Positions 1 to 60,403 of a stretch of 60,403 nucleotides of DNA are shown here, piece after piece. The DNA is from Candidatus Adlerbacteria bacterium. Its GTDB lineage: Bacteria; Patescibacteriota; Minisyncoccia; Phycocordibacterales; SBAW01. The stretch is from assembly GCA_037135035.1 (NCBI GenBank), contig JBAXLB010000004.1, positions 1-60,403 of the forward strand, written 5' to 3'. Below the pieces are notes generated by a model. The model searched no databases, had not been told where the DNA came from, and worked only from the letters and a program-made list of their open reading frames with translations. The stretch's first letter is position 1; each line of letters starts with the position of its first letter. The translations under genes and the position numbers were made by a program.

Positions 1-93
1 AAAAGTGTATGGAGACAAGGGTTTTGCGTGGAATCATATTGATACGAAATAAAAAATTTGTAGCCATTCTTAATTTTGCTATACTACAAGCAT

Positions 94-465
94 ATGGAAC
101 TTACAACTATACAGAGTCAGACCCCTACTCCTGAAACTAACTCGCCACTGACTCAACAAAAATGCATGGCATGCGAGGGTGGTGTCATTCCTTTTTCAAA
201 GATAGAGGCAGATATATTATGCAAGCAAATTCCCGGCTGGGATATTTCGCTTGATGCTAAAAGTATCGCCAAGCGATATGGTTTTAAAGACTTCAATGAA
301 GCTCTTGTTTTTGTAAATAAGGTTGGCGTTTTGGCTGAATCAGAGGGGCATCATCCGGACATATATCTGAAAGACTACAAATTTGTAGAGCTCACACTGT
401 CCACCCATGCAATTAACGGACTCTCTCAAAATGATTTTATTCTTGCGGCAAAAATAGACGCCTAA
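94..465 (+). CDS. pterin-4-alpha-carbinolamine dehydratase (PCD/DCoH family)
   Basis: ORF 76..465. The C-terminal EGHHPDIYLKDYKFVELTLSTHAINGLSQNDFILAAKID matches the PCD signature. The first ATG at 94 is preferred over the TTG at 76. Confidence 0.8.
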   Translation: MELTTIQSQTPTPETNSPLTQQKCMACEGGVIPFSKIEADILCKQIPGWDISLDAKSIAKRYGFKDFNEALVFVNKVGVLAESEGHHPDIYLKDYKFVELTLSTHAINGLSQNDFILAAKIDA

Positions 466-557
466 TGTACTAGTATAATTCCATTAAACTATGATTAATC
501 ATTCTCCCTGTTATAGTTCTCGCAATGAAATCATGGTGGATATTAATAAATAACATT

Positions 558-1685
558 ATGAAAGAATCTTTGACAAAAAAGCTCGATTTTATAGTCATAG
601 GCGCAGGTATTGCCGGGCTTTCGTGTGCTTATCACCTCACCAAAGATGGTTACAGCGTCATGGTGTTCGAGAAATCGGACGGAAAAGATAATGCAAGCTA
701 TGCCTCTACCGCGGAGATGAATCACGATCCGGACGCAAGCTGGGATAGGATCATAAGTAAGTTTGGTATTCGGGGGGCAAGGTACATCTGGAAACTTTCT
801 GAATTTTCTGCGCAGTTACTTACGAAATTCGCACATCGTCCGGGGTCGGAACACTTTTCGACCAAGCGAGTGCCGGCGCATATTTTTACCTATGACCAGA
901 AAGGCGTAACGCTCTTAAAAAAGAGATTTGAACTATATAAGAAAATAGGGGCACAGGTTACGTTCACAGAAAACGCAAAATCTCTGCACAAGAATTTTCG
1001 TTCCTCGATTACTATAAAAAACGAAGGCGCAACAAATAACCAAGCTCTCCTAATAGCTCTCCGGGCCGCCACGCACGAACAGGGTGGCAAAGTTATTTAC
1101 AAGACGCCAGTAGTAGATCTTAAGGTCAACAAGCAGGGGGTTGAAGTCAGAACAAAAAAAGGGAATATATTTCATACAAAGCATGTGATACTCGCGACAG
1201 GCGGAATAGAGCTCATTAATCTCCCGATCAAGATTGGGAGAGAGCGAACGTTTGTTGTGAGTTACAAAAAGCGAAATATGGACAAACTTTTCTCGTCTTC
1301 GCTCCTGTGGGATACAGCTGAGCCATTTCATTACATCCGTTCATTTGTAGGAAAGCGACTTTGGGTCGGAGGAGAAGACGTGGCAGAGGAATCCTATACA
1401 CCTAGCTCGGACAAAAGGCATATTGCTGCACTGGATAAATATTCCAGAGAAGTATTGGCACTTGATTCCTCATACGTTCTTGAAAAGAAAAAAAGTTGGA
1501 GCGGAGTTTTTTTTCCGACCGCGCGTGGATTGCCGTATATTGGCGACGTAGCCGGAACACCTATAAAACTTGCATTAGGATTCGGTGGAACAGGTATTCT
1601 TATGTCTTTTGTATCTGGATATCTAATTTCCTCATGGCTGAAGAAAAAAGAAATGAAATACAAACCGCTGTTCAAGATATGGTGA
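558..1685 (+). CDS. FAD-dependent oxidoreductase (DAO family)
   Basis: ORF 525..1685. Has an N-terminal Rossmann dinucleotide motif, DFIVIGAGIAGLSCAYHL..V.VFEK. The start could be ATG 525 or ATG 558. Confidence 0.75.
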   Translation: MKESLTKKLDFIVIGAGIAGLSCAYHLTKDGYSVMVFEKSDGKDNASYASTAEMNHDPDASWDRIISKFGIRGARYIWKLSEFSAQLLTKFAHRPGSEHFSTKRVPAHIFTYDQKGVTLLKKRFELYKKIGAQVTFTENAKSLHKNFRSSITIKNEGATNNQALLIALRAATHEQGGKVIYKTPVVDLKVNKQGVEVRTKKGNIFHTKHVILATGGIELINLPIKIGRERTFVVSYKKRNMDKLFSSSLLWDTAEPFHYIRSFVGKRLWVGGEDVAEESYTPSSDKRHIAALDKYSREVLALDSSYVLEKKKSWSGVFFPTARGLPYIGDVAGTPIKLALGFGGTGILMSFVSGYLISSWLKKKEMKYKPLFKIW

Positions 1686-1767
1686 ACTTTTACTCCGAAT
1701 TGGGGAGCTAAGATGTCGTGGAAAAGGGGCTGGAAAACTGAGGCTTTTAGTGTCTGATCAATACAAA

Positions 1768-1801
1768 TAAAAAAACTCTAACTTTTGTTAGAGTTTTTTT
1801 A
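1768..1801. terminator. bidirectional rho-independent terminator
   Basis: Hairpin ACTCTAAC-TTTT-GTTAGAGT is flanked by an A-run and a T-run. It lies between convergent genes. Confidence 0.7.
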
Positions 1802-1819
1802 TTTGTATTTAAGATGTAT

Positions 1820-2221
1820 TTATTTTGGCATCAAGACTGAGTCGATGACATGGATTACTCCGTTTGTACATTCTATGTCTGCTTGTACTACTTTGGCGTC
1901 GTTTACCATAACTCCATTTGCAGTGTCTATTTTAACTTCACCACCCTGTACTGTCTTTGCAGAAGTTAGACCCATTACATCAGAAGCCATTACTTTTCCT
2001 GCCACCACATGGTAAGTAAGTATAGCCGTTAGCTTTGCTTTATCCGCGAGGACTGCATTGAGAGTCTCTTTTGGAATTTTAGCGAAAGCCTCATCAGTCG
2101 GAGCAAATACTGTGAAGGGCCCTGCACCAGATAGAGTGTCTACTAATCCTGCTACTTGTACTGCAGTGACCAGTGTTTTAAACGATCCTGCCGCGACCGC
2201 TGTTTCTACGATATTTTGCAT
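1820..2221 (-). CDS. fasciclin (FAS1) domain protein
   Basis: [31 protein letters not shown] and the C-terminal [13 protein letters not shown] are typical FAS1 motifs. Confidence 0.85.
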
Positions 2222-2313
2222 ATATTTATTTCAAGTTGATTAAGTATTGTTAATGCACATACAAACTAGTATCGCCTAGTTGGTCTATGCTAGATAGTAT
2301 ACACTAAAGCTAT

Positions 2314-2964
2314 ATGCATAAAAATATGATCACTATACTTATCGCCCTCGTTATACTTATTGGACTCTGGTCTATCTGGGGATTTTTCAGCTCTCGTGTG
2401 GAGCAGGCGGACTATACTGTGGTAAAGAAAATGGATGGATATGAAATACGCGAATATCCCGCGCATATTGTGGCGCAGACTACGGTAAAGGGTTCTTATG
2501 GAGAATCTATTGGTAACGGTTTTAGAATTGTGGCTGGGTATATCTTTGGCGGGAATACAAAAAAAGAAAGCATAGCCATGACCGCTCCAGTCGTCGCGCA
2601 AAAAGTAGGAGGCGAAAAAATATCAGAAAGTATCGCTATGACTGCGCCGGTAGTAGCGACAACCGAGGGTGATTCTCAAATCATCTCTTTCGGCATGCCC
2701 CGCTCATACACCCTTGAAACATTACCAACGCCAAACGATCCAAGAGTAAAAATCGTGATGATCCCTACCAAGAAATATGCAGCACTGCAATTCTCGGGGT
2801 ATCGCTCGGATGCACGGGTAAAAGACATGCAAGAAAAATTAGCTTCGGCACTTGCCCGTGATGGAGTGGCGACAAAGGGAAGCACTGCATACGCAGGATA
2901 CAATGCGCCTTGGACTCCACCGTGGATGATGCGCAATGAGGTGCTGGTGGAGATTATTAATTAA
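2314..2964 (+). CDS. SOUL heme-binding family protein, membrane anchored
   Basis: N-terminal TM helix. The IAMTAPV motif is duplicated (ESIAMTAPVVAQK / ESIAMTAPVVATT). YEIREYP and the overall length fit the SOUL/HBP family. Confidence 0.7.
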   Translation: MHKNMITILIALVILIGLWSIWGFFSSRVEQADYTVVKKMDGYEIREYPAHIVAQTTVKGSYGESIGNGFRIVAGYIFGGNTKKESIAMTAPVVAQKVGGEKISESIAMTAPVVATTEGDSQIISFGMPRSYTLETLPTPNDPRVKIVMIPTKKYAALQFSGYRSDARVKDMQEKLASALARDGVATKGSTAYAGYNAPWTPPWMMRNEVLVEIIN

Positions 2965-2975
2965 TCTTATTTTTT

Positions 2976-3374
2976 ATGTTCATAAAACTTTACGCAATCG
3001 CACTACCAGTATTCTTTGCCATCGACATGGTGTGGCTGGGGCTTGTCGCCAAGGGTTTTTACAAAAGTCAGATCGGGTTTCTTATGAAGCCTGATGTCAA
3101 TTGGACTGCGGCGATTATCTTTTACCTTTTGTTTATCGTCGGCCTTGTCCTTTTTGTTATTGCTCCGGCAATCGAGAAGGGCTCGTGGGTGCACGCGCTT
3201 CTCTTCGGTGCGTTGTTTGGTTTGGTTTGTTACGCCACCTATGACCTCACCAACCTCGCGACACTCAAAGATTGGCCATTTCTTATAACTATCGTTGATT
3301 TAGCGTGGGGTGCAGTACTCGCGGCTTCCGTATCTACCGCGACATACTTCATCGCAAGCAAGATCGGTTTATGA
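2976..3374 (+). CDS. DUF2177 family membrane protein
   Basis: Four predicted TM helices. The N-terminus FFAIDMVWLGLVAKGFYKSQIG resembles DUF2177. Confidence 0.6.
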   Translation: MFIKLYAIALPVFFAIDMVWLGLVAKGFYKSQIGFLMKPDVNWTAAIIFYLLFIVGLVLFVIAPAIEKGSWVHALLFGALFGLVCYATYDLTNLATLKDWPFLITIVDLAWGAVLAASVSTATYFIASKIGL

Positions 3375-4135
3375 GTTATTACACAGCGCTCATTTTACTA
3401 TTGTTCGCATACATGAGCCTGTGGTACTTGGTATCTTTGGTTAAAAAAAGAAACGACGTGGCTGACATAGCGTGGGGACTGGGTTTTGTACTTATGACGT
3501 GGACGTCTTATTTTATTTCTGGTAATTCAGGAATGCGAGGACTGCTGGTAGGAGTTCTAGTAAGCATTTGGGGACTGCGCTTGGCATGGCATATTTATAA
3601 CCGCAACAGAGGCAAGCCGGAGGACTACCGGTATCTAGCTTGGAGGAAAGAATGGGGCAAGTGGTTCTATCTACGTTCCTACGCCCAAATATATCTTTTG
3701 CAAGGTGCACTTTTGTTTCTTATCGTTCTGCCAGTACTGCTTATTAACAAGAATGCAGGCGGAGATATCGGTTTACTCGATTTCTTAGGCGTAGCGGTGT
3801 GGCTCTTTGGTTTTTATTTTGAATCTGTCGGTGATGCGCAACTTGCACGGTTTATTAAAAATCCGGAGAACAAAGGCAAACTTATGCAAAGTGGTCTCTG
3901 GGCGTATACTCGCCATCCAAATTACTTTGGAGAAGTCACACAGTGGTGGGGCATTTGGCTTGTCGCACTCTCTGTTTCGGGTGGCTTACTAGGTATCATT
4001 GGGCCGATAACCATAACATTCTTAATTTTAAAAGTTTCTGGTATTCCGATGCTGGAAAAAAAGATGGAAGAAAATCCAGATTTTGCAGAGTATAAAAGTA
4101 AAACAAGCGTATTTATTCCGTTGCCTAGAAAATAA
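3371..4135 (+). CDS. DUF1295 / steroid 5-alpha-reductase-like membrane protein
   Basis: ORF 3305..4135. ATG 3371 overlaps the upstream stop (ATGA). The YTRHPNYFGEVTQWWG motif is typical of the DUF1295/ICMT-like family. Confidence 0.7.
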   Translation: MSYYTALILLLFAYMSLWYLVSLVKKRNDVADIAWGLGFVLMTWTSYFISGNSGMRGLLVGVLVSIWGLRLAWHIYNRNRGKPEDYRYLAWRKEWGKWFYLRSYAQIYLLQGALLFLIVLPVLLINKNAGGDIGLLDFLGVAVWLFGFYFESVGDAQLARFIKNPENKGKLMQSGLWAYTRHPNYFGEVTQWWGIWLVALSVSGGLLGIIGPITITFLILKVSGIPMLEKKMEENPDFAEYKSKTSVFIPLPRK

Positions 4136-4141
4136 CGTAGC

Positions 4142-4579
4142 ATGCATAATTTTGATCCACGCTTTAAACCAGACCTTACTCCAAAAGAAATGCTTCGTCT
4201 TGGAGTCTTTGGCGGATTATATTTTTCTGATAAGCCGAAGGAATTTCCAAAAGATTGGTGGCGGAGTGCAAAATTATCACTAGATGGAAAACGGCACAAA
4301 GAACTGAATTATTTTGGCGTGAATGCCAGCCAGCCACTTTCAGTGTGGCTTGCGAAAGGGTGGATAAATCCACAAGATCCACGTGGATGGTTTCAGTGGT
4401 ATTGCAGATACTATATGGGTCGTAGAACTCTCGACGACGAGCGACAAATTAAAAGATGGCTCGCTATGCGACGACATATAATGCAAATCAAAAATAATTG
4501 CAGAGCTGGAGATATTTTTTGTCGGCCTCGCCAAAGACAAGCGTTATTGCATTGGGCCTATGACGCGAGAAAAATGTAA
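4142..4579 (+). CDS. conserved hypothetical protein
   Basis: 145-aa ORF with protein-like composition (GWFQWYCRYYMGRRTLDDERQIKRW). I could not assign a family from memory. Confidence 0.55.
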   Translation: MHNFDPRFKPDLTPKEMLRLGVFGGLYFSDKPKEFPKDWWRSAKLSLDGKRHKELNYFGVNASQPLSVWLAKGWINPQDPRGWFQWYCRYYMGRRTLDDERQIKRWLAMRRHIMQIKNNCRAGDIFCRPRQRQALLHWAYDARKM

Positions 4580-4898
4580 GGAAGCGTTAGCGAACACTTA
4601 TGTCGCGTAGCAAGACCAAGGAAATTTTTTGGTTTTTGCGCACGCGAGTCCGCGAGCGTGTCCGAGGCGCGCATCATTGGTCGTCAGGGCTCAATTCAAA
4701 ATACATTCGAACTTCGTTCAATACACACCGCAAAATAATGAGCCCGACGAGTATGTGTTGGGGAGATTATATTTTTGCGTGAGAAGAGGATATTTATAAT
4801 TCACCTAAGACTCCTAGCACGACATGTATTAATAGGTAATAATGTCACTACTGAAGGTCATTTTCATACGTATCTTTATTCTCTAATACAATTCACAT

Positions 4899-5642
4899 AT
4901 GCATTTAAAAGGACTTGTTGATTACGCCCAACCTTTGGTGGCAGCAGGAACGGTGCTCTCATTAGGCTTCGTCATCTCTGTTGGTATCGGGGCATATACC
5001 TCCTACCAAATTAAAGTGGAAAGTAACACCATCGAAGTGACGGGTTCGGCAAAAGAATCAGTCGTTTCTGACTTTGGACGTTGGACCATTAACCTTACTA
5101 CTGTGACACCTGTCGATAACCAACAAGTGGGGTTCGACCGGTTGGAGAATGCCTCAAAACATATTCTTGCGTATCTTGCTGGTCAGGGATTCACGAATGT
5201 AGAGACCCCTGCTCCTGTAGTCGATTCGAGTTATATATATCCTGAAAAGAGCGCACCTATACTTACTGGCTATACAGTATCGCGCCAGATAATTGTAAGC
5301 AGTGCTGACATTGATAAGCTTTCAGTGCTTGCAGGGTCGGTAGCTCCGCTGTCTGGCTTTGGGTATAACGTAACTACAAATAGCGTAGAGCTTACGTATC
5401 AAAAACTTCCGGAAGAAAGAGTCATGTTGCTCTCGGGTGCCATTAAAGATGCACAGGCTCGCGCGGAAGCCATCGCAAAAGAAACTGGAAGGTCGGTAGG
5501 GGCCCTTAAGTCAGCCACGGGCGGAGTAGTACAAGTCCTTCCTAAAGGCGGTGTTGATATAAGTGACTCTGGTATGTATGACACTTCCAATAAAAATAAG
5601 GATGTGATGGTTACTGTGCGAGCCAGTTTCATTTTGAAATAA
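4899..5642 (+). CDS. SIMPL domain (DUF541) protein, membrane anchored
   Basis: N-terminal TM helix. AIKDAQARAEAIAKETGRSVGALKS and the C-terminal V.VRASF resemble the SIMPL family. Confidence 0.65.
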   Translation: MHLKGLVDYAQPLVAAGTVLSLGFVISVGIGAYTSYQIKVESNTIEVTGSAKESVVSDFGRWTINLTTVTPVDNQQVGFDRLENASKHILAYLAGQGFTNVETPAPVVDSSYIYPEKSAPILTGYTVSRQIIVSSADIDKLSVLAGSVAPLSGFGYNVTTNSVELTYQKLPEERVMLLSGAIKDAQARAEAIAKETGRSVGALKSATGGVVQVLPKGGVDISDSGMYDTSNKNKDVMVTVRASFILK

Positions 5643-5725
5643 CGGATGTTTTGAATGTAACCTATATTGCAAAATAGGTCTGTATGCGTAGTATGTGCTT
5701 AGAATCAGTACGGGAGGGGTAACAC

Positions 5726-6130
5726 ATGACCGATTGTGATCAAGGAAAAAGTTTTGCTCAATGGAAAGAAGCAGCATGGCCAACTTTTCGTTCGGGAATT
5801 ACACTTCAGGAAGTCAAAGAGGTAGGTGCAAGATTTGCTGGTGTGGGAGTTGCGCAACTTGAAGGTCTGCGTCGTACTATGCCTCTCGTACGATTGAGGC
5901 AGGCTTTGATGTACTTCAGCAGAGTGTGTTTGGAGAGGAACGATATGAAGCTCTATTCACTCGAGCAAGTTGGCCTTGCGTACAATCGTCACAATGCAAC
6001 TGCACTCTGTGCAGTTAGAAAAATTAAGAAACTGCGAAAGAATGGTCCGCGTCGCGATGGCGACAAAGAGGCTCTTGCGTTGCTCGAGCAACTCTGTCAT
6101 CACTTTAAGATTTTGCTACCAACAATATAA
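5726..6130 (+). CDS. stand-alone DnaA domain IV-like helix-turn-helix protein
   Basis: RBS GGGAGGGG lies upstream. LRQALMYFSRVCLE..YSLEQVGLAYNRHNATALCAVRKIKKL resembles the DnaA C-terminal DNA-binding domain (R..AMYL...SL..IG..F.RDHTTV.HA..KI). Confidence 0.55.
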   Translation: MTDCDQGKSFAQWKEAAWPTFRSGITLQEVKEVGARFAGVGVAQLEGLRRTMPLVRLRQALMYFSRVCLERNDMKLYSLEQVGLAYNRHNATALCAVRKIKKLRKNGPRRDGDKEALALLEQLCHHFKILLPTI

Positions 6131-6157
6131 CCCCGGTCCTCACGGGGTTTTCTTTTT
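6129..6157 (+). terminator. rho-independent terminator
   Basis: AACCCCG-GTCCTCA-CGGGGTT followed by TTCTTTTT. Confidence 0.7.
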
Positions 6158-6187
6158 AAGATTTCGCAGACATGTTAGGTTTACTGC

Positions 6188-6730
6188 ATGCAAGACATCA
6201 CCTTTATAACCGGCAACCAAAACAAAGCCGACTATTTGGCTAAATACTTAGGGTTCCCAGTCAAACACGTAAAGCTCGACCTAGACGAACTACAGTCCAT
6301 GGACTTGAAAGAAATTGTCGAACATAAAGTCCGCCAGGCATACCAAAAAATACAGTCCCCAGTTATTGTTGAAGATGTGTCACTTGGCTTTGAGGCACTT
6401 GGGGGCTTGCCGGGGCCGTTCATTAAATTTTTTATTGACCGCATGCCGTTTGAAGCTATGTGCGCACTGGTTACGGGGAAAACTCGAAAGGCTACTGCAA
6501 CATGTGTGTTTGGATATTATGACGGCGAGATTTTAAAATTATTTGAAGGGGGGCTGGACGGAGAAATTGCAGAAGTTCCTGTGGGGGATGCAGGTTACGG
6601 TTGGGACAAAATTTTTATCCCCGACGGATACACACAAACCCGCGCACAACTAAGTGAGGCAGACGACCAAAAAACATATCTCCAGATAAAACCATTTGCA
6701 GCACTCAAGGAGTTTTTGCTATCAAGATAG
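6188..6730 (+). CDS. non-canonical purine NTP pyrophosphatase (RdgB/HAM1 family)
   Basis: N-terminal ITFITGNQNKA and F.P.GY..T.A.L motifs. Confidence 0.8.
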   Translation: MQDITFITGNQNKADYLAKYLGFPVKHVKLDLDELQSMDLKEIVEHKVRQAYQKIQSPVIVEDVSLGFEALGGLPGPFIKFFIDRMPFEAMCALVTGKTRKATATCVFGYYDGEILKLFEGGLDGEIAEVPVGDAGYGWDKIFIPDGYTQTRAQLSEADDQKTYLQIKPFAALKEFLLSR

Positions 6731-6766
6731 GAAGTTTTTTTGTGCTACCATTTGGCTATTAAACCT

Positions 6767-9211
6767 ATGAATGTGTGGAAGCATCTTAAACAGTACGACT
6801 TGCTGGCAGTGGTGTTTATAACAGGCGCTGCGGTACTTATTGTCGAAGTAACGGCAGTTAGAATTCTCTCTATCTATTTCGGCAACACTATATATACCGT
6901 GTCGGGTGTTGTGGGGGTTATTTTGGCGGGCCTCTCTGTCGGCTACGCGCGTGGCGGGGTGCGCGCCGACAAAATACCAACCCGCCTCGAATTTTTCCGC
7001 ACTATTGAAAAAGGCGGTATTGCTCTTTTGGTACTTTTTGCACTTATGTTTAAGGCTGCCGAGGCGCTTGCTGCCGCACTGCCGCTGTCCTGGGGGCCGT
7101 TTGCGCTGGCCCTCGTGTTGTTTTTTGTCCCCAGTTACTACCTTGGGATGCTTTCTCCGTTTGCTATTAAACTTGGCGAACGCGAACATCCACACGCCGG
7201 CACGGGGCGTGTCAGTGGGCAGGTATTTTTTTGGTCAACATGTGGCAGCTTGGCCGGGACACTTCTTACTGCGTTTGTTCTTATCCCGCAATTTGGGCTC
7301 ACAGCAATTATGTTTGGCACAACACTTGGTGTGTTAGTGCTTGGCTCTGGTGGGAAAATTTGTACAGACACTCCTGCAAAGCGCTCGCGGCATTTCGGAT
7401 TTTTAGTTTTTCTTTTTGTGGTGCTTGGCTGCATGCTGTATGTAAGCATGCGTACACCACCTGGTGTGCTGTTTAGTGCGGACGGCGTATACCAGCGTTT
7501 GGTGATACGTGACGGGACATACGCGGGGCGACCCGCGCGATTTTTTTATCAAGACAGGAGCGAAGACGACGTACGCTTCCTAGACGGCGACGACCTTGCT
7601 GCGGCATACACAAAATATTATGCGCTGTATAAAATTTTAAAACCCGACCTTACCCACGCATTGTTTATAGGTGGTGGGATGTACAGTATGCCCGCAGCGC
7701 TCCACCGCGACGCACCCGATGCACATATAGACATTGCCGAAATTGAGCCGTCGCTATTTTCGCTTGCACAAAAATATTTTGGTGTACCGAACGACCCGCA
7801 CCTTGCAAACCATGTTGTGGACGGGCGGCGTTTTTTGCAGGAAAGCAGCGTCTCGTACGACCTTATATTTAGCGACGTATACTATTCGCTCTATTCAATT
7901 CCGCCCGCCTACACAACAAAAGAATTTTTTACACAGGCACGTAGCAAGCTTAACGACGGGGGGATTTTTGTTGCAAATTTTATAGGCAACCTCTCCCCGG
8001 AGAATCCGTCACTAATATTGTCTGAGATTCATACCCTACAGGAAGTATTTCCCCAGGTATATGTATTTGCGACCGTGTCTCCAGACATTACAAGTAACCA
8101 AAATATTGTAGTCGTTGGTGTTACCGGCACGAGCACTTCTGCTGTGGCATTTCCTCACGTGCCCCCTACACCACTACCTAAAGATTTAAATGCGCACCTC
8201 GTGCCACTTGAGCAGTACAACTTCGGAAATTATCCAATACTGACAGACGACTACGCGCCGGTCGAATATATGACAGGTAAAATTCTCACCGACACTCATA
8301 TAAAAAAAGTTACTACCGCGGCTGCACCTAACGCCACTTCTGGCGCAAGCGCAGACCCTTCTGTCTGGAGCGGCGCGCGAGCGATGGAGGCAATTGCGAC
8401 ACAACTTTCGTTTGGTGTGCGTGCGCTTGGTACGCCTGGCCACCAAAAAACAGTAGACTTTATTAAAACTCGGCTTGCTTCTACCTCGGCACAAGTGTTG
8501 GTGCAAAACGGCACGTATACAGAAGCGGGCGTGCCACACCCACTTACAAATATTATTGCGCGCTTCGACCCGAGCAACCCGCGGCGTGTTGTTGTAGCAA
8601 CGCATTACGACAGCATTGTGCGCGCCTATGCCGACAAAAAAAGTCCCTATGCCCCTATGCCCGGCGCCAATAACTCTGCGTCGGGCGTTGCATTATTGCT
8701 TGAAACTGCGCGCATGCTCGACCAAACAAAGCACCCTGCTGTCGGAATAGACTTTGTGTTTTTTGATGGGGAAGAAGGTCCACAGTCGCTCGGTGCAGGT
8801 GACGGAGACTGGCACGCACTTGGCTCGCCATTTTTTGTTCAGCACTTGTCCGACTTATATAGAACAGCTGCGGGACATGCCCCCGAACAGGTAGCCGTGT
8901 TCGACATGGTGTGCGACGCGCATTTAAATGTACGGCGGGAACCATTGTCACTTCTCTCCGCGCAAAAACAGGTAGATGCATTTTGGAAGATAGGGCAGGC
9001 AATTGCGCCTGCGGCATTTGTAACAGAGCCTTCTGCACACATAAGTGACGACCAAACTGCGTTTGTACAAGCGGGAGTGCCCAGTTTTTTGGTAATCGAC
9101 TTCGACTATGCGCCGTGGTTTAACACGACAGAGGATACGCTCGACAAATGTTCGTCAGAGAGTCTGCAAACTATTGGTCGCACATTGACCCAGTATCTTT
9201 ACACACTTTAA
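6767..9211 (+). CDS. fused polytopic membrane / spermidine synthase-like / M28 peptidase (glutaminyl cyclase-like) protein
   Basis: ORF 6740..9211 (TTG); first ATG at 6767. The N-terminus has about 7 TM helices. The middle carries a class I MTase/spermidine synthase-like motif, LFIGGGMYSMP..DIAEIEP. The C-terminus has M28 motifs ATHYDS, PGANNSASGVALLLE and FVFFDGEE. Confidence 0.7.
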   Translation: MNVWKHLKQYDLLAVVFITGAAVLIVEVTAVRILSIYFGNTIYTVSGVVGVILAGLSVGYARGGVRADKIPTRLEFFRTIEKGGIALLVLFALMFKAAEALAAALPLSWGPFALALVLFFVPSYYLGMLSPFAIKLGEREHPHAGTGRVSGQVFFWSTCGSLAGTLLTAFVLIPQFGLTAIMFGTTLGVLVLGSGGKICTDTPAKRSRHFGFLVFLFVVLGCMLYVSMRTPPGVLFSADGVYQRLVIRDGTYAGRPARFFYQDRSEDDVRFLDGDDLAAAYTKYYALYKILKPDLTHALFIGGGMYSMPAALHRDAPDAHIDIAEIEPSLFSLAQKYFGVPNDPHLANHVVDGRRFLQESSVSYDLIFSDVYYSLYSIPPAYTTKEFFTQARSKLNDGGIFVANFIGNLSPENPSLILSEIHTLQEVFPQVYVFATVSPDITSNQNIVVVGVTGTSTSAVAFPHVPPTPLPKDLNAHLVPLEQYNFGNYPILTDDYAPVEYMTGKILTDTHIKKVTTAAAPNATSGASADPSVWSGARAMEAIATQLSFGVRALGTPGHQKTVDFIKTRLASTSAQVLVQNGTYTEAGVPHPLTNIIARFDPSNPRRVVVATHYDSIVRAYADKKSPYAPMPGANNSASGVALLLETARMLDQTKHPAVGIDFVFFDGEEGPQSLGAGDGDWHALGSPFFVQHLSDLYRTAAGHAPEQVAVFDMVCDAHLNVRREPLSLLSAQKQVDAFWKIGQAIAPAAFVTEPSAHISDDQTAFVQAGVPSFLVIDFDYAPWFNTTEDTLDKCSSESLQTIGRTLTQYLYTL

Positions 9212-9231
9212 TTTTTTGTGGTATAGTACAT

Positions 9232-9528
9232 GCAGCGCGTTGGAAAGTAGCCTTTGTTTCTTTATTGAAACAGGGGAGGAAAGTCCGAACACTCACTAAC
9301 CGCAAGGTTAGTAGCAAGGTAGCAGGTAACCCCTGTCATTCGCTTTTTGCGGGCGAAAGAGGTGCGAACAGTGACGAACCGATTTAGTTCGGGTGAAACG
9401 GCAAAATCCTTACCTGGGTGCAAGGTCGTGCTTCGTGCAAACGAAGAGTGCCGCTCGATCTCTGCGGCGACGCAGGGACCAGATAAATTACTTTTCACGA
9501 CAGAATTCGGCTTACAGACGCGCGCGCA
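9232..9528 (+). ncRNA. rnpB: RNase P RNA (bacterial type, compact)
   Basis: The universally conserved P4 strands are present: GAGGAAAGTCCG (9276-) and ACAGAATTCGGCTTA (9500-). GGGTGAAACGGC is also present. P1 pairing is GCGCGT (about 9234) with ACGCGC (about 9518). The ends are approximate. Confidence 0.85.
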
Positions 9529-9633
9529 AAAATGTGAACGCCCCCATACTCTGGGGGCGTTTGCGCGTCTGGCAATACACAATGCACATGTTGTTGCACC
9601 AGTGCGGGCTGACTCTCGGGTATACTGGTGTGT

Positions 9634-11985
9634 ATGCGAACTTTTCTATCTACCTCGTGGGCAAAAATTATTTTCAGTGTTGGTGTAGTTCTTTCTCTTG
9701 TATGTATTATCCCAGCAGTGTGGTTTCCTCTCCAGCTCGGTAAAATTACTCTTTTTAGTTTGTGTGCACTCGTTGGCGCGATACTTTTTTTTGTGAGCGG
9801 CGGCGTTGCGCGTATACACGGTAAACGGGGTGTGCTGCCCGCGTTACTTGTTGGGTTGCTTCCGGTCGCGTACGTGCTTTCGTACCTCTTTTCTACGGAC
9901 CGTGCTGTCGGGTTCCTTGGATACTCTATGGAAGGGGACACAGTCCTGTTTATCGTCCTTGGGTTTATAGCATTTATACTTTCGTCGTACCTGTTTCGAG
10001 AACTCGCTGCCGCTCGGATACTACTTGTTTCCGTTGTCTCATGTATATGCGCGGCCGTCGTCTTCCAGTGTGTACTTATTTTGCTTGGAACAAAAGGAAT
10101 ATCGTGGTCGGTTTTTTCGGGCGTATCCGTTAACCTTGTTGGTAAATGGAACGACCTCGGGCTTGCTGCTGGTCTCGCACTATGCGTGCTAGTCGTATGG
10201 CTCACGTGTGGTGAGCTTTCGCGCGTAAAGCGTCTTGGAGTTACATGCGCTGTCCTCGTGCTGACACTGTTCCTTGCAATCGTCCAATTTCCCCTCGTAT
10301 GGGCATTGTTAGTAGGCAGTTTTTTTGCGCTTGCACTGTGGATGTATGTCAACGCAACAAAAGTAGCAGACAATACAAACGCTACGCGTGTACGGGGTTT
10401 AAAGGTATTTCCGTGGTTGCCACTAGCGGCAGGGGTAGTAAGCGGTCTGTTTTTGCTCTGGGGCGTTATCTTCCAGGGTGGTTTTGCACAACTATTTTCT
10501 GCGTCGTCTCTGGAAGTTCGTCCGTCTCTTTCGTCAACGCTTGATGTGGTCCGGTCTGCGCACGGCACCTCCGTTACCCGTTTTTTGGTCGGCACAGGCC
10601 CTAACACTTTTAGCGACGCGTGGTTCCTGTACAAATCAGCGGAAGTAAGCAAGTCACAATTTTGGAATCTCGACTTTACGGTCGGCTTTAGCACGTTTAC
10701 AACGGCACTTGGTACTGTCGGTGTGTTGGGTGCGCTTGCATGGCTCATACCCCTGTTGCTTGTTGTGCTAGGGCTTGTCCGTGTGATGCGTTTGTCTAGC
10801 GTGTTTTCACTACGTGAAAAAATCTCCATCTTTTCTCTTGGGGTATCCAGCATATATGCATGGTGTAGCGTGCTCTTCTACGTCCCAAGCCAAAACATTG
10901 TGTTGCTTGCCTTCGTGCTTTCGGGTGCCGTATTTGGGTTGTCTATGAAAGAGGTTCCTGGTGGGGGCGATATGTCAAACCACCCATACGCGCATCTGTA
11001 TACACGACTTCTCCAAGGGATTTTTATTCTTTGTGTAGTGGTGTTGGTAGTCCTAAGCGGTGTATTGGTACGGCGTTTTATCGGCGAAGCATATGTAAAT
11101 AAAGGCTTATATGCGCTCTCTCAAAATAATGCCGACGACGCGCTCCTTGCCGCAGCACATGCACTAAAAATTGAAACAACAGCAGATGCGCTCCACGTGG
11201 GAGTTGTCGCGGGCTTGGCAAAAATGCAGCAACTAGTAAGCATCCAAGCTCCATCGCAAGATGTGCAGGCGCACTTTGTGTCACTGACGCAAGCAACTAT
11301 TACAGCCGGGCAGGAAGCAATTAGGCGCACTCCAGGCGACTATCGCACGTACTTTGCATTGGCACGCGTCTACGATGTGCTTGCGTCTATTGAGGTTTCG
11401 CAGGCGTATGAAAATGCAAAAGCATTGTACATGCAAGCCTATACCTACAACCCAACTAATCCAGAAATTCCGCTCGCAGTCGCACGCTTAGAGTCTGTCC
11501 ACGGCAACTCTGCGGCAGTGACCGCGGCTCTCACGCAGGCGTTGACACTCAAACCCGACTACACCGACGCTATTTTGTTTGTCGTACAGCTCAACGTTGT
11601 AAATAAAGATATTCCAAATGCTATTGTTGCAGCACGAGCGGCAGTGAACAGTGCGCCGGGAGTGCCTTCCATTTGGTTTGAACTAGGTCTTCTGTACTAC
11701 TCTGCAGGAAATATGAAAGATGCGGCGACAGCGCTTGCCCAAGCAGTAGTGCTTGCACCACAGTATGCAAATGCAAAATATTTCCTCGGCCTTGCATATG
11801 CTGCACTTGGACGCACGTCTGACGCAGTAGTCCAGTTTAAAGATCTGCAAGCTTCAAACCCCGACAATACCGAAGTTGCATTTATTCTTGGGAATTTAGA
11901 GTCTGGCAAGGCACCGTTTGATGGCGCTAAAGCTCCCGTGACGCCTACACCACAAAATCGAGCAACTGCACCTGTTTCGCAGTAG
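9634..11985 (+). CDS. O-antigen ligase/polymerase-like polytopic membrane protein with C-terminal TPR repeats
   Basis: ORF 9628..11985. About 12 TM helices are followed by TPR-like repeats (ALARVYD, LGLLYYSAGNMKDAATALAQAV.L.P.YANAKYFLGLAYAALGR). Confidence 0.65.
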   Translation: MRTFLSTSWAKIIFSVGVVLSLVCIIPAVWFPLQLGKITLFSLCALVGAILFFVSGGVARIHGKRGVLPALLVGLLPVAYVLSYLFSTDRAVGFLGYSMEGDTVLFIVLGFIAFILSSYLFRELAAARILLVSVVSCICAAVVFQCVLILLGTKGISWSVFSGVSVNLVGKWNDLGLAAGLALCVLVVWLTCGELSRVKRLGVTCAVLVLTLFLAIVQFPLVWALLVGSFFALALWMYVNATKVADNTNATRVRGLKVFPWLPLAAGVVSGLFLLWGVIFQGGFAQLFSASSLEVRPSLSSTLDVVRSAHGTSVTRFLVGTGPNTFSDAWFLYKSAEVSKSQFWNLDFTVGFSTFTTALGTVGVLGALAWLIPLLLVVLGLVRVMRLSSVFSLREKISIFSLGVSSIYAWCSVLFYVPSQNIVLLAFVLSGAVFGLSMKEVPGGGDMSNHPYAHLYTRLLQGIFILCVVVLVVLSGVLVRRFIGEAYVNKGLYALSQNNADDALLAAAHALKIETTADALHVGVVAGLAKMQQLVSIQAPSQDVQAHFVSLTQATITAGQEAIRRTPGDYRTYFALARVYDVLASIEVSQAYENAKALYMQAYTYNPTNPEIPLAVARLESVHGNSAAVTAALTQALTLKPDYTDAILFVVQLNVVNKDIPNAIVAARAAVNSAPGVPSIWFELGLLYYSAGNMKDAATALAQAVVLAPQYANAKYFLGLAYAALGRTSDAVVQFKDLQASNPDNTEVAFILGNLESGKAPFDGAKAPVTPTPQNRATAPVSQ

Positions 11986-11994
11986 AATACCCAC

Positions 11995-13668
11995 ATGGTC
12001 CGGTCACTGTTGTCTGCGTTCGGTAAAGAAGCTCGTGGTATGCACGAGGCGGCGTACCTGCTTGCCGCATTTGCGCTCGGCTCGCAGTTGCTAGCCCTTG
12101 TGCGTGACCGCCTGTTGGCTTCCAACTTTGGTGCGTCCCATACACTCGACCTCTACTACGCAGCATTCCGTATACCCGACTTTTTGTTTGCTACTATTGC
12201 GTCGCTGCTTTCTCTGTACGCGTTGCTTCCTGTGCTGACACGGTTGGAAAGCCGTCACCCAGGGTTGATGATCTCTTTTTTGAGGCAAATACTTTTGGTG
12301 TTTTTTGCAGGGATGGGACTTATTTCTTGTGTTGTGTATGTGTTGGCTCCGTGGCTCGTGCCACTCATAGCTCCTGGCATTGCGACACCAGAACTCGTGT
12401 TGCTGGTACGCGTTTTACTGCTGCAGCCGATACTCCTTGGTGCATCAAATATTTTAGCAGCACTCACACAACTGAGACATCGCTTTTTTCTGTATTCTAT
12501 TTCGCCGCTGCTGTATAACCTCGGGATTATTTTTGGCATCGTCGTGTTGTATCCCTCCATGGGCATTGTGGGGCTTGGATGGGGAGTAGTGCTTGGCGCG
12601 TGCATGCATTTCCTTATACAGCTACCGTTTTTTACAAGCGAAAAAAATACTGAAACAGTAGGCTTGCGTGAAATGTTTACTGAGCTTGCAAGTGTGTTGC
12701 GTCTGTCTGTCCCGCGGACTGCTGCGCTTGCGGCAGGGCAAATTTCGCTATTGTTGCTTGTTGCGCTCGCGTCATTTTTTGCCCCGGGCTCTATTGCGAT
12801 ATTTATGTTTGCCTACAACTTACAAGCAGTGCCACTTACTATCATAGGCGTGTCCTATTCGGTCGCGGCATTTCCAACACTCGCGCGTCTCCATGCACGG
12901 GGCGAACATGGCGAGTTTGTCCGCTATATAGAAACTGCGTTGCGACACATTTTCTTTTGGGCAATTCCTGCAAGTGTGCTGATAATTGTCTTGCGCGCCC
13001 AGCTGGTGCGTGTCATTTTAGGCGCAGGTGCATTTAGTTGGGATGCGACACGTCTTACGGCTGCAGCGTTGGCATTGTTTGTGCTTTCGCTTGCGGCGCA
13101 GTCGGTGACATTACTTATTGCGCGCGCATACTACGCGGCAGGCAATACAAAAAAACCGCTGTACTTTGCGGCTGTCGACATAGGTGTCTCGGTTGCGTCG
13201 GCATTTTGTTTTGTCGCGCTCTTCCATTGGAGCCCGTTTGCGCGCAATTTTATTGAGTTGCTGTTGCGCGTTGGCGACGTACCGGGCACTAGTGTGTTGA
13301 TGTTGGCACTTGGATATTGTTTTGGTTCAGTTGCGGAGTTCGCCCTAGGAATGTTCTTTTTTATACGAGACTTTTCTATCCCGCGCATGCGTATTTCAGC
13401 TTTGTTATTCCAGAGTTTTTCAGCATCTGTTATAGGCGGCGCGGCTGCCTACAGTGTGCTGGCATTTACCGGTACCGCAGGCACCATACATACCACACTA
13501 CTACTGGTCTTGCAGGGTACTGCTGCTGGGCTACTCGGGCTCCTGACAACTGCGGGCGTGTTGTGGTTGCTCAAAAATGAAGAACTTGCAGAAGCCACAC
13601 TCGCGTTCCAGAGGCGCTTCCGTGACACAAAGGGTGTGCCGCTTGAAACGACAGACATCTCGTCATAG
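11995..13668 (+). CDS. murJ: lipid II flippase MurJ (MviN)
   Basis: LGSQLLALVRDRLLASNFGAS..LD.YYAAFRIPDFLF and about 14 TM helices. Confidence 0.85.
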   Translation: MVRSLLSAFGKEARGMHEAAYLLAAFALGSQLLALVRDRLLASNFGASHTLDLYYAAFRIPDFLFATIASLLSLYALLPVLTRLESRHPGLMISFLRQILLVFFAGMGLISCVVYVLAPWLVPLIAPGIATPELVLLVRVLLLQPILLGASNILAALTQLRHRFFLYSISPLLYNLGIIFGIVVLYPSMGIVGLGWGVVLGACMHFLIQLPFFTSEKNTETVGLREMFTELASVLRLSVPRTAALAAGQISLLLLVALASFFAPGSIAIFMFAYNLQAVPLTIIGVSYSVAAFPTLARLHARGEHGEFVRYIETALRHIFFWAIPASVLIIVLRAQLVRVILGAGAFSWDATRLTAAALALFVLSLAAQSVTLLIARAYYAAGNTKKPLYFAAVDIGVSVASAFCFVALFHWSPFARNFIELLLRVGDVPGTSVLMLALGYCFGSVAEFALGMFFFIRDFSIPRMRISALLFQSFSASVIGGAAAYSVLAFTGTAGTIHTTLLLVLQGTAAGLLGLLTTAGVLWLLKNEELAEATLAFQRRFRDTKGVPLETTDISS

Positions 13669-13694
13669 TTCGTCCGAAATGCTAGACTCCTCTG

Positions 13695-15482
13695 ATGCAG
13701 CAGATTAGAAATTTTTCAATAATCGCCCACATAGACCACGGCAAGTCGACGCTTGCGGACCGCTTTTTAGAGCTGACCGGTACTATCGAAAAGCGTAAAA
13801 TGCGCGAACAAGTGCTCGACTCTATGGACCTCGAGCGCGAGCGCGGTATCACCATTAAGATGCAGCCGGTGCGTATGCGCTATACAAAAGACGGCACAGA
13901 GTATCTGTTGCACCTTATCGACACGCCCGGACATATCGACTTTTCGTACGAAGTGTCGCGCGCACTCACGGCGGTTGAGGGCGCTATATTGCTTGTCGAT
14001 GCAACTCAGGGTGTACAAGCCCAAACACTTACAACCCTTCGCACGGCGCAAGAATTAGGGTTGGTTATTGTGCCGGCAATTTCAAAAATAGATTCGCCAC
14101 TTGCAAACGTTGACGATGTTCGTATGCAAGTCGCGTTGTTGCTTAACGTTGACCCAGCATCTATTCTCACGTGCTCGGGAAGAACGGGGGAGGGTGTAGA
14201 TGACTTACTTAATGAAATCATCAAAAAAGTCCCGCCACCAAAACTATCTACAGAAAAATCACCTCGAGGCTTAGTTTTCGACTTTCAATATTCTGACCAC
14301 CAAGGCGTTATTGTCTACGTGCGCATGTTCGACGGCAAAATAAAAAAAGGCGACGTGCTCGAATTTTCTGCAACAGGGAGAAAGTTTACTGCGCTCGACG
14401 TGGGCACATTTTCTCCAACACCAATTTCACTCGCAGATGGCCTTGATGCAGGCTCAATTGGGTACGTTGTGACAGGCATTAAAGAGCCGGGGCTCGCGCG
14501 TGTGGGTGACACGGTACGCGAATATGGCTCCAAGGCCGCGCCACTTTCTGGCTATGCCGAACCTAGGGCCGTGGTGTGGGCATCAGTCTACCCAGAAAGC
14601 CAGGACGACTTTACGGCACTCCGCCAAGCACTTTCACGCCTGCGCCTCTCCGACTCGTCTTTGTCGTTTGAAGAAGAATCCTCGGGCATGCTTGGGCGTG
14701 GGTTCCGCTGCGGCTTGCTTGGTATGTTGCACTTGGAAATTGTTACCGAGCGCCTGCGCCGCGAGGCCAACCTTTCCTTGGTTGTCACTACGCCAACCAT
14801 TACGTATGAAGTCGAGACAAAAGACGGCAAGCGTCACACGGTCTATTCGCCGCCACAATTTCCCGAATTCGGCGACATCAAGGAAGTATGGGAGCCGTTT
14901 GTCTCTGCAGAAATTATTTTACCGCTCGACTACTTAGGCAACTTACTGCCTATGTTGTTTGAACACGAGGCCGCTGTCGAGTCGACAGAAACATTTTCGC
15001 AGGAGCGAGCCATTGTAAAAGTGGTGATGCCTCTGCGCGAGTTGATGCGGAACTTTTTCGACAAACTTAAAAGCATTTCCTCTGGCTACGCATCAATTTC
15101 CTACGAACTGCGCGAACTGCGCTTGGCCGACGTTGCGCGCCTAGATATTTACGTTGCCGACGAACTGGTTCCCGCATTTTCCCGCATTATTGCAAAACAC
15201 CGTGCCGACGAAGAGGCTATAGCGGCAGTTGAAAAGCTTTACAAAATTTTGCCGCGCCAACAGTTTGCTACCAAAATACAGGGGAGGGCACTCGGGCGTA
15301 TTATTTCGTCCCGCACGCTCTCGGCACTTTCCAAAGATGTTACTCAACATATGTACGGCGGTGACATTACCCGCAAAATGAAGCTCCGCGAAAAGCAGAA
15401 AAAGGGTAAGAAAAAAGCTCTCGCAAACGCCAAAGTAAACATCCCGAGCGACGTCTTTTTGAAGATGATCAAGAGCGAGTAG
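13695..15482 (+). CDS. lepA: elongation factor 4
   Basis: [25 protein letters not shown] and the LepA-specific C-terminal domain. Full length, 595 aa. Confidence 0.95.
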   Translation: MQQIRNFSIIAHIDHGKSTLADRFLELTGTIEKRKMREQVLDSMDLERERGITIKMQPVRMRYTKDGTEYLLHLIDTPGHIDFSYEVSRALTAVEGAILLVDATQGVQAQTLTTLRTAQELGLVIVPAISKIDSPLANVDDVRMQVALLLNVDPASILTCSGRTGEGVDDLLNEIIKKVPPPKLSTEKSPRGLVFDFQYSDHQGVIVYVRMFDGKIKKGDVLEFSATGRKFTALDVGTFSPTPISLADGLDAGSIGYVVTGIKEPGLARVGDTVREYGSKAAPLSGYAEPRAVVWASVYPESQDDFTALRQALSRLRLSDSSLSFEEESSGMLGRGFRCGLLGMLHLEIVTERLRREANLSLVVTTPTITYEVETKDGKRHTVYSPPQFPEFGDIKEVWEPFVSAEIILPLDYLGNLLPMLFEHEAAVESTETFSQERAIVKVVMPLRELMRNFFDKLKSISSGYASISYELRELRLADVARLDIYVADELVPAFSRIIAKHRADEEAIAAVEKLYKILPRQQFATKIQGRALGRIISSRTLSALSKDVTQHMYGGDITRKMKLREKQKKGKKKALANAKVNIPSDVFLKMIKSE

Positions 15483-15503
15483 TGTCCATGATATACTTTT
15501 AGC

Positions 15504-15776
15504 ATGGAAGAAAAGCTCGACCGACTGGAGAAAAATATGAACGATCTTATTGAGATTGTCGTATCTATTAAAGACCATATGGCAACGAAGCAAGAGTTAG
15601 CTGAAGTCGAAGAAAGGCTCACTGCTAAGATGGCAACCAACATAGAACTTACAGAGTTAGAAGAAAGGTTGAGTGGAAAAATAGAAGGTGTGCAGCGCTC
15701 GGTAGACGGCGCATACGAACGCCAGAGTGCGCTCGAAGCACGCGTCTCAAAAGTCGAAGCAGAGCTGCATATATAA
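15504..15776 (+). CDS. coiled-coil hypothetical protein
   Basis: 90 aa with heptad-like repeats (ELAEVEERLTAKM / ELTELEERLSGKI). Confidence 0.5.
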   Translation: MEEKLDRLEKNMNDLIEIVVSIKDHMATKQELAEVEERLTAKMATNIELTELEERLSGKIEGVQRSVDGAYERQSALEARVSKVEAELHI

Positions 15777-15834
15777 AAACAATAAACCCCTGCTCCAAAA
15801 GAGCTTGTGAGTTAGAGATTTTAGGAGATTTTTA

Positions 15835-15939
15835 CTACACCAGCAGGGAGAAGTACGACAAAATCATACTGACGATAACAATGCCGCCCAAGACACCGCT
15901 CCAGATCTGCATGTTGCGCTTCCTGTTTTTTCCAAACAT
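15835..15939 (-). CDS. possible 34-aa single-TM micro-protein
   Basis: Below the ORF-track cutoff: MFGKNRKRNMQIWSGVLGGIVIVSMILSYFSLLV. No clear RBS. Confidence 0.2.
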   Translation of the reverse strand: MFGKNRKRNMQIWSGVLGGIVIVSMILSYFSLLV

Positions 15940-15960
15940 ATAACTGCTAGAATAGCATAT

Positions 15961-16353
15961 ATGCGAGAGTTCAAAAAGCGCCGGAGCAGCCGGGGAGAAG
16001 TGTTGTATTTTTGCTACCGTCTTGGCGGCACGTTGGTACTCCTACTTATAACCGTGGTTGCTGTGCGTGCGGCGTGGGGCATGTATGGGAGGCTTGGGGC
16101 CGCCTCGGCAGGTCAACAAGAGGCAGAGGCGCAACTGCAGGCGCTCCAGGCCCAGCAACGGCAGATTACGGCATCTGTGGGGGAGTTGTATTCCGACCGT
16201 GGGGTCGAGGCGTTGATGCGCGAACATTTTGGTGTTGTTCGGCCAGGCGAGGGGGTTGTACAAATAGTCCACGAAACAGCAACAACTACTACTGGGGAGA
16301 CTGCGCCTAAGGGGTGGTTTAAGCAGCTATTTCACACACTGTTTTCGTGGTAA
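15961..16353 (+). CDS. septum formation initiator (FtsB/DivIC family)
   Basis: N-terminal TM helix and a coiled coil (EAEAQLQALQAQQRQI). The C-terminal ALMREHFGVVRPGEGVVQI is typical of the family. Confidence 0.65.
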   Translation: MREFKKRRSSRGEVLYFCYRLGGTLVLLLITVVAVRAAWGMYGRLGAASAGQQEAEAQLQALQAQQRQITASVGELYSDRGVEALMREHFGVVRPGEGVVQIVHETATTTTGETAPKGWFKQLFHTLFSW

Positions 16354-16355
16354 TG

Positions 16356-16374
16356 GTGCGAGTGGGGAGAATCG
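16356..16374 (-). repeat. 19-nt direct copy of the tRNA-Gly 3' end (T-loop/acceptor), continuing into an encoded CCA
   Basis: GTGCGAGTGGGGAGAATCG at 16356-16374 is identical to 16481-16499. On the minus strand the copy reads CGATTCTCCCCACTCGC-A-CCA. Confidence 0.85.
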
Positions 16375-16481
16375 GCCACAACTCCTTCGGGTCGCGGCCC
16401 CGCCTCATAGCCGCAAGCGGCATATTCCGGCCTTCGATTCTCCCACAAGTCTTGCATCGGCAAGACTCTACTCTTACGTTG

Positions 16482-16552
16482 TGCGAGTGGGGAGAATCGA
16501 ACTCCCGCCCGATGCTTGGGAAGCACCAGTTCTGCCACTAAACTACACTCGC
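16482..16552 (-). tRNA. tRNA-Gly (CCC)
   Basis: Hand-folded cloverleaf: acceptor GCGAGTG/CACTCGC, anticodon stem GGTGC/GCATC, loop TTCCCAA, T arm GGGAG-TTCGATT-CTCCC. No encoded CCA. Confidence 0.85.
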
Positions 16553-16612
16553 ATATTTTCTCTATCCAAACATGGTATACTGCTCGTATCTTACTAGCAA
16601 ATTTATAGAGAT

Positions 16613-16855
16613 ATGCAAAAAACTGTCACTATTTACACCACGCCGACTTGCCATTTTTGCAAATTAGCAAAGGAATTTTTTGCTGAAAAAAATGTTCAAT
16701 ACACCGCATACGATGTTTCGACCGATGCCGCTAAGCGCGAAGAAATGATACAGATGACAGGACAGCTTGGTGTCCCAGTTATCGACATCAATGGTGACCT
16801 TATGGTCGGCTTTGATCGCGAAAAAATTGCCGCAAAGCTTGGGATCGAAGCGTAG
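16613..16855 (+). CDS. glutaredoxin-like protein (NrdH/YruB type)
   Basis: 80 aa. Has the CHFC active site (TTPTCHFCKLAKEFF) and GVPVI. Confidence 0.8.
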   Translation: MQKTVTIYTTPTCHFCKLAKEFFAEKNVQYTAYDVSTDAAKREEMIQMTGQLGVPVIDINGDLMVGFDREKIAAKLGIEA

Positions 16856-16912
16856 CAAAAAAATAAAATATATCGCATACTCAAACTGGCCCTGAAGGCC
16901 AGTTTTGTATTA

Positions 16913-16984
16913 GCCCCCGTAGTTCAATGGATAGAACAGCCCCGTCCTAAGGGGTAGATGCTGGTTCGATTCCGGCCAGGGGCA
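16913..16984 (+). tRNA. tRNA-Arg (CCT)
   Basis: GCCCCCGTAGTTCAATGGATAGAAC..; anticodon loop GTCCTAA; T arm GCTGG-TTCGATT-CCGGC. One C-A mismatch in the acceptor stem. Confidence 0.8.
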
Positions 16985-17043
16985 CAAAATATCTGCGATT
17001 GTGTGGTCTTCCTGAATAACTTTAAATCTGGTATATTCATGGT

Positions 17044-17325
17044 GTGGACGAGGACATTGAAGAGCTTAAAGAACTTGTAAAAAAGAACCTCCAAATGACG
17101 GAGGATACACACCGTATAGTACGGGGCATGCGCAGCAGTGCACGGTGGGGAAGATTCTTTTCTATAGTGTGGTGGCTTGTAGTGCTTGCAGTGTCGGGCG
17201 CTACGTACTATATCTATGTCCAGCCGTATGTGCAGCAGGTAGAAAACGCATATACAAACGGGAAAAATTTTGAAACACAGGTACAAGATTTCTTTAAAAA
17301 CTTCGGTCAAAAGTTCACACAGTAG
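17044..17325 (+). CDS. small single-TM hypothetical protein
   Basis: GTG start. An amphipathic N-terminus is followed by a TM helix (FFSIVWWLVVLAVSGATYYIYV). Confidence 0.45.
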   Translation: MDEDIEELKELVKKNLQMTEDTHRIVRGMRSSARWGRFFSIVWWLVVLAVSGATYYIYVQPYVQQVENAYTNGKNFETQVQDFFKNFGQKFTQ

Positions 17326-17330
17326 GTAAT

Positions 17331-17403
17331 GCCTGGGTAGCTCAGTTGGTAGAGCATTTCCCTGAAGAGGAAGGGGTCGCCGGTTCGATCCCGGCCCCAG
17401 GCA
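17331..17403 (+). tRNA. tRNA-Phe (GAA)
   Basis: GCCTGGGTAGCTCAGTTGGTAGAGC; anticodon loop CTGAAGA; T arm GCCGG-TTCGATC-CCGGC. Confidence 0.9.
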
Positions 17404-17413
17404 CAGACAAGGT

Positions 17414-17441
17414 AAAAAATCTGCCCAGTGGCAGATTTTTT
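17414..17441. terminator. bidirectional terminator after tRNA-Phe
   Basis: AAAAA-ATCTGCC-CAGT-GGCAGAT-TTTTT. Confidence 0.7.
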
Positions 17442-17552
17442 GCTTGGATGTGAGGCGGAGCGATGTTTTGCATTTGCAAAACCGTGAGCCGGGGTCGAGG
17501 GCGAATTTTCTGACGAGAAAATTTGACTCGTGACCCAAATAATCCGCAAAGT

Positions 17553-18050
17553 TTAGTTCGACTTAATTTTGAGTTTTGCTTGGCGGCCCTTGTCGAGTTT
17601 CGGCAGGCGGATAGTTAGAAGCCCGTGTTTTTCGCTTGCCTCAGCTTCTTCAATTTCTATTTCTTGCGGCAGTACTATTGTGCGTGAAAATGCTCCCCAG
17701 TACAGCTCAGAGAAGAAAAAGTCGCCTGCAGTACCTTCGGTATGTCTCTCGCGTTTACCGCGGAGTGTAACCATGTCGCGAGTAATTGAGACATCTAAGT
17801 CCTCTGGTCGGACACCGGCTATCATAGCTTTGATTATTATGTGCGTGGGAGTTTGATACACGTCGACGGCAAGTTCGCCTTCGGCAGGTTCTTCTTCAGC
17901 GATAACGTTTACCTGATGCTGTGCGGAGCTTGGCATTTTGGATGGATATCCTCCCGTGCCCCCGCTTTCGAGATCTTCAAACGAATAGTCGCTTTCGGCT
18001 GCCGAGCCACCGGTGAGCCATTCAAATAAAGATCGTTTTTCTTTTGCCAT
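17553..18050 (-). CDS. Hsp20/alpha-crystallin small heat-shock protein
   Basis: LAVDVYQT....I.A...GV..EDLDVSI....LTLRG.R......F..SE..WG.F.R...LP......A.A....GLL.I.LPK. Confidence 0.85.
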   Translation of the reverse strand: MAKEKRSLFEWLTGGSAAESDYSFEDLESGGTGGYPSKMPSSAQHQVNVIAEEEPAEGELAVDVYQTPTHIIIKAMIAGVRPEDLDVSITRDMVTLRGKRERHTEGTAGDFFFSELYWGAFSRTIVLPQEIEIEEAEASEKHGLLTIRLPKLDKGRQAKLKIKSN

Positions 18051-18079
18051 AATCTAATGAGTGAGAAGTAAAATATTTT

Positions 18080-18766
18080 TTAGCAGTAGTCTTTTGTGGG
18101 TTGTTTTACCCGCTCTATCATCAGCAGCGCTGCGATAATACCAAACCAAATACAAAGGAAAATCCAGAATGTTGCACTGCTTCCTTGTTGAAGTATAAAA
18201 AAATTAAACAGTGTGTGCAAGGTAATGGCGAGGACAACTCCAACAAGTGCAAACATTCGTCGCACATCAACCTCTTTATGGAACGACCACGCGAGCGCAA
18301 GACCTATTGTGGCCGACGCAAGTGTATGCAAAAGTGTTGCTCCCATAAAACGGAGGTCGCCTGTCACAATGGTACGCAGCAAGTCGCCTTGCTGAAGAGG
18401 AGTCCACAAAAATAATGCGTTTTCCAGTGCGGAAAACCCAAGTGCTGCAGTGACCAGGTATATAACTGCGTCGAGTGGCTCATCAAATACGCGGAAGCGC
18501 AGTGCGGCAATATAGGCGGCCGCAAATTTGAGCAGTTCTTCAAACACTGCCCAACAAAACAGCAGTGCCCCACCCGAAAGGTAGCCTGCAGCGGTACGCT
18601 CGGCCGGCAAGGCTAAGAGCACCGCAACCATACCTGCAAGAAAGCAGAAAAATATATAGCGCTTTGGCTCCGGTTCGCAGCGGTCTTCGAGTAGCCAAAA
18701 AAACAACCAGACGAGCGCCGGCAACATCCCACCTAAAAATGCAAGAAGCAATATACCTGCGTTCAT
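18080..18766 (-). CDS. PrsW-family intramembrane metalloprotease
   Basis: Polytopic. Carries the EPEPK, EELLKF and HTLFN motifs typical of PrsW. Confidence 0.75.
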   Translation of the reverse strand: MNAGILLLAFLGGMLPALVWLFFWLLEDRCEPEPKRYIFFCFLAGMVAVLLALPAERTAAGYLSGGALLFCWAVFEELLKFAAAYIAALRFRVFDEPLDAVIYLVTAALGFSALENALFLWTPLQQGDLLRTIVTGDLRFMGATLLHTLASATIGLALAWSFHKEVDVRRMFALVGVVLAITLHTLFNFFILQQGSSATFWIFLCIWFGIIAALLMIERVKQPTKDYC

Positions 18767-18816
18767 TACTTGCTAGTATATCACCGAGATTTATTTACTT
18801 GGCCCTCGGCCGTAGC

Positions 18817-20880
18817 CTATGGGCGAGGCCACTCTTCAACCATCAGCAAATTTTTTACTCCGGGCATGTCCTGCCAAATTTCTTCTGTCACAAACGGCAT
18901 AAACGGGTGCAGTAGTTTGAGTGAATTTTCCAACAAGTAGTACAACGTTGCGCCATACTCTGGCTTGCCTTTGCTTTCCTCCAAAATCTGCGACGCAAAA
19001 CGGTCCCAGACATAGTGGTAGAGCTTTTCTGCAGCCATATAGACACGATATTCTGCAATATCTTTTGTGACATCCGCGGCCATAGCATCAAATTCTTCTT
19101 TTAATTCTGCTTTTACTTCGCCACTGTTTTCTTGCGAAAGCACAAACCGTGTAATGTTCCAGAGTTTGTTGGCAAATTTTTTATACGCGCCAATTTTTTG
19201 TGGGTCGAGGTTTAAGTCGGTTCCTGGCGTGTTGCCGACAATAAGCCCCATACGTAGTGCGTCGGTGCCATATTCGTCCGAAACTTGAAGTGGCGAAATA
19301 ACATTCCCTTTGCTTTTGCTCATTTTTGCGCCTTTAGCGTCGCGCACCATTCCATGGAGATACACAGTTTTAAACGGCACATCGCCGGCACGGTAGAGTC
19401 CGAGCATTATCATCCGGGCTATCCAAAAAAAGATAAGATCCGAACCACTCTCCATTACAGATGTTGGGTAAAAAGTTTTGAAGTCACTGGAGTCGGGGTA
19501 GCCGAGTGTTGCAAATGGCCACTGGCCCGATGAAAACCATGTATCAAAGGTGTCCGGGTCGCGCGCCCAGCCTTCGCCCGGAGAGTCTTCGCAAATCTTC
19601 CATTCGTCTCCTTTACTCCATGCGGGTATCGGAATGCCCCAGACAATTTGGCGGGAAATATTCCAGTCTTGAATGTTTTCGAGCCAATGGAGGAGAATTT
19701 TCTCATGGGCTTGGGTAACAATTTTTACATCACCGTTTTTAACTGCGGCAATCGCTTTTTCTGCAAGGGGCTGCATCTTAACAAACCACTGTGCTTTAAC
19801 TTGTGGTTCGATCTCGCGACCGCACTTGTAGCACACAGGGACTTCGTGAGTGTACGTTTCGTCAATTTTTGTTACTAACCCTTTTGACTGGAGTTTTTCG
19901 ACAATTTTTTCGCGCGCTTCTTTTATATTCATCCCTGCAAACTCGCCAGCAATAGGGAGTAGCTTTCCGCGCCAATCGATTACTTGCTCGTAGGGGAGGC
20001 TGTGGCGCTGTGCAATGTCGAAGTCGGCTTGGTCGTGCCACGGGGTAATGGTCATGACGCCAGTACCCAGCTCCATGTCTATGTGCGCGTCTTTGACAAC
20101 TGTTGCAGTAATGGGGCCGTTGATCCACTCCAATTCAAACTGCTGGCCTTGTGTGTACTGCGCGTAGCGCGGGTCATCTGGGTGCATCACCACGTACTTG
20201 TCGCCGAATTTTGTTTCTGGCCGTGCCGTGGCTATAACAAACGGCCCGTATTGTAAATAATAAAATTTGTCAGTGCGTGTCTCGCGGTCGGTTTCCAAGT
20301 TGGAAAGAGATGTCTGATGTTTGGGGCACCAGTTTACAATGCGTGAACCGCGGTACAGAAGCCCGTCGTCGTTTAATTTTTTAAATGTGTCGTATACAGT
20401 TTTGATTACTTTTTCGTCGAGCGTAAACATCTCGCGTGACCAGTCACACGATGCCCCGAGTTGGCGGATCTGCCCTTCCATAAACGACTTGTTGGACAGG
20501 GTAAAATCCATGATTTCTTTATAGAGCTGTTCGGGCTCCATACCAAAACGCGAACGCCCTTCTTTTTCTAGCTGGCGTTCATACACTACCTGTGTTTCAA
20601 AACCAGCGTGGTCGGCACCGGGTAACCACAAAGCTTTTTTACCCTGCATACGCGCGAAGCGGGTCATAATGTCTTGTAGAGTTACAAAGAGCGCGTGCCC
20701 GGCATGGAGCGAGCCGTTCGCATTTGGTGGCGGCATGATGATAGTAAACGGCTCAGTGCGTTCTCCGGGCAAGTTGTCGGGGTTAAAAAAGCCGCTGTCT
20801 TCCCACTTTTTATATATAGCAGGCTCGACAGATTTTGGGTCGTAAGGTTTTAGGAATTTTTCCGGGACGTGTTCTTCCAT
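18817..20880 (-). CDS. valS: valine--tRNA ligase (short form, no C-terminal coiled coil)
   Basis: PPPNANGSLHAGHA (HIGH), WLPGADHAGFETQ and KMSKSKGNV (KMSKS). 687 aa, against roughly 880 aa for typical bacterial ValRS. Confidence 0.9.
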   Translation of the reverse strand: MEEHVPEKFLKPYDPKSVEPAIYKKWEDSGFFNPDNLPGERTEPFTIIMPPPNANGSLHAGHALFVTLQDIMTRFARMQGKKALWLPGADHAGFETQVVYERQLEKEGRSRFGMEPEQLYKEIMDFTLSNKSFMEGQIRQLGASCDWSREMFTLDEKVIKTVYDTFKKLNDDGLLYRGSRIVNWCPKHQTSLSNLETDRETRTDKFYYLQYGPFVIATARPETKFGDKYVVMHPDDPRYAQYTQGQQFELEWINGPITATVVKDAHIDMELGTGVMTITPWHDQADFDIAQRHSLPYEQVIDWRGKLLPIAGEFAGMNIKEAREKIVEKLQSKGLVTKIDETYTHEVPVCYKCGREIEPQVKAQWFVKMQPLAEKAIAAVKNGDVKIVTQAHEKILLHWLENIQDWNISRQIVWGIPIPAWSKGDEWKICEDSPGEGWARDPDTFDTWFSSGQWPFATLGYPDSSDFKTFYPTSVMESGSDLIFFWIARMIMLGLYRAGDVPFKTVYLHGMVRDAKGAKMSKSKGNVISPLQVSDEYGTDALRMGLIVGNTPGTDLNLDPQKIGAYKKFANKLWNITRFVLSQENSGEVKAELKEEFDAMAADVTKDIAEYRVYMAAEKLYHYVWDRFASQILEESKGKPEYGATLYYLLENSLKLLHPFMPFVTEEIWQDMPGVKNLLMVEEWPRP

Positions 20881-20894
20881 CAGGCCATTTTATG

Positions 20895-21965
20895 CTATTT
20901 GGCTGTTTGAAGCGAGAGGCTCCCTTTGGCTGCAATTGTTTCGGGTGGAGGGATAACTTCTGCGCCGGAAAGCATGCGGGCAAGCCCTGCCATGGCTATC
21001 ATCACGGCGTTGTCGCCGGTTATGTCGAGTGCTGGGAGGCGGAATTCGACGTTAGGAAATTCTGCCTCAATGAGGGCGCTCAAAGTGCGACGCAGATGTT
21101 TACTTGCCGCAACTCCGCCGCCAATGACAAATGTTTTGGCGTCTGTCTGTTCCAGCGCGCGCCGTGTTTTTGCAATAAGTACGTCGGACACGGCGTCTTC
21201 AAACTCTCGGGCAAACGCTGCTATGTGGTCGCTGGAGAGTGTGTGCATTCCTCCCAAGTCGCGCAACGCATACAGCACTGCGGTCTTTAAACCTGAGAAA
21301 GAAAAGTCGCAGGTAGGCTCGTGCAACATGGGGCGGGGAAGTTTAATGTCGGAGGTTATATTATTTTGCCGCGCATATTCTGCAAGTTTGGAAATTTCTG
21401 GGCCGCCGGGGTAGGAGAGCCCGAGCATGCGTGCGACTTTGTCGAACGCTTCGCCCACGGCGTCGTCTTTGGTTTGGCCAACAAGTGTGTAGTCGAACCA
21501 GTCCTTCATTAATGCAAATTCTGTATGGCCACCCGAAATTAGTAGCCCAAGTACTGGCAGCTGTATGTTTTCAAGTGTGCCGTTTTGCACCAATGAAGAA
21601 ATCAAGTGCCCTTCCATATGGTTTATGGGCAAAAGTGGAAGGTTCCACTCGGCTGCAAGTTTTTGCGCAAATGTTATCCCTGTCCAAAGTGCGGGTTCTA
21701 AACCCGGCCCGTAGGTGACGGCAATAGCGTCTAGAGTTTGTTCGCCAGCTTGTTTCAGAGCTTGTTCAAGCATGGGCGGTAAGTTTTTTATATGCTCGCG
21801 TTTTGCAAGAGCGGGGAATACGCCGCCATATTCTGCATGTAGTGCGGCTTGGGAAAGTAGTGCATTTCCAAGTACGGTAAAAGAAAAAGACTCTCCATCT
21901 TTAGTACCTTCAAGTATGGCAATGCCCGTCTCGTCGCAGCTTGTTTCTATAGCGAGGATTTTCAT
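20895..21965 (-). CDS. tsaD: tRNA N6-adenosine threonylcarbamoyltransferase
   Basis: MKILAIETSCDETGIAILE, ISGGHTE, GGGVAA. Confidence 0.9.
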   Translation of the reverse strand: MKILAIETSCDETGIAILEGTKDGESFSFTVLGNALLSQAALHAEYGGVFPALAKREHIKNLPPMLEQALKQAGEQTLDAIAVTYGPGLEPALWTGITFAQKLAAEWNLPLLPINHMEGHLISSLVQNGTLENIQLPVLGLLISGGHTEFALMKDWFDYTLVGQTKDDAVGEAFDKVARMLGLSYPGGPEISKLAEYARQNNITSDIKLPRPMLHEPTCDFSFSGLKTAVLYALRDLGGMHTLSSDHIAAFAREFEDAVSDVLIAKTRRALEQTDAKTFVIGGGVAASKHLRRTLSALIEAEFPNVEFRLPALDITGDNAVMIAMAGLARMLSGAEVIPPPETIAAKGSLSLQTAK

Positions 21966-21987
21966 TTTGGTGTAAATTCTAATGTAT

Positions 21988-22060
21988 GCGCGGTTAGCTC
22001 AGTTGGTAGAGCATCCCCTTGACGTGGGGAGGGTCACAGGTTCGAATCCTGTATCGCGCA
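21988..22060 (+). tRNA. tRNA-Val (GAC)
   Basis: GCGCGGTTAGCTCAGTTGGTAGAGC; anticodon loop TTGACGT; T arm CACAGG-TTCGAAT-CCTGT. Confidence 0.9.
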
Positions 22061-22097
22061 CAGCAAACGAACTAAAAGGTTTTGAAAGAGATAAGGA

Positions 22098-22132
22098 GTG
22101 GGCGTTGCGAAGCAACGCCCACGCTAGTTTTT
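22098..22132 (+). terminator. rho-independent terminator after tRNA-Val
   Basis: Perfect 11-bp stem GTGGGCGTTGC-GAA-GCAACGCCCAC followed by GCTAGTTTTT. Confidence 0.75.
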
Positions 22133-22155
22133 GAAATTCGGCAGGGTTTGGGTTT

Positions 22156-22207
22156 CCGCCCCGCAGGAGGGTGCGGGAGGAATGCGGGGCGGGCATTTTA
22201 ATTTTTT
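22156..22207 (+). terminator. second GC-rich hairpin plus T-tract
   Basis: CCGCCCCGCA-(17 nt)-TGCGGGGCGG followed by GCATTTTAATTTTTT. Confidence 0.5.
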
Positions 22208-22224
22208 GAAACGACAGAAAAAAA

Positions 22225-22578
22225 TTAGTCAGGTAAATCTAATTTTTTTCTCAATTCCTTGATTTTTTCTTCATCAGCTTTTACACTTTCTTCACGCTTC
22301 GCGCTCACTTCTTCAATTCCTTGAACTAGAGAATCAAGTTTTTCTTTTGTCTTTTGTAATATTTTTTCCTTTTCCTCTCGAAATAATTTTAGGTATTCTT
22401 CTTCAGTTAGACTATTCGTATCAAATTTTTGATCGAGATCAGTTGATACTTTCTTCATTTCACTCTGAGCATGAAAAATTATTTTGTCAATTTCTCTTTT
22501 TAAAAAAACAAGATCAGTTTCCTTGCTTTCAATTTGCTTAACATATTCGTCTATTAAATTTTTTATTTCTTCATCCAT
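22225..22578 (-). CDS. coiled-coil hypothetical protein (AT-rich cassette)
   Basis: 117 aa, K/E-rich coiled coil. Composition is clearly more AT-rich than the neighbours. Confidence 0.5.
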   Translation of the reverse strand: MDEEIKNLIDEYVKQIESKETDLVFLKREIDKIIFHAQSEMKKVSTDLDQKFDTNSLTEEEYLKLFREEKEKILQKTKEKLDSLVQGIEEVSAKREESVKADEEKIKELRKKLDLPD

Positions 22579-22583
22579 ATTTT

Positions 22584-22949
22584 TTACAATTTAAATAAAT
22601 GCCTAACTCCTATTTTTGCTCCTTGCCCTGCAAGGTGAACGGCATTCGCGGCGACTTTGAGAGTGTTGTGTGCGATTCCATTTTTGCCAATAAAAAGTTT
22701 AAGTGCATCTTTGGCATAATTACTCCCTCCATAATTTTTGCTATATATCGGCTTCAGAGCATTTAGAAATAAATTTGTGGGAGTTTTTAACAAAGTAGTA
22801 ACTCCCGTTTCGTAAGCATTATGCCCTAATCCATTTAGTATGGTAGAAAACTCCGCATTTTCCTTTGCCATTTCAGCACGAAAAGCTGGGCTTCGTCCTC
22901 GTGCCTCTCGTTTTGCCAATTGATCTTTTACAAACTTCTCAATACCCAT
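22584..22949 (-). CDS. hypothetical protein (AT-rich cassette)
   Basis: 121 aa. No family recognised. Lies 5 nt upstream of 22225..22578, so probably one operon. Confidence 0.5.
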   Translation of the reverse strand: MGIEKFVKDQLAKREARGRSPAFRAEMAKENAEFSTILNGLGHNAYETGVTTLLKTPTNLFLNALKPIYSKNYGGSNYAKDALKLFIGKNGIAHNTLKVAANAVHLAGQGAKIGVRHLFKL

Positions 22950-22974
22950 ATTTAGATATATTACTACTTTTCCT

Positions 22975-23076
22975 TTATTTTGCTAGTGCGCTAGACACAC
23001 CAAACGCTGCTTCGTAAAACTTTTGTGCACGGTCTAGGTCGTCTCCTTGGATTTCAAAATGTACAACTCGGTTCAT
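22975..23076 (-). pseudogene. truncated N-terminal fragment of a glyoxalase/VOC-family gene
   Basis: 33-aa ORF MNRVVHFEIQGDDLDRAQKFYEAAFGVSSALAK. VHFEI..DD..RA.KFYE..FG is the typical N-terminus of VOC proteins of about 120-130 aa, and the reading frame stops right after it. Confidence 0.55.
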
Positions 23077-23166
23077 AATTTAATTTTTATTAGTAAGGGT
23101 AGGGACAGTATAACAAATAGTCTTTTGCAAAAGCTCTTCAGAAACGTTACTATGCCACTGTTTAAA

Positions 23167-23253
23167 GGAGAGGTGGCTGAGTGGTCGAAGGCACCGGTTT
23201 CGAAAACCGGCATCTGGGAAACTGGATCGAGGGTTCAAATCCCTCCCTCTCCG
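23167..23253 (+). tRNA. tRNA-Ser (CGA)
   Basis: GGAGAGGTGGCTGAGTGGTCGAAGGC; anticodon stem CCGGT/ACCGG with loop TTCGAAA; long variable arm; T arm GAGGG-TTCAAAT-CCCTC. Confidence 0.9.
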
Positions 23254-23264
23254 CAGCGTAGCAT

Positions 23265-23903
23265 TTAGCGTCCAAAAATCTCCTGTATTTTTTGTGCCGA
23301 AATAGCGCCTTCGCGGAGTATTTTTATTACTCCCGAAGTACTATCGACAATAGTAGAAGGGAGTGTGCCTACAGCTTCTCCCGCATCAATACAGAGGTCG
23401 ATCTGTTTGGCTTGTTCCCCAAGCTGCTCTAGAATTTTTTCAACAGTCGACTCTGGCGGTATACCATTTTTGTTAGCACTTGTTGTCACAACGGCTCCTC
23501 CAAACACGCGGGCTAGCTCCTGGCAAAATGAGTTGTCGGGAATTCTAATGCCTACTGTGCCAATATCTTTCCCTACACCTGTATCAAAACCTTCTTTTTT
23601 CTTGAGTATCAGTGCAAGCGGGCCGGGCAAAAATTTCTCTGCGAGTTTTGTAGCAGGTTCGTTTAATTCAGCATAATTCTGTGAAGTCTGTATGTCTGCA
23701 ACAAGCGACAAAAAAGAATACCCGCGGCCGCGTCCTTTTATCTTGTATATTTTTTCAACAACGCTGTCGAGTGTGGCATCGCCCCCTAGACCGTACACAG
23801 TGTCGGTGGGGTAGAGAATTATGCCGCCGTTTTTGAGCACCTCGGCTGCCTTTTGTGCAGCTGCAGCAATATCTGCGGGGGTTGTGATACGCACTATATC
23901 CAT
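23265..23903 (-). CDS. tsaC: L-threonylcarbamoyladenylate synthase (TsaC/YrdC/Sua5 family)
   Basis: ILYPTDTVYGLGGDA, IK.R....P, VTTSANK.G. Confidence 0.85.
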   Translation of the reverse strand: MDIVRITTPADIAAAAQKAAEVLKNGGIILYPTDTVYGLGGDATLDSVVEKIYKIKGRGRGYSFLSLVADIQTSQNYAELNEPATKLAEKFLPGPLALILKKKEGFDTGVGKDIGTVGIRIPDNSFCQELARVFGGAVVTTSANKNGIPPESTVEKILEQLGEQAKQIDLCIDAGEAVGTLPSTIVDSTSGVIKILREGAISAQKIQEIFGR

Positions 23904-23915
23904 ATACCTAAATCA

Positions 23916-23987
23916 TGACCCTACGGGGAATCGAACCCCGATTTAAAGCTTGAAAAGCTTCCGTCCTAACCGTTAGACGATAGGGCC
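23916..23987 (-). tRNA. tRNA-Glu (TTC)
   Basis: Minus strand GGCCCTATCGTCTAACGGTTAGGAC; anticodon stem GAAGC/GCTTT with loop TTTTCAA; T arm CGGGG-TTCGATT-CCCCG. Confidence 0.85.
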
Positions 23988-24045
23988 ACACAGACGCGCC
24001 AATAGTATCGTTTTTTTGTCAAAAACGCAAAAATCTCTGAACAGA

Positions 24046-24987
24046 CTAGTTAGCTTTTACGTAAAAGTAGATATCTTCGAGCGCCTTCACCGCGTCGCCG
24101 GCAGCAATGTTGTTTTGGTGGTACAAGCCGTCTGAGCAGTCGCCCGCAGACCAAATACCAAGCACAGACGAGCGCTGGCTTTTGCCGTCTACCTTAACGC
24201 GACCCCATTCGTCCATATCAACGAGACCTTCTACAAGTGTTGTGGCGGAGACCATGCCGATTTCCACAAATATGCCGGTTACGGCAAGTTCAGTCGTCTC
24301 GCCAGTTTGTGTATTTTTAACGACAACACTTTTTACGAACGGCCCACCCTTAACCTCTGTCGGTTCGGTATTGGTGAGCGCCTTCATGTTTGGGTGTGCC
24401 ATTACTGCCTGCACCGTTGCTGCGTCGGCGCGGGTAAAGTCGGCGCTGCGGTGTACAAGAGTGACAGACTTACAGTAGGCAAGAAGTTGTGCGGCACTTT
24501 CAAACCCGGCATTACCACCGCCAACAACAACAACGTCTTGTCCTCCAAACATCGGCCCGTCGCATGAGGCGCAGTACGTGACACCTTTGTTTTCAAATTC
24601 TGCAGCGCCGGGAATGTCGAGTTTGCGGCGCGAACCACCCGTTGCTATAAGTACTGCTTTTGCTTCGTACGTTTGTGAACTCGTTTGTATAGAAAAACCA
24701 CCATCGATTTTTGTAACCTTGTTTGCACGAGTTCCAGTTTTGATTTCTACAAAGGTGCCCGCGTATGCTTTTAAGTGGCTTTCGAGCGACTTTGCCAAGT
24801 CGAGACCGGAAATTTTTTCGGTGCCTATCCAGTTTTGGATTTCAACCGAGTCGGTGCTTTGGCCGCCGATACTTTCTGCAATAAAAATAGTTTTCAACTG
24901 TTTGCGTGCTGCGTATACTCCTGCTGCTACTCCCGCAGGGCCCCCACCGATTATTGCCAAGTCATACATAGGTGTAGATTTTAACAT
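24046..24987 (-). CDS. trxB: thioredoxin-disulfide reductase
   Basis: YDLAIIGGGPAG, redox-active CASCDG, GGGNAG. The ORF-track start at 25062 is probably too far upstream. ATG 24987 or 24969 fits the family N-terminus. Confidence 0.85.
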   Translation of the reverse strand: MLKSTPMYDLAIIGGGPAGVAAGVYAARKQLKTIFIAESIGGQSTDSVEIQNWIGTEKISGLDLAKSLESHLKAYAGTFVEIKTGTRANKVTKIDGGFSIQTSSQTYEAKAVLIATGGSRRKLDIPGAAEFENKGVTYCASCDGPMFGGQDVVVVGGGNAGFESAAQLLAYCKSVTLVHRSADFTRADAATVQAVMAHPNMKALTNTEPTEVKGGPFVKSVVVKNTQTGETTELAVTGIFVEIGMVSATTLVEGLVDMDEWGRVKVDGKSQRSSVLGIWSAGDCSDGLYHQNNIAAGDAVKALEDIYFYVKAN

Positions 24988-25146
24988 GCCAGCAAAGCAA
25001 AAAACATACCTAAGGGTATGTTTTTTTGAAACGTACGAAGCAAAAACAAGTGCGAAGGGCAATAAGTCGAGCGCGACTGGCGCGAAACATAAGAATTTTC
25101 TAGCAGGAAAATTCAGGTGACCTGAGAACTTGGTTTTTGCGTGGCT

Positions 25147-26352
25147 TTATTTAATCTTTGGACGGCGCAAAAAGCTTGGTACTGCGCCCCACTCGTCGTC
25201 TTCGTCCTCTTCTTTTTTGAGTTTTACTTCAGGTTCGGGAGTTTTTTTAGGTTCCTCCTCTTTTTCTTTTGGGACTTCGCGCGGTGCGGGAGCGGATGCT
25301 GGCGTGTTAAAGATTTTGCCAATTGGGGCGACGTCAGCCTCTTTTGTTTCGCGTGCGCCGAAGTTAAACAGCGGTGTGCCGCGTGGTGTGATACCTGCTG
25401 CAGGGAAGCCGGTTGCTATAACAGTTACACGCACCTCACCCTTTTTGAGTTTTTCGTCGCGGATTGCGCCGAAGATTATCTTTGCGTTCGGGTCGACAGA
25501 CTCGGTGATTATCTTTGCGGCTTCGTGTACTTCGATCATCCCCAGGTCGTCTTGGCCCGCAATTGCAAACAGCACACCCTTTGCACCGTTGATTGAAAGT
25601 TCAAGAAGCGGGGAAGATACTGCAGCTTTTGCTGCAATTGCTGCGCGGTTTTCGCCGCTCGCTATGCCGATACCCATGAGTGCGCTTCCGGCATTTTCCA
25701 TCACCGCGCGTATGTCGGCAAAGTCGACGTTAATGATACCCGGGTTGGTAATGAGGTCGGAAATTCCTTCAACGGCTTGTTTTAAAATGTCGTCGCACGC
25801 TGCAAATGCTGCTTTAAGTGTTGTGTCTTTTGCAACGGTTGCCAAGATGCGGTCGTTAGGGATTACGATAAGCGCGTCGACTTCCTTGCGGAGTTCTTCC
25901 AGTCCTTGGTCGGCAAGGCGGCTGCGCTGCTGGCCTTCGAATGAAAATGGTTTAGTAACAACAGCAACCGTAAGCGCGCCGAGTTCCTTTGCTGTCTTTG
26001 CAACAATAGGGGCTGCGCCTGTGCCTGTACCGCCGCCCATACCGCAGGCAATAAACACCATGTCGGAGCCTTTAATAGCCTGCTGGATTTCTTCTTTAGT
26101 TTCTTCGGCTGCGCGTTTGCCGATTTCCGGGTTCATCCCGGCGCCGAGGCCGCGTGTTAGGTTTTTACCAACGTGGATTTTTTTCTTTGCGAGTGAGTGG
26201 TGGAGGTCTTGCGCGTCTGTGTTGATGGAGATGAAGTCTACACCGCGTACTTTGCTTTCAACCATGTGGTTGACTGCGTTTTTGCCGGAACCGCCAACGC
26301 CGACAACTCGGATGCGTGCAAATGCTTCAATTTCTGCTTGTACTTGTGGCAT
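25147..26352 (-). CDS. ftsZ: cell division protein FtsZ
   Basis: GVGGSGKNAVNHM, GMGGGTGTGAAP and the C-terminal tail DDEWGAVPSFLRRP. Confidence 0.95.
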   Translation of the reverse strand: MPQVQAEIEAFARIRVVGVGGSGKNAVNHMVESKVRGVDFISINTDAQDLHHSLAKKKIHVGKNLTRGLGAGMNPEIGKRAAEETKEEIQQAIKGSDMVFIACGMGGGTGTGAAPIVAKTAKELGALTVAVVTKPFSFEGQQRSRLADQGLEELRKEVDALIVIPNDRILATVAKDTTLKAAFAACDDILKQAVEGISDLITNPGIINVDFADIRAVMENAGSALMGIGIASGENRAAIAAKAAVSSPLLELSINGAKGVLFAIAGQDDLGMIEVHEAAKIITESVDPNAKIIFGAIRDEKLKKGEVRVTVIATGFPAAGITPRGTPLFNFGARETKEADVAPIGKIFNTPASAPAPREVPKEKEEEPKKTPEPEVKLKKEEDEDDEWGAVPSFLRRPKIK

Positions 26353-26444
26353 AGAATACTGGAGTTTTCTGGTAATGGGTGCGCGGAAAGTATACCACTT
26401 CTAGCGTGCTTGCAAACTTTGACAAAAAGTCGTTTTGTTTCAGG

Positions 26445-27620
26445 TTACGGAAGGAATTTTTTGAACCAGCGCCAGAGGTTTTTAACAAGTTCACCCATAG
26501 ATGGGTCTTCGTGATGCTCTAAGTCGCCGCCGGACGTAAAACCCCAAATAGTGAGGCCGTATGCAACTGCCCACGAGCCGTCTTTAAGTTGCATTTTTGT
26601 TGCAGCGCCTTCGGCGAGTGAGGCAGTGCGGGCAGGCAAACGCAACGCTGCTTTTGCCAAGTCGGACACGCTTTGTATAAGCGAGCCGCCGCCCGTCAAA
26701 ATAATGCCTGCAGGAAGCAGTTCGTCTTTGCCGATTTTTTTCAAATGTGACTCTATAAGTTTAAACATCTCGGACACTTTTTTTGCAATGATGTCGTCGA
26801 TTTTCTTTTTTGGAAATGGGGCACCAAGTACCGCGCCTTGTTTTAACTGTTCGGCATCTTCGGGCGAGATACGCAGGCCGAGCGCTATTTCGTTAGTGAC
26901 GTTACCTGCACCTATCGGGAACACTTTTATAGAAATAGGTGTCGTATCTTCAAACACAGCAATGGAAAGAGTTTCTGCGCCGATGTTTGCCAGCACACAG
27001 CCGACACGTTTTTGCATTTTGGTGAGTGCTACAAAACTTGCGGCAATGGGCGAAGCGACGATATCTTCTACTTCAATGCCCGCATCTTCCACCGCGGCAA
27101 CCAGGTCGGTTACGTGCCGCTCGAGACAGGTAATGAACAACGTCTCGACTGCAATACGCATGCCTTTCATCCCCGCCGGTGAGCCACCCATAACTTTGAC
27201 GCCGTCGACCGCAAACCGCAGGGGAATAGTATGAATTATTTTCCTATTTAAAATTGCACTTGGTGCCAAAGCTTTTTCGCTTGCGGCAATGGCGCGGGGG
27301 ATGTCGCGGTCGGTAATTTCCGAGTCACCGCGCTCAACGACTGCTTCGCCGCGGGAAAATGCTTCGTCCAAGCCGATGCCGCCAATACCAATGTAGGCGC
27401 GTTTTACTTTAACGTGCGCGGCCTTAGAGGCCTGTGCAACAGCCGCTGCAATAGAGCGCGACACTTCCTGCCCAGATAGTATGTACCCTTGCTTGAGCCC
27501 GCGGCTTTCTGCGTAGCCGGTGCCTAAGATACGTGGGGGCTGGTGTGGGTCGGTACTTTCAGCAATGACCACTTTGACATGGTAGGTGCCGACATCAATT
27601 CCTGTAACGATTTTGCTCAT
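26445..27620 (-). CDS. ftsA: cell division protein FtsA
   Basis: Actin-like ATPase: IVTGIDVGTYHVKVV, GIGG, ILTGGGS. ATG 27620 is preferred over the TTG at 27629. Confidence 0.9.
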   Translation of the reverse strand: MSKIVTGIDVGTYHVKVVIAESTDPHQPPRILGTGYAESRGLKQGYILSGQEVSRSIAAAVAQASKAAHVKVKRAYIGIGGIGLDEAFSRGEAVVERGDSEITDRDIPRAIAASEKALAPSAILNRKIIHTIPLRFAVDGVKVMGGSPAGMKGMRIAVETLFITCLERHVTDLVAAVEDAGIEVEDIVASPIAASFVALTKMQKRVGCVLANIGAETLSIAVFEDTTPISIKVFPIGAGNVTNEIALGLRISPEDAEQLKQGAVLGAPFPKKKIDDIIAKKVSEMFKLIESHLKKIGKDELLPAGIILTGGGSLIQSVSDLAKAALRLPARTASLAEGAATKMQLKDGSWAVAYGLTIWGFTSGGDLEHHEDPSMGELVKNLWRWFKKFLP

Positions 27621-27936
27621 GTAATGCAAGACCGAATTGTTTTAAAATTCGGCGTTCTTGTTTTTCCATTGTAGCACCATGTTTGAACCCTTTAATATGA
27701 AACAACCCGTGGATAAAGAGGTAGCCGACACTAAACGGATGCGCCGCGCGGCGGCAGATCAAAATCTCGCCGGAGTTTTTAGAAAGAGGGAACGAAAGGA
27801 CGTTAGACACTTTGTCGACTTTTTTTGAACGGAGCGTCACGGCGCGCATCTCACGCATAGACAAAAAAGCATACGAGAGGTCGTATGCTTTTCCTAACAC
27901 TTCGTTTTTGAGCGCCACGTAGGGAACGCGCTTCAT
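27595..27936 (-). CDS. ybeY: rRNA maturation RNase YbeY
   Basis: The HGLFHIKGFKHG motif matches H-G-x-x-H-x-x-G-x-x-H. Its 3' end overlaps the ftsA start. Confidence 0.8.
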   Translation of the reverse strand: MKRVPYVALKNEVLGKAYDLSYAFLSMREMRAVTLRSKKVDKVSNVLSFPLSKNSGEILICRRAAHPFSVGYLFIHGLFHIKGFKHGATMEKQERRILKQFGLALHEQNRYRN

Positions 27937-27941
27937 TACGA

Positions 27942-28196
27942 TTATTTACGGCGGAAACCGCGTGGAGCGCGTTCTTCCATCTTGCCGAGCTTGATAAGCT
28001 CTTTAACGTTTTCGCGGCGTTTGATTACTTTAAGAGTTTGTTTGCGGCGCACTTCGCGGGACTTGATGCGGGTAGCATAGCGGCGGCTGCGCATGCGCTG
28101 GATAAGGCCCGAGCCCTGCACGCGCTTTGAGAAGCGGCGGATAAGGTTTACTGGTGTTTCGTTCTCGTTTTTGGTGACTTCTGCGTTAATTGCCAT
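27942..28196 (-). CDS. rpsU: 30S ribosomal protein S21
   Basis: 84 aa and very basic. LIRRFSKRVQGSGLIQRMRSRRYATRIK matches the S21 core (L.RFKR.....G.....R.R..Y.KP). Confidence 0.75.
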   Translation of the reverse strand: MAINAEVTKNENETPVNLIRRFSKRVQGSGLIQRMRSRRYATRIKSREVRRKQTLKVIKRRENVKELIKLGKMEERAPRGFRRK

Positions 28197-28253
28197 GTGG
28201 TCAAAATACTAACATAAAAGAGCGATACAGCGCAAGTAATGGATATATAGGAA

Positions 28254-28288
28254 ATATAAAAGGGCGACTACATCATCAGTAGTCGCCC
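28254..28288 (-). terminator. rho-independent terminator of the GC-rich orphan gene
   Basis: Minus strand GGGCGACTAC-TGATGAT-GTAGTCGCCC followed by TTTTATATTT. Confidence 0.7.
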
Positions 28289-28314
28289 CCGAACCGCAGG
28301 AGTTTTGAGGTCTC

Positions 28315-28710
28315 CTAACCTTTGGCCGCCTTCTTCGCGGCCTCCTCCTCGTTGCACGCTTGTGCAGCGAGGAGGACTTTGTAGACCTCCTCCAGCGCCT
28401 CCTTTTCGTTGGCGACGGAGGCGTAGTCGCGAACGCCATAGTCGTAGCCCTCGATCTGCTTGCGGCGGATGATTAGGAGGTCTCCGACCTCCTTCATCCC
28501 TATGACGGCAATGCCGTCGTAGCGCGTCGCGCAGAGGAACACTGGGGTCTCGGCCAACTCGGTTGGCCAATCGTTGCCACCGGTGACCTTCCACAGGCAT
28601 TCGCCTGGAAAGACGGTCTGGGTGAAACGCGACCAGACCGTCTCATGGTTGACGATTGCCTTGATGTTGGAAATCGCGCGGCGAACTTTGCGGGGAAGTG
28701 CAGCATTCAT
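28315..28710 (-). CDS. hypothetical protein (GC-rich orphan)
   Basis: ORF 28315..28740. ATG 28710 is preceded by the RBS GAGGAG (cgaggagaaagactATG). 131 aa, no family recognised. Confidence 0.55.
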   Translation of the reverse strand: MNAALPRKVRRAISNIKAIVNHETVWSRFTQTVFPGECLWKVTGGNDWPTELAETPVFLCATRYDGIAVIGMKEVGDLLIIRRKQIEGYDYGVRDYASVANEKEALEEVYKVLLAAQACNEEEAAKKAAKG

Positions 28711-28790
28711 AGTCTTTCTCCTCGAAACGGAGTCCTGCAACCTGCAGGTCGGTTGGCCCGAAATAGGCCTTTTAAAGAACGACCTATGTA

Positions 28791-28818
28791 TTATTACATA
28801 TATTGATACTTATGTCAA
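28791..28818 (-). promoter_or_regulatory. sigma70-like promoter for 28315..28710
   Basis: Minus strand TTGACA-16 nt-TAATAA(T). Confidence 0.55.
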
Positions 28819-28835
28819 GTATTTCTACTACATAC

Positions 28836-28866
28836 ACAAAAAACCTTGCAAAATAAGGGTTTTTTG
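28836..28866 (-). terminator. terminator downstream of the HisRS-like gene
   Basis: AAAAAACC(C)TT-loop-AAGGTTTTTT hairpin flanked by A and T runs. Confidence 0.6.
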
Positions 28867-28891
28867 GGTTTGAGAAACAGGAGACCAGTGC

Positions 28892-30037
28892 CTAGGCCTT
28901 AATTGTTTTAAGAAAGCGGGGGAGGGCGGAGAGCTGCAAAATTGTTTGCGAGGAATTGGTAGACGAACGGACAATGATGGTGCCGTCCAAGGCCTCGCGT
29001 TGGCCCATTATTAAAAGATGTGAGACGCCTTGTGCTTTTGCCGACTCGAGCTGGGTGCCGAGGCTCTTTGCATCAAATGACTGCGAGACAGACACGTTTG
29101 CACTGCGGAGCATGTCGACAACCTGGAGGCCTTCCAGCTTGGCGCGGAGGCCGAGTTGTACAAAGTATACTTTTGGCATTTTTGCCGAAGGGGCTGGGGT
29201 AAAGTTGGCGCGGACTGTGCCTTTTTTACGGAAGAAGACGCTCGCAGAGACTGCACTGCCGTCTTTTTTACCGGTTAGTTTGCGAACATATTCGTCATAG
29301 CGGCCACCCATAGCCGAAAGTACCGTTGCGTCTTCGCCTACCAGGTCGAGCGCAAAGACAATGCGCGGCTCGCGGTCGTCGCCCACAAGTAGGTCGTCGA
29401 GTTCGTACGGGAAACCGAGCCTCTCGACATGTTCGAGCACTTCGCGGAAATGGCCGCGGCTTTTTTCGGAAAGGAAGTTCATCGCACGCGGGCCGTCGCT
29501 CAAAATTTGGCGACATGTCTCGCCGGTGCAGTTGTACAAAGCAAGTGGGTCTTTTGCCAACATCGCACGGCACCCTTCGTCTAAATTGTTTGCGTGTTTG
29601 CGGACGTAGCCCGAAAGCTCGCGTTCGAAGCGTGCTTTGGAGTCGCGGTCGCCTAGTGCGTTAACGCGTACGCGCGAAACAGTTGCGCCCCACTCGGTCA
29701 TAATTGCAAACAATGTTTTGAGCAAAATAACTTCGCCTAAGCTCTCTGGTGAGCCAACCACTTGAAGTCCAAATTCGCCCGTGTCTTTTGGAATGTAGCT
29801 TGCAGGCACGTGCGAAGGAGTTGGGGTTGCATAAAAAGCGAGTACGGGGTCGGTTGGTTTTTGTATGACGCATGAGGCGCAGGTTTGTGCAGTTGAGCCA
29901 AAAGAATGTACGCCGCGCACGCGGTCGGCACGGGGGATGCCACGTTCAACTTCTCTCATGGGGCGGAACCCGTAAAAGGAAGAAACGTCGGCAGCATGTT
30001 TGATAAACAGCGCGGGAGAGAGTTCTTGTGGTGACAT
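28892..30037 (-). CDS. histidyl-tRNA synthetase-like protein with degenerate catalytic motifs (HisS/HisZ family)
   Basis: It retains EFGLQVVG (motif 2 tail), NALGDR, GGRYDEY (motif 3) and a C-terminal anticodon-binding-like domain (VYFVQLG...HLLIMGQRE). I could not find the LRPE, RYERPQ.GR and RGLDYY elements. Confidence 0.6.
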   Translation of the reverse strand: MSPQELSPALFIKHAADVSSFYGFRPMREVERGIPRADRVRGVHSFGSTAQTCASCVIQKPTDPVLAFYATPTPSHVPASYIPKDTGEFGLQVVGSPESLGEVILLKTLFAIMTEWGATVSRVRVNALGDRDSKARFERELSGYVRKHANNLDEGCRAMLAKDPLALYNCTGETCRQILSDGPRAMNFLSEKSRGHFREVLEHVERLGFPYELDDLLVGDDREPRIVFALDLVGEDATVLSAMGGRYDEYVRKLTGKKDGSAVSASVFFRKKGTVRANFTPAPSAKMPKVYFVQLGLRAKLEGLQVVDMLRSANVSVSQSFDAKSLGTQLESAKAQGVSHLLIMGQREALDGTIIVRSSTNSSQTILQLSALPRFLKTIKA

Positions 30038-30040
30038 ATG

Positions 30041-30616
30041 TTATTGAGGTTCGACTATGCTACCCGGGAAAATATTTGCAGTTTGTATGGGGAGCAGACG
30101 TAAAAAGACACGGCCAACAATATTTTCGCGAGGCACGGTTCCCCAGGAACGTGAGTCGGAGCTTTCCGGCCGGTTGTCGCCCATCACAAAGTAGTTGCTG
30201 GCGCCAACTGAGTAGTCTTTGTTGGAGCCGTCGCCTTGGTTAACAACATACGACTCGTCTAGCTGCACTGTGCTGCCATCAGCCTTGGAAACAGATACTG
30301 TGCCGTTTAACACATGAACAGTTTCACCCGGCAAACCAATGATGCGTTTGATAAAAAATTGTGTCGGATCTTTAGGATAACGGAAAACAATAACGTCGCC
30401 GCGTTTGGGTTGTTCAAAATGGTAGGTTGCTTCGTCGATTATTAAGTATTGTGCGTCCTCGAACGTTGGTACCATCGATGCACCCGACACAATGAACGGT
30501 TGCGCGATAAACAGTCGCGTAGGGAGGACAATGACAAGTGCGACGAGAGCGAATTTGAGGAGTTCTGTGAAAAAATTCTCACGTTTTTCCTCTGGCATGA
30601 GAACATTGTAGTTCAC
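30041..30616 (-). CDS. lepB: signal peptidase I
   Basis: SGASMVPTF (catalytic Ser), GDVIVFRYP, IKRIIGLPGE, VMGDNRPESSDSR. Confidence 0.9.
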   Translation of the reverse strand: MNYNVLMPEEKRENFFTELLKFALVALVIVLPTRLFIAQPFIVSGASMVPTFEDAQYLIIDEATYHFEQPKRGDVIVFRYPKDPTQFFIKRIIGLPGETVHVLNGTVSVSKADGSTVQLDESYVVNQGDGSNKDYSVGASNYFVMGDNRPESSDSRSWGTVPRENIVGRVFLRLLPIQTANIFPGSIVEPQ

Positions 30617-30756
30617 TCTTTGGAAGATGCAAGTTTTTGATAGAACCGAAGCAAAAGTTCTTGAAAAAATAGTCTGGCCTCGCCCAAGCGAGGAGACACG
30701 AGGACTTTTTTGAGAGAAGCTTTTGTGCAGGTTCTATATGGTAGACTAGTTTTTAC

Positions 30757-31314
30757 ATGAACTGGATAATCGCAGGCCTTGGCAACCCGGGAGATGACTA
30801 CGTTGGCACGCGCCACAACGTTGGGCGCGAGTTTTTGCAAGCAATTGAGAAAAAAGAATGCGAAAACGGCAAGATGTTTGGTAAAAAAGTTACCATTGTC
30901 ACACCTGATACGTACATGAACAACTCCGGGCTCGCGTTTAAGAAGCTCGTGACTTCTAAAAAGCAGGCCGAACAGTTTGTGGTGTTGCAAGATGAACTCG
31001 ACTTGCCTCTTGGCAAAGTAAAACTTTCGTTCGGGTCGTCGTCTGGCGGACACAACGGCATTAATTCTATTCATACAGCTCTTAAAACTAAAGACTTTGT
31101 GCGTATCCGCATTGGTATTTCTCCAGCTACTCCAAGCGGCAAACTCAAAAAACCGACAGGCGAAGAAAAGGTAGTTGACTTTGTATTGGGGAAATTTAAA
31201 GCAACGGAACAGGACAAATTAAAGAAAGCTAAAAAACTTGTTCGCGACGCACTTGAACTACTTGTGACCGAAGGCCGCGAAAAAGCAACAATGGAAATTC
31301 ATTCGCGTAACTAA
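30757..31314 (+). CDS. pth: peptidyl-tRNA hydrolase
   Basis: IIAGLGNPGDDYVGTRHNVG, GGHNG. Confidence 0.9.
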   Translation: MNWIIAGLGNPGDDYVGTRHNVGREFLQAIEKKECENGKMFGKKVTIVTPDTYMNNSGLAFKKLVTSKKQAEQFVVLQDELDLPLGKVKLSFGSSSGGHNGINSIHTALKTKDFVRIRIGISPATPSGKLKKPTGEEKVVDFVLGKFKATEQDKLKKAKKLVRDALELLVTEGREKATMEIHSRN

Positions 31315-31316
31315 AC

Positions 31317-31733
31317 ATGGAGCGCGCCATAGACATCCATAAAGCATCAGGAGTTTTGATACAAGATAGAAAATTTCTTATTGTGCGCCAAACAGGAAAG
31401 AAGTTTTTTGTGGCGCCAGGCGGCAGGGTAGAAGCAGGCGAGACTGTAGTAGACGCACTGAAACGGGAATTGAAAGAAGAACTTACGATAGACGTTGGCG
31501 TCTCTGACCTAGAGGAGTTCGGAACATTTTATGCCCCGGCAATTGGCGAAGAGAATAAATATCTCCAGTCGGATGTCTTTTTGGTCACCAAATGGAGTGG
31601 AACTATTGCTCCTGCGAGCGAAATAGAAGAAGTGATGTGGATTAATTCTGTTTTGCCTCCGGGCGTTGAACTGGGTTCAATTTTTCACCACGACGTGCTT
31701 CCAAAGTTGAAAGAGCTAAATCTTATCGACTAA
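31317..31733 (+). CDS. NUDIX hydrolase
   Basis: Nudix box GGRVEAGETVVDALKRELKEELTI. Confidence 0.85.
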   Translation: MERAIDIHKASGVLIQDRKFLIVRQTGKKFFVAPGGRVEAGETVVDALKRELKEELTIDVGVSDLEEFGTFYAPAIGEENKYLQSDVFLVTKWSGTIAPASEIEEVMWINSVLPPGVELGSIFHHDVLPKLKELNLID

Positions 31734-31734
31734 C

Positions 31735-31767
31735 AAAAAACTCTCAGCTTTAAGCTGAGAGTTTTTT
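31735..31767. terminator. bidirectional terminator
   Basis: AAAAAA-CTCTCAGC-TTTA-GCTGAGAG-TTTTTT between convergent genes. Confidence 0.8.
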
Positions 31768-31870
31768 GTTTTAGATGGTTTGAGAAATTATTTCTTCCCC
31801 TAACACCTATTTCGCTTCGCTCAATAACGGTGTTTGCTGTAGGACAGCACCGGATAAAAAATAGAGCAGT

Positions 31871-32959
31871 CTATTTTTTATCTCCTCCAAACGAAAGTGC
31901 CATGCGCATTTCTTTTGGATCAAACAAAGAGATAGTGAATGGATAGCGTTTGCCAAGTTCGAGTGCTTGGCGGAGTTTTTCTTCCGAGCCAAACTCCGAC
32001 ACGTGTACCAAGCCCGCAATACCTTCTTCGATGCTTGCGAGTGCCCCGTGCTTGTTGAACTTAATGACAACACCTTCGACTTTGTCGCCCTTGTTGTATT
32101 TGCCCACAGCGTCTGTCCACGGGTTGCTCTTAAGTGCTTTGACCGAAAGCGAAACTTTGCCGTCTTTGATGTCGATAATTTTTACTTTTACCTTGTCACC
32201 AACTTTAAAGAAGTGGCGTGGGTCGTCCACCAAGCCCCAGTCAATTTCTGAAATGTGGACCAAACCTTCCAAGCCTTCTTCGAGTTTAACGAAGACGCCG
32301 AAGTCCACCATGCCGGTAACTTCACCTTCGACAGCGTCGCCAACCATGTAGTGTTCGATGATTTCCTTCTTTTCTTTATCATCCGCGCCTTTTTCAGAAA
32401 AAATAAGCTTACCTTCTTTTGGAATTGCAGAAATAAGGGATACAGGAATTTTCTGACCAACCAATTTGCGAAGTTCGTCCAAAATGCGGTCCTTGTCGCC
32501 GTCGGTAACACGTGGATAGTGTTCAGCTTTGAGTTGAGATGCGGGGAGGAAGCCGGCGATACCCTGCCATTCCAAGATAAGGCCACCTTTGTTTGCTTCC
32601 TTAACAGTAAGGTCAAACTGAGTTTTGTTTTTAACTGCGTCTTCCGCCTCGGCCCACAAAATTGCCTGGCGAGCTTCTTTGAGTGAAAGCTCGATATAGC
32701 CGTCTTTGGTGTCGGTTGCAATAACTTTTGCCGAAACGGTGTCGCCAACGTTGGTGCGTTTGATAACCTCGCGCGCGTTCATGTATTCGCGGCCGTAAAT
32801 GACACCAGTACCAAACGGTGGGAGGTCGATATAGAGGCGTGCGCGGTCGAGTGCGATAACGTGACCTTCTATAATGTCGCCTTCTTTGGGCGGCATAACG
32901 GCCTTGTCTGCAAGCGCAGACATAAGGGTAGGGGCAATGACTTCTTCAGTAGTTTGCAT
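31871..32959 (-). CDS. rpsA: 30S ribosomal protein S1 (four S1 domains)
   Basis: Repeated S1/OB motifs (G.V......GL.V.......GF.P.S, GLVHISEI, GLVHVSEF). Confidence 0.85.
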   Translation of the reverse strand: MQTTEEVIAPTLMSALADKAVMPPKEGDIIEGHVIALDRARLYIDLPPFGTGVIYGREYMNAREVIKRTNVGDTVSAKVIATDTKDGYIELSLKEARQAILWAEAEDAVKNKTQFDLTVKEANKGGLILEWQGIAGFLPASQLKAEHYPRVTDGDKDRILDELRKLVGQKIPVSLISAIPKEGKLIFSEKGADDKEKKEIIEHYMVGDAVEGEVTGMVDFGVFVKLEEGLEGLVHISEIDWGLVDDPRHFFKVGDKVKVKIIDIKDGKVSLSVKALKSNPWTDAVGKYNKGDKVEGVVIKFNKHGALASIEEGIAGLVHVSEFGSEEKLRQALELGKRYPFTISLFDPKEMRMALSFGGDKK

Positions 32960-33052
32960 ATTGTTTTGTACGATGGGGTTTCGGGTCAGACCCCGAGGCT
33001 ACCTCCATGCGCTTTAATTGATAATTACTCGCGAACCGATGTAATTGCTCCA

Positions 33053-33080
33053 AATATACAAGATATAGAGGATTTTGCAA
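33053..33080 (-). promoter_or_regulatory. sigma70-like promoter upstream of rpsA
   Basis: Minus strand TTGCAA-16 nt-TATATT, about 90 nt upstream of the rpsA ATG. Confidence 0.5.
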
Positions 33081-33089
33081 GGAAGGTAT

Positions 33090-33335
33090 GAAAAGTTTGA
33101 AGTCCCGGCGATATTACTCGCCGGGACCCCATAGTAGACACGTATTGTGCAAGGGATCACCTCGCGTGGGAACGGGCCGAAGCCCGTTAGCCCTAGCTGA
33201 ACCCGAAAGGAGCCTCCTTTCGTCGGGTGGGAGGACCGTGAATGGCGATGTTGTCGAAAGCCACTTGCGTCATACTCCCTCCTGCTCAAGAACTCGCTCA
33301 TGACCGCCAAAATCTACGACGGTCAATTGCACAGT
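33090..33335 (-). ncRNA. candidate structured RNA of unknown class
   Basis: GC-rich block with no plausible long ORF. Minus-strand hairpins are AACGGGC-TTCG-GCCCGTT (UUCG loop), CCC.GAAAGGA-GGC-TCCTTTC.GGG, TGACCG..CGGTCA, and a terminal GTCCCGGCG-AGTAATAT-CGCCGGGAC followed by TTCAAACTTTTC. A possible -10 TATACT lies at 33342-33347. Confidence 0.35.
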
Positions 33336-33373
33336 ACCATAAGTATAAAATTTTTGTCGAGTGGGTCGATGTG

Positions 33374-33413
33374 AAAAAGAAAAGGCCGTCCGACTGTAAG
33401 AAGTCGTCCGGCC
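33374..33413 (-). terminator. rho-independent terminator
   Basis: Minus strand GGCCGGACGACT-TCTTAC-AGTCGGACGGCC (10/12 bp) followed by TTTTCTTTTT. Confidence 0.6.
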
Positions 33414-33435
33414 GTGATGCTGGTGTTGCCGTCGG

Positions 33436-33609
33436 TCAGGGGTGGTCGCTCTGTTGTTGGTCCTGAATGTCCTGCTGCTGCATTTGTTGCATCTGCCGAC
33501 GGACAGGCTCGTACATGCTCTGCACAGGGGAGGGCGTTACGGTGCCGGTAATCCCTCGGCTTTCGTCCGGGTCCGTCTCGGTGGCTTGGTCTGAAGAACT
33601 CACTGTCAC
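33436..33609 (-). CDS. possible 57-aa acidic, Q-rich micro-protein
   Basis: Below the ORF-track cutoff. GTG start 8 nt after GAGGAG. Sequence is VTVSSSDQATETDPDESRGITGTVTPSPVQSMYEPVRRQMQQMQQQDIQDQQQSDHP, followed by a terminator. Confidence 0.3.
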   Translation of the reverse strand: MTVSSSDQATETDPDESRGITGTVTPSPVQSMYEPVRRQMQQMQQQDIQDQQQSDHP

Positions 33610-33711
33610 TACTGCATCTCCTCTGTGTTACGAAGTACGGGGTACTATACACGCTTACTTTTTTGTGTCAAATCGATATTATTTTCATAAAATTCATGCT
33701 ATAATTAACAT

Positions 33712-34332
33712 ATGGTCATTAGCTACATGGGAGGCGAATGTTTTAAAATTTCGCAAGGCGAACTTACACTCGCGTTTAACCTCCCCGGTAAAAACTCCAA
33801 ACAAAAAAGCGTAAAATTTGGCTCCGACATTGTGCTTGTCAGCCAAGACCACGAAGATTTTAACGGAGTCGAGTTTGCAGCATTTGGCGAACGCGAACCG
33901 TTTGTTATTAAAGGCCCTGGCGAATATGAAGTTAAAGAAATCGCCGTCCGTGGCTTTGGTTCAGAAACAAACTACGGTGGGGGGGTACACATAAACACTA
34001 TATATGGTGTTGCGTTTGAAGGTATGAACCTCTGCTTTTTGGGCTCGCTGGGTACAACCGACTTACCATTGGCTGCCAAACAAGAGCTCGACAACATCGA
34101 CATGTTGTTTTTGCCGATAGGCGGTAACGGTGTGCTCGACTACGCACAAGCGTACAAACTGGCGGTACAATTGGAACCGAAGGTAATTATCCCGATGCAC
34201 TACGACGCCGCGGCCCTGAAGTCTTTTTTGAAAGAGGCCGGGTCTGAAAAAACAGAAGCGGTAGACAAATTTACCGTCAAGAAAAAAGACCTCGAGGGTA
34301 AAGAAGGCGAAATTGTCGTTCTTGCGGCATAA
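33712..34332 (+). CDS. metal-dependent hydrolase, MBL fold (UPF0173-like)
   Basis: GGECFKI......LAFN, SQDHEDFNG, LPIGGN and PMHY fit the UPF0173/MBL family. Confidence 0.65.
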   Translation: MVISYMGGECFKISQGELTLAFNLPGKNSKQKSVKFGSDIVLVSQDHEDFNGVEFAAFGEREPFVIKGPGEYEVKEIAVRGFGSETNYGGGVHINTIYGVAFEGMNLCFLGSLGTTDLPLAAKQELDNIDMLFLPIGGNGVLDYAQAYKLAVQLEPKVIIPMHYDAAALKSFLKEAGSEKTEAVDKFTVKKKDLEGKEGEIVVLAA

Positions 34333-34355
34333 TATAATCACTCTATTAATATTGT

Positions 34356-34697
34356 ATGAAACGATATTTTAACCACATAAAGTTGCAGACGCCCCACCAG
34401 CGCAGACAACATTCTGCACAGGTTGCGGGCGTGTTTACAGCACTTGCATTTGTTGTGTGGATAACAACACTCGGCTTCCGTTTTTCTGTTACGGCAAATG
34501 GCCCCACAACTGTTGCGGGCGCAGATGGGCAGTCGCAAACGGCAAGCGTCTTTGACGGCCTCTCACCAGCAGAAAACACATTGGTGCCAGTGGGGGCTGC
34601 ACCAAATACAAATAGTGATACAAGTGCTGGTGCAGGCGCTGACACTATGACACCAGTGCCAAACAGTTATTACAGCGATTACGGAGGCACACAATAA
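34356..34697 (+). CDS. single-TM hypothetical protein with low-complexity ectodomain
   Basis: 113 aa. TM helix VAGVFTALAFVVWITTLGF followed by a T/G/A/P-rich tail. Confidence 0.45.
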   Translation: MKRYFNHIKLQTPHQRRQHSAQVAGVFTALAFVVWITTLGFRFSVTANGPTTVAGADGQSQTASVFDGLSPAENTLVPVGAAPNTNSDTSAGAGADTMTPVPNSYYSDYGGTQ

Positions 34698-34714
34698 GAT
34701 AGATACGACTTTTT

Positions 34715-37192
34715 ATGGCTAAAGAAATTCATTCGCCCACAGGCGACTCAGAAAACAACGGAGGTACAGGCGTCGTAGGGCGCAATATTTCGACAGAGAT
34801 GCGCGAGTCGTACTTGGACTACGCAATGTCGGTTATAACCTCGCGTGCCTTGCCTGACGTGCGCGACGGGCTAAAGCCGGTGCACCGCCGTATTTTGTAC
34901 GCCATGCATCGTATGGGTTTGACCCCAGGCGCACGCTTCCGTAAGTCGGCCGCAGTAGTTGGAGATGTGCTGGGTAAATACCACCCGCACGGCGACGCGT
35001 CGGTGTATGACGCGATGACAAAAATGACGCAAGACTTTGCGATGCGCTACCCGCTTGTGCTTGGCCAGGGAAACTTCGGCTCCATCGACGGCGACTCTCC
35101 CGCTGCAATGCGTTACACCGAAGCAAAAATGTCCCGCATCGCGGAACTTTTGCTCGGCGACTTGGAAAAAGACACGGTGCAGTGGCGCCCAAACTACGAC
35201 AGCACCTTGCAGGAGCCGGAAGTATTGCCCGCAGCTGTGCCAAACATTTTGCTTAACGGCACACTTGGTATTGCCGTTGGTATGGCAACGTCTATCCCAC
35301 CACACAACTTGGGCGAGCTTACCGAGGCTCTTACACATTTGATAGAAAACCCTGACGCAACAGTGGAAGACTTGATGCAGTTTGTGTCAGGTCCCGACTT
35401 TCCAACAGGGGCCGTCGCGTTTAATAAAACAGATTTGTTGCACGCATATTCAACCGGTAAAGGTGGTGTTGTCGTACGCGGCAATGCAGAAATTGTTGAA
35501 GACAAAAAAGGCAACTTCCAGATTGTTGTCACCAGCATCCCGTACCGTGTTAACAAGGCTGACCTTATCATGCGCATTGCCGACTTGGTGCGCGACAAAA
35601 AAATCGAAGGTATTCGTGGGCTCCGCGACGAGTCGACCAAAGACATTCGTGTTGTTATCGAACTGAAGGTTGGTGGCCACCCGCAAAAAGTACTCAACTA
35701 TTTGTACAAGCACACAGCGCTTGAAGACACTTTCCACTTCAACATGGTTGTGCTTGTCGACGGTGTGCCGCAGACACTGTCGCTCAAAGGAATTCTCCAA
35801 GAATTTATCAAGCACCGCAGGGAAGTTGTTAAACGCCGCACGGAGTACGACCTACGTAAAGCACAAGAACGCGAGCATATTTTGCTTGGCCTCTCGAAAG
35901 CGCTCGACCATATCGACGAAGTTATCAAAACTATTAAAGCGTCGAAAGACGTCCACGAGGCAGAGCTGAACCTCGTTAAGAAATTTAAATTCAGCAACTT
36001 GCAGGCCCAAGCGATTTTGGAAATGCGCCTGTCGCGCCTTGCCAACCTTGAACGTAAGAAAATCGAAGACGAGCTTGCTGAAGTGCAGGCAGAAATTGCC
36101 GAGTGGACCGCGCTCCTTGCAAGCGACAAAAAAATGCTCGGTGTAGTTAAAAACGAAATTGTTGCAGCCGCTGGCCGCTTTGGTGACGACCGCAAAACAA
36201 AAGTTATCAAAGGCGCTGCCGGTGTGATTAATGTCGAAGACCTTGTCGCCGACGAAGAGCAAGTGTTGGTGTTGACCGCGGGTGGCTATGTAAAACGTAC
36301 CAACCCAGAAGAATATAAGCGCCAAAAGCGTGGCGGCGTTGGGGTTATCGACCTCAACACCAAGGAAGAGGACTTTGTTACCACCTTCCTTACAACGTCG
36401 ACCCACAGCGACCTGCTGTTTTTCTCGGACCTTGGTAAGGCGTACCAAATTAAATTTTACGAACTTCCCGAAGGCAAACGTTCGACCAAGGGTAAGGCAG
36501 TGGTGAACTTCCTTTCAATAACCGATGCAGAAAAAATATCGTCGGTGTTGCCGATGCGCAAAAATGACAAAGAAGGTGAGCGCTTCTTGTACATGGTAAC
36601 CAAGCAAGGCGTTACCAAAAAAGTTGATGCGACCGCGTTCCACGATGTGCGCCGTAGCGGTTTGATTGCAATGAAGTTGCAAACAGGCGATGAACTTATC
36701 GCCGCGCTGCTTGTGGAAAAAGGCGACGAGATATTCCTCTCTTCCGCAAAAGGCCAATCAATTCGCTTTAAAGAAAGTGACATCCGCACCATGGGCCGCA
36801 CCGCCGGTGGCGTACGCGGTATGAAGCTCGGAAGCGGCGACAGCATTGTCGGCGCGGACGTTATCCGCAAAGGTGCAAAAAATGTCGAGGTGTTGGTAGT
36901 TTCCAAAAACGGATACGGCAAGACAACTCCGGCTGCAGAATATAAAGTACAAAACCGCGGCGGCTCGGGAATTAAAACAGTAAAAGTAACTCCAAAGACC
37001 GGCAACTTAATTGCTGCACGCGTTATCAGCAAGACAGAAGAAAATGATATCGAAATTGTTATCATCTCCAAAAACGGACAGGTCATCCGCACAGGCGTGA
37101 ACGAAATTCCGTCCCTCTCCCGCGGCACTCAAGGCGTCCGCGTCATGAAACTCCGCGACGGTGATGCTATTGCAAGCTTCGTGTGTTTGTAA
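34715..37192 (+). CDS. gyrA: DNA gyrase subunit A
   Basis: [46 protein letters not shown] (catalytic Tyr) and C-terminal beta-pinwheel repeats. Confidence 0.95.
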
Positions 37193-37198
37193 GAATAT

Positions 37199-37576
37199 AT
37201 GGCACTTTTAAGAACTCCTGAGGGTCAGAAAAAATACAAAGACCTCATTGATCAAGGAATCTTAGAGAAAGGCTGCGCTCTATGTCTTAGTGAATCTATA
37301 AAGACTTTTACACATTGGAAAATCATGCCTAATGCATTTCCATACGATCGTATAGCTAAGGTGCATGACATGATCGTTCCTCTTAGGCATTCGATAGAAG
37401 ACGATCTTACGGTTGAAGAATTAAAAGAGCTACATGAAATAAAAAATTCTTATATCCAAAAAGAATACGAGTTTATTATAGAAGCTACATATAAGGTAAA
37501 ATCTATTCCTGCACACTTCCATTTGCATCTACTCATCATTAAAGATTTTGAAGATGAAAAAAGTAATTTTGTTTGA
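37199..37576 (+). CDS. HIT-family (histidine triad) protein
   Basis: C-terminal HFHLHLL matches H-phi-H-phi-H-phi-phi. The gene is AT-rich. Confidence 0.6.
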   Translation: MALLRTPEGQKKYKDLIDQGILEKGCALCLSESIKTFTHWKIMPNAFPYDRIAKVHDMIVPLRHSIEDDLTVEELKELHEIKNSYIQKEYEFIIEATYKVKSIPAHFHLHLLIIKDFEDEKSNFV

Positions 37577-38141
37577 TGCAGATGGGGTGGTCATAAAGAA
37601 ACGGAAAGAATTTTTTAGTGATACGTTTGTGCGCGAACAGGGTGTCTCGTCTGAAGGGATAAATTCATTTTTCAAAAACCGTTTTCATGCCTGTCAAATT
37701 GGGAAAGCTGATATAAAAGAAGAACTTGAGCCGCTTTTGCCTGCATGGGGCTGGGATAAGTCGGTCGAGGAGTATTTGGACTATTGGTTTACGACTGATG
37801 TTATTTTGGATGATGAGGTTTTAGGGTTTGTAGAAGAATGTCGCGGTAAAGGGATTAAATGTTATTTAGCGACCGACCAGGAAAAATATCGCGCCATATA
37901 CTTCCGCGAACAAATTGGGCTCGACAAATACTTTGACGGTTGCTTTTTCTCCTATGAGTTAGGCGCAACCAAGTCACAGTCGGAATTTTTTAAGAAAGTG
38001 TTAGAAAAACTGAATGTATCGGCATCAGATGTTGCCTATACAGACGACGACCAGAAGAATGTCGACGTTGCTCAATCTCTTGGAATCGCGAGTCACTTTT
38101 TTACTGACATCGAAAACCTTCGTAAATTTCTACAACTTTGA
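37548..38141 (+). CDS. HAD-superfamily hydrolase
   Basis: Motif I VILFDADGVV and motif IV YTDDD. The start may be 37548 or 37554. Confidence 0.75.
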   Translation: MKMKKVILFDADGVVIKKRKEFFSDTFVREQGVSSEGINSFFKNRFHACQIGKADIKEELEPLLPAWGWDKSVEEYLDYWFTTDVILDDEVLGFVEECRGKGIKCYLATDQEKYRAIYFREQIGLDKYFDGCFFSYELGATKSQSEFFKKVLEKLNVSASDVAYTDDDQKNVDVAQSLGIASHFFTDIENLRKFLQL

Positions 38142-38165
38142 CTAAAAGTTAAGGCGTGGTATTAT
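38138..38165 (+). promoter_or_regulatory. sigma70 promoter of the T-box leader
   Basis: TTGACT-16 nt-(TGg)TATTAT with an extended -10. The -35 element overlaps the HAD gene stop codon. Confidence 0.65.
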
Positions 38166-38171
38166 TTATAT

Positions 38172-38400
38172 ATAAAGCGATGAAGGGGAATAGTAAGCGC
38201 AAGCTGAACCTACCCCAGAGCTGCACCCGAAAGGAGTGACGGAAGCCTAACCGTAAAACAGGGACACTAGTGTCGGTATACCGGAGCTAGTTACCAAGGT
38301 TCAGACAGCAATGTCTGGGCAAACAGTAAAGTGGTACCACGAGAAATCTCGTCTTTACACGGAACAATAGTTCTTTGTAGTGACGAGGTTTTTGTTTTTC
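38172..38400 (+). promoter_or_regulatory. T-box riboswitch leader, specifier CCU (Pro), ultrashort Stem I
   Basis: The elements found are listed below.
- K-turn AGCGATGA / AGAGCT.
- Specifier loop: 5' side AATAGTA, 3' side GAA-CCT-A, with CCT at 38209-38211.
- Apical 3-bp helix capped by GCAA.
- Stem III CAGACA-GCAA-TGTCTG.
- T-box sequence AAAGTGGTACCACGAG at 38328-38343.
- Terminator CTCGTCTTTACA/TGTAGTGACGAG followed by GTTTTTGTTTTT. Confidence 0.8.
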
Positions 38401-38414
38401 AACAGGAGCGAACG

Positions 38415-38630
38415 ATGGATGCAGTGGCAAAGTCTATCAAGCGTCATGAAGAAAAACTGCGGAGGAAAAAGCCGCCGCAAGAAGTTTCCAAAGTGCCGTG
38501 GGGGTGCGGTATGGGTTGGCCCGAGCTCAAGGACTATGAAAGCCTTGATGCGTATGTGGCAGCGCGGCGAGCAGCCGATCCCAGTTACACCTTTAGCCAC
38601 GATGGCAGGTTTTGGCTACTGCCCGGCTAA
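38415..38630 (+). CDS. 71-aa hypothetical protein directly downstream of the T-box terminator
   Basis: RBS CAGGAG lies 6 nt before ATG 38415, within track ORF 38331..38630. Sequence is MDAVAKSIKRHEEKLRRKKPPQEVSKVPWGCGMGWPELKDYESLDAYVAARRAADPSYTFSHDGRFWLLPG. Confidence 0.5.
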   Translation: MDAVAKSIKRHEEKLRRKKPPQEVSKVPWGCGMGWPELKDYESLDAYVAARRAADPSYTFSHDGRFWLLPG

Positions 38631-38638
38631 AAGCCGTT

Positions 38639-38670
38639 AAGGTCCGCGGTTACTCGTGGGCCTTTTTCTT
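38639..38670 (+). terminator. hairpin plus T-tract between the 71-aa ORF and the csaA-like gene
   Basis: AAGGTCCGC-(8 nt)-GTGGGCCTT (includes G-U pairs) followed by TTTCTTT. It may be a partial terminator. Confidence 0.4.
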
Positions 38671-38685
38671 TGTTAGAGTAGAGCT

Positions 38686-39024
38686 ATGATTACGTGGGAA
38701 GATTTTGAAAAGGTAGATATTCGGGCGGGGAGAATTGTTGATATTCAAGATTTTCCTGAAGCACGGAAACCCGCGTATAAATTTAAAATAGATTTTGGTT
38801 CAGACATTGGAGTTAAAAATTCTAGCGCCCAAGCAGTGGGTGCGCATACTAAAGAAGAGCTGCTAGGGAAGTTGGTGTGCTGTGTTGTAAATTTTCCTCC
38901 AAAACAAGTTGGACCGTTTATTTCAGAAGTGTTAACGCTTGGGTTTAAACATAACGCAGGGGACGGGTGGGTACTTATCCAGCCAAAGAAAGACTCAGTA
39001 GATATTGGCAGCAAGTTGCAGTAA
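38686..39024 (+). CDS. csaA: tRNA-binding domain protein (CsaA/Trbp111/YgjH family)
   Basis: ITWEDFEKVDIRAGRIV....FPEARKPAYK..IDFG........SSAQ.......E.L.GK.V..VVNF.PK.. is the EMAP/Trbp111 OB-fold signature. Confidence 0.8.
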   Translation: MITWEDFEKVDIRAGRIVDIQDFPEARKPAYKFKIDFGSDIGVKNSSAQAVGAHTKEELLGKLVCCVVNFPPKQVGPFISEVLTLGFKHNAGDGWVLIQPKKDSVDIGSKLQ

Positions 39025-39054
39025 AGAAAAAAGCTCCCGCAGATGCAGGAGCTT
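39025..39054. terminator. hairpin between convergent genes
   Basis: AAAAAA-AGCTCC..GGAGCT. The T-run is on the minus strand, so it serves 39081..39284. Confidence 0.5.
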
Positions 39055-39080
39055 GATGGGGTGGGTCCGACCTTATTTCA

Positions 39081-39284
39081 TCACCAGCCGACGCTTATTG
39101 CACCAGCCCCGAGCGCCCGAGCTGCGAGGAAATATAGGTTGTTCGGACTTCTGTAGATGAGGACTTTCGGGTCTTCGGGGGTTTTGCCATCTTTGGTGGC
39201 AGACGGAGGTTTGCCAGCGATCAAGTCCAATATTTCAGAGACTTCTCCGACCTTATTCCAAGCGACCGTTACGTGTACTTCCAC
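39081..39284 (-). CDS. hypothetical 67-aa protein
   Basis: Intact ORF with a downstream hairpin. No family recognised. Confidence 0.4.
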   Translation of the reverse strand: MEVHVTVAWNKVGEVSEILDLIAGKPPSATKDGKTPEDPKVLIYRSPNNLYFLAARALGAGAISVGW

Positions 39285-39392
39285 CCTTTACTCCTGTGGA
39301 TTATGGGTAGTGGCACTATACAGTCTGTTTATTTTTTCGCAATTATTTTTACATTCATGTAAGAATCATCCACTTTGTGCGTTTATATATAG

Positions 39393-39551
39393 ATGATGCA
39401 AAAGTTTGCAGACTATAAAGGCTCATGGGGCGCGATACTGCTTGTACTTGCAGTTGTGTTGGCATATTCGCTCTGGGGTGCGAGTATTTTAAGTGGCTAT
39501 AAAGCAAATACAGTGAGCGAACATGTAGCACAGAGCTTGGCGGTGAAGTAG
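39393..39551 (+). CDS. possible 52-aa single-TM micro-protein
   Basis: Below the ORF-track cutoff: MMQKFADYKGSWGAILLVLAVVLAYSLWGASILSGYKANTVSEHVAQSLAVK. Confidence 0.3.
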   Translation: MMQKFADYKGSWGAILLVLAVVLAYSLWGASILSGYKANTVSEHVAQSLAVK

Positions 39552-39582
39552 CGCCGTATTTTTATGGGGTACAATATGGAAG

Positions 39583-40152
39583 ATGGAAGAGAGTAGTTTT
39601 TTAAACCCGACTGCCGTGCTTGCCGCGGCACACATGCACGAAGGCATGCAGGTTGCAGACCTCGGGTGCGGGAGTGGTTTTTTTACCCGCGCCGCAGCGC
39701 GCCTGGTGGGCGAAGGCGGCACCGTGTGGGCAGTCGACGTGCACCGCGACATGTTGCCGCGGCTTAAAAATTTGGCCGCCGCTGAAGGTTTGCACAATGT
39801 CGAAGTGATGCATGGCGACATAGAACAGCCAAAAGGCAGCAGCTTGCCCGAAGCGCATTTTGACTTTTGTATCCTTTCCAATGTCCTTTTTTCTACCGAA
39901 GGCAAGCAGGCTGTCACCCGCGAGGTAAAACGCCTGCTTAAACGCGGCGGCCGCGCCCTGGTTGTCGACTGGTCGGGCTCGTTTGGGGGCTTGGGGCCAC
40001 ACGAAGGCCATGTGGTTACCGCTGCAACTGCAAAGAAGCTGTTTGAAGAATGTGGGTTAGCGTATGTCGAAGATGTTTCCGCCGGTGCCTACCACTGGGG
40101 ATTTGTCGTTCGCAAATCCGCCGGAGGCGGATCCGTCTCGGGCGGAAATTAA
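39583..40152 (+). CDS. class I SAM-dependent methyltransferase
   Basis: Motif I VADLGCGSGFF, followed by VWAVDV and LKRGGRALVVDW. Confidence 0.8.
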   Translation: MEESSFLNPTAVLAAAHMHEGMQVADLGCGSGFFTRAAARLVGEGGTVWAVDVHRDMLPRLKNLAAAEGLHNVEVMHGDIEQPKGSSLPEAHFDFCILSNVLFSTEGKQAVTREVKRLLKRGGRALVVDWSGSFGGLGPHEGHVVTAATAKKLFEECGLAYVEDVSAGAYHWGFVVRKSAGGGSVSGGN

Positions 40153-40179
40153 ATCAATAGTACAATTACAAACAGTATT

Positions 40180-41481
40180 ATGAAGATGACAAATTTCCAA
40201 CTTGTTTTTACCGGCATTTTTGTCGCTTTTATCGTGTGTGGGGTTATCGCATTTTCGCTTTATTCGGCTAAGGGTAGTAGCTTGGGGTCAGTACAAATTT
40301 GGGGGACGGTAAGCGGTGATTCCATGCAAAAGCTTTTGGAAGCAATGCGCCAACAAGATAAAGATTTTCAAAGTGTAGATTATACGCAAAAACCTGCCGA
40401 CACATATATAAATGATGTCATAAATGCTATGGCGAGTGGTACGGGGCCGGATATTATTTTGCTTTCACAAGACAACATTAGCGGTTTTTCAAATAAGTTA
40501 CTTACCATTCCATACAGTACGATATCGCAGTCTACCTATACTTCGTCGTATATAGACGAAGCCCGTTTGTTTTTAAACTCCCAGGGTACCGTAGCGATGC
40601 CTTTTATAGTCAACCCGCTTGTGCTGTATTGGAATCGCGATATGTTTGCAACTGCACAATTACCACAGCCACCAAAGTTCTGGGACGACCTACTTGTGAT
40701 GGCGCCCAAATTAACCTCGCTTGAGTCAGCTAACATTAAAAAAAGTGCCGTAGCACTTGGCGAATGGAGCAACATTTACTATGCAAAAGCGATACTTGCA
40801 ACCCTGTTTATGCAAGCAGGGGATGCTATTGTGGCACCCAATGCAAACGGTTATCCGGTCGCTGTGTTTGGTAATACTCCGGAGGGTGCTACTGAAAACC
40901 CAGCAGCTTCTGCTCTGCAGTTTTATACTGAATTCGCTAACCCTTCTAAGGTAACCTATTCCTGGAACCGCTCACTGCCAAGCTCAAAAGACTCTTTTGT
41001 GGCAGGTGATTTGGCGTTATATGTTGGTTTTGCAAGTGACTATGCAGAACTTATTACTCGCAACCCAAACCTCCGTTTTGGAGTTGCGCTATTGCCCCAA
41101 ATACAAGGGAATAGTACTAATTTGACCTTTGGACAATTAACAGGTTTGGCTATCCCACGGACCTCTGCAAACATTGCAGGTGCAGTTGCTGTGGCGCAAA
41201 GACTCACGAGTCAAAACGGTATTTCCACCGCTTCGCAAATATTTGGCCTTCCTGCGGTACGTTTTGACGTAGTTGCCGACACTTCGGCTAACACTGCGGC
41301 GCAGGTTTTTTATCAGTCCGCACTTGTTGCTCGTAGTTGGCTTGACCCAAACACCAAAGCGACAGACGAATTGTTTCAAACAATGATAAACTCTGTAACA
41401 AGCAACAAGTTATCGCCAGGCGGTGCTGTCCAAGAGGCCCATGCGTCGTTGCAAGCGCTTGTTCCGCAAAATACACAATGA
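40180..41481 (+). CDS. extracellular solute-binding protein (ABC SBP family 1-like), TM-anchored
   Basis: N-terminal TM anchor. The size and motifs (GTGPDIILLSQD, WNRDMF, PPKFWDDL) are typical of sugar-type SBPs. No permease or ATPase gene is adjacent. Confidence 0.65.
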   Translation: MKMTNFQLVFTGIFVAFIVCGVIAFSLYSAKGSSLGSVQIWGTVSGDSMQKLLEAMRQQDKDFQSVDYTQKPADTYINDVINAMASGTGPDIILLSQDNISGFSNKLLTIPYSTISQSTYTSSYIDEARLFLNSQGTVAMPFIVNPLVLYWNRDMFATAQLPQPPKFWDDLLVMAPKLTSLESANIKKSAVALGEWSNIYYAKAILATLFMQAGDAIVAPNANGYPVAVFGNTPEGATENPAASALQFYTEFANPSKVTYSWNRSLPSSKDSFVAGDLALYVGFASDYAELITRNPNLRFGVALLPQIQGNSTNLTFGQLTGLAIPRTSANIAGAVAVAQRLTSQNGISTASQIFGLPAVRFDVVADTSANTAAQVFYQSALVARSWLDPNTKATDELFQTMINSVTSNKLSPGGAVQEAHASLQALVPQNTQ

Positions 41482-41921
41482 TTTCTCTAAAGAAAATATT
41501 TTTGGTAAGTTTGTTTCTTTTGCTGCCAGTTGTTGTGGCTGCACAAAATCAGGGCGGTAATTCCTTACCGAACCAAGGAGGTACTAGCGCTCCAAATCAA
41601 GGAGGTAATTCCGTCACGCGGCTTACTAACCCGCTTGCAGCCGAAACCATTTGTGGCGCACTCAAATTGTTTTTAACAGTACTTCTTACATTGGCTATCC
41701 CCGTTGCAGTACTGTTTATTGTCTATGCAGGGTTTTTGTTTATATGGGCACGCGGTGACCCAAAAGGTCTCCAAAAAGCCAGGGCTAACCTCTTTTATGT
41801 AGTACTAGGTGTAGGGATATTTGTTGGTGCCTGGTTGTTGGGACAAGTTGTCGCAAACACGCTAAATGCGTTGGCACAAGGTGCTGGCAGCCCAAACCCA
41901 CAAATTGGTCAGTGTAAATAA
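41478..41921 (+). CDS. VirB2/TrbC-like (T4SS-pilin-like) two-TM protein, paralog 1
   Basis: ATGA overlap with the SBP stop. Signal peptide, then 3x NQGG[NT]S[LA]P, then two TM helices separated by the loop WARGDPKGLQKA. Confidence 0.55.
   Translation: MISLKKIFLVSLFLLLPVVVAAQNQGGNSLPNQGGTSAPNQGGNSVTRLTNPLAAETICGALKLFLTVLLTLAIPVAVLFIVYAGFLFIWARGDPKGLQKARANLFYVVLGVGIFVGAWLLGQVVANTLNALAQGAGSPNPQIGQCK
41547..41618 (+). repeat. 3 x 24-nt in-frame tandem repeat (NQGGNSLP / NQGGTSAP / NQGGNSVT)
   Basis: Read directly from the sequence AATCAGGGCGGTAATTCCTTACCG AACCAAGGAGGTACTAGCGCTCCA AATCAAGGAGGTAATTCCGTCACG. Confidence 0.8.
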
Positions 41922-41935
41922 ACTATATAATTTCT

Positions 41936-42262
41936 ATGCCTTTTACTTCCACCACGGCTAAATTTTCGGATCTAGTTGATCAACTTATTAAACTGATGAA
42001 TAGTTTTATTCCTCTCCTTATTGGAGTTGCGATAATATTCTTTTTTATAGGCCTTATACGCTACATATATAAGTCAGGAGACGCAAAAGGCCGTGCTGCT
42101 GGGCGCGACAATATCATCTGGGGGCTTATAGGGTTGTTTATTATATTTACTTTGTGGGGAATACTACGGTTTCTTCAGATTGCTTTTTTTCCTAATACCG
42201 TAGGGCAAATTAACGACCTTGGTAACCCGCGTTTCCCTACGACACAGAACCCCACTGCGTAA
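41936..42262 (+). CDS. T4SS-pilin-like two-TM protein, paralog 2
   Basis: LIPLLIGVAIIFFFIGLIRYIYKSGDAKGRAAGRDNIIWGLIGLFIIFTLWGILRF has the same architecture as paralogs 1, 3 and 4. Confidence 0.55.
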   Translation: MPFTSTTAKFSDLVDQLIKLMNSFIPLLIGVAIIFFFIGLIRYIYKSGDAKGRAAGRDNIIWGLIGLFIIFTLWGILRFLQIAFFPNTVGQINDLGNPRFPTTQNPTA

Positions 42263-42333
42263 TATTATCCACATGTCTTCCTTGTGAAGAGAGTATTGCT
42301 TGTTACACTAAAGGGGTATTAATATAAATTTAT

Positions 42334-42699
42334 ATGAAAAAGATATCACTTTTCGGTTCCCTTACTTTCTTACTTGTCCCTTTTATTGCTTCGGCTTCAA
42401 ATTTGGACAATATTATAAATATAATTAATGCGCTTGGTACGATTGTAAACAGGCTTATACCGCTTTTGGTGGGTGTTGCAATCATCGTATTCTTCTGGGG
42501 TTTAATCAAATATATACAGGCATCAGGCAAAGATGCTTCAGCTGGTAAAAATATCATGATAGCGGGTCTTATATCGTTGTTCGTCATGGTTTCCTTGTAC
42601 GGCATTATACGCTTTGCAGGAAGCGCAATTGGTATCAGTATAAACGGTGAAGGTAATGCTGGTCGCCCTACCGCACCTGCAATTCCTCCACAGATATAA
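42334..42699 (+). CDS. T4SS-pilin-like two-TM protein, paralog 3
   Basis: Signal peptide, then LIPLLVGVAIIVFFWGLIKYIQASGKDASAGKNIMIAGLISLFVMVSLYGIIRF. Confidence 0.55.
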   Translation: MKKISLFGSLTFLLVPFIASASNLDNIINIINALGTIVNRLIPLLVGVAIIVFFWGLIKYIQASGKDASAGKNIMIAGLISLFVMVSLYGIIRFAGSAIGISINGEGNAGRPTAPAIPPQI

Positions 42700-42726
42700 A
42701 ACCTCTCGCCTGGTTTCTTAACGATT

Positions 42727-43005
42727 ATGAGTGCTCAAGCCCAGTTACAGTTATGGAATCTTGTAAAAGTGTTCTCCGGCATAATCATTAAGCCACTGCT
42801 AGCCCTCTTATTTGGAATAGGGCTTTTAGTGTTTATATTTGGGATTGCTGAGTTTTTATTTGAGTTTAATGTACAAGGGAACCAGGGTTCAAAAGAAGCG
42901 GGCAAACAACATATGTTGTGGGGGCTTGTAGGGATGTTTATTATGGTGTCTGCGTACGCCATCCTTAAACTTATTGCAAGCACTGTGGGGCAGCCAATCG
43001 GATAG
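42727..43005 (+). CDS. T4SS-pilin-like two-TM protein, paralog 4
   Basis: LLALLFGIGLLVFIFGIAEFLF....GNQGSKEAGKQHMLWGLVGMFIMVSAYAILKL. Confidence 0.5.
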   Translation: MSAQAQLQLWNLVKVFSGIIIKPLLALLFGIGLLVFIFGIAEFLFEFNVQGNQGSKEAGKQHMLWGLVGMFIMVSAYAILKLIASTVGQPIG

Positions 43006-43021
43006 TTAGCTACACATAAAA

Positions 43022-43058
43022 GAAAAAACGCCAGAACCCCGAAAGGTCCTGGCGTTTG
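43022..43058. terminator. bidirectional terminator between the pilin-like array and the GC-rich island
   Basis: AAAAAA-ACGCCAGAACC-CCGAAA-GGTCCTGGCGT-TTGTCGTT. Confidence 0.7.
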
Positions 43059-43061
43059 TCG

Positions 43062-43538
43062 TTATCGAAAGAACTGAACTGCCTTTCGAGGCAGTAGCCA
43101 GTAGTAGTCGGTGAAGACCGTGTCTGCGGTCGCCACGAACTCGACGTCTACTGGCATCGGGTCGTATCGTCTCTTCTCGTCTGGCTCATTTGGCTTGTGG
43201 CAGACTTTAATTTTCTGGAACTCGTCCGTCTTGCCGGCCTGCCAGACGTAGATGCAGTGCCTTTCGTGCCAGAACCCTGGCGCACAGTGGCCGTTAGGAT
43301 TCACGCGGGTTGGAAGCTTTTTGTACTCCATCTGCTTCTTTTCGCCGTTGCACAATGCATTGGCCTGGAGAGTGAGAGGGTCTGGATAGACCTCCCTCTG
43401 GTTTTGCGCCGGCGCGTTGGCCGCCGTGTTTGGAGTCGGGGGTGCATTCCACCAGCTGTAGCTGTAATAGCCAATAACGACTGCTGCAACTCCCCAGAAT
43501 ACCCGACCCAAAATAGGTCGGAGAGTACGGGTTCTCAT
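43062..43538 (-). CDS. TM-anchored hypothetical protein with 4 Cys (GC-rich island)
   Basis: 158 aa. N-terminal TM helix FWGVAAVVIGYYSYSWW. No family recognised. Lies 3 nt downstream of the SPFH-like gene. Confidence 0.55.
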   Translation of the reverse strand: MRTRTLRPILGRVFWGVAAVVIGYYSYSWWNAPPTPNTAANAPAQNQREVYPDPLTLQANALCNGEKKQMEYKKLPTRVNPNGHCAPGFWHERHCIYVWQAGKTDEFQKIKVCHKPNEPDEKRRYDPMPVDVEFVATADTVFTDYYWLLPRKAVQFFR

Positions 43539-43541
43539 GAC

Positions 43542-44981
43542 TTATCCCTTCGGGTTTAGAGGGTTTTGACCTAATATCGATGCAGCACCAGCAAGCGGAT
43601 TGTCGGAACGCACGATATTTTCTTTTGCACGGCCGCGATTTACTCGAACCCATTCGGCCGCCATTGGATAGGTAACCCAACCGGGTTCCCCTTTCGTTAA
43701 TCCCTCATTCGCTTCGTCGCGATAGGCTTTAATAAGCCCCCGCTCCGTCTCGAAATCGGTTTGTTCTCCGGTCCGCTGCTGTTTTTCGCGAGCGCCTAAC
43801 TCAGCGTCGTCTCTAAGCTTGCCTTCCGGCTGGACTTCGATGACGTTGAGGCGGCGAATCCGAATGCCCAAACCGCGGACATCGGACGGCCCATCGCGCA
43901 GTATCGAGTCGAGGAAGTGCTCGAGTTCCGGCTTCTCCAATTTTGCAATCGGAGTCGCCGGGTCGATCAGTCCCTCCGTTTGATATTGCGGCTTGTTTCG
44001 GTCTTGCGGGTTGCGAACCGGGTTTTTATTCGCATCCTGCTTTACTTTTTCGGTCGGTTGAGCGCCGACAACTTTGCCAATTATTAGGACCGAGAGCAGC
44101 TCTTTCGACAGAGCTGCTTCCTCCCAGCTCATCCCGGCGACGACCTCACGAATGGTTTCGCCAATGATGTCGGAGAGGATGCCGTTCACCTTTTCTTCCA
44201 TGCCAGCATTGATGTACTGGCGCAGTCGAGTAGGGTCAGCCGTGTCCGGCTCGAAGGTAGTGCCCACCTTAATGGACACCGAACCACCACTGCGGCGTGC
44301 TGGAGGTGTTGCAGCCGCAGGAGTTCCTGCGGCAGGTGGGTCAGGCAAGTCAGAACAACGAACACCCGAGAAGGTAGTATCCTTGTTCTTTAACGACCCG
44401 TCGATTTCGATAAACGTTTCGAACGGTGGGAGCGCGAACGCGATCCGTGCCCCGACTACCTTATTTACTGGTGTGCCCCATAGTACAGGCACCCCAACGC
44501 TCGGCGGATTTGCCGGAATGGTGTACTCGGAGTTGGCCGCAAGAGCGACAGTGATGCCGAAGGCGATTAGTCCGAAAAACCAATGTCCCGTAAAAATCAG
44601 GAGCATTGATATTCCACACAGAACCACAAGTGCTTGCTCTGTGTAGGTAATTGAATTTCGGATTTTTTCGATTTCGTCCAGTAAAGTAGGTGTGGCCGAA
44701 GCCGCTGCGGCCGTAGTTGTAGGCGTCGCCGAAGCTGGTGTCGTCGGACCAGAAGGCTTTCGTATTGCCCGCATGGTCCGTTTATACATTACGGTGAAGC
44801 GTTTCTCGAAACGTCGCGCTAACCGCGGACGGTAGCGAACGATAAGACGCTTCAGTATGTAAGGTCCAACGGTCCCTGCTAAACCGATGAGGAATCCGTA
44901 GATGCCCCCAAGGTTATAGCTGATATAGAGAGCTACAACCTCAAGCACTGCGATCAGTACTACCATTTCTCTGCGATTCAT
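43542..44981 (-). CDS. SPFH/Band 7-like domain membrane protein (GC-rich island)
   Basis: ORF 43542..45017. ATG 44981 is preceded by GAAAGGAAAGG. The N-terminus has TM helices, a T/A/P-rich linker and more TM helices. The SPFH-like core is IPANPPSVGVPVLWGTPV.K..GARIAF.LPPFETFIEIDGS.K...F.......VSIKVGTTFEPD. The C-terminus is a charged helical region. Confidence 0.5.
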   Translation of the reverse strand: MNRREMVVLIAVLEVVALYISYNLGGIYGFLIGLAGTVGPYILKRLIVRYRPRLARRFEKRFTVMYKRTMRAIRKPSGPTTPASATPTTTAAAASATPTLLDEIEKIRNSITYTEQALVVLCGISMLLIFTGHWFFGLIAFGITVALAANSEYTIPANPPSVGVPVLWGTPVNKVVGARIAFALPPFETFIEIDGSLKNKDTTFSGVRCSDLPDPPAAGTPAAATPPARRSGGSVSIKVGTTFEPDTADPTRLRQYINAGMEEKVNGILSDIIGETIREVVAGMSWEEAALSKELLSVLIIGKVVGAQPTEKVKQDANKNPVRNPQDRNKPQYQTEGLIDPATPIAKLEKPELEHFLDSILRDGPSDVRGLGIRIRRLNVIEVQPEGKLRDDAELGAREKQQRTGEQTDFETERGLIKAYRDEANEGLTKGEPGWVTYPMAAEWVRVNRGRAKENIVRSDNPLAGAASILGQNPLNPKG

Positions 44982-45082
44982 AACCTTTCCTTTCAATGTC
45001 AACGTTCTGTGCGGCATCAGGCCGCGGGTGAAGTGAATGTCATCCGTAGGCTACGTAAAGTAGACCTACGGTATTCTTTAGA

Positions 45083-45112
45083 ATTATAGCATATTTATTG
45101 CTTCTTTGTCAA
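45083..45112 (-). promoter_or_regulatory. consensus sigma70 promoter for the SPFH-like gene
   Basis: Minus strand TTGACA-18 nt-TATAAT, followed by the 5'-UTR hairpin CCGTAGG..CCTACGG. Confidence 0.65.
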
Positions 45113-45125
45113 GCAAAAAAAGTAT

Positions 45126-45374
45126 TCAAAAATAAGGGTGGAAAAGAAAAAAGGCGGGATAGTCTCCGCCTTTTGCTCGGTTCTGGCCTACTCTAGTACC
45201 CACACAGTGGGAAGTGCGGACCCCGTTCACGTCGAACGTGTCGGGTGCGCACTTTTGTTTTTCGATGGGGACATGGCGCGGTGCGTAGTAGGCTCCGTAG
45301 ACATACCCATACCGGGGGCCTTCACCGCAGGCGCCGACAGCCAACGCCGCCAAGAGAGTGAAGCCGATTTTCAT
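45126..45374 (-). CDS. small lipoprotein (GC-rich island)
   Basis: ORF 45126..45407. ATG 45374 follows the RBS GGAG. The lipobox-like signal is MKIGFTLLAALAVGAC. Confidence 0.55.
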   Translation of the reverse strand: MKIGFTLLAALAVGACGEGPRYGYVYGAYYAPRHVPIEKQKCAPDTFDVNGVRTSHCVGTRVGQNRAKGGDYPAFFLFHPYF

Positions 45375-45385
45375 CTCCTTCACCA

Positions 45386-45631
45386 TCATGGCACCGTGCA
45401 GACCCACTCGCAGTCCGACTGACGCACGCCGTCCGAGTTGTGCTTGTCAGGCTTGCACTTCTGCTTCCAGGTAAACTTGAGGAACCTGGAATCGGTTCCT
45501 GTCGGATCGCCGGGGTTGATGCAGGCGCCTGTTATTGGGGTTGTCTGCGGCGCCGGGGCCGGTGGGTTTTGGGCGTAGGCGCCCAGCGGGAAAAGAATCC
45601 CCGCTACGACCAGAATTAAAATGTACTTCAT
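45386..45631 (-). CDS. small secreted Cys-containing protein (GC-rich island)
   Basis: Signal peptide MKYILILVVAGILFPLGAYAQ. The mature part of about 60 aa has 4 Cys. Confidence 0.55.
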   Translation of the reverse strand: MKYILILVVAGILFPLGAYAQNPPAPAPQTTPITGACINPGDPTGTDSRFLKFTWKQKCKPDKHNSDGVRQSDCEWVCTVP

Positions 45632-45673
45632 CTCATCTCATTCCTTTCCTATTGTTGGAATTTTGACGAAGTC

Positions 45674-45702
45674 AATATAACACTTTTAAAAAAACTTGTC
45701 AA
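45674..45702 (-). promoter_or_regulatory. consensus sigma70 promoter for 45386..45631
   Basis: Minus strand TTGACA-17 nt-TATATT. Confidence 0.65.
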
Positions 45703-45711
45703 GCTTATGTT

Positions 45712-45732
45712 TTGTGCCGGGGAGAGGACTTG
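45712..45732 (-). repeat. 21-nt direct copy of the tRNA-Leu(UAG) 3' end
   Basis: TTGTGCCGGGGAGAGGACTTG at 45712-45732 is identical to 45843-45863, which is the tRNA 3' acceptor and T-stem plus 3 trailing nt. Confidence 0.85.
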
Positions 45733-45845
45733 GTCACGAATAAAACGCTGGCCGTCGCCAACGTTTTTTCTCGACCCCGACTCGCGGTTCTGCTAGCTTG
45801 CAGAACATCGCTCCGTCTTTCAAGTCCTGCAAAAGCTGCGCTTTG

Positions 45846-45927
45846 TGCCGGGGAGAGGACTTGAACCTCCATGGGTTGCCCCGTCTGCTCCTAAGGCAGG
45901 TGCGTATACCAATTCCGCCACCCCGGC
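45846..45927 (-). tRNA. tRNA-Leu (TAG)
   Basis: Minus strand GCCGGGGTGGCGGAATTGGTATACGC; anticodon loop CTTAGGA; long variable arm; T arm GGAGG-TTCAAGT-CCTCT; acceptor CCCCGGC-A. Confidence 0.85.
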
Positions 45928-45947
45928 ATATATTATGTAGAACCTTG

Positions 45948-46020
45948 TGCGCCCACCTGGATTCGAACCAGGGACCATCTCCTTAAGAGGGAGTTGCTCT
46001 ACCAACTGAGCTATAGGCGC
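45948..46020 (-). tRNA. tRNA-Lys (CTT)
   Basis: Minus strand GCGCCTATAGCTCAGTTGGTAGAGC; anticodon loop CTCTTAA; T arm CCTGG-TTCGAAT-CCAGG. Confidence 0.85.
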
Positions 46021-46069
46021 GAACGCAGATATAGGCCGCGTAGAGAAAACAATACCATTACTTTATCTA

Positions 46070-46930
46070 TTAAAAAAGCCTTCCGCGTACAAAACGCCAT
46101 AGTGCTGGCGGGTAGGAAATATACTGCAAACCAAATTTTGCTTTAAAGGTCGAAAATCCTTTCCAGTCTTCTGGGTCGCCTTTTTGCCAAAAACGCCCAA
46201 AATGCAAAAAACGTATTCCTGTTGCTAAACTTGTCTCGTGCCATGTGTCCATCAACCCAACCATTGCGGGCACATGTTCGTACTTTTGTGAAATAAATCC
46301 ACACAAGTAATGTGACCCCTTATGTGTGGGGGAGTTAACTACAGCCATTGCCGCAGCGATTATTTTTGTATGTATTTCTCGTGCTGCAAAAAACTGCATA
46401 GGTGCCCCGCCTGCAAGCTTCCGTGCCACAGTGTCTGTGTAGAGTTTCCGGATAAGTGGTTTGATGTCACTCGCGGTGTAGTTTGTTTTAAATTCTTCGG
46501 CAGAAATTTTTTCAACAGTAAATTTTCTATCTAAAAAATTTTCTCGCCATTTTTTACGGTACCTGCGTGCCGACTCTGACCAGGTAGTAAAGTAGTCGGC
46601 GCGGTCAAGCAGTACGAAGCCTTCAAGCTGCGGAGGTTTTTGGGAGAATACACGCCATCCGCCTGGGGTGTCTGTACGAAAGAGACGTTGCCAAATGAGC
46701 GCACGGTTGAGTGAAATGCCTTCCGGGTCTGAGTCTGCCAACACGGGTTCTTTGTCGGATATGTACTCTTCGACGACAAGGGGCCAAAAGCGCCGATACA
46801 TCCCCACAGGGTCTATACCAACTTTACGTGGTGCTAAAAACGTTGGTACGTCGCTTACAAGACTATATTCTGGCCATTGGTGGTAGGGGACAAAGCCCTC
46901 GGGTGCTTCGGTTACTATTGTGCCGTACAT
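46070..46930 (-). CDS. FemAB-like / GNAT-fold acyltransferase family protein
   Basis: ORF 46070..46969. ATG 46930 avoids overlap with tRNA-Leu. The C-terminal part (SHYLCGF.......PAMVGLMDTWHE.S...GIRFLHFG......DP..WKGFSTFKAKFG) resembles the FemAB/aminoacyl-tRNA transferase family core (Y..G........a...L.w..i..a...G...ydfGG..........G...FK..FG). Confidence 0.45.
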   Translation of the reverse strand: MYGTIVTEAPEGFVPYHQWPEYSLVSDVPTFLAPRKVGIDPVGMYRRFWPLVVEEYISDKEPVLADSDPEGISLNRALIWQRLFRTDTPGGWRVFSQKPPQLEGFVLLDRADYFTTWSESARRYRKKWRENFLDRKFTVEKISAEEFKTNYTASDIKPLIRKLYTDTVARKLAGGAPMQFFAAREIHTKIIAAAMAVVNSPTHKGSHYLCGFISQKYEHVPAMVGLMDTWHETSLATGIRFLHFGRFWQKGDPEDWKGFSTFKAKFGLQYISYPPALWRFVRGRLF

Positions 46931-46933
46931 ATG

Positions 46934-47022
46934 TGGTGCCGGGAGTGGGACTCGAACCCACATGAGCATTTATAGCTCACGACATTTTAAGTGTCGCGCG
47001 TATACCATTCCGCCATCCCGGC
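46934..47022 (-). tRNA. tRNA-Leu (TAA), CCA encoded
   Basis: Minus strand GCCGGGATGGCGGAATGGTATACGC; anticodon stem CGACA/TGTCG with loop CTTAAAA; long variable arm; T arm GTGGG-TTCGAGT-CCCAC; TCCCGGC-A-CCA. Confidence 0.9.
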
Positions 47023-47494
47023 GCTTTATATTTCTACCACGATGAGTGGGTTGAAGGCTATGGCAGTTTGGACAAAGAATTTGTAGGTTCTTTAGTCGAT
47101 TGTCATTTCGGTCTCCATTTATATGGTCAAGTTCTACAGGCACTCTTCCGTCAGAAGATTTTCCTGCCCACCCACATAATTCACATGCCGCATTTTTTAA
47201 ACCTTCACTAAACAGCCGCTTCTTCAATTTAAAACTTTGAACGAATGTGTTTTTACGTAAAAGTGCCTGAAGTGACTTTGCCGGTACTGTTGGTATGGTA
47301 GAGCCAAGTCTCCACCCTTTCCCATTGAAGTGAGAAATATCTAGATTGCGTTCCTGAATATGTTTCTTTATTTGTTCGTAGTTTCCTCCTGCTGGTATTA
47401 ATCCTAGAGCATGGATGACTTTGCGTAAGCTTGAGGAAGTTTCTACTGCTTTTCGCAATTCTTGATCATTCCATTTTCGTCTGCGAGCACTCAT
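46970..47494 (-). CDS. HNH endonuclease
   Basis: CELCGW......VPVELDHINGDRNDNRLKNLQILCPNCH is an HNH motif with flanking CxxC pairs. It is AT-rich. The last 17 codons overlap the 5' half of tRNA-Leu(TAA). Confidence 0.75.
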   Translation of the reverse strand: MSARRRKWNDQELRKAVETSSSLRKVIHALGLIPAGGNYEQIKKHIQERNLDISHFNGKGWRLGSTIPTVPAKSLQALLRKNTFVQSFKLKKRLFSEGLKNAACELCGWAGKSSDGRVPVELDHINGDRNDNRLKNLQILCPNCHSLQPTHRGRNIKRRDGGMVYARHLKCREL

Positions 47495-47534
47495 AGGTTT
47501 ACATAGTATCATTTAAGTTATTCCACGTATACCA

Positions 47535-48326
47535 TTAATATTTTTTCTCGTCGTATGCTATTTCACCCACGCGCTCGCCCTGGCGTGTGGGCGGTGCTGT
47601 TTTATACCACAAAAGTAATTCGTCGTTTCTAATTTCTTCGGTCTGCGAGTACGTGTCGCGCGTTTTGGTGAAAATTCGCATGGTATGCTCGGGCGGGTTC
47701 CCCGGCAACATACCCAGTTGTTGCATCGCGCGTTCAATATATATGCTGTGCTGTGTGGTATCTTCCGACTCGGCTAACACATAGGTACAACCATATGGTG
47801 CTAGTATTCGTATTCCTGTATGTGCAGGCGTGCATACTGCAACTGGCGCACCTGACACTCGCGCGTAGTGTTTGCCTCGCGCATCAACTGCAGCTATTCC
47901 TGTAGTGCTGCTCCATATGCAAGAGGTAGTAATTTCGCCGAGTGCACCGCTGTGGAGGTCGAGCCACAGTACTGCTGTGCGTGCGTATGTTTGCACAATA
48001 TGCTGCATAAGCCTCTCTGTGGGGGAGCCATGTGCCTGCCCAGGGATACAATATTTTGGGAACTTCCCGTCGAGCGGGTTATGTGACACTCCTGCTTCAA
48101 AACCAGGCATGTTTACGAGGGGCAAAATAATAAGCCTGCCAGAAAAATTGCCGTCACTATATTTTTCTGCCGCGGCGTAGGCGGCTTCAATACCGGCGTA
48201 CTCGTCGCCGTCGAGCCCAGCAGTGACTAAAAGTACGGGGCCCGCTTTGTTGCCTATAATGTCGGCCACAGGCAGTGCACGTATCATACGTTCTACCTTT
48301 TTGCGCGCGCTAAAAAACCAAAACAT
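47535..48326 (-). CDS. succinylglutamate desuccinylase/aspartoacylase (AstE/AspA, M14-like) family protein
   Basis: LLVTAGLDGDEYAG (family G.HG.E..G with Asp in place of His), LPLVN..GF and LDLHSG. Confidence 0.6.
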   Translation of the reverse strand: MFWFFSARKKVERMIRALPVADIIGNKAGPVLLVTAGLDGDEYAGIEAAYAAAEKYSDGNFSGRLIILPLVNMPGFEAGVSHNPLDGKFPKYCIPGQAHGSPTERLMQHIVQTYARTAVLWLDLHSGALGEITTSCIWSSTTGIAAVDARGKHYARVSGAPVAVCTPAHTGIRILAPYGCTYVLAESEDTTQHSIYIERAMQQLGMLPGNPPEHTMRIFTKTRDTYSQTEEIRNDELLLWYKTAPPTRQGERVGEIAYDEKKY

Positions 48327-48370
48327 GAGCGTACTTTAGCATGGTGGTGCGCGTGCTAAAATGCCACTGC

Positions 48371-49831
48371 ATGGAAAGAAGTGCGCAGACAGAATTGGCT
48401 GAAGACAAGGCGCGTCTAGTAGCGTTGTATGCGTCGGCACTTGCACGTTTAGGTGTGTTGGAAGTGCAGTTGGAGAAGTTTCGCGAGCAATACACACCGC
48501 TCGCATATGGTGCACTTCTAAACCAGACAAAGAATTTTATACTTCATTTTTCTCGCGCACAGGATGAACTGCGCGGAAGCGACTTTTCGATACAACAAAA
48601 AAAAGAATATGGTGACCTGCTACGCGTGCTTGATGCACAGGTGGGGGCGTGCCTTTCTGCCCCTAACTGGCAGTCACCGTCATTTTGGCATACGCACCTG
48701 CCGCAGGCGGGAACTGATGCAGGGTTTGTATCTGCTTCGTCGGGCGACTACAAACGCGACATGCATCGGCAAGAAAAAGAGTATGTGCAGAAATTTGTTA
48801 AAGAATATGTCGACCACCCACTGCGCTTGGCACCGTTCGCCTACGCTACAAGTAGTGGTATGAGCGCTGTTACTACAGTGCTGACACATCTGCAAACTAA
48901 AGTTGGAAATAGCGACATCGTGTTGGCGGGTAAGTCGAGCTATTTTCAAAATAAATGGTTGCTACAAAAACTGTTTGGTACACGTGTGCGCTATGTCGAC
49001 GAGTTTGATACAGACCGAATTATACGGCTTGCGAAGGAACTGCGGCCGCCTCTCGTGTTCCTGGACTCTTTGTGCGGCGCTGAGTCGCTGCCAGTGCCAA
49101 ATTTGCCTGTGCTGATCCCCGCACTTTCAAAAATACTTTCTAACACCTCAACCTTTGTGCTCGACAACACAGGCCTCGGGCCCATGTACCAGCCGCTACG
49201 CGACTTGCCCTGGAGCCCGTTTGGGATGCATGTGGTTGTCGTAGAAAGTTTGCTCAAGTTCCACCAATTTGGCCTAGACCGAGTGTCGGGTGGCATTATA
49301 TGGACACCAAGCTTAGTTGAAAATGGTTTGTTTGAAGCCCGTATGCATATGGGTACTATCATTCCTGATGCGTCCGTGTCTGCACTGCCCGAACCCAACC
49401 GCGCATTGCAGGACGCGCGCTTGATCCGCATTGGCCACAATGCACACCTGCTTGCAACACTGCTCGACTCGTTTGTGCGCGAACATGTAACCGTGGTTGA
49501 AAAAGTTGTGCACCCGGGCTTGTCGCACTATGAAGGATACGCGTGGACAAAAGACACAGCATTTCAGGGTCCCTTTGTAACGCTGCGTTTCCGCGATGGT
49601 AAACGAAGTGTTTCTCACTACGATGCGTTTGTTTTGCGTGTGCAAAAAATAGGGAAAGAAAAGAATGTTCATATTATTGGCGGCACGAGCTTTGGGTTTG
49701 ACACAACACGCCTCTATGTGACTGCACGTTATGCAACTGACCTTACGGAGCCGTTTGTACGCATTGCACTCGGTACAGAAACAGTCGACGAACTGCATGC
49801 ACTTGCCGACGTATTTATACAAGCACTATGA
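48371..49831 (+). CDS. PLP-dependent Cys/Met-metabolism-family enzyme with an N-terminal extension of about 150 aa
   Basis: ATSSGMSAVTTVL and SLLKFHQFGLDRVSGGI (the family S.TK...GH.D...G with the PLP lysine). The first ~150 aa have no recognised domain. Confidence 0.55.
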   Translation: MERSAQTELAEDKARLVALYASALARLGVLEVQLEKFREQYTPLAYGALLNQTKNFILHFSRAQDELRGSDFSIQQKKEYGDLLRVLDAQVGACLSAPNWQSPSFWHTHLPQAGTDAGFVSASSGDYKRDMHRQEKEYVQKFVKEYVDHPLRLAPFAYATSSGMSAVTTVLTHLQTKVGNSDIVLAGKSSYFQNKWLLQKLFGTRVRYVDEFDTDRIIRLAKELRPPLVFLDSLCGAESLPVPNLPVLIPALSKILSNTSTFVLDNTGLGPMYQPLRDLPWSPFGMHVVVVESLLKFHQFGLDRVSGGIIWTPSLVENGLFEARMHMGTIIPDASVSALPEPNRALQDARLIRIGHNAHLLATLLDSFVREHVTVVEKVVHPGLSHYEGYAWTKDTAFQGPFVTLRFRDGKRSVSHYDAFVLRVQKIGKEKNVHIIGGTSFGFDTTRLYVTARYATDLTEPFVRIALGTETVDELHALADVFIQAL

Positions 49832-50418
49832 AAATTTTCCCCAAAAGCTGGAGTTTTGAGTCAGAAAAAAACGGAAGGATAGATGTTGTGGAATGGCTCT
49901 GGTCAGCACAGGTATACGGAGGCGGATTTGAACAATCGGGGTCGTATGTAACGGCACTGTGGAAACAGGCCCTTAAAAAAATACATCATCCAAATCTTGT
50001 AAAACGAGTTCTGGTTCTCGGTGTATGTGCAGGCGACAATATACGTTTAGCGCAGCGGCGATTTAAAAATGCCGAAATAATAGCCATCGAGTGGGACAAA
50101 AAAATGATTGACCTCGCTGTGGAGCTTAAGAGATTTAAACCAGTCACTATGCTGTATGGCGATTTGCGCGCAGTGCTTCCAACGCTTGAGGGACAGTTTG
50201 ACCTTATTCTCGGTGATGCGTTCTACAACGATGCTCCTGAGGGTGCTGAAGATGACCCAACGTTTGGAAAAACACTTACTCGACTGCTTGCTCCCGATGG
50301 TACGTACATACTCAATGCCGTTCACCGCTTTGAATCAATAGACTATGTTTCGAAGTACCTAACACTCAAAAAACAATGGCTCTTTCGAGTCAATAAAGTT
50401 ACGTTGTTTACGCACTAA
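49828..50418 (+). CDS. SAM-dependent methyltransferase / spermidine synthase-like protein
   Basis: ATGA overlap with the upstream gene. VLVLGVCAGDN, IIAIEWD and LILGDAF. Confidence 0.6.
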   Translation: MKIFPKSWSFESEKNGRIDVVEWLWSAQVYGGGFEQSGSYVTALWKQALKKIHHPNLVKRVLVLGVCAGDNIRLAQRRFKNAEIIAIEWDKKMIDLAVELKRFKPVTMLYGDLRAVLPTLEGQFDLILGDAFYNDAPEGAEDDPTFGKTLTRLLAPDGTYILNAVHRFESIDYVSKYLTLKKQWLFRVNKVTLFTH

Positions 50419-50420
50419 CT

Positions 50421-50467
50421 CTGGAGGCTGTGGGGATCGGTCACAGAACCTTGCTCCCTGGAGGCCA
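50421..50467 (-). repeat. two degenerate copies of the tRNA-Cys 3' end
   Basis: TCCCTGGAGGCCA at 50455-50467 is identical to 50599-50611 (tRNA 3' end with CCA). A second, more diverged copy CTGGAGGCTGTGGGGATCGGTCA lies at 50421-50443. Confidence 0.7.
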
Positions 50468-50602
50468 TAAGAATCGGTCAGGCGTTCAAAAATTGCCGTC
50501 GCAATTTTTGCCGCACGACCCTGCCTCGCTCCCAGATCTGCTGATCTGGGTCCCGCTCCGGCTTGCGATTCCCGACAGACAGTGCCTGAGCACTGTCTTC
50601 CC

Positions 50603-50677
50603 TGGAGGCCACGGCGGGAATCGCACCCGCGTATTCAGGATTTGCAGTCCCGTGCCTTACTACTTGGCGACGTGGCC
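50603..50677 (-). tRNA. tRNA-Cys (GCA), CCA encoded
   Basis: Minus strand GGCCACGTCGCCAAGT..; anticodon loop CTGCAAA; T arm GCGGG-TGCGATT-CCCGC; GTGGCC-T-CCA. Confidence 0.85.
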
Positions 50678-50707
50678 TAGACACTCACTTTAACGCACTC
50701 CTCTTTT

Positions 50708-51025
50708 TTATGAAAGTTCGTCGAGGCGTTGGCGCGTCTTTTCGCCTTTGTCGATTAGAAATTCAAAGTGGGGAGGGAAGGCGCCGCGGATACGCTTGCG
50801 GAAGAAGTCGGCAAGTTCGCGGCGGTTGCGGTTGGCAAACCCAAGAGCTGCGTTTTCGGCACTTTCGGGCAGTACAGTAATGTAAATATTTGCGCGTTTA
50901 CTGTCGCCCGACAGTACCACTTGGGTAACGGTAATCAGTGATTGTGGGTTTGCTTCCCGTACTAAAAATTCGGCCGCAGTGGTGCGGATAGCTTCCTGGA
51001 TTTTTTCGTTACGGTTGTTCAACAT
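50708..51025 (-). CDS. rbfA: ribosome-binding factor A
   Basis: 105 aa. I.....EF........LITVT.V.LS.D...A.IY..V. It is adjacent to infB, as in many bacteria. Confidence 0.8.
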   Translation of the reverse strand: MLNNRNEKIQEAIRTTAAEFLVREANPQSLITVTQVVLSGDSKRANIYITVLPESAENAALGFANRNRRELADFFRKRIRGAFPPHFEFLIDKGEKTRQRLDELS

Positions 51026-51031
51026 ACAAAA

Positions 51032-52585
51032 TTATTTATTCACGACTTCAAACGCGTGGAGCGTGTCGCCTGCGGCAGGTTCGATGTCGGTTTTTACCAT
51101 AGCGCCAAACTCGTTACCAGCTTCAACTTTTTTTACCGCGTTTTTTTGTGTTTGCAAACTAACTATTGTTCCGCGGCCCAGTTCGACATCGCGGCGCATA
51201 AGTTTAACCTCTTCGCCTTCGGACAATGCACCGTCTTCCACTTTGCCACCAAGCACAACTTTGCCCTTTGTTGTGCTAAAGACTTTAAGCACTTTTGCAG
51301 AACCTGTCTGTTCTTCCATGTTGGCGCGCGGGCGGTGCTTGTCCATCTGCTGTTCGAGCCAGGTGGTGAGTTCGTAGATTATAGAAAAGACGCCGATTTC
51401 AACCCCGAGGCGTTCAGCTAGCTGGGCTGCTTCGCGCTCTACTTTTACATTAAAGCCGGCAATAATACCCGGGTGTTTGCCGCTGCCTACAAGGCGCACG
51501 TCGCTTTCAGACACGGGGCCTGCCGCACGCGCAACAACGCGCACGTCGAGGCGCTCATGCACGGGCAGTTTTTCGAGCTCGTGCACAACCGCGTCGCCTG
51601 TGCCGGCAAAGTCGGTTTTGATAACAAGCGGGAGCGTTAAAAAAATGCCGTCTTCAGGAATTTCGTTCGCCGCATTTCCACCGCTCGGGCGCTCCGGGCC
51701 GCTAGGCCGAGTCTTACCCTCGCTTCTGGAAATGCGGCTCCACTCGGCAACGTCTATTTCTGCTTCTTTTTTGGACTCGACTGTTTTCCATATGGCGCCA
51801 ATAGTGGGCATTTTTGAAAAACCGACAATGCGGACAGGGCTGCCGGGGCCCGCTTCCGTTACAGGCTTCCCTAAAAAATTTTCCATAATACGCACGGGTG
51901 CAAAACTTTCGCCCGAGACAATATATTCGCCGCTTTCGACCGAGCCGTTTTGTACGATAAGCGTTGCGGTGTTGCCGCGTTTTTGGTCGAGATGCGCTTC
52001 AATGACCAAACCGCTCCCGGGGAGCGACGGGTCTGCGGAAAGGCCTTCGAGTTCGCCTGCGAGCAAAATAAGGTCGAGTAGTTCGGGAATGCCTTCGCCC
52101 GTTTTGCTTGAAATAGGCATATAGGGGACTTCGCCGCCGAGCCCTTCCAAGTAGATGCCGTTTTCAAGCAGCGACATTTTTGCTTTTTCGACATCGGCGC
52201 CAGGTTTATCTATTTTGGTGAGCGCAACAATATAGGGGATTTTTATTTCGTCTATCAATTTCATTGCCTCAAGTGTCTGGGGTTTTGCGCCGTCGTCGGC
52301 TGCGACAACAAGCACGGCAACATCGGCAACTTCCAAACCTCGTGAGCGCATCGCACGAAAAGCTTCGTGTCCGGGTGTGTCGAGAAACGTAATTTTGTGG
52401 GTGCCTGTTGCGTTGGTATGTTCGGCAACGTATGCAGAAAGATGCTGGGTAATACCACCCGCTTCACCTTCGGTCGTGTTGCTTTTGCGGATATAGTCGA
52501 GCAGCGTCGACTTGCCGTGGTCAATATGGCCAACGATAGCAACTATAGGCGGGCGTTCCCGCGTTAGAGAGGATTCTTGTTTCAT
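51032..52585 (-). CDS. infB: translation initiation factor IF-2 (short, no N-terminal domain)
   Basis: [28 protein letters not shown] and TKIDK. 517 aa. Confidence 0.95.
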
Positions 52586-52594
52586 ATAAAATCG

Positions 52595-53131
52595 TTATGC
52601 GTTCGTACGCGTCCGGTGTTCGGCAATATGGTGCTTTGCTTTTTGTATTGCACCGCGCTCTTCGTCGGTGAGTTCAAATGTGGACATGCCTTTGTCCAGC
52701 GGCTTCGCATACACCCCTACATGGTCGCGCGCGTAGTGAGTTGATAATACCACGCCGGAATGCAGTTCGTCAAGAAACGCGACAGAAAAACTTTGGTTGC
52801 CGCCGGCACTTTTTCCTGCAAATGGATTAAACCGGACCATACCCACACCTTGTATGCTGCCGCGCAAGCGCACTTCGGCAAGTTTTAAATATTTTTCCAA
52901 CTCGACACGGAACTGCTGCAGCTCTTTAGTGTCGCGTGTGAGTATGGAAATTGTTTCTTCAATTGAGCCGTTTCGACCAAGTGCGAGGCGTGTAAGGCGG
53001 CGGCGCAAAGAAACAAGCATGCAGAGTGCAATGACCGAAAACAGTAATGCCCCGACGGCCGCGTATGGTGCGGCGAGGGTGAGGTACCAGGGAATAGTAG
53101 AAAATACCGGATGCAGGGATGCGAACGACAT
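52595..53131 (-). CDS. DUF4446 family protein
   Basis: N-terminal TM helix, a coiled coil, and VRFNPF....GNQSFS.A.LD....GVV....Y.R. Confidence 0.6.
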   Translation of the reverse strand: MSFASLHPVFSTIPWYLTLAAPYAAVGALLFSVIALCMLVSLRRRLTRLALGRNGSIEETISILTRDTKELQQFRVELEKYLKLAEVRLRGSIQGVGMVRFNPFAGKSAGGNQSFSVAFLDELHSGVVLSTHYARDHVGVYAKPLDKGMSTFELTDEERGAIQKAKHHIAEHRTRTNA

Positions 53132-54404
53132 GAAAAGAAGTATACTGAAAATTATGTGGTTTAGAAAGAAGCGGCTCTATGTCGACGCAGCGGCGGCAAC
53201 GCCTATCTCGCCCCGCGCCAAGCAGGAACTGGTGCGCTTGCTTGACCTCTACGGCAACCCGGGTGCGCTGCACAAAGAAGCGGTTGAGGCAAAAAAAGAG
53301 CTCGACCTGGCACGGGACAGTATCGCCGCTTCTATTGGTGCGCACGCAGACGAAATTATTTTTGTCGCAAGCGGAACGGAGGCGAATAATTTAAGTATTA
53401 CCGGGGTGCTCCTACCACTGTTGCGCGCAGGAAAAAAAGCCTCGCCCGTGGACGGTCTACGGCCGAGGGTACATGCCATAACAAGCGTCATAGAGCACCA
53501 TTCGGTATTAGAACCTCTGCGAGCGCTCCAGAGCGAAGGGCTGTTACTTACGGAACTACCTGTCGACAGCGAGGGTCTTGTTTCAGCAGAACAAGTCACA
53601 AACGCTATCACCGACACAACAGTATTTGTTTCAGTACAACTTATAAATAGCGAAATAGGAACGATAGAACCTATTCGCGATATTGCGAAAGTGTTGCGTC
53701 GCGCATCTCATAAAATTTATTTCCACTGCGACGCGTCGCAGGCACCGCTGTGGTTACCGGTGAATGTGGAAAAATTAGGCGTCGACTTACTAACGCTCGA
53801 TGCACAAAAAATTTTAGGGCCAAAAGGGGTGGGAGCGTTGTATGTGCGCCGTGGCGTTGTGCTTGAACCTATGATGCGCGGCAGTAAACAAGAGCGGGGG
53901 CTCCGTGGTGGGACAGAAAACACTCCGCTTGTAGGTAGCTTTGCAGTTGCGCTTGCCGCTGCGCAAAAAGGAGTAATTGAGCGTGCAGCGCGTATAGCAG
54001 CGGTACGCGACGCATGCATTGCTGAAATACAAAAATATATTCCCGACGTACACATTAACGGGCCTGCGCAGAACCCTCTGCGTCAGTCTGCGGTTCCGCA
54101 ACCGGGTTCTGCTCCGGCCTTTCCACATCGGGTGGCAAACAATATCAACCTTTCAGTGCCCGGGCTCGATAGGGAAATGGCCGTCATAGGGCTCGATGCA
54201 GAAGGCGTTGCTGCAACCACACGTTCGGCCTGCAATGTTGTCGACAAAGACCCGTCACATGTCATAGAGGCAATTGGAACTCCGAAAGAATTGCACACCA
54301 CTGCTATACGAATTACCTTTTTACCCGACGCGACTCATGCCGACGCACGCCGTGTTGCGCGTGCACTTACAGAAATTGCCAGACGTTACCGCAGCGTTGT
54401 ATAA
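53130..54404 (+). CDS. cysteine desulfurase (class V aminotransferase, NifS/IscS-like)
   Basis: Track ORF 52797..54404. The family N-terminus starts near ATG 53130 or 53154 (LYVDAAAATP). Motifs are GTEANN, HCDASQA, LDAQKILGPKGVGALY (PLP Lys) and the Cys loop RSAC. Confidence 0.8.
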   Translation: MKRSILKIMWFRKKRLYVDAAAATPISPRAKQELVRLLDLYGNPGALHKEAVEAKKELDLARDSIAASIGAHADEIIFVASGTEANNLSITGVLLPLLRAGKKASPVDGLRPRVHAITSVIEHHSVLEPLRALQSEGLLLTELPVDSEGLVSAEQVTNAITDTTVFVSVQLINSEIGTIEPIRDIAKVLRRASHKIYFHCDASQAPLWLPVNVEKLGVDLLTLDAQKILGPKGVGALYVRRGVVLEPMMRGSKQERGLRGGTENTPLVGSFAVALAAAQKGVIERAARIAAVRDACIAEIQKYIPDVHINGPAQNPLRQSAVPQPGSAPAFPHRVANNINLSVPGLDREMAVIGLDAEGVAATTRSACNVVDKDPSHVIEAIGTPKELHTTAIRITFLPDATHADARRVARALTEIARRYRSVV

Positions 54405-54412
54405 TAGAGTTA

Positions 54413-55213
54413 ATGGACCTTGAGCAGCTGACCAAACACCAAATAATTCTGCTCACGCTGCTGGTCAGTTTTGTGACGTCCATTGCGACAGGTATTGTGA
54501 CCGTGTCGCTGATGAGCCAAGCCCCAACAAGTGTGACGCGCACTATTAACCAAATAGTCGAACGCACCGTACAAACGGTAGTACCGCAAACGCAAGGTGC
54601 CGCAGTTGTCACAACGGAAAAAACAGTTATTGTCAAAGACGACGACCTGACAGCGCAGTCTATCGCTGCAGTACAAAAAAGCATTGTACGCATTACCGCA
54701 AAAGGTGGTGACGAGCTCGTGGCCCGTGGGGTCATTGTCGACGCAAAAGGTACTACGCTAACCGACTCTGCTGCACTTGCAGCGTCCGGTGCAGAAGCGT
54801 TTGAAGCCATATTGTCCGACGGCACACGTGTCCCGGTGACGGTGATGTCATCGGCCACAACAACACCAATTGGGTTTGTAAATGTTACGTTTGGCACATC
54901 GACAGCAGCGGCCCCAGCGACACTGGCAGACACATCTAAACTGCAATTGGGCCAAAGCGTTATACGTATCGGGGGCACCGGCGCCGACACTGTGGGTGAA
55001 GGAGTTATTGCAAGTCTAGCTGTGGGGGCGGGGAATTCCCGTATGATTGAGGCAAGTGTACCGTCAGTAACTCCAGGCTCTGTTCTTATAACGTTGTTCG
55101 GCCAAATAATTGGTATTGTTACTGCAGACTCTGCGTTAGTAAGTAACGAGTTTTACACAGTAGCGACACTGCCCGCAGCGCCACCTGCAACCAAAACATC
55201 TCCTAAGCCGTAA
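54413..55213 (+). CDS. TM-anchored trypsin-like (HtrA/S1C-like) domain protein, probably non-catalytic
   Basis: N-terminal TM helix. The pattern SIVRI........ARGVIVDAKGTTLT, LSDGTRVPVTV and GQSVIRIGG fits an S1C fold. I see neither a TNNHV-type His nor GNSGGP. Confidence 0.45.
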   Translation: MDLEQLTKHQIILLTLLVSFVTSIATGIVTVSLMSQAPTSVTRTINQIVERTVQTVVPQTQGAAVVTTEKTVIVKDDDLTAQSIAAVQKSIVRITAKGGDELVARGVIVDAKGTTLTDSAALAASGAEAFEAILSDGTRVPVTVMSSATTTPIGFVNVTFGTSTAAAPATLADTSKLQLGQSVIRIGGTGADTVGEGVIASLAVGAGNSRMIEASVPSVTPGSVLITLFGQIIGIVTADSALVSNEFYTVATLPAAPPATKTSPKP

Positions 55214-55226
55214 TATATAGATATAT

Positions 55227-57914
55227 ATGCCACCATTTAACCACTTCACTACAAAAGCAAAAGAGGCCGTACGCCGCGCACACGAACTTGCGGTGGAACG
55301 TGGTCAAAACCAGGTGAGTCCGTTGCACCTGCTTGCTGCACTCCTTATACAAGAGGAGTCATTGGTCGTATCTATTGTCGACAAACTTGAAGTCGACATG
55401 ATTTTGCTCACAGACACCGTTCTTGAAGCGCTTGAAGGCGTGCCGGGAGGTTCCGTACTTTCGCCGTCCTACCAGCTGTATTTAACTCCCGAACTTGTGC
55501 AGGCACTTGAGCGGTCTGCAAAAGTTGCAACAGAACTCCACGACGAATTTGTGGCGACCGAACATTTATTTATTTCTATCCTCGACGTGCCGGGTACTGC
55601 ACGCGAAACGTTGTCGCGTTTCCGTATTTCGCGCGAGTCGGTGTTGCGTGCGCTGCAGGAACTGCGCTCAAGCAAAGTTACCTCTGCCGGCGGCGAGCAA
55701 AAGAAAAACCGCGCACTGGTTAAATACACACGGTCTTTGACCAAGATGGCTGCAGAAAATAAGCTCGACCCGGTCATTGGCCGTGACGAAGAAATACAGC
55801 GCGTTATACAAATACTTTCCCGCCGTACAAAAAACAATCCAATTTTGATAGGTGAGGCCGGCGTAGGCAAAACAGCCATTGCCGAAGGCTTGGCCTCGCG
55901 CATTGCAAGCGGTGACGTGCCCGACTCGCTCCGCGACAAAGAACTTGTCTCGCTCGACTTGGGGGCCCTTATTGCCGGCACCAAGTACCGCGGCGAATTT
56001 GAAGAACGCTTGAAGGCAATAATGAAAGAAATCGAGCGCTCCGAAGGCAAAGTGCTTTTGTTTATCGACGAGATCCACACCATGATAGGCGCAGGTGCGG
56101 CCGAGGGCGCCATGGACGCGTCGAACATGTTAAAGCCCGCCCTTGCGCGCGGCGACATACACGTTATTGGTGCTACAACACTCCGCGAATATCAAAAACA
56201 TATCGAACGTGACCCGGCCTTCCAACGCCGCTTTCAGCCGGTGTATGTGCTCGAGCCTTCGCTCGATGATGCAACGGCGATTTTGCGTGGGCTTAAAGAA
56301 AAGTACGAACTCTTCCACGGTGTGCATATTACTGACGACGCACTTGTGGGCGCGGTGCAACTTTCGGCCCGTTACATTCCAGACCGATTTTTGCCCGACA
56401 AAGCAATAGACTTGATAGACGAAGCGTCTTCGGCGCTGCGTATATCGCTCGAAAACAAACCACCGGTTTTGGAAGATGCACACCGCAAAATAATGCGCTT
56501 AGAGGTTGAAAAAGAGGCCCTCCGCAAGGAAGCTGCTGCAGACGGCGAGGGAGCAGCAAAAACACGCACCGGTGTTATTGAAAAAGACATTGCTGACTTG
56601 AAGGAAAAAACCGGCGAGCTTGAAATGCGCTGGAAGAACGAAAAACAAGTCTTGCTCGAAATAAAAGCTATTAAAAAAGAACTTGAAAGCCTGCGCATGG
56701 AAGCAGACTCGTCGGAGTCGGCTGTTGACCTCTCGCGTGCGGCAGAAATTCGCTACGGCGAAATACCTTCGCTTGAACGCGAGCTCGACCAAAAAACAAA
56801 ACGCCTTAAAAAATTGCAAAGCACGCGTCGCATTTTGAAGGAAGAAATTACCGAAACTGACATCGCCGCAGTTGTGTCTAAATGGACTGGTATCCCTGTG
56901 TCGCGCATGCTCGAAGAAGAGGCGGAAAAACTTTCGCGTATCGAACAGGTGCTTGAGGCACGCGTTGTCGGCCAAAACGAGGCAGTACAAAAAGTTGCCG
57001 ACGCGGTTAAACGCTCGCGTGCAGGCATTGCCGACCCAAACCGCCCCATTGCGTCATTTATGTTTTTGGGCCCAACGGGTGTTGGTAAAACAGAACTCAC
57101 TAAAGCCCTAGCCGAATTTATGTTCGACGATGACAAGGCGCTCATTCGTGTCGACATGTCGGAATATATGGAAAAACATTCCGTATCAAAAATTGTCGGT
57201 GCACCACCGGGCTATGTGGGCCACGAAGAAGGGGGAGCGCTAACCGAACTTGTCCGCCACAGGCCGTACTCGGTGTTGTTGTTCGACGAAATTGAAAAAG
57301 CGCACCCCGAGGTGTTTAACATTTTGCTGCAAGTGTTGGACAACGGTACTCTTACGGACGCAAAAGGTCGCCGCGTGAACTTCCGCAACACAATCATCAT
57401 CATGACGAGCAACATCGGCGCGCAGTACATCGACAAGATGGAACAGCTCGGCTTTACCGCGGGCGGCGCATCGGACGCAAGCAACTACACTATGGCAAAG
57501 GAGCGTGTGCAACAGTCTTTGAAAGACTACTTCCGCCCAGAATTCTTAAACCGCATTGATGAGATAATTATCTTCAACATTTTGGCACGCGAGGCTGTCA
57601 AAGATATTGTTGGTATACAGGTTAAAGAGGTGGTGCAACGCTTGATGCAGAAAAATATCACGCTCACTATAAACCCAGCTGTGTATGACTACTTGGCAAA
57701 AGAAGGGTACAACCCGCACTATGGTGCGCGCCCACTCCGCCGGCTTATACAAGACAAAATTCTTACAAAGGTTGCATCTCTGATGGTTTCCCGCGGCGTG
57801 CTTTCGGGTGGCACAGTGACAGTAGATATGAAGGGCGACGAATTTGTGTTTGATGTAAAAAAAGGCGCGAAGCGTGTAAAGAGCACCATCCAAAGCGACC
57901 TGCAGACGGTGTAG
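55227..57914 (+). CDS. clpB: ATP-dependent chaperone ClpB
   Basis: Clp N domain, two AAA+ modules ([20 protein letters not shown]) and a long middle coiled-coil domain. 895 aa. Confidence 0.95.
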
Positions 57915-57935
57915 AGGTGGTGTATATAAAAAGGG

Positions 57936-57967
57936 AAAGGCGGTCACATTAACTTGTGCCGCCTTTT
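57936..57967. terminator. bidirectional terminator after clpB
   Basis: AAAGGCGG(T)CAC-ATTAACTT-GTGCCGCCTTT. A second hairpin, GCCCGTTT-CTAA-AAACGGGC, lies at 57968-57986. Confidence 0.65.
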
Positions 57968-57992
57968 GCCCGTTTCTAAAACGGGCCGAAAT

Positions 57993-58220
57993 TTACTTGC
58001 TCATGCCGTCCTTCCACAGAATGATAACGGCCTCCTGTCCATCGGGGCAGCTCTGCCCCGTGCGGCCGTCGTGTTTCTGGATCCACACCCGCTGGTTTTC
58101 CTCGTGATAGAGGACCCGGGGTGTATGGCATCGGGCCGGATCGTTGGCATCCTGCCAAAGGACATATCCAAGGCAACCGATGACGATTGCGCCAAAAATG
58201 CTGAGTCCGGCGAAAACGAT
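57993..58220 (-). other. protein-like 75-codon frame without a canonical start (possible ATC start or decayed gene)
   Basis: The frame is (I)VFAGLSIFGAIVIGCLGYVLWQDANDPARCHTPRVLYHEENQRVWIQKHDGRTGQSCPDGQEAVIILWKDGMSK-stop. It is bounded upstream by an in-frame TAA and has no ATG, GTG or TTG near the 5' end. It is GC-richer than its flanks. Confidence 0.25.
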
Positions 58221-58234
58221 TTTTTAAGGATATA

Positions 58235-58264
58235 TTGACAATAAGTTTATAAATGACATAATAT
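58235..58264 (+). promoter_or_regulatory. sigma70 promoter for 58303..58974
   Basis: TTGACA-17 nt-ATAATA. The RBS GAGGGAG precedes ATG 58303. Confidence 0.6.
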
Positions 58265-58302
58265 AAAAGAACGAACATTTGCATTTTTTGAGGGAGACAG
58301 AA

Positions 58303-58974
58303 ATGAAAGTCAATGATGATGACCTTGCTAAGGCCTCTCAGGTTTTTGCTCGGATCGGGGAACGAGGTTATGTCTGGAAACGACATTCTTTGAGCCCTGG
58401 CTTTAATCTCCAAAAAGAGATCGAAAAACAAACACTGCCGATGCTTGAAATTGGTGGGCCTACCAAGAGAGGAATATGTGATATCCGACCTTGGCGTGCC
58501 AAAGGAAAGACGGTTTTTGTAAGCAATCTCTTTCCTCAAAATCATAAAATTGGAGAAGATTGTCATATTCTACTCGACTTACGTACTGATGGTCAGTTGT
58601 TGCCAGTTCGCGACAGTTCACTTTCAGTCGTCTTCGCCTCCTGCATGATCAGAGATGTGCGACCTCTCATCATCAAGGAAGCGTCGCGAGTCCTTGCACC
58701 AGGTGGTCTGCTCGTTTGGAATGGTTTTCAGATGGGAGATCATCTGCAAGCGCAGAAGTGTGGTTTGGGGATAATTCAATATTTCTGGAAAATGTACGGC
58801 ATCTCGCATTTTGGTATCCGAACCCCGATAGACCTTGAACCTAGAGGTCTAACGATAGAGGAAATTAGTATGCGACTACCGACCCATTCCGAAACGTATT
58901 CGGGCGTTCCGAACCTTTCTCAAAAAAAGAAATTCGATCAGGAGCCAGACTACATGATCTTTCGCAAGCCGTAA
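58303..58974 (+). CDS. methyltransferase-like protein (class I SAM MTase fold)
   Basis: ORF 58279..58974. MLEIGGPT (motif I-like) and ASRVLAPGGLLVWNG. The gene is AT-rich. Confidence 0.5.
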   Translation: MKVNDDDLAKASQVFARIGERGYVWKRHSLSPGFNLQKEIEKQTLPMLEIGGPTKRGICDIRPWRAKGKTVFVSNLFPQNHKIGEDCHILLDLRTDGQLLPVRDSSLSVVFASCMIRDVRPLIIKEASRVLAPGGLLVWNGFQMGDHLQAQKCGLGIIQYFWKMYGISHFGIRTPIDLEPRGLTIEEISMRLPTHSETYSGVPNLSQKKKFDQEPDYMIFRKP

Positions 58975-58983
58975 TTGGTTTGC

Positions 58984-59022
58984 AAAAAGTCCTACTTCGA
59001 CAAGAAGCAGGACTTTTCTTTT
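58984..59022 (+). terminator. rho-independent terminator
   Basis: AAAGTCCT-(15 nt)-AGGACTTT followed by TCTTTTT. Confidence 0.65.
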
Positions 59023-59108
59023 TGGTGCGCCGGGGAGGATTCGAACCTCCGTAGGCCGAAGCCGCTTGGTTTACAGCCAAGTGTAATTGACCACTCTACC
59101 ACCGACGC
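59023..59108 (-). tRNA. tRNA-Tyr (GTA), CCA encoded
   Basis: Minus strand GCGTCGGTGGTAGAGTGGTCAATTAC; anticodon stem CTTGG/CCAAG with loop CTGTAAA; long variable arm; T arm GGAGG-TTCGAAT-CCTCC; CCGGCGC-A-CCA. Confidence 0.9.
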
Positions 59109-59188
59109 ATATGTGCTACGGAACACTATCAAGGTACCTTTTTTTCTGCATATTGTCGATTATTTATGATGTTACAATTAATTTTGTT

Positions 59189-60325
59189 ATGCCCTTGTTT
59201 AGCTCCCTCACCCCCCGCCTCCTTGCACTCGCAGTACCCCTTTTCATCCCCCTCGTAGCCTTTGCACAAACAATTGGCCTCGTACCTTGTGGCAACACTT
59301 CGGGCAACTACGTAGCCCTTGGTGGCATTAGCGAAGAAACAGCCAAACAAAACTACCTCACCGCCACTGCCTGCAACCTCTGCGACTTGGTCACGTTGGT
59401 ACAAAACATCGTCAACTTCCTTATCATGGTCTCCATACCAATTAGTGTTGCGCTGTTTGCGTGGGCAGGTATTTTGTACTTCACCTCTGCAGCAAACCCT
59501 AAAGGTGTTGCTCGTGCAAAGAAGATCTTTTCCGCTGTCTTTATTGGATTCGGCATTGCACTCTCAGGCTGGCTTGTTGTCCAAGTTATCCTCCAGAGTA
59601 TTACCAACAGTAACTTCTTTGTGGGTAGTAGCTGGACCAATATTCAGTGTGTAGACCCCAAACATGCGACTGACGGCAACAGGTACAGCAGTCTGCGACC
59701 TCGTGAGGCAAAGATTAATAGTATTTTGGAGCCTATTGATACCACAAAGGCACAGACTCCACCGCCTGCACCAGCTAATTCTGGAGCACCTATGCCTGAG
59801 TTGGGGCAGGAGCCGGTTACACCACCTGGACCGACAGAAGTCGACACCACCCCTGTTGGTAGTCCCGAACAAGATGCTGCGAATCGACGACAATTAACTG
59901 CCGCAGGTATACCAGTTGAATCAAGTGGTAACTGTAACAATCCGGCACAGAGTAACTGCACCGCACTTGATAGAGCAAATCAAAATATTATTGACGCCAC
60001 TATTCAGGTAGCACAAAATTCTGGCCAAAGTATTAAAGTTACCGGCGGCAACGAAGTGGGTCATCAAAACAGCCAGCAAACAAATGGAAATTCAGTCGAC
60101 ATTTCCTTCCAAAATGATGCTTTGAAGTTCAATTCTGATGCGATCAACTCTGTTATACAAGCAGCGCAAGCAAAAGGTCAGTGTGCGGTATGGGAGCCTG
60201 GTGTAGTAAACGGAGTGCCCAATCAATGCCCGGCCGGAGTAAAACCCTGTCTTCCTAATTACGGGACCAACGGACACTTTTCTTTGTATATGAGCCCGAG
60301 CGCTAGCCCGTCGTGCAATCTGTAA
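59189..60325 (+). CDS. secreted T4SS-pilin-like two-TM module fused to a P-rich linker and a Cys-containing C-terminal domain (possibly M15/cell-wall-peptidase-like)
   Basis: Track ORF 59087..60325; ATG 59189 gives the signal peptide MPLFSSLTPRLLALAVPLFIPLVAFAQ. The pilin-like core is LVQNIVNFLIMVSIPISVALFAWAGILYFTSAANPKGVARAKKIFSAVFIGFGIALSGWLVVQVIL. The C-terminal SQQTNGNSVDIS resembles S-x-H-x-x-G-x-A-x-D-I with Gln in place of His. Confidence 0.55.
   Translation: MPLFSSLTPRLLALAVPLFIPLVAFAQTIGLVPCGNTSGNYVALGGISEETAKQNYLTATACNLCDLVTLVQNIVNFLIMVSIPISVALFAWAGILYFTSAANPKGVARAKKIFSAVFIGFGIALSGWLVVQVILQSITNSNFFVGSSWTNIQCVDPKHATDGNRYSSLRPREAKINSILEPIDTTKAQTPPPAPANSGAPMPELGQEPVTPPGPTEVDTTPVGSPEQDAANRRQLTAAGIPVESSGNCNNPAQSNCTALDRANQNIIDATIQVAQNSGQSIKVTGGNEVGHQNSQQTNGNSVDISFQNDALKFNSDAINSVIQAAQAKGQCAVWEPGVVNGVPNQCPAGVKPCLPNYGTNGHFSLYMSPSASPSCNL
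59216..59270 (+). repeat. 55-nt exact direct repeat (second copy at 60349..60403, cut by the window end)
   Basis: CGCCTCCTTGCACTCGCAGTACCCCTTTTCATCCCCCTCGTAGCCTTTGCACAAA occurs at both positions. It encodes the signal peptide core LLALAVPLFIPLVAFAQ. Confidence 0.9.
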
Positions 60326-60333
60326 CCACTATT

Positions 60334-60403
60334 ATGCCCTCCTTCAAACGCCTCCTTGCACTCGCAGTACCCCTTTTCATCCCCCTCGTAGCCTTTGCAC
60401 AAA
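60334..60403 (+). CDS. 5' end of a paralog of 59189..60325 (partial, runs off the window)
   Basis: ATG 60334. MPSFKRLLALAVPLFIPLVAFAQ has a signal peptide identical to that of the upstream gene. Confidence 0.6.
   Translation, partial: MPSFKRLLALAVPLFIPLVAFAQ

Follow-up and report, generated by a model that had tools for sequence, protein, structure and literature searches.

The window analysed here, a stretch of 60,403 nt, carries at 38171-38359 a leader RNA that is very likely a working proline T-box transcription attenuator, belonging to a truncated-Stem-I subfamily found in Patescibacteria. The T-box controls the gene of a conserved 71-aa protein and not a proline synthesis or charging gene; a CsaA-type gene that lies past a second terminator is probably also under its control, judging from the sequence. 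Support comes from the architecture of the RNA, from covariation, from the association of the family with proline genes and from the competition between terminator and antiterminator, and further from the evidence that the small gene is coding and from a gene order that recurs in other loci. The leader family as a whole is a transcriptional T-box with no platform for the tRNA elbow, with the S-turn of Stem II usually absent and with an unusual regulon. Features lie on the plus strand unless another strand is given.

Architecture of the leader RNA

Upstream of the leader there is a sigma-70-type promoter at 38138..38165 (TTGACT, a 16-nt spacer, TG and TATTAT), which with 10 of 12 matches is near consensus, as it had been described in the initial annotation. 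The leader itself, from the K-turn to the antiterminator, matched the full RF00230 model with 70.8 bits (E 2.8e-15 local, 2.4e-13 for the whole window). This match, set beforehand as a test of the T-box assignment, was highly significant, though it is under the curated Rfam gathering cut-off, which is 93 bits for RF00230. The score is lower because only 4 nt stand in place of 55 model positions in distal Stem I, and a default Rfam scan is silent at the leader for the reason that the cut-off is not reached.

Rfam alignment and covariation gave a truncated Stem I (38176..38221) made up of a K-turn, a basal helix, an S-turn loop and a 3-bp distal hairpin. The K-turn is formed by AGCGATGA at 38176-38183 with AGAGC at 38217-38221, and its strands AGCGAUGA and AGAGC align to the RF00230 model; the basal helix pairs GGGG (38185-38188) with CCCC (38213-38216). 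AATAGTA (38189-38195) and GAA (38206-38208) make the S-turn of the specifier loop, and the distal helix of 3 bp is capped by GCAA (38196-38205). The specifier codon, CCU (proline), is at 38209-38211 and is followed by the conserved 3' purine, A 38212; the Rfam alignment placed it identically to the initial annotation. The K-turn, the basal helix, Stem III and the T-box sequence with its UGGU were likewise found where they had been reported, and the 55 replaced positions bear out the earlier description of a short GCAA-capped helix with neither an AG bulge nor a distal-loop platform (the elbow-docking double T-loop). The term 'ultrashort' that had been applied to this Stem I was imprecise. It is truncated, but in the class definitions of PMC7583486 ultrashort means that the apical loop of Stem I presents the specifier, whereas in the window an internal loop with an S-turn does so, under a hairpin of 3 bp (3-7 bp across the family members), which is nearer to the 'intermediate' class.

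Folding gave a miniature Stem II at 38224..38238, a 15-nt hairpin (CACCC-GAAA-GGAGUG) with a GAAA loop and no internal S-turn, the AGUA/GAA internal loop being absent. It is followed by Stem IIA (ACGG/CCGT) and the IIB pseudoknot, in which the loop CCU 38246-38248 pairs with GGG 38261-38263 (together 38239..38263, supported by covariation), and by a family-specific extra hairpin (ACUAG ... CUAGU, 38266..38291; also supported by covariation) that lies where the leader has an insertion with respect to the Rfam model. Stem III, found both by the Rfam alignment and by folding, has the core CAGACA-GCAA-UGUCUG at 38302-38317 and purine-rich flanks (38299..38320).

The T-box core AAAGTGGTACCACGAG occupies 38328-38343, and the predicted partner of its UGGU at 38332-38335 is a 3'-ACCA end. 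The antiterminator (38326..38358, -9.0 kcal/mol) consists of helix A1, the UGGUACC bulge and helix A2, ACGAG/CUCGU. It competes, as had been proposed, with a much more stable leader terminator at 38343..38399 (-23.8 kcal/mol, z -5.8), a hairpin followed by a T-tract at 38389-38399; the two structures are mutually exclusive and have the strand CUCGUCUUUAC in common. At the base of helix A2 the pair that acts as steric sensor is A-U in the window and not the canonical G-U wobble. The minimum free energy of the leader had a z of -4.8 against shuffles. The T-tract of the leader terminator ends 5 nt 5' of the Shine-Dalgarno sequence, which is not sequestered.

A family of related leaders

Public genomes and metagenomes yielded 12 relatives of this leader, so that the family has 13 members with that of the window. 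The first genome pattern scan brought up mostly ordinary Bacillota T-boxes, since RGAGC matched their AG-bulge region; the relevant leaders were L034, L075 and L093, with L064 added via the model. L064 differs from the rest of the family in its Stem I. The pattern of the metagenome scan put no constraint on the codon, and CCN is at the specifier in 12 of 12 members sharing the Stem I layout of the window. Seven sister leaders precede proB, proBAC-proS or proS, and it is because CCN leaders stand before these genes that we assign the family to proline, a predicted specificity by association with proline genes that agrees with the initial reading of the codon. No tRNA-Pro gene was found in the window or in the family loci examined.

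The covariation expected of homologous leaders was strong. When nine leaders were aligned by sequence only, 89% of the cells were paired, compared with 31-55% in slid controls, and 17 pairs showed compensatory change (0 of 500 shuffles); with all 13 leaders the values rose to 92% and 20 pairs. The basal and distal helices of Stem I covary, as do A1 and A2 of the antiterminator, and the extra hairpin (helix 6) has a compensatory change in four of its five pairs. Compensatory variants of Stem IIA are ACGC/GCGT (L142) and ACAG/CTGT (L144), and the third IIB pair is C-G, U-A, U-G or G-C across the family. The G-C and C-G pairs flanking the K-turn are nearly invariant, and UGGU is present in every member. 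The A2 base pair is A-U in eight of the 13 leaders, G-C in four and G-U in one.

The helix sequences of Stem II vary between members, as judged by eye without a formal count of pairs. By folding, Stem II is 17-21 nt long and lacks the S-turn in most members (L064, L123, L143 and L144 being outside this assessment); that of L123 looks conventional by eye. Intrinsic terminators equivalent to that of the window are found in 12 of the 13 leaders. Of 12 family leaders, nine have a promoter of the form TTGAC(N)-16/17-TAnnnT ahead of the K-turn; its end lies 9-12 nt from the K-turn in eight of these and 24 nt in L124.

Our family model, R1, scored the window leader at 177 bits (this leader is among the sequences from which R1 was built), and three leaders outside model building scored 100-120 bits. 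Like the window leader, 11 of the 12 related leaders are under the Rfam cut-off, and L144, the 5' end of which is cut off, had no Rfam match. As all leaders but one are under the cut-off, standard annotation would miss them. The lineage, which is Patescibacteria-like, is an unusual one for a T-box, as had been suggested; our literature search found no T-box report there.

The gene for the 71-aa protein

The first gene behind the leader (38415..38630) has its ATG at 38415, and a Shine-Dalgarno sequence, AGGAG (38404..38408), 6 nt before it; L142, L143 and L144 likewise have GGAG, 6-8 nt before their ATG. The initial annotation had called this ORF an orphan, which it is not, since a word-indexed search found four homologues with 62-73% identity. 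The ORF and its homologues make up a small family that is conserved and subject to purifying selection. Its proteins are 70-72 aa long and have the invariant motifs VPWGCG.GWPE and HDGR; substitutions in the gene concentrate at codon position 3 (pN about 0.2, pS about 0.9), and dN/dS is 0.066 in L142 versus L143, the one unsaturated pair.

No match to the 71-aa protein was found in Pfam, NCBIfam, PADLOC, PHROG or a profile search of PDB sequences, nor did Foldseek against the PDB find one for its AlphaFold2 model (pLDDT 67.5). The contrast in base composition noted earlier is real: GC is about 0.30-0.43 upstream and 0.55 in the 71-aa ORF. An overlapping frame of 86 aa, open in the window, was rejected as a gene because it contains stops in all homologues, and a tandem-repeat match (P0121) that arose from the search with this frame was spurious.

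The CsaA-type gene and the order of the genes

The second gene (38686..39024) codes for a CsaA-type tRNA_bind (OB-fold) protein of 112 aa. It matched PF01588 with 43.6 bits (cut-off 27), NF007495 ('tRNA-binding protein') with 138.3 (cut-off 117) and TIGR02222 (chap_CsaA) with 137.4 (cut-off 119.65). The nearest solved structure is CsaA 2q2i (E 3.7e-32), and the CsaA structure matches span E 1e-32 to 1e-20. The CsaA / Trbp111 family comprises free-standing tRNA_bind OB-fold proteins (PF01588; PDB 2q2i, 2nzh, 1gd7, 1pyb), and the description of the protein as 'CsaA/Trbp111-like' is right as regards the tRNA_bind OB-fold, but it is closest to CsaA rather than to Trbp111, with which it shares only 28% identity. 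Among the residues with which Trbp111 holds the 3'-CA (K33, R75, I77, F78, S82 and M85), S82 is kept, and R75, I77 and M85 are replaced by K, V and L; P74, like S82, is invariant, and the A76 pocket of Trbp111 is retained in part. F78 has given way to G, an F standing two positions further on, and K33 to P; neither of the two is conserved in place. The role of CsaA-type proteins, as secretion chaperone or as tRNA binder, is debated. Our reading of the accessible literature brought up no CsaA / Trbp111-type gene with a T-box in front of it.

Between the two genes, at 38639..38675, there is an 11-bp hairpin with a T-tract (-16.5 kcal/mol), presumably a partial second terminator. It was absent from the initial annotation. 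Since this terminator separates the 71-aa ORF from the CsaA-type gene, co-regulation of the latter is likely rather than proven. In all three homologue loci with DNA examined, the small gene has a leader on its 5' side and a tRNA_bind gene, or the start of one, on its 3' side, so the order of leader, small ORF and CsaA-type gene, proposed earlier as something to look for elsewhere, is found again in three loci besides that of the window, one of them non-syntenic. The only other contig with the OB-fold protein of the window is identical to it. Genes for proS, proBAC and tRNA_edit were not found in the window. At the end of the unit there is a hairpin at 39031..39054, assigned to neither strand, which has a T-tract only for the convergent 67-aa ORF on the minus strand (39081-39284).

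Discussion

The mechanism that we propose is as follows. Transcription would start just 3' of the promoter at 38138-38165, and by default the -23.8 kcal/mol terminator (38343-38399) would fold and transcription would stop. When tRNA-Pro is poorly charged, its anticodon would pair with CCU 38209-38211 in the specifier loop of Stem I and its free 3'-ACCA end with UGGU 38332-38335; this pairing would stabilise the weak antiterminator, and RNA polymerase would read through. The conserved 71-aa protein would be the first regulated product, and polymerases that also pass the hairpin at 38639-38675 would express the CsaA-type OB-fold protein. Stem I has no elbow-docking platform, so capture of the tRNA would have to occur via the specifier loop, the K-turn, the mini Stem II, the IIA/B pseudoknot and perhaps the extra hairpin. 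Inferred here are the binding of tRNA-Pro, transcription beyond the second hairpin into the CsaA-type gene and whatever functions are given to the two proteins.

It is quite possible, though it is not the reading that we prefer, that the T-box controls only the 71-aa gene, that the hairpin at 38639-38675 ends the transcript and that expression of the CsaA-type gene does not depend on the leader; a weak promoter overlapping the hairpin could serve it, for instance, and its mRNA may be near-leaderless. The adjacency would then reflect shared descent or a shared insertion site and not co-regulation. A stable hairpin does follow the small gene in all four loci (those of L142, L143 and L144 are at the equivalent place, with unrelated sequences), and three have a T-tract, but the L142 hairpin has none. 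The small gene on the P0123 contig is followed by 2-Hacid_dh, CutA1 and tRNA_edit and not by tRNA_bind, and the tRNA_bind genes of close relatives (80-85% identity to the OB-fold protein of the window) have no leader. Control of both genes is, on the other hand, favoured by L075, where the leader is directly before a tRNA_bind gene, and by L142, where the order small ORF - tRNA_bind is kept despite different flanking genes that are not syntenic with the window. In addition, the T-tract and the ATG are only about 20 nt apart, and the sequence from the leader promoter to the CsaA-type gene offers no further promoter of consensus type.

A leader that once served proBA or proS as a T-box and is now decaying might also have a sub-threshold Rfam score, a non-canonical A2 base pair and gaps where elements deemed essential for transcriptional T-boxes should be. 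This is very improbable, because a constitutive terminator of -24 kcal/mol would not persist before essential genes, and family leaders precede intact proB and proS, genes that need expression; moreover, 13 loci retain the reduced architecture, every helix of which shows compensatory changes, and the specifier, K-turn, pseudoknot and UGGU bulge are intact. More remote still is the idea that 38400-38680 codes for no protein, being a non-coding RNA or a spacer in which the 71-aa ORF is a chance frame in GC-rich DNA. The failure to match any domain or structure library, the pLDDT of 67.5 and the second open frame of 86 aa might suggest it, but the four homologues with invariant motifs, the conserved Shine-Dalgarno sequence, the third-position substitutions with a dN/dS of 0.066 and the broken 86-aa frame refute it for practical purposes. 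In judging the attenuator reading as a whole we counted against it the sub-cut-off Rfam score, the non-canonical A2 pair, the strong terminator before the CsaA-type gene, the P0123 gene order, the leaderless close OB-fold homologues and the platform and S-turn rules of the review literature.

Current reviews tie a truncated Stem I to slow, reversible translational control and regard the platform as needed for fast co-transcriptional capture. The 13 covarying leaders, platform-less, mostly without an S-turn and with strong intrinsic terminators, offer a direct test of the platform rule, and as compact RNAs of about 190 nt they provide a natural scaffold. Regulation in Patescibacteria is, to our knowledge, almost unknown, and the leaders represent a native, ligand-specific regulatory element in these reduced genomes. 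The proline T-box upstream is a first functional handle on the uncharacterised family of 70-72-aa proteins, and it would link a widespread CsaA-type protein to the charging status of tRNA-Pro.

A bolder and, in our view, unlikely proposal is that tRNA-Pro is captured co-transcriptionally without platform or S-turn, maybe through the GNRA-like mini Stem II and the family hairpin, and that the 71-aa and CsaA-type proteins together form a tRNA-Pro starvation module acting on tRNA. We consider it because Trbp111, the homologue of the CsaA-type protein, grips the 3'-terminal CA that pairs with the UGGN bulge of the T-box, and so binds the same tRNA end that the T-box reads. If this were true, the induced CsaA-type protein could protect uncharged tRNA or hand it to ProRS, or it could keep the 3' end from the T-box by competition, which would complete a negative feedback loop.

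Comparison with known systems

The Bacillus proBA and proI leaders, tRNA-Pro-sensing attenuators whose specifier is CCU, are described as conventional T-box leaders (Brill et al. 2011, as cited in PMC3858371). The present family has in common with them the predicted response to tRNA-Pro, the CCU of the window leader and, in seven sister leaders, a position before proB or proS. It differs in that the distal platform of Stem I is missing, Stem II is usually a mini hairpin, an extra hairpin is present and the leaders occur in Patescibacteria; the leader of the window, moreover, controls neither a biosynthesis gene nor an aaRS.

With the actinobacterial ileS T-boxes, whose Stem I is of intermediate or ultrashort length (Sherwood et al. 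2015; 6UFM, 6UFG; reviewed in PMC7583486), the family shares the lack of an elbow-binding double T-loop platform and the retention of the K-turn, the specifier loop and the IIA/B pseudoknot. According to PMC7583486, the ileS leaders are translational, act by Shine-Dalgarno sequestration, are specific for isoleucine and require the purine string of the Stem II S-turn. The review literature holds that transcriptional T-boxes as a rule need a long Stem I platform and that a truncated Stem I needs the Stem II S-turn. The leaders described here, in contrast, end in intrinsic terminators (12 of 13), have proline CCN specifiers and mostly lack the S-turn.

A third system to be compared is anti-TRAP of B. 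subtilis, a protein of 53 aa, the gene of which is rtpA. It is under the control of a tRNA-Trp T-box (PMC7430163). Anti-TRAP has no sequence similarity to the 71-aa protein, and its target is TRAP, but the likeness is that of a small non-enzymatic protein made when a specific tRNA is uncharged, and anti-TRAP is thus a precedent for T-box control of a small regulator instead of an enzyme.

Structure of the proline T-box leader

Every RNA element described in the initial annotation was found in the sequence where it had been placed. On the plus strand, a promoter (TTGACT-16-TATTAT with an upstream TG) lies at 38138-38165 and is followed by a K-turn and a GGGG/CCCC basal helix. The specifier loop AAUAGUA...GAA presents CCU-A at 38209-38212 and carries a distal hairpin of 3 bp with a GCAA cap, and Stem III precedes the T-box core, with UGGU at 38332-38335. 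When the alternative structures were folded, the antiterminator was weak (-9.0 kcal/mol) and the competing terminator with its T-tract strong (-23.8 kcal/mol, z -5.8), in agreement with the proposed competition.

The default Rfam scan reported no T-box in the window. At permissive thresholds, a single whole-model match to RF00230 was obtained, at 38171-38359 (70.8 bits; E-value 2.8e-15 in the local search and 2.4e-13 over the whole window). The score is below the Rfam cut-off of 93 bits because 4 nt stand for 55 distal Stem I positions of the model. The alignment puts the specifier at the same position, on CCU, which is also the specifier of the Bacillus proBA/proI T-boxes (PMC3858371). Just under its own cut-off of 100 bits we also saw a bacterial RNase P RNA of class A (9232-9529, plus strand; 97.6 bits); 298 nt are matched to a model of 367 positions, so this RNA is reduced and would escape default annotation.

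A family of related leaders

Twelve related leaders came from two scans with structural patterns over public genomes and metagenomes, from context look-ups and from a covariance model of the family built here (R1); they are at loci L034, L064, L075, L093, L122, L123, L124, L131, L134, L142, L143 and L144. Although the specifier codon was unconstrained in the metagenome scan pattern, all true hits had CCN at this position (three CCU, three CCG and six CCC, counting the window and setting apart L064, whose Stem I is different). The leader is followed by proB or proBAC-proS in L034, L093, L124 and L131, and by proS in L123, L134 and L064. The family is proline-specific, and the downstream proline genes are independent proof of this.

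Homologous leaders also covary. In a first MAFFT alignment of nine leaders, made without structural input, standard pairs filled 89% of the pair cells compared with 31-55% when the 3' partners were slid by 1-3 columns; 17 pairs had two-sided changes, and none of 500 shuffles reached the observed covariation. The alignment of 13 leaders, which was fitted to the model and hence leans towards the structure, was 92% paired with 20 compensatory pairs. L142, L143 and L144, left out when R1 was built, scored 100-120 bits with it and brought new compensatory variants of Stem IIA (ACGC/GCGT and ACAG/CTGT). A promoter of the form TTGAC(N)-16/17-TAnnnT precedes the K-turn in 9 of 12 leaders; in eight of these, 9-12 nt separate its end from the K-turn. 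With RF00230, all members except L123 fell under the Rfam cut-off (29-79 bits).

The L064 leader (4603-4803, plus strand; ProRS gene downstream) shows homology to the family from Stem II onwards and scores 110 bits with R1. In its Stem I, a GGGG-UUUCCCA-CCCC hairpin would show CCC-A in an apical loop, the arrangement of the true 'ultrashort' class, and a second hairpin lies between this one and the K-turn 3' strand.

The 71-aa protein gene

The ORF at 38415-38630 (plus strand) had been called an orphan, but it has four homologues of 70-72 aa with 62-73% identity and the invariant motifs VPWGCG.GWPE, AAR and HDGR. Several signs mark it as a coding gene: most differences fall at the third codon position (e.g. 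18/16/41), pN is about 0.2 and pS about 0.9, the sole unsaturated pair has a dN/dS of 0.066, and a GGAG Shine-Dalgarno sequence stands 6-8 nt before the start in all four loci. Domain-library and structure searches assigned no function to the protein. The overlapping 86-aa ORF (38380-38640, plus strand) is a chance ORF: it is open in the window only, and each of the three homologous loci has stops in it.

Gene order in related loci

The succession of leader, small gene and tRNA_bind gene recurs in relatives. In L142 the leader (CCG) is followed by the small gene, a GC hairpin lacking a T-tract and the tRNA_bind gene, between flanks (glutamate dehydrogenase, Na/Ca exchanger) unlike those of the window. 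L144 has a 5'-cut leader (CCC), the small gene, a hairpin with T-tract and the tRNA_bind start; L143, an error-prone assembly, has the leader (CCU), the small gene, a terminator and a ten-codon tRNA_bind start. The L143 frame (4268-4300) ends as MITYEDFEEI*, and gyrA calls are fragmented on the same contig; the break may be an assembly error rather than a pseudogene. In L075 the leader lies immediately 5' of tRNA_bind, without the small gene. There, a tRNA-Thr(UGU) gene (5838-5918, minus strand) could be co-transcribed with tRNA_bind, since it lies 16 nt downstream on the same strand. The closest tRNA_bind homologues of the window's gene (80-85% identity) have no leader, and the T-box-linked copies of L075 and L142 are just 61-62% identical to it, so that linkage to the T-box is patchy over the protein tree.

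The contig of P0123, a homologue of the 71-aa protein, is syntenic with the window; on it, a 460-nt gap precedes the small gene, followed by 2-Hacid_dh, CutA1 and, as the third gene past it, a YbaK/ProX-type tRNA_edit gene. A gene of this type overlaps the tRNA_bind start in L003 (657-1546) and L004 (675-1564), which is a second and independent hint at a link to tRNA-Pro. tRNA_edit-like genes, OB-fold genes and the proline leader are recurrently close, in a variable region between gyrA and a methyltransferase-SBP-pilin block. The window itself contains no proS, proBAC or tRNA_edit gene, and the eleven tRNA genes along its 60 kb (Gly, Arg, Phe, Val, Ser, Glu, two Leu, Lys, Cys and Tyr) do not include one for proline.

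Two genes upstream of the leader, the gene at 37199-37576, initially annotated as HIT, gave a weak DUF2851 match in Pfam; in L155-L161, the context of protein P0079 in a different lineage, tRNA_bind begins 12 nt after the end of a HIT-family gene. A convergent 67-aa ORF (39081-39284, minus strand) has no Pfam match and received a gene call on L141, an identical contig; the hairpin at its end (39031-39054) has a T-tract for the minus strand only.

The CsaA-type gene and its product

In each of the four loci the small gene has a stable hairpin behind it; the hairpin sequences are unrelated, and three have a T-tract. In the window, about 20 nt separate this T-tract from the ATG of the CsaA-type gene (38686-39024, plus strand), and the promoter scan found no promoter between 38165 and 38686. 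Unless the second terminator is overlapped by a promoter that deviates from the consensus, any transcript that reaches the CsaA-type gene has to have run through it. This, together with the L075 arrangement, makes co-regulation by the leader at a lowered level the likelier reading, which we hold with modest confidence.

The product had been described as a CsaA/Trbp111-like tRNA-binding protein. The CsaA side of this holds: for two NCBIfam models, 'tRNA-binding protein' and chap_CsaA, the protein scores above the cut-off, and its nearest solved structures are of the CsaA 'secretion chaperone' (2q2i, E-value 3.7e-32); with Trbp111 it shares 28% identity. A role as a chaperone for secreted proteins is possible. 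Trbp111 recognizes the 3'-terminal CA of tRNA alone and has been suggested to shield tRNA tails from UGGN sequences (PMC11286949). Its A76 pocket appears largely retained here (K in place of R75, V of I77 and L of M85, with S82 unchanged), whereas F78 and K33 have no in-place counterpart. Binding of the tRNA 3' end by the window's protein is therefore plausible.

Comparison with known T-boxes

The leader is a true proline T-box attenuator and belongs to a reduced Patescibacterial subfamily that acts on transcription. In the window it would control the conserved 71-aa protein and probably also the CsaA-type OB-fold protein. The initial interpretation stands, with corrections. OB-fold homologues at 77-82% identity carry the labels Candidatus Paceibacterota, Wildermuthbacteria or Patescibacteria; L093 comes from a Candidatus Saccharibacteria MAG, and L034, L064 and L123 are of uncertain lineage. 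A limited search, which does not prove absence, found no literature linking T-boxes with CPR, Patescibacteria or Saccharibacteria. Neither Patescibacteria nor CsaA-type targets are among the entries of the 2008 T-box regulon survey, and the TBDB paper mentions neither. For a small regulator under T-box control, anti-TRAP is a precedent (PMC7430163).

The family keeps the K-turn, the S-turn specifier loop, the Stem IIA/B pseudoknot, Stem III, the UGGU bulge and helices A1 and A2; in 12 of 13 leaders the A2 base pair is A-U or G-C and not the canonical G-U. In place of the missing distal Stem I platform there is only a covarying hairpin of 3-7 bp. For Stem II, most members have a hairpin of 17-21 nt that is capped by a GAAA, GAUGA or GAAGA loop and lacks the internal S-turn, and an extra covarying hairpin (helix 6) lies between Stem IIA/B and Stem III. 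In 12 of 13 leaders the end is formed by a hairpin of -17 to -39 kcal/mol with a T-tract, which shares the antiterminator 3' strand; control by the family is therefore transcriptional. The sole member lacking such a hairpin after the antiterminator, the L034 leader (970-1030; AT-rich, proBAC downstream), may use a different expression platform.

The shortening of Stem I noted initially is real, but 'ultrashort' is not the right class: in the terms of PMC7583486 that class has its specifier in the apical loop, whereas these leaders, with the specifier in a side loop, resemble the 'intermediate' class. Transcriptional T-boxes generally require a long Stem I with an elbow-binding motif, and truncated Stem I's occur mostly in translational actinobacterial leaders, which then depend on the Stem II S-turn (PMC7583486). 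Against this scheme the family is unusual, since its Stem I is truncated and its Stem II mostly without the S-turn, yet it is transcriptional.
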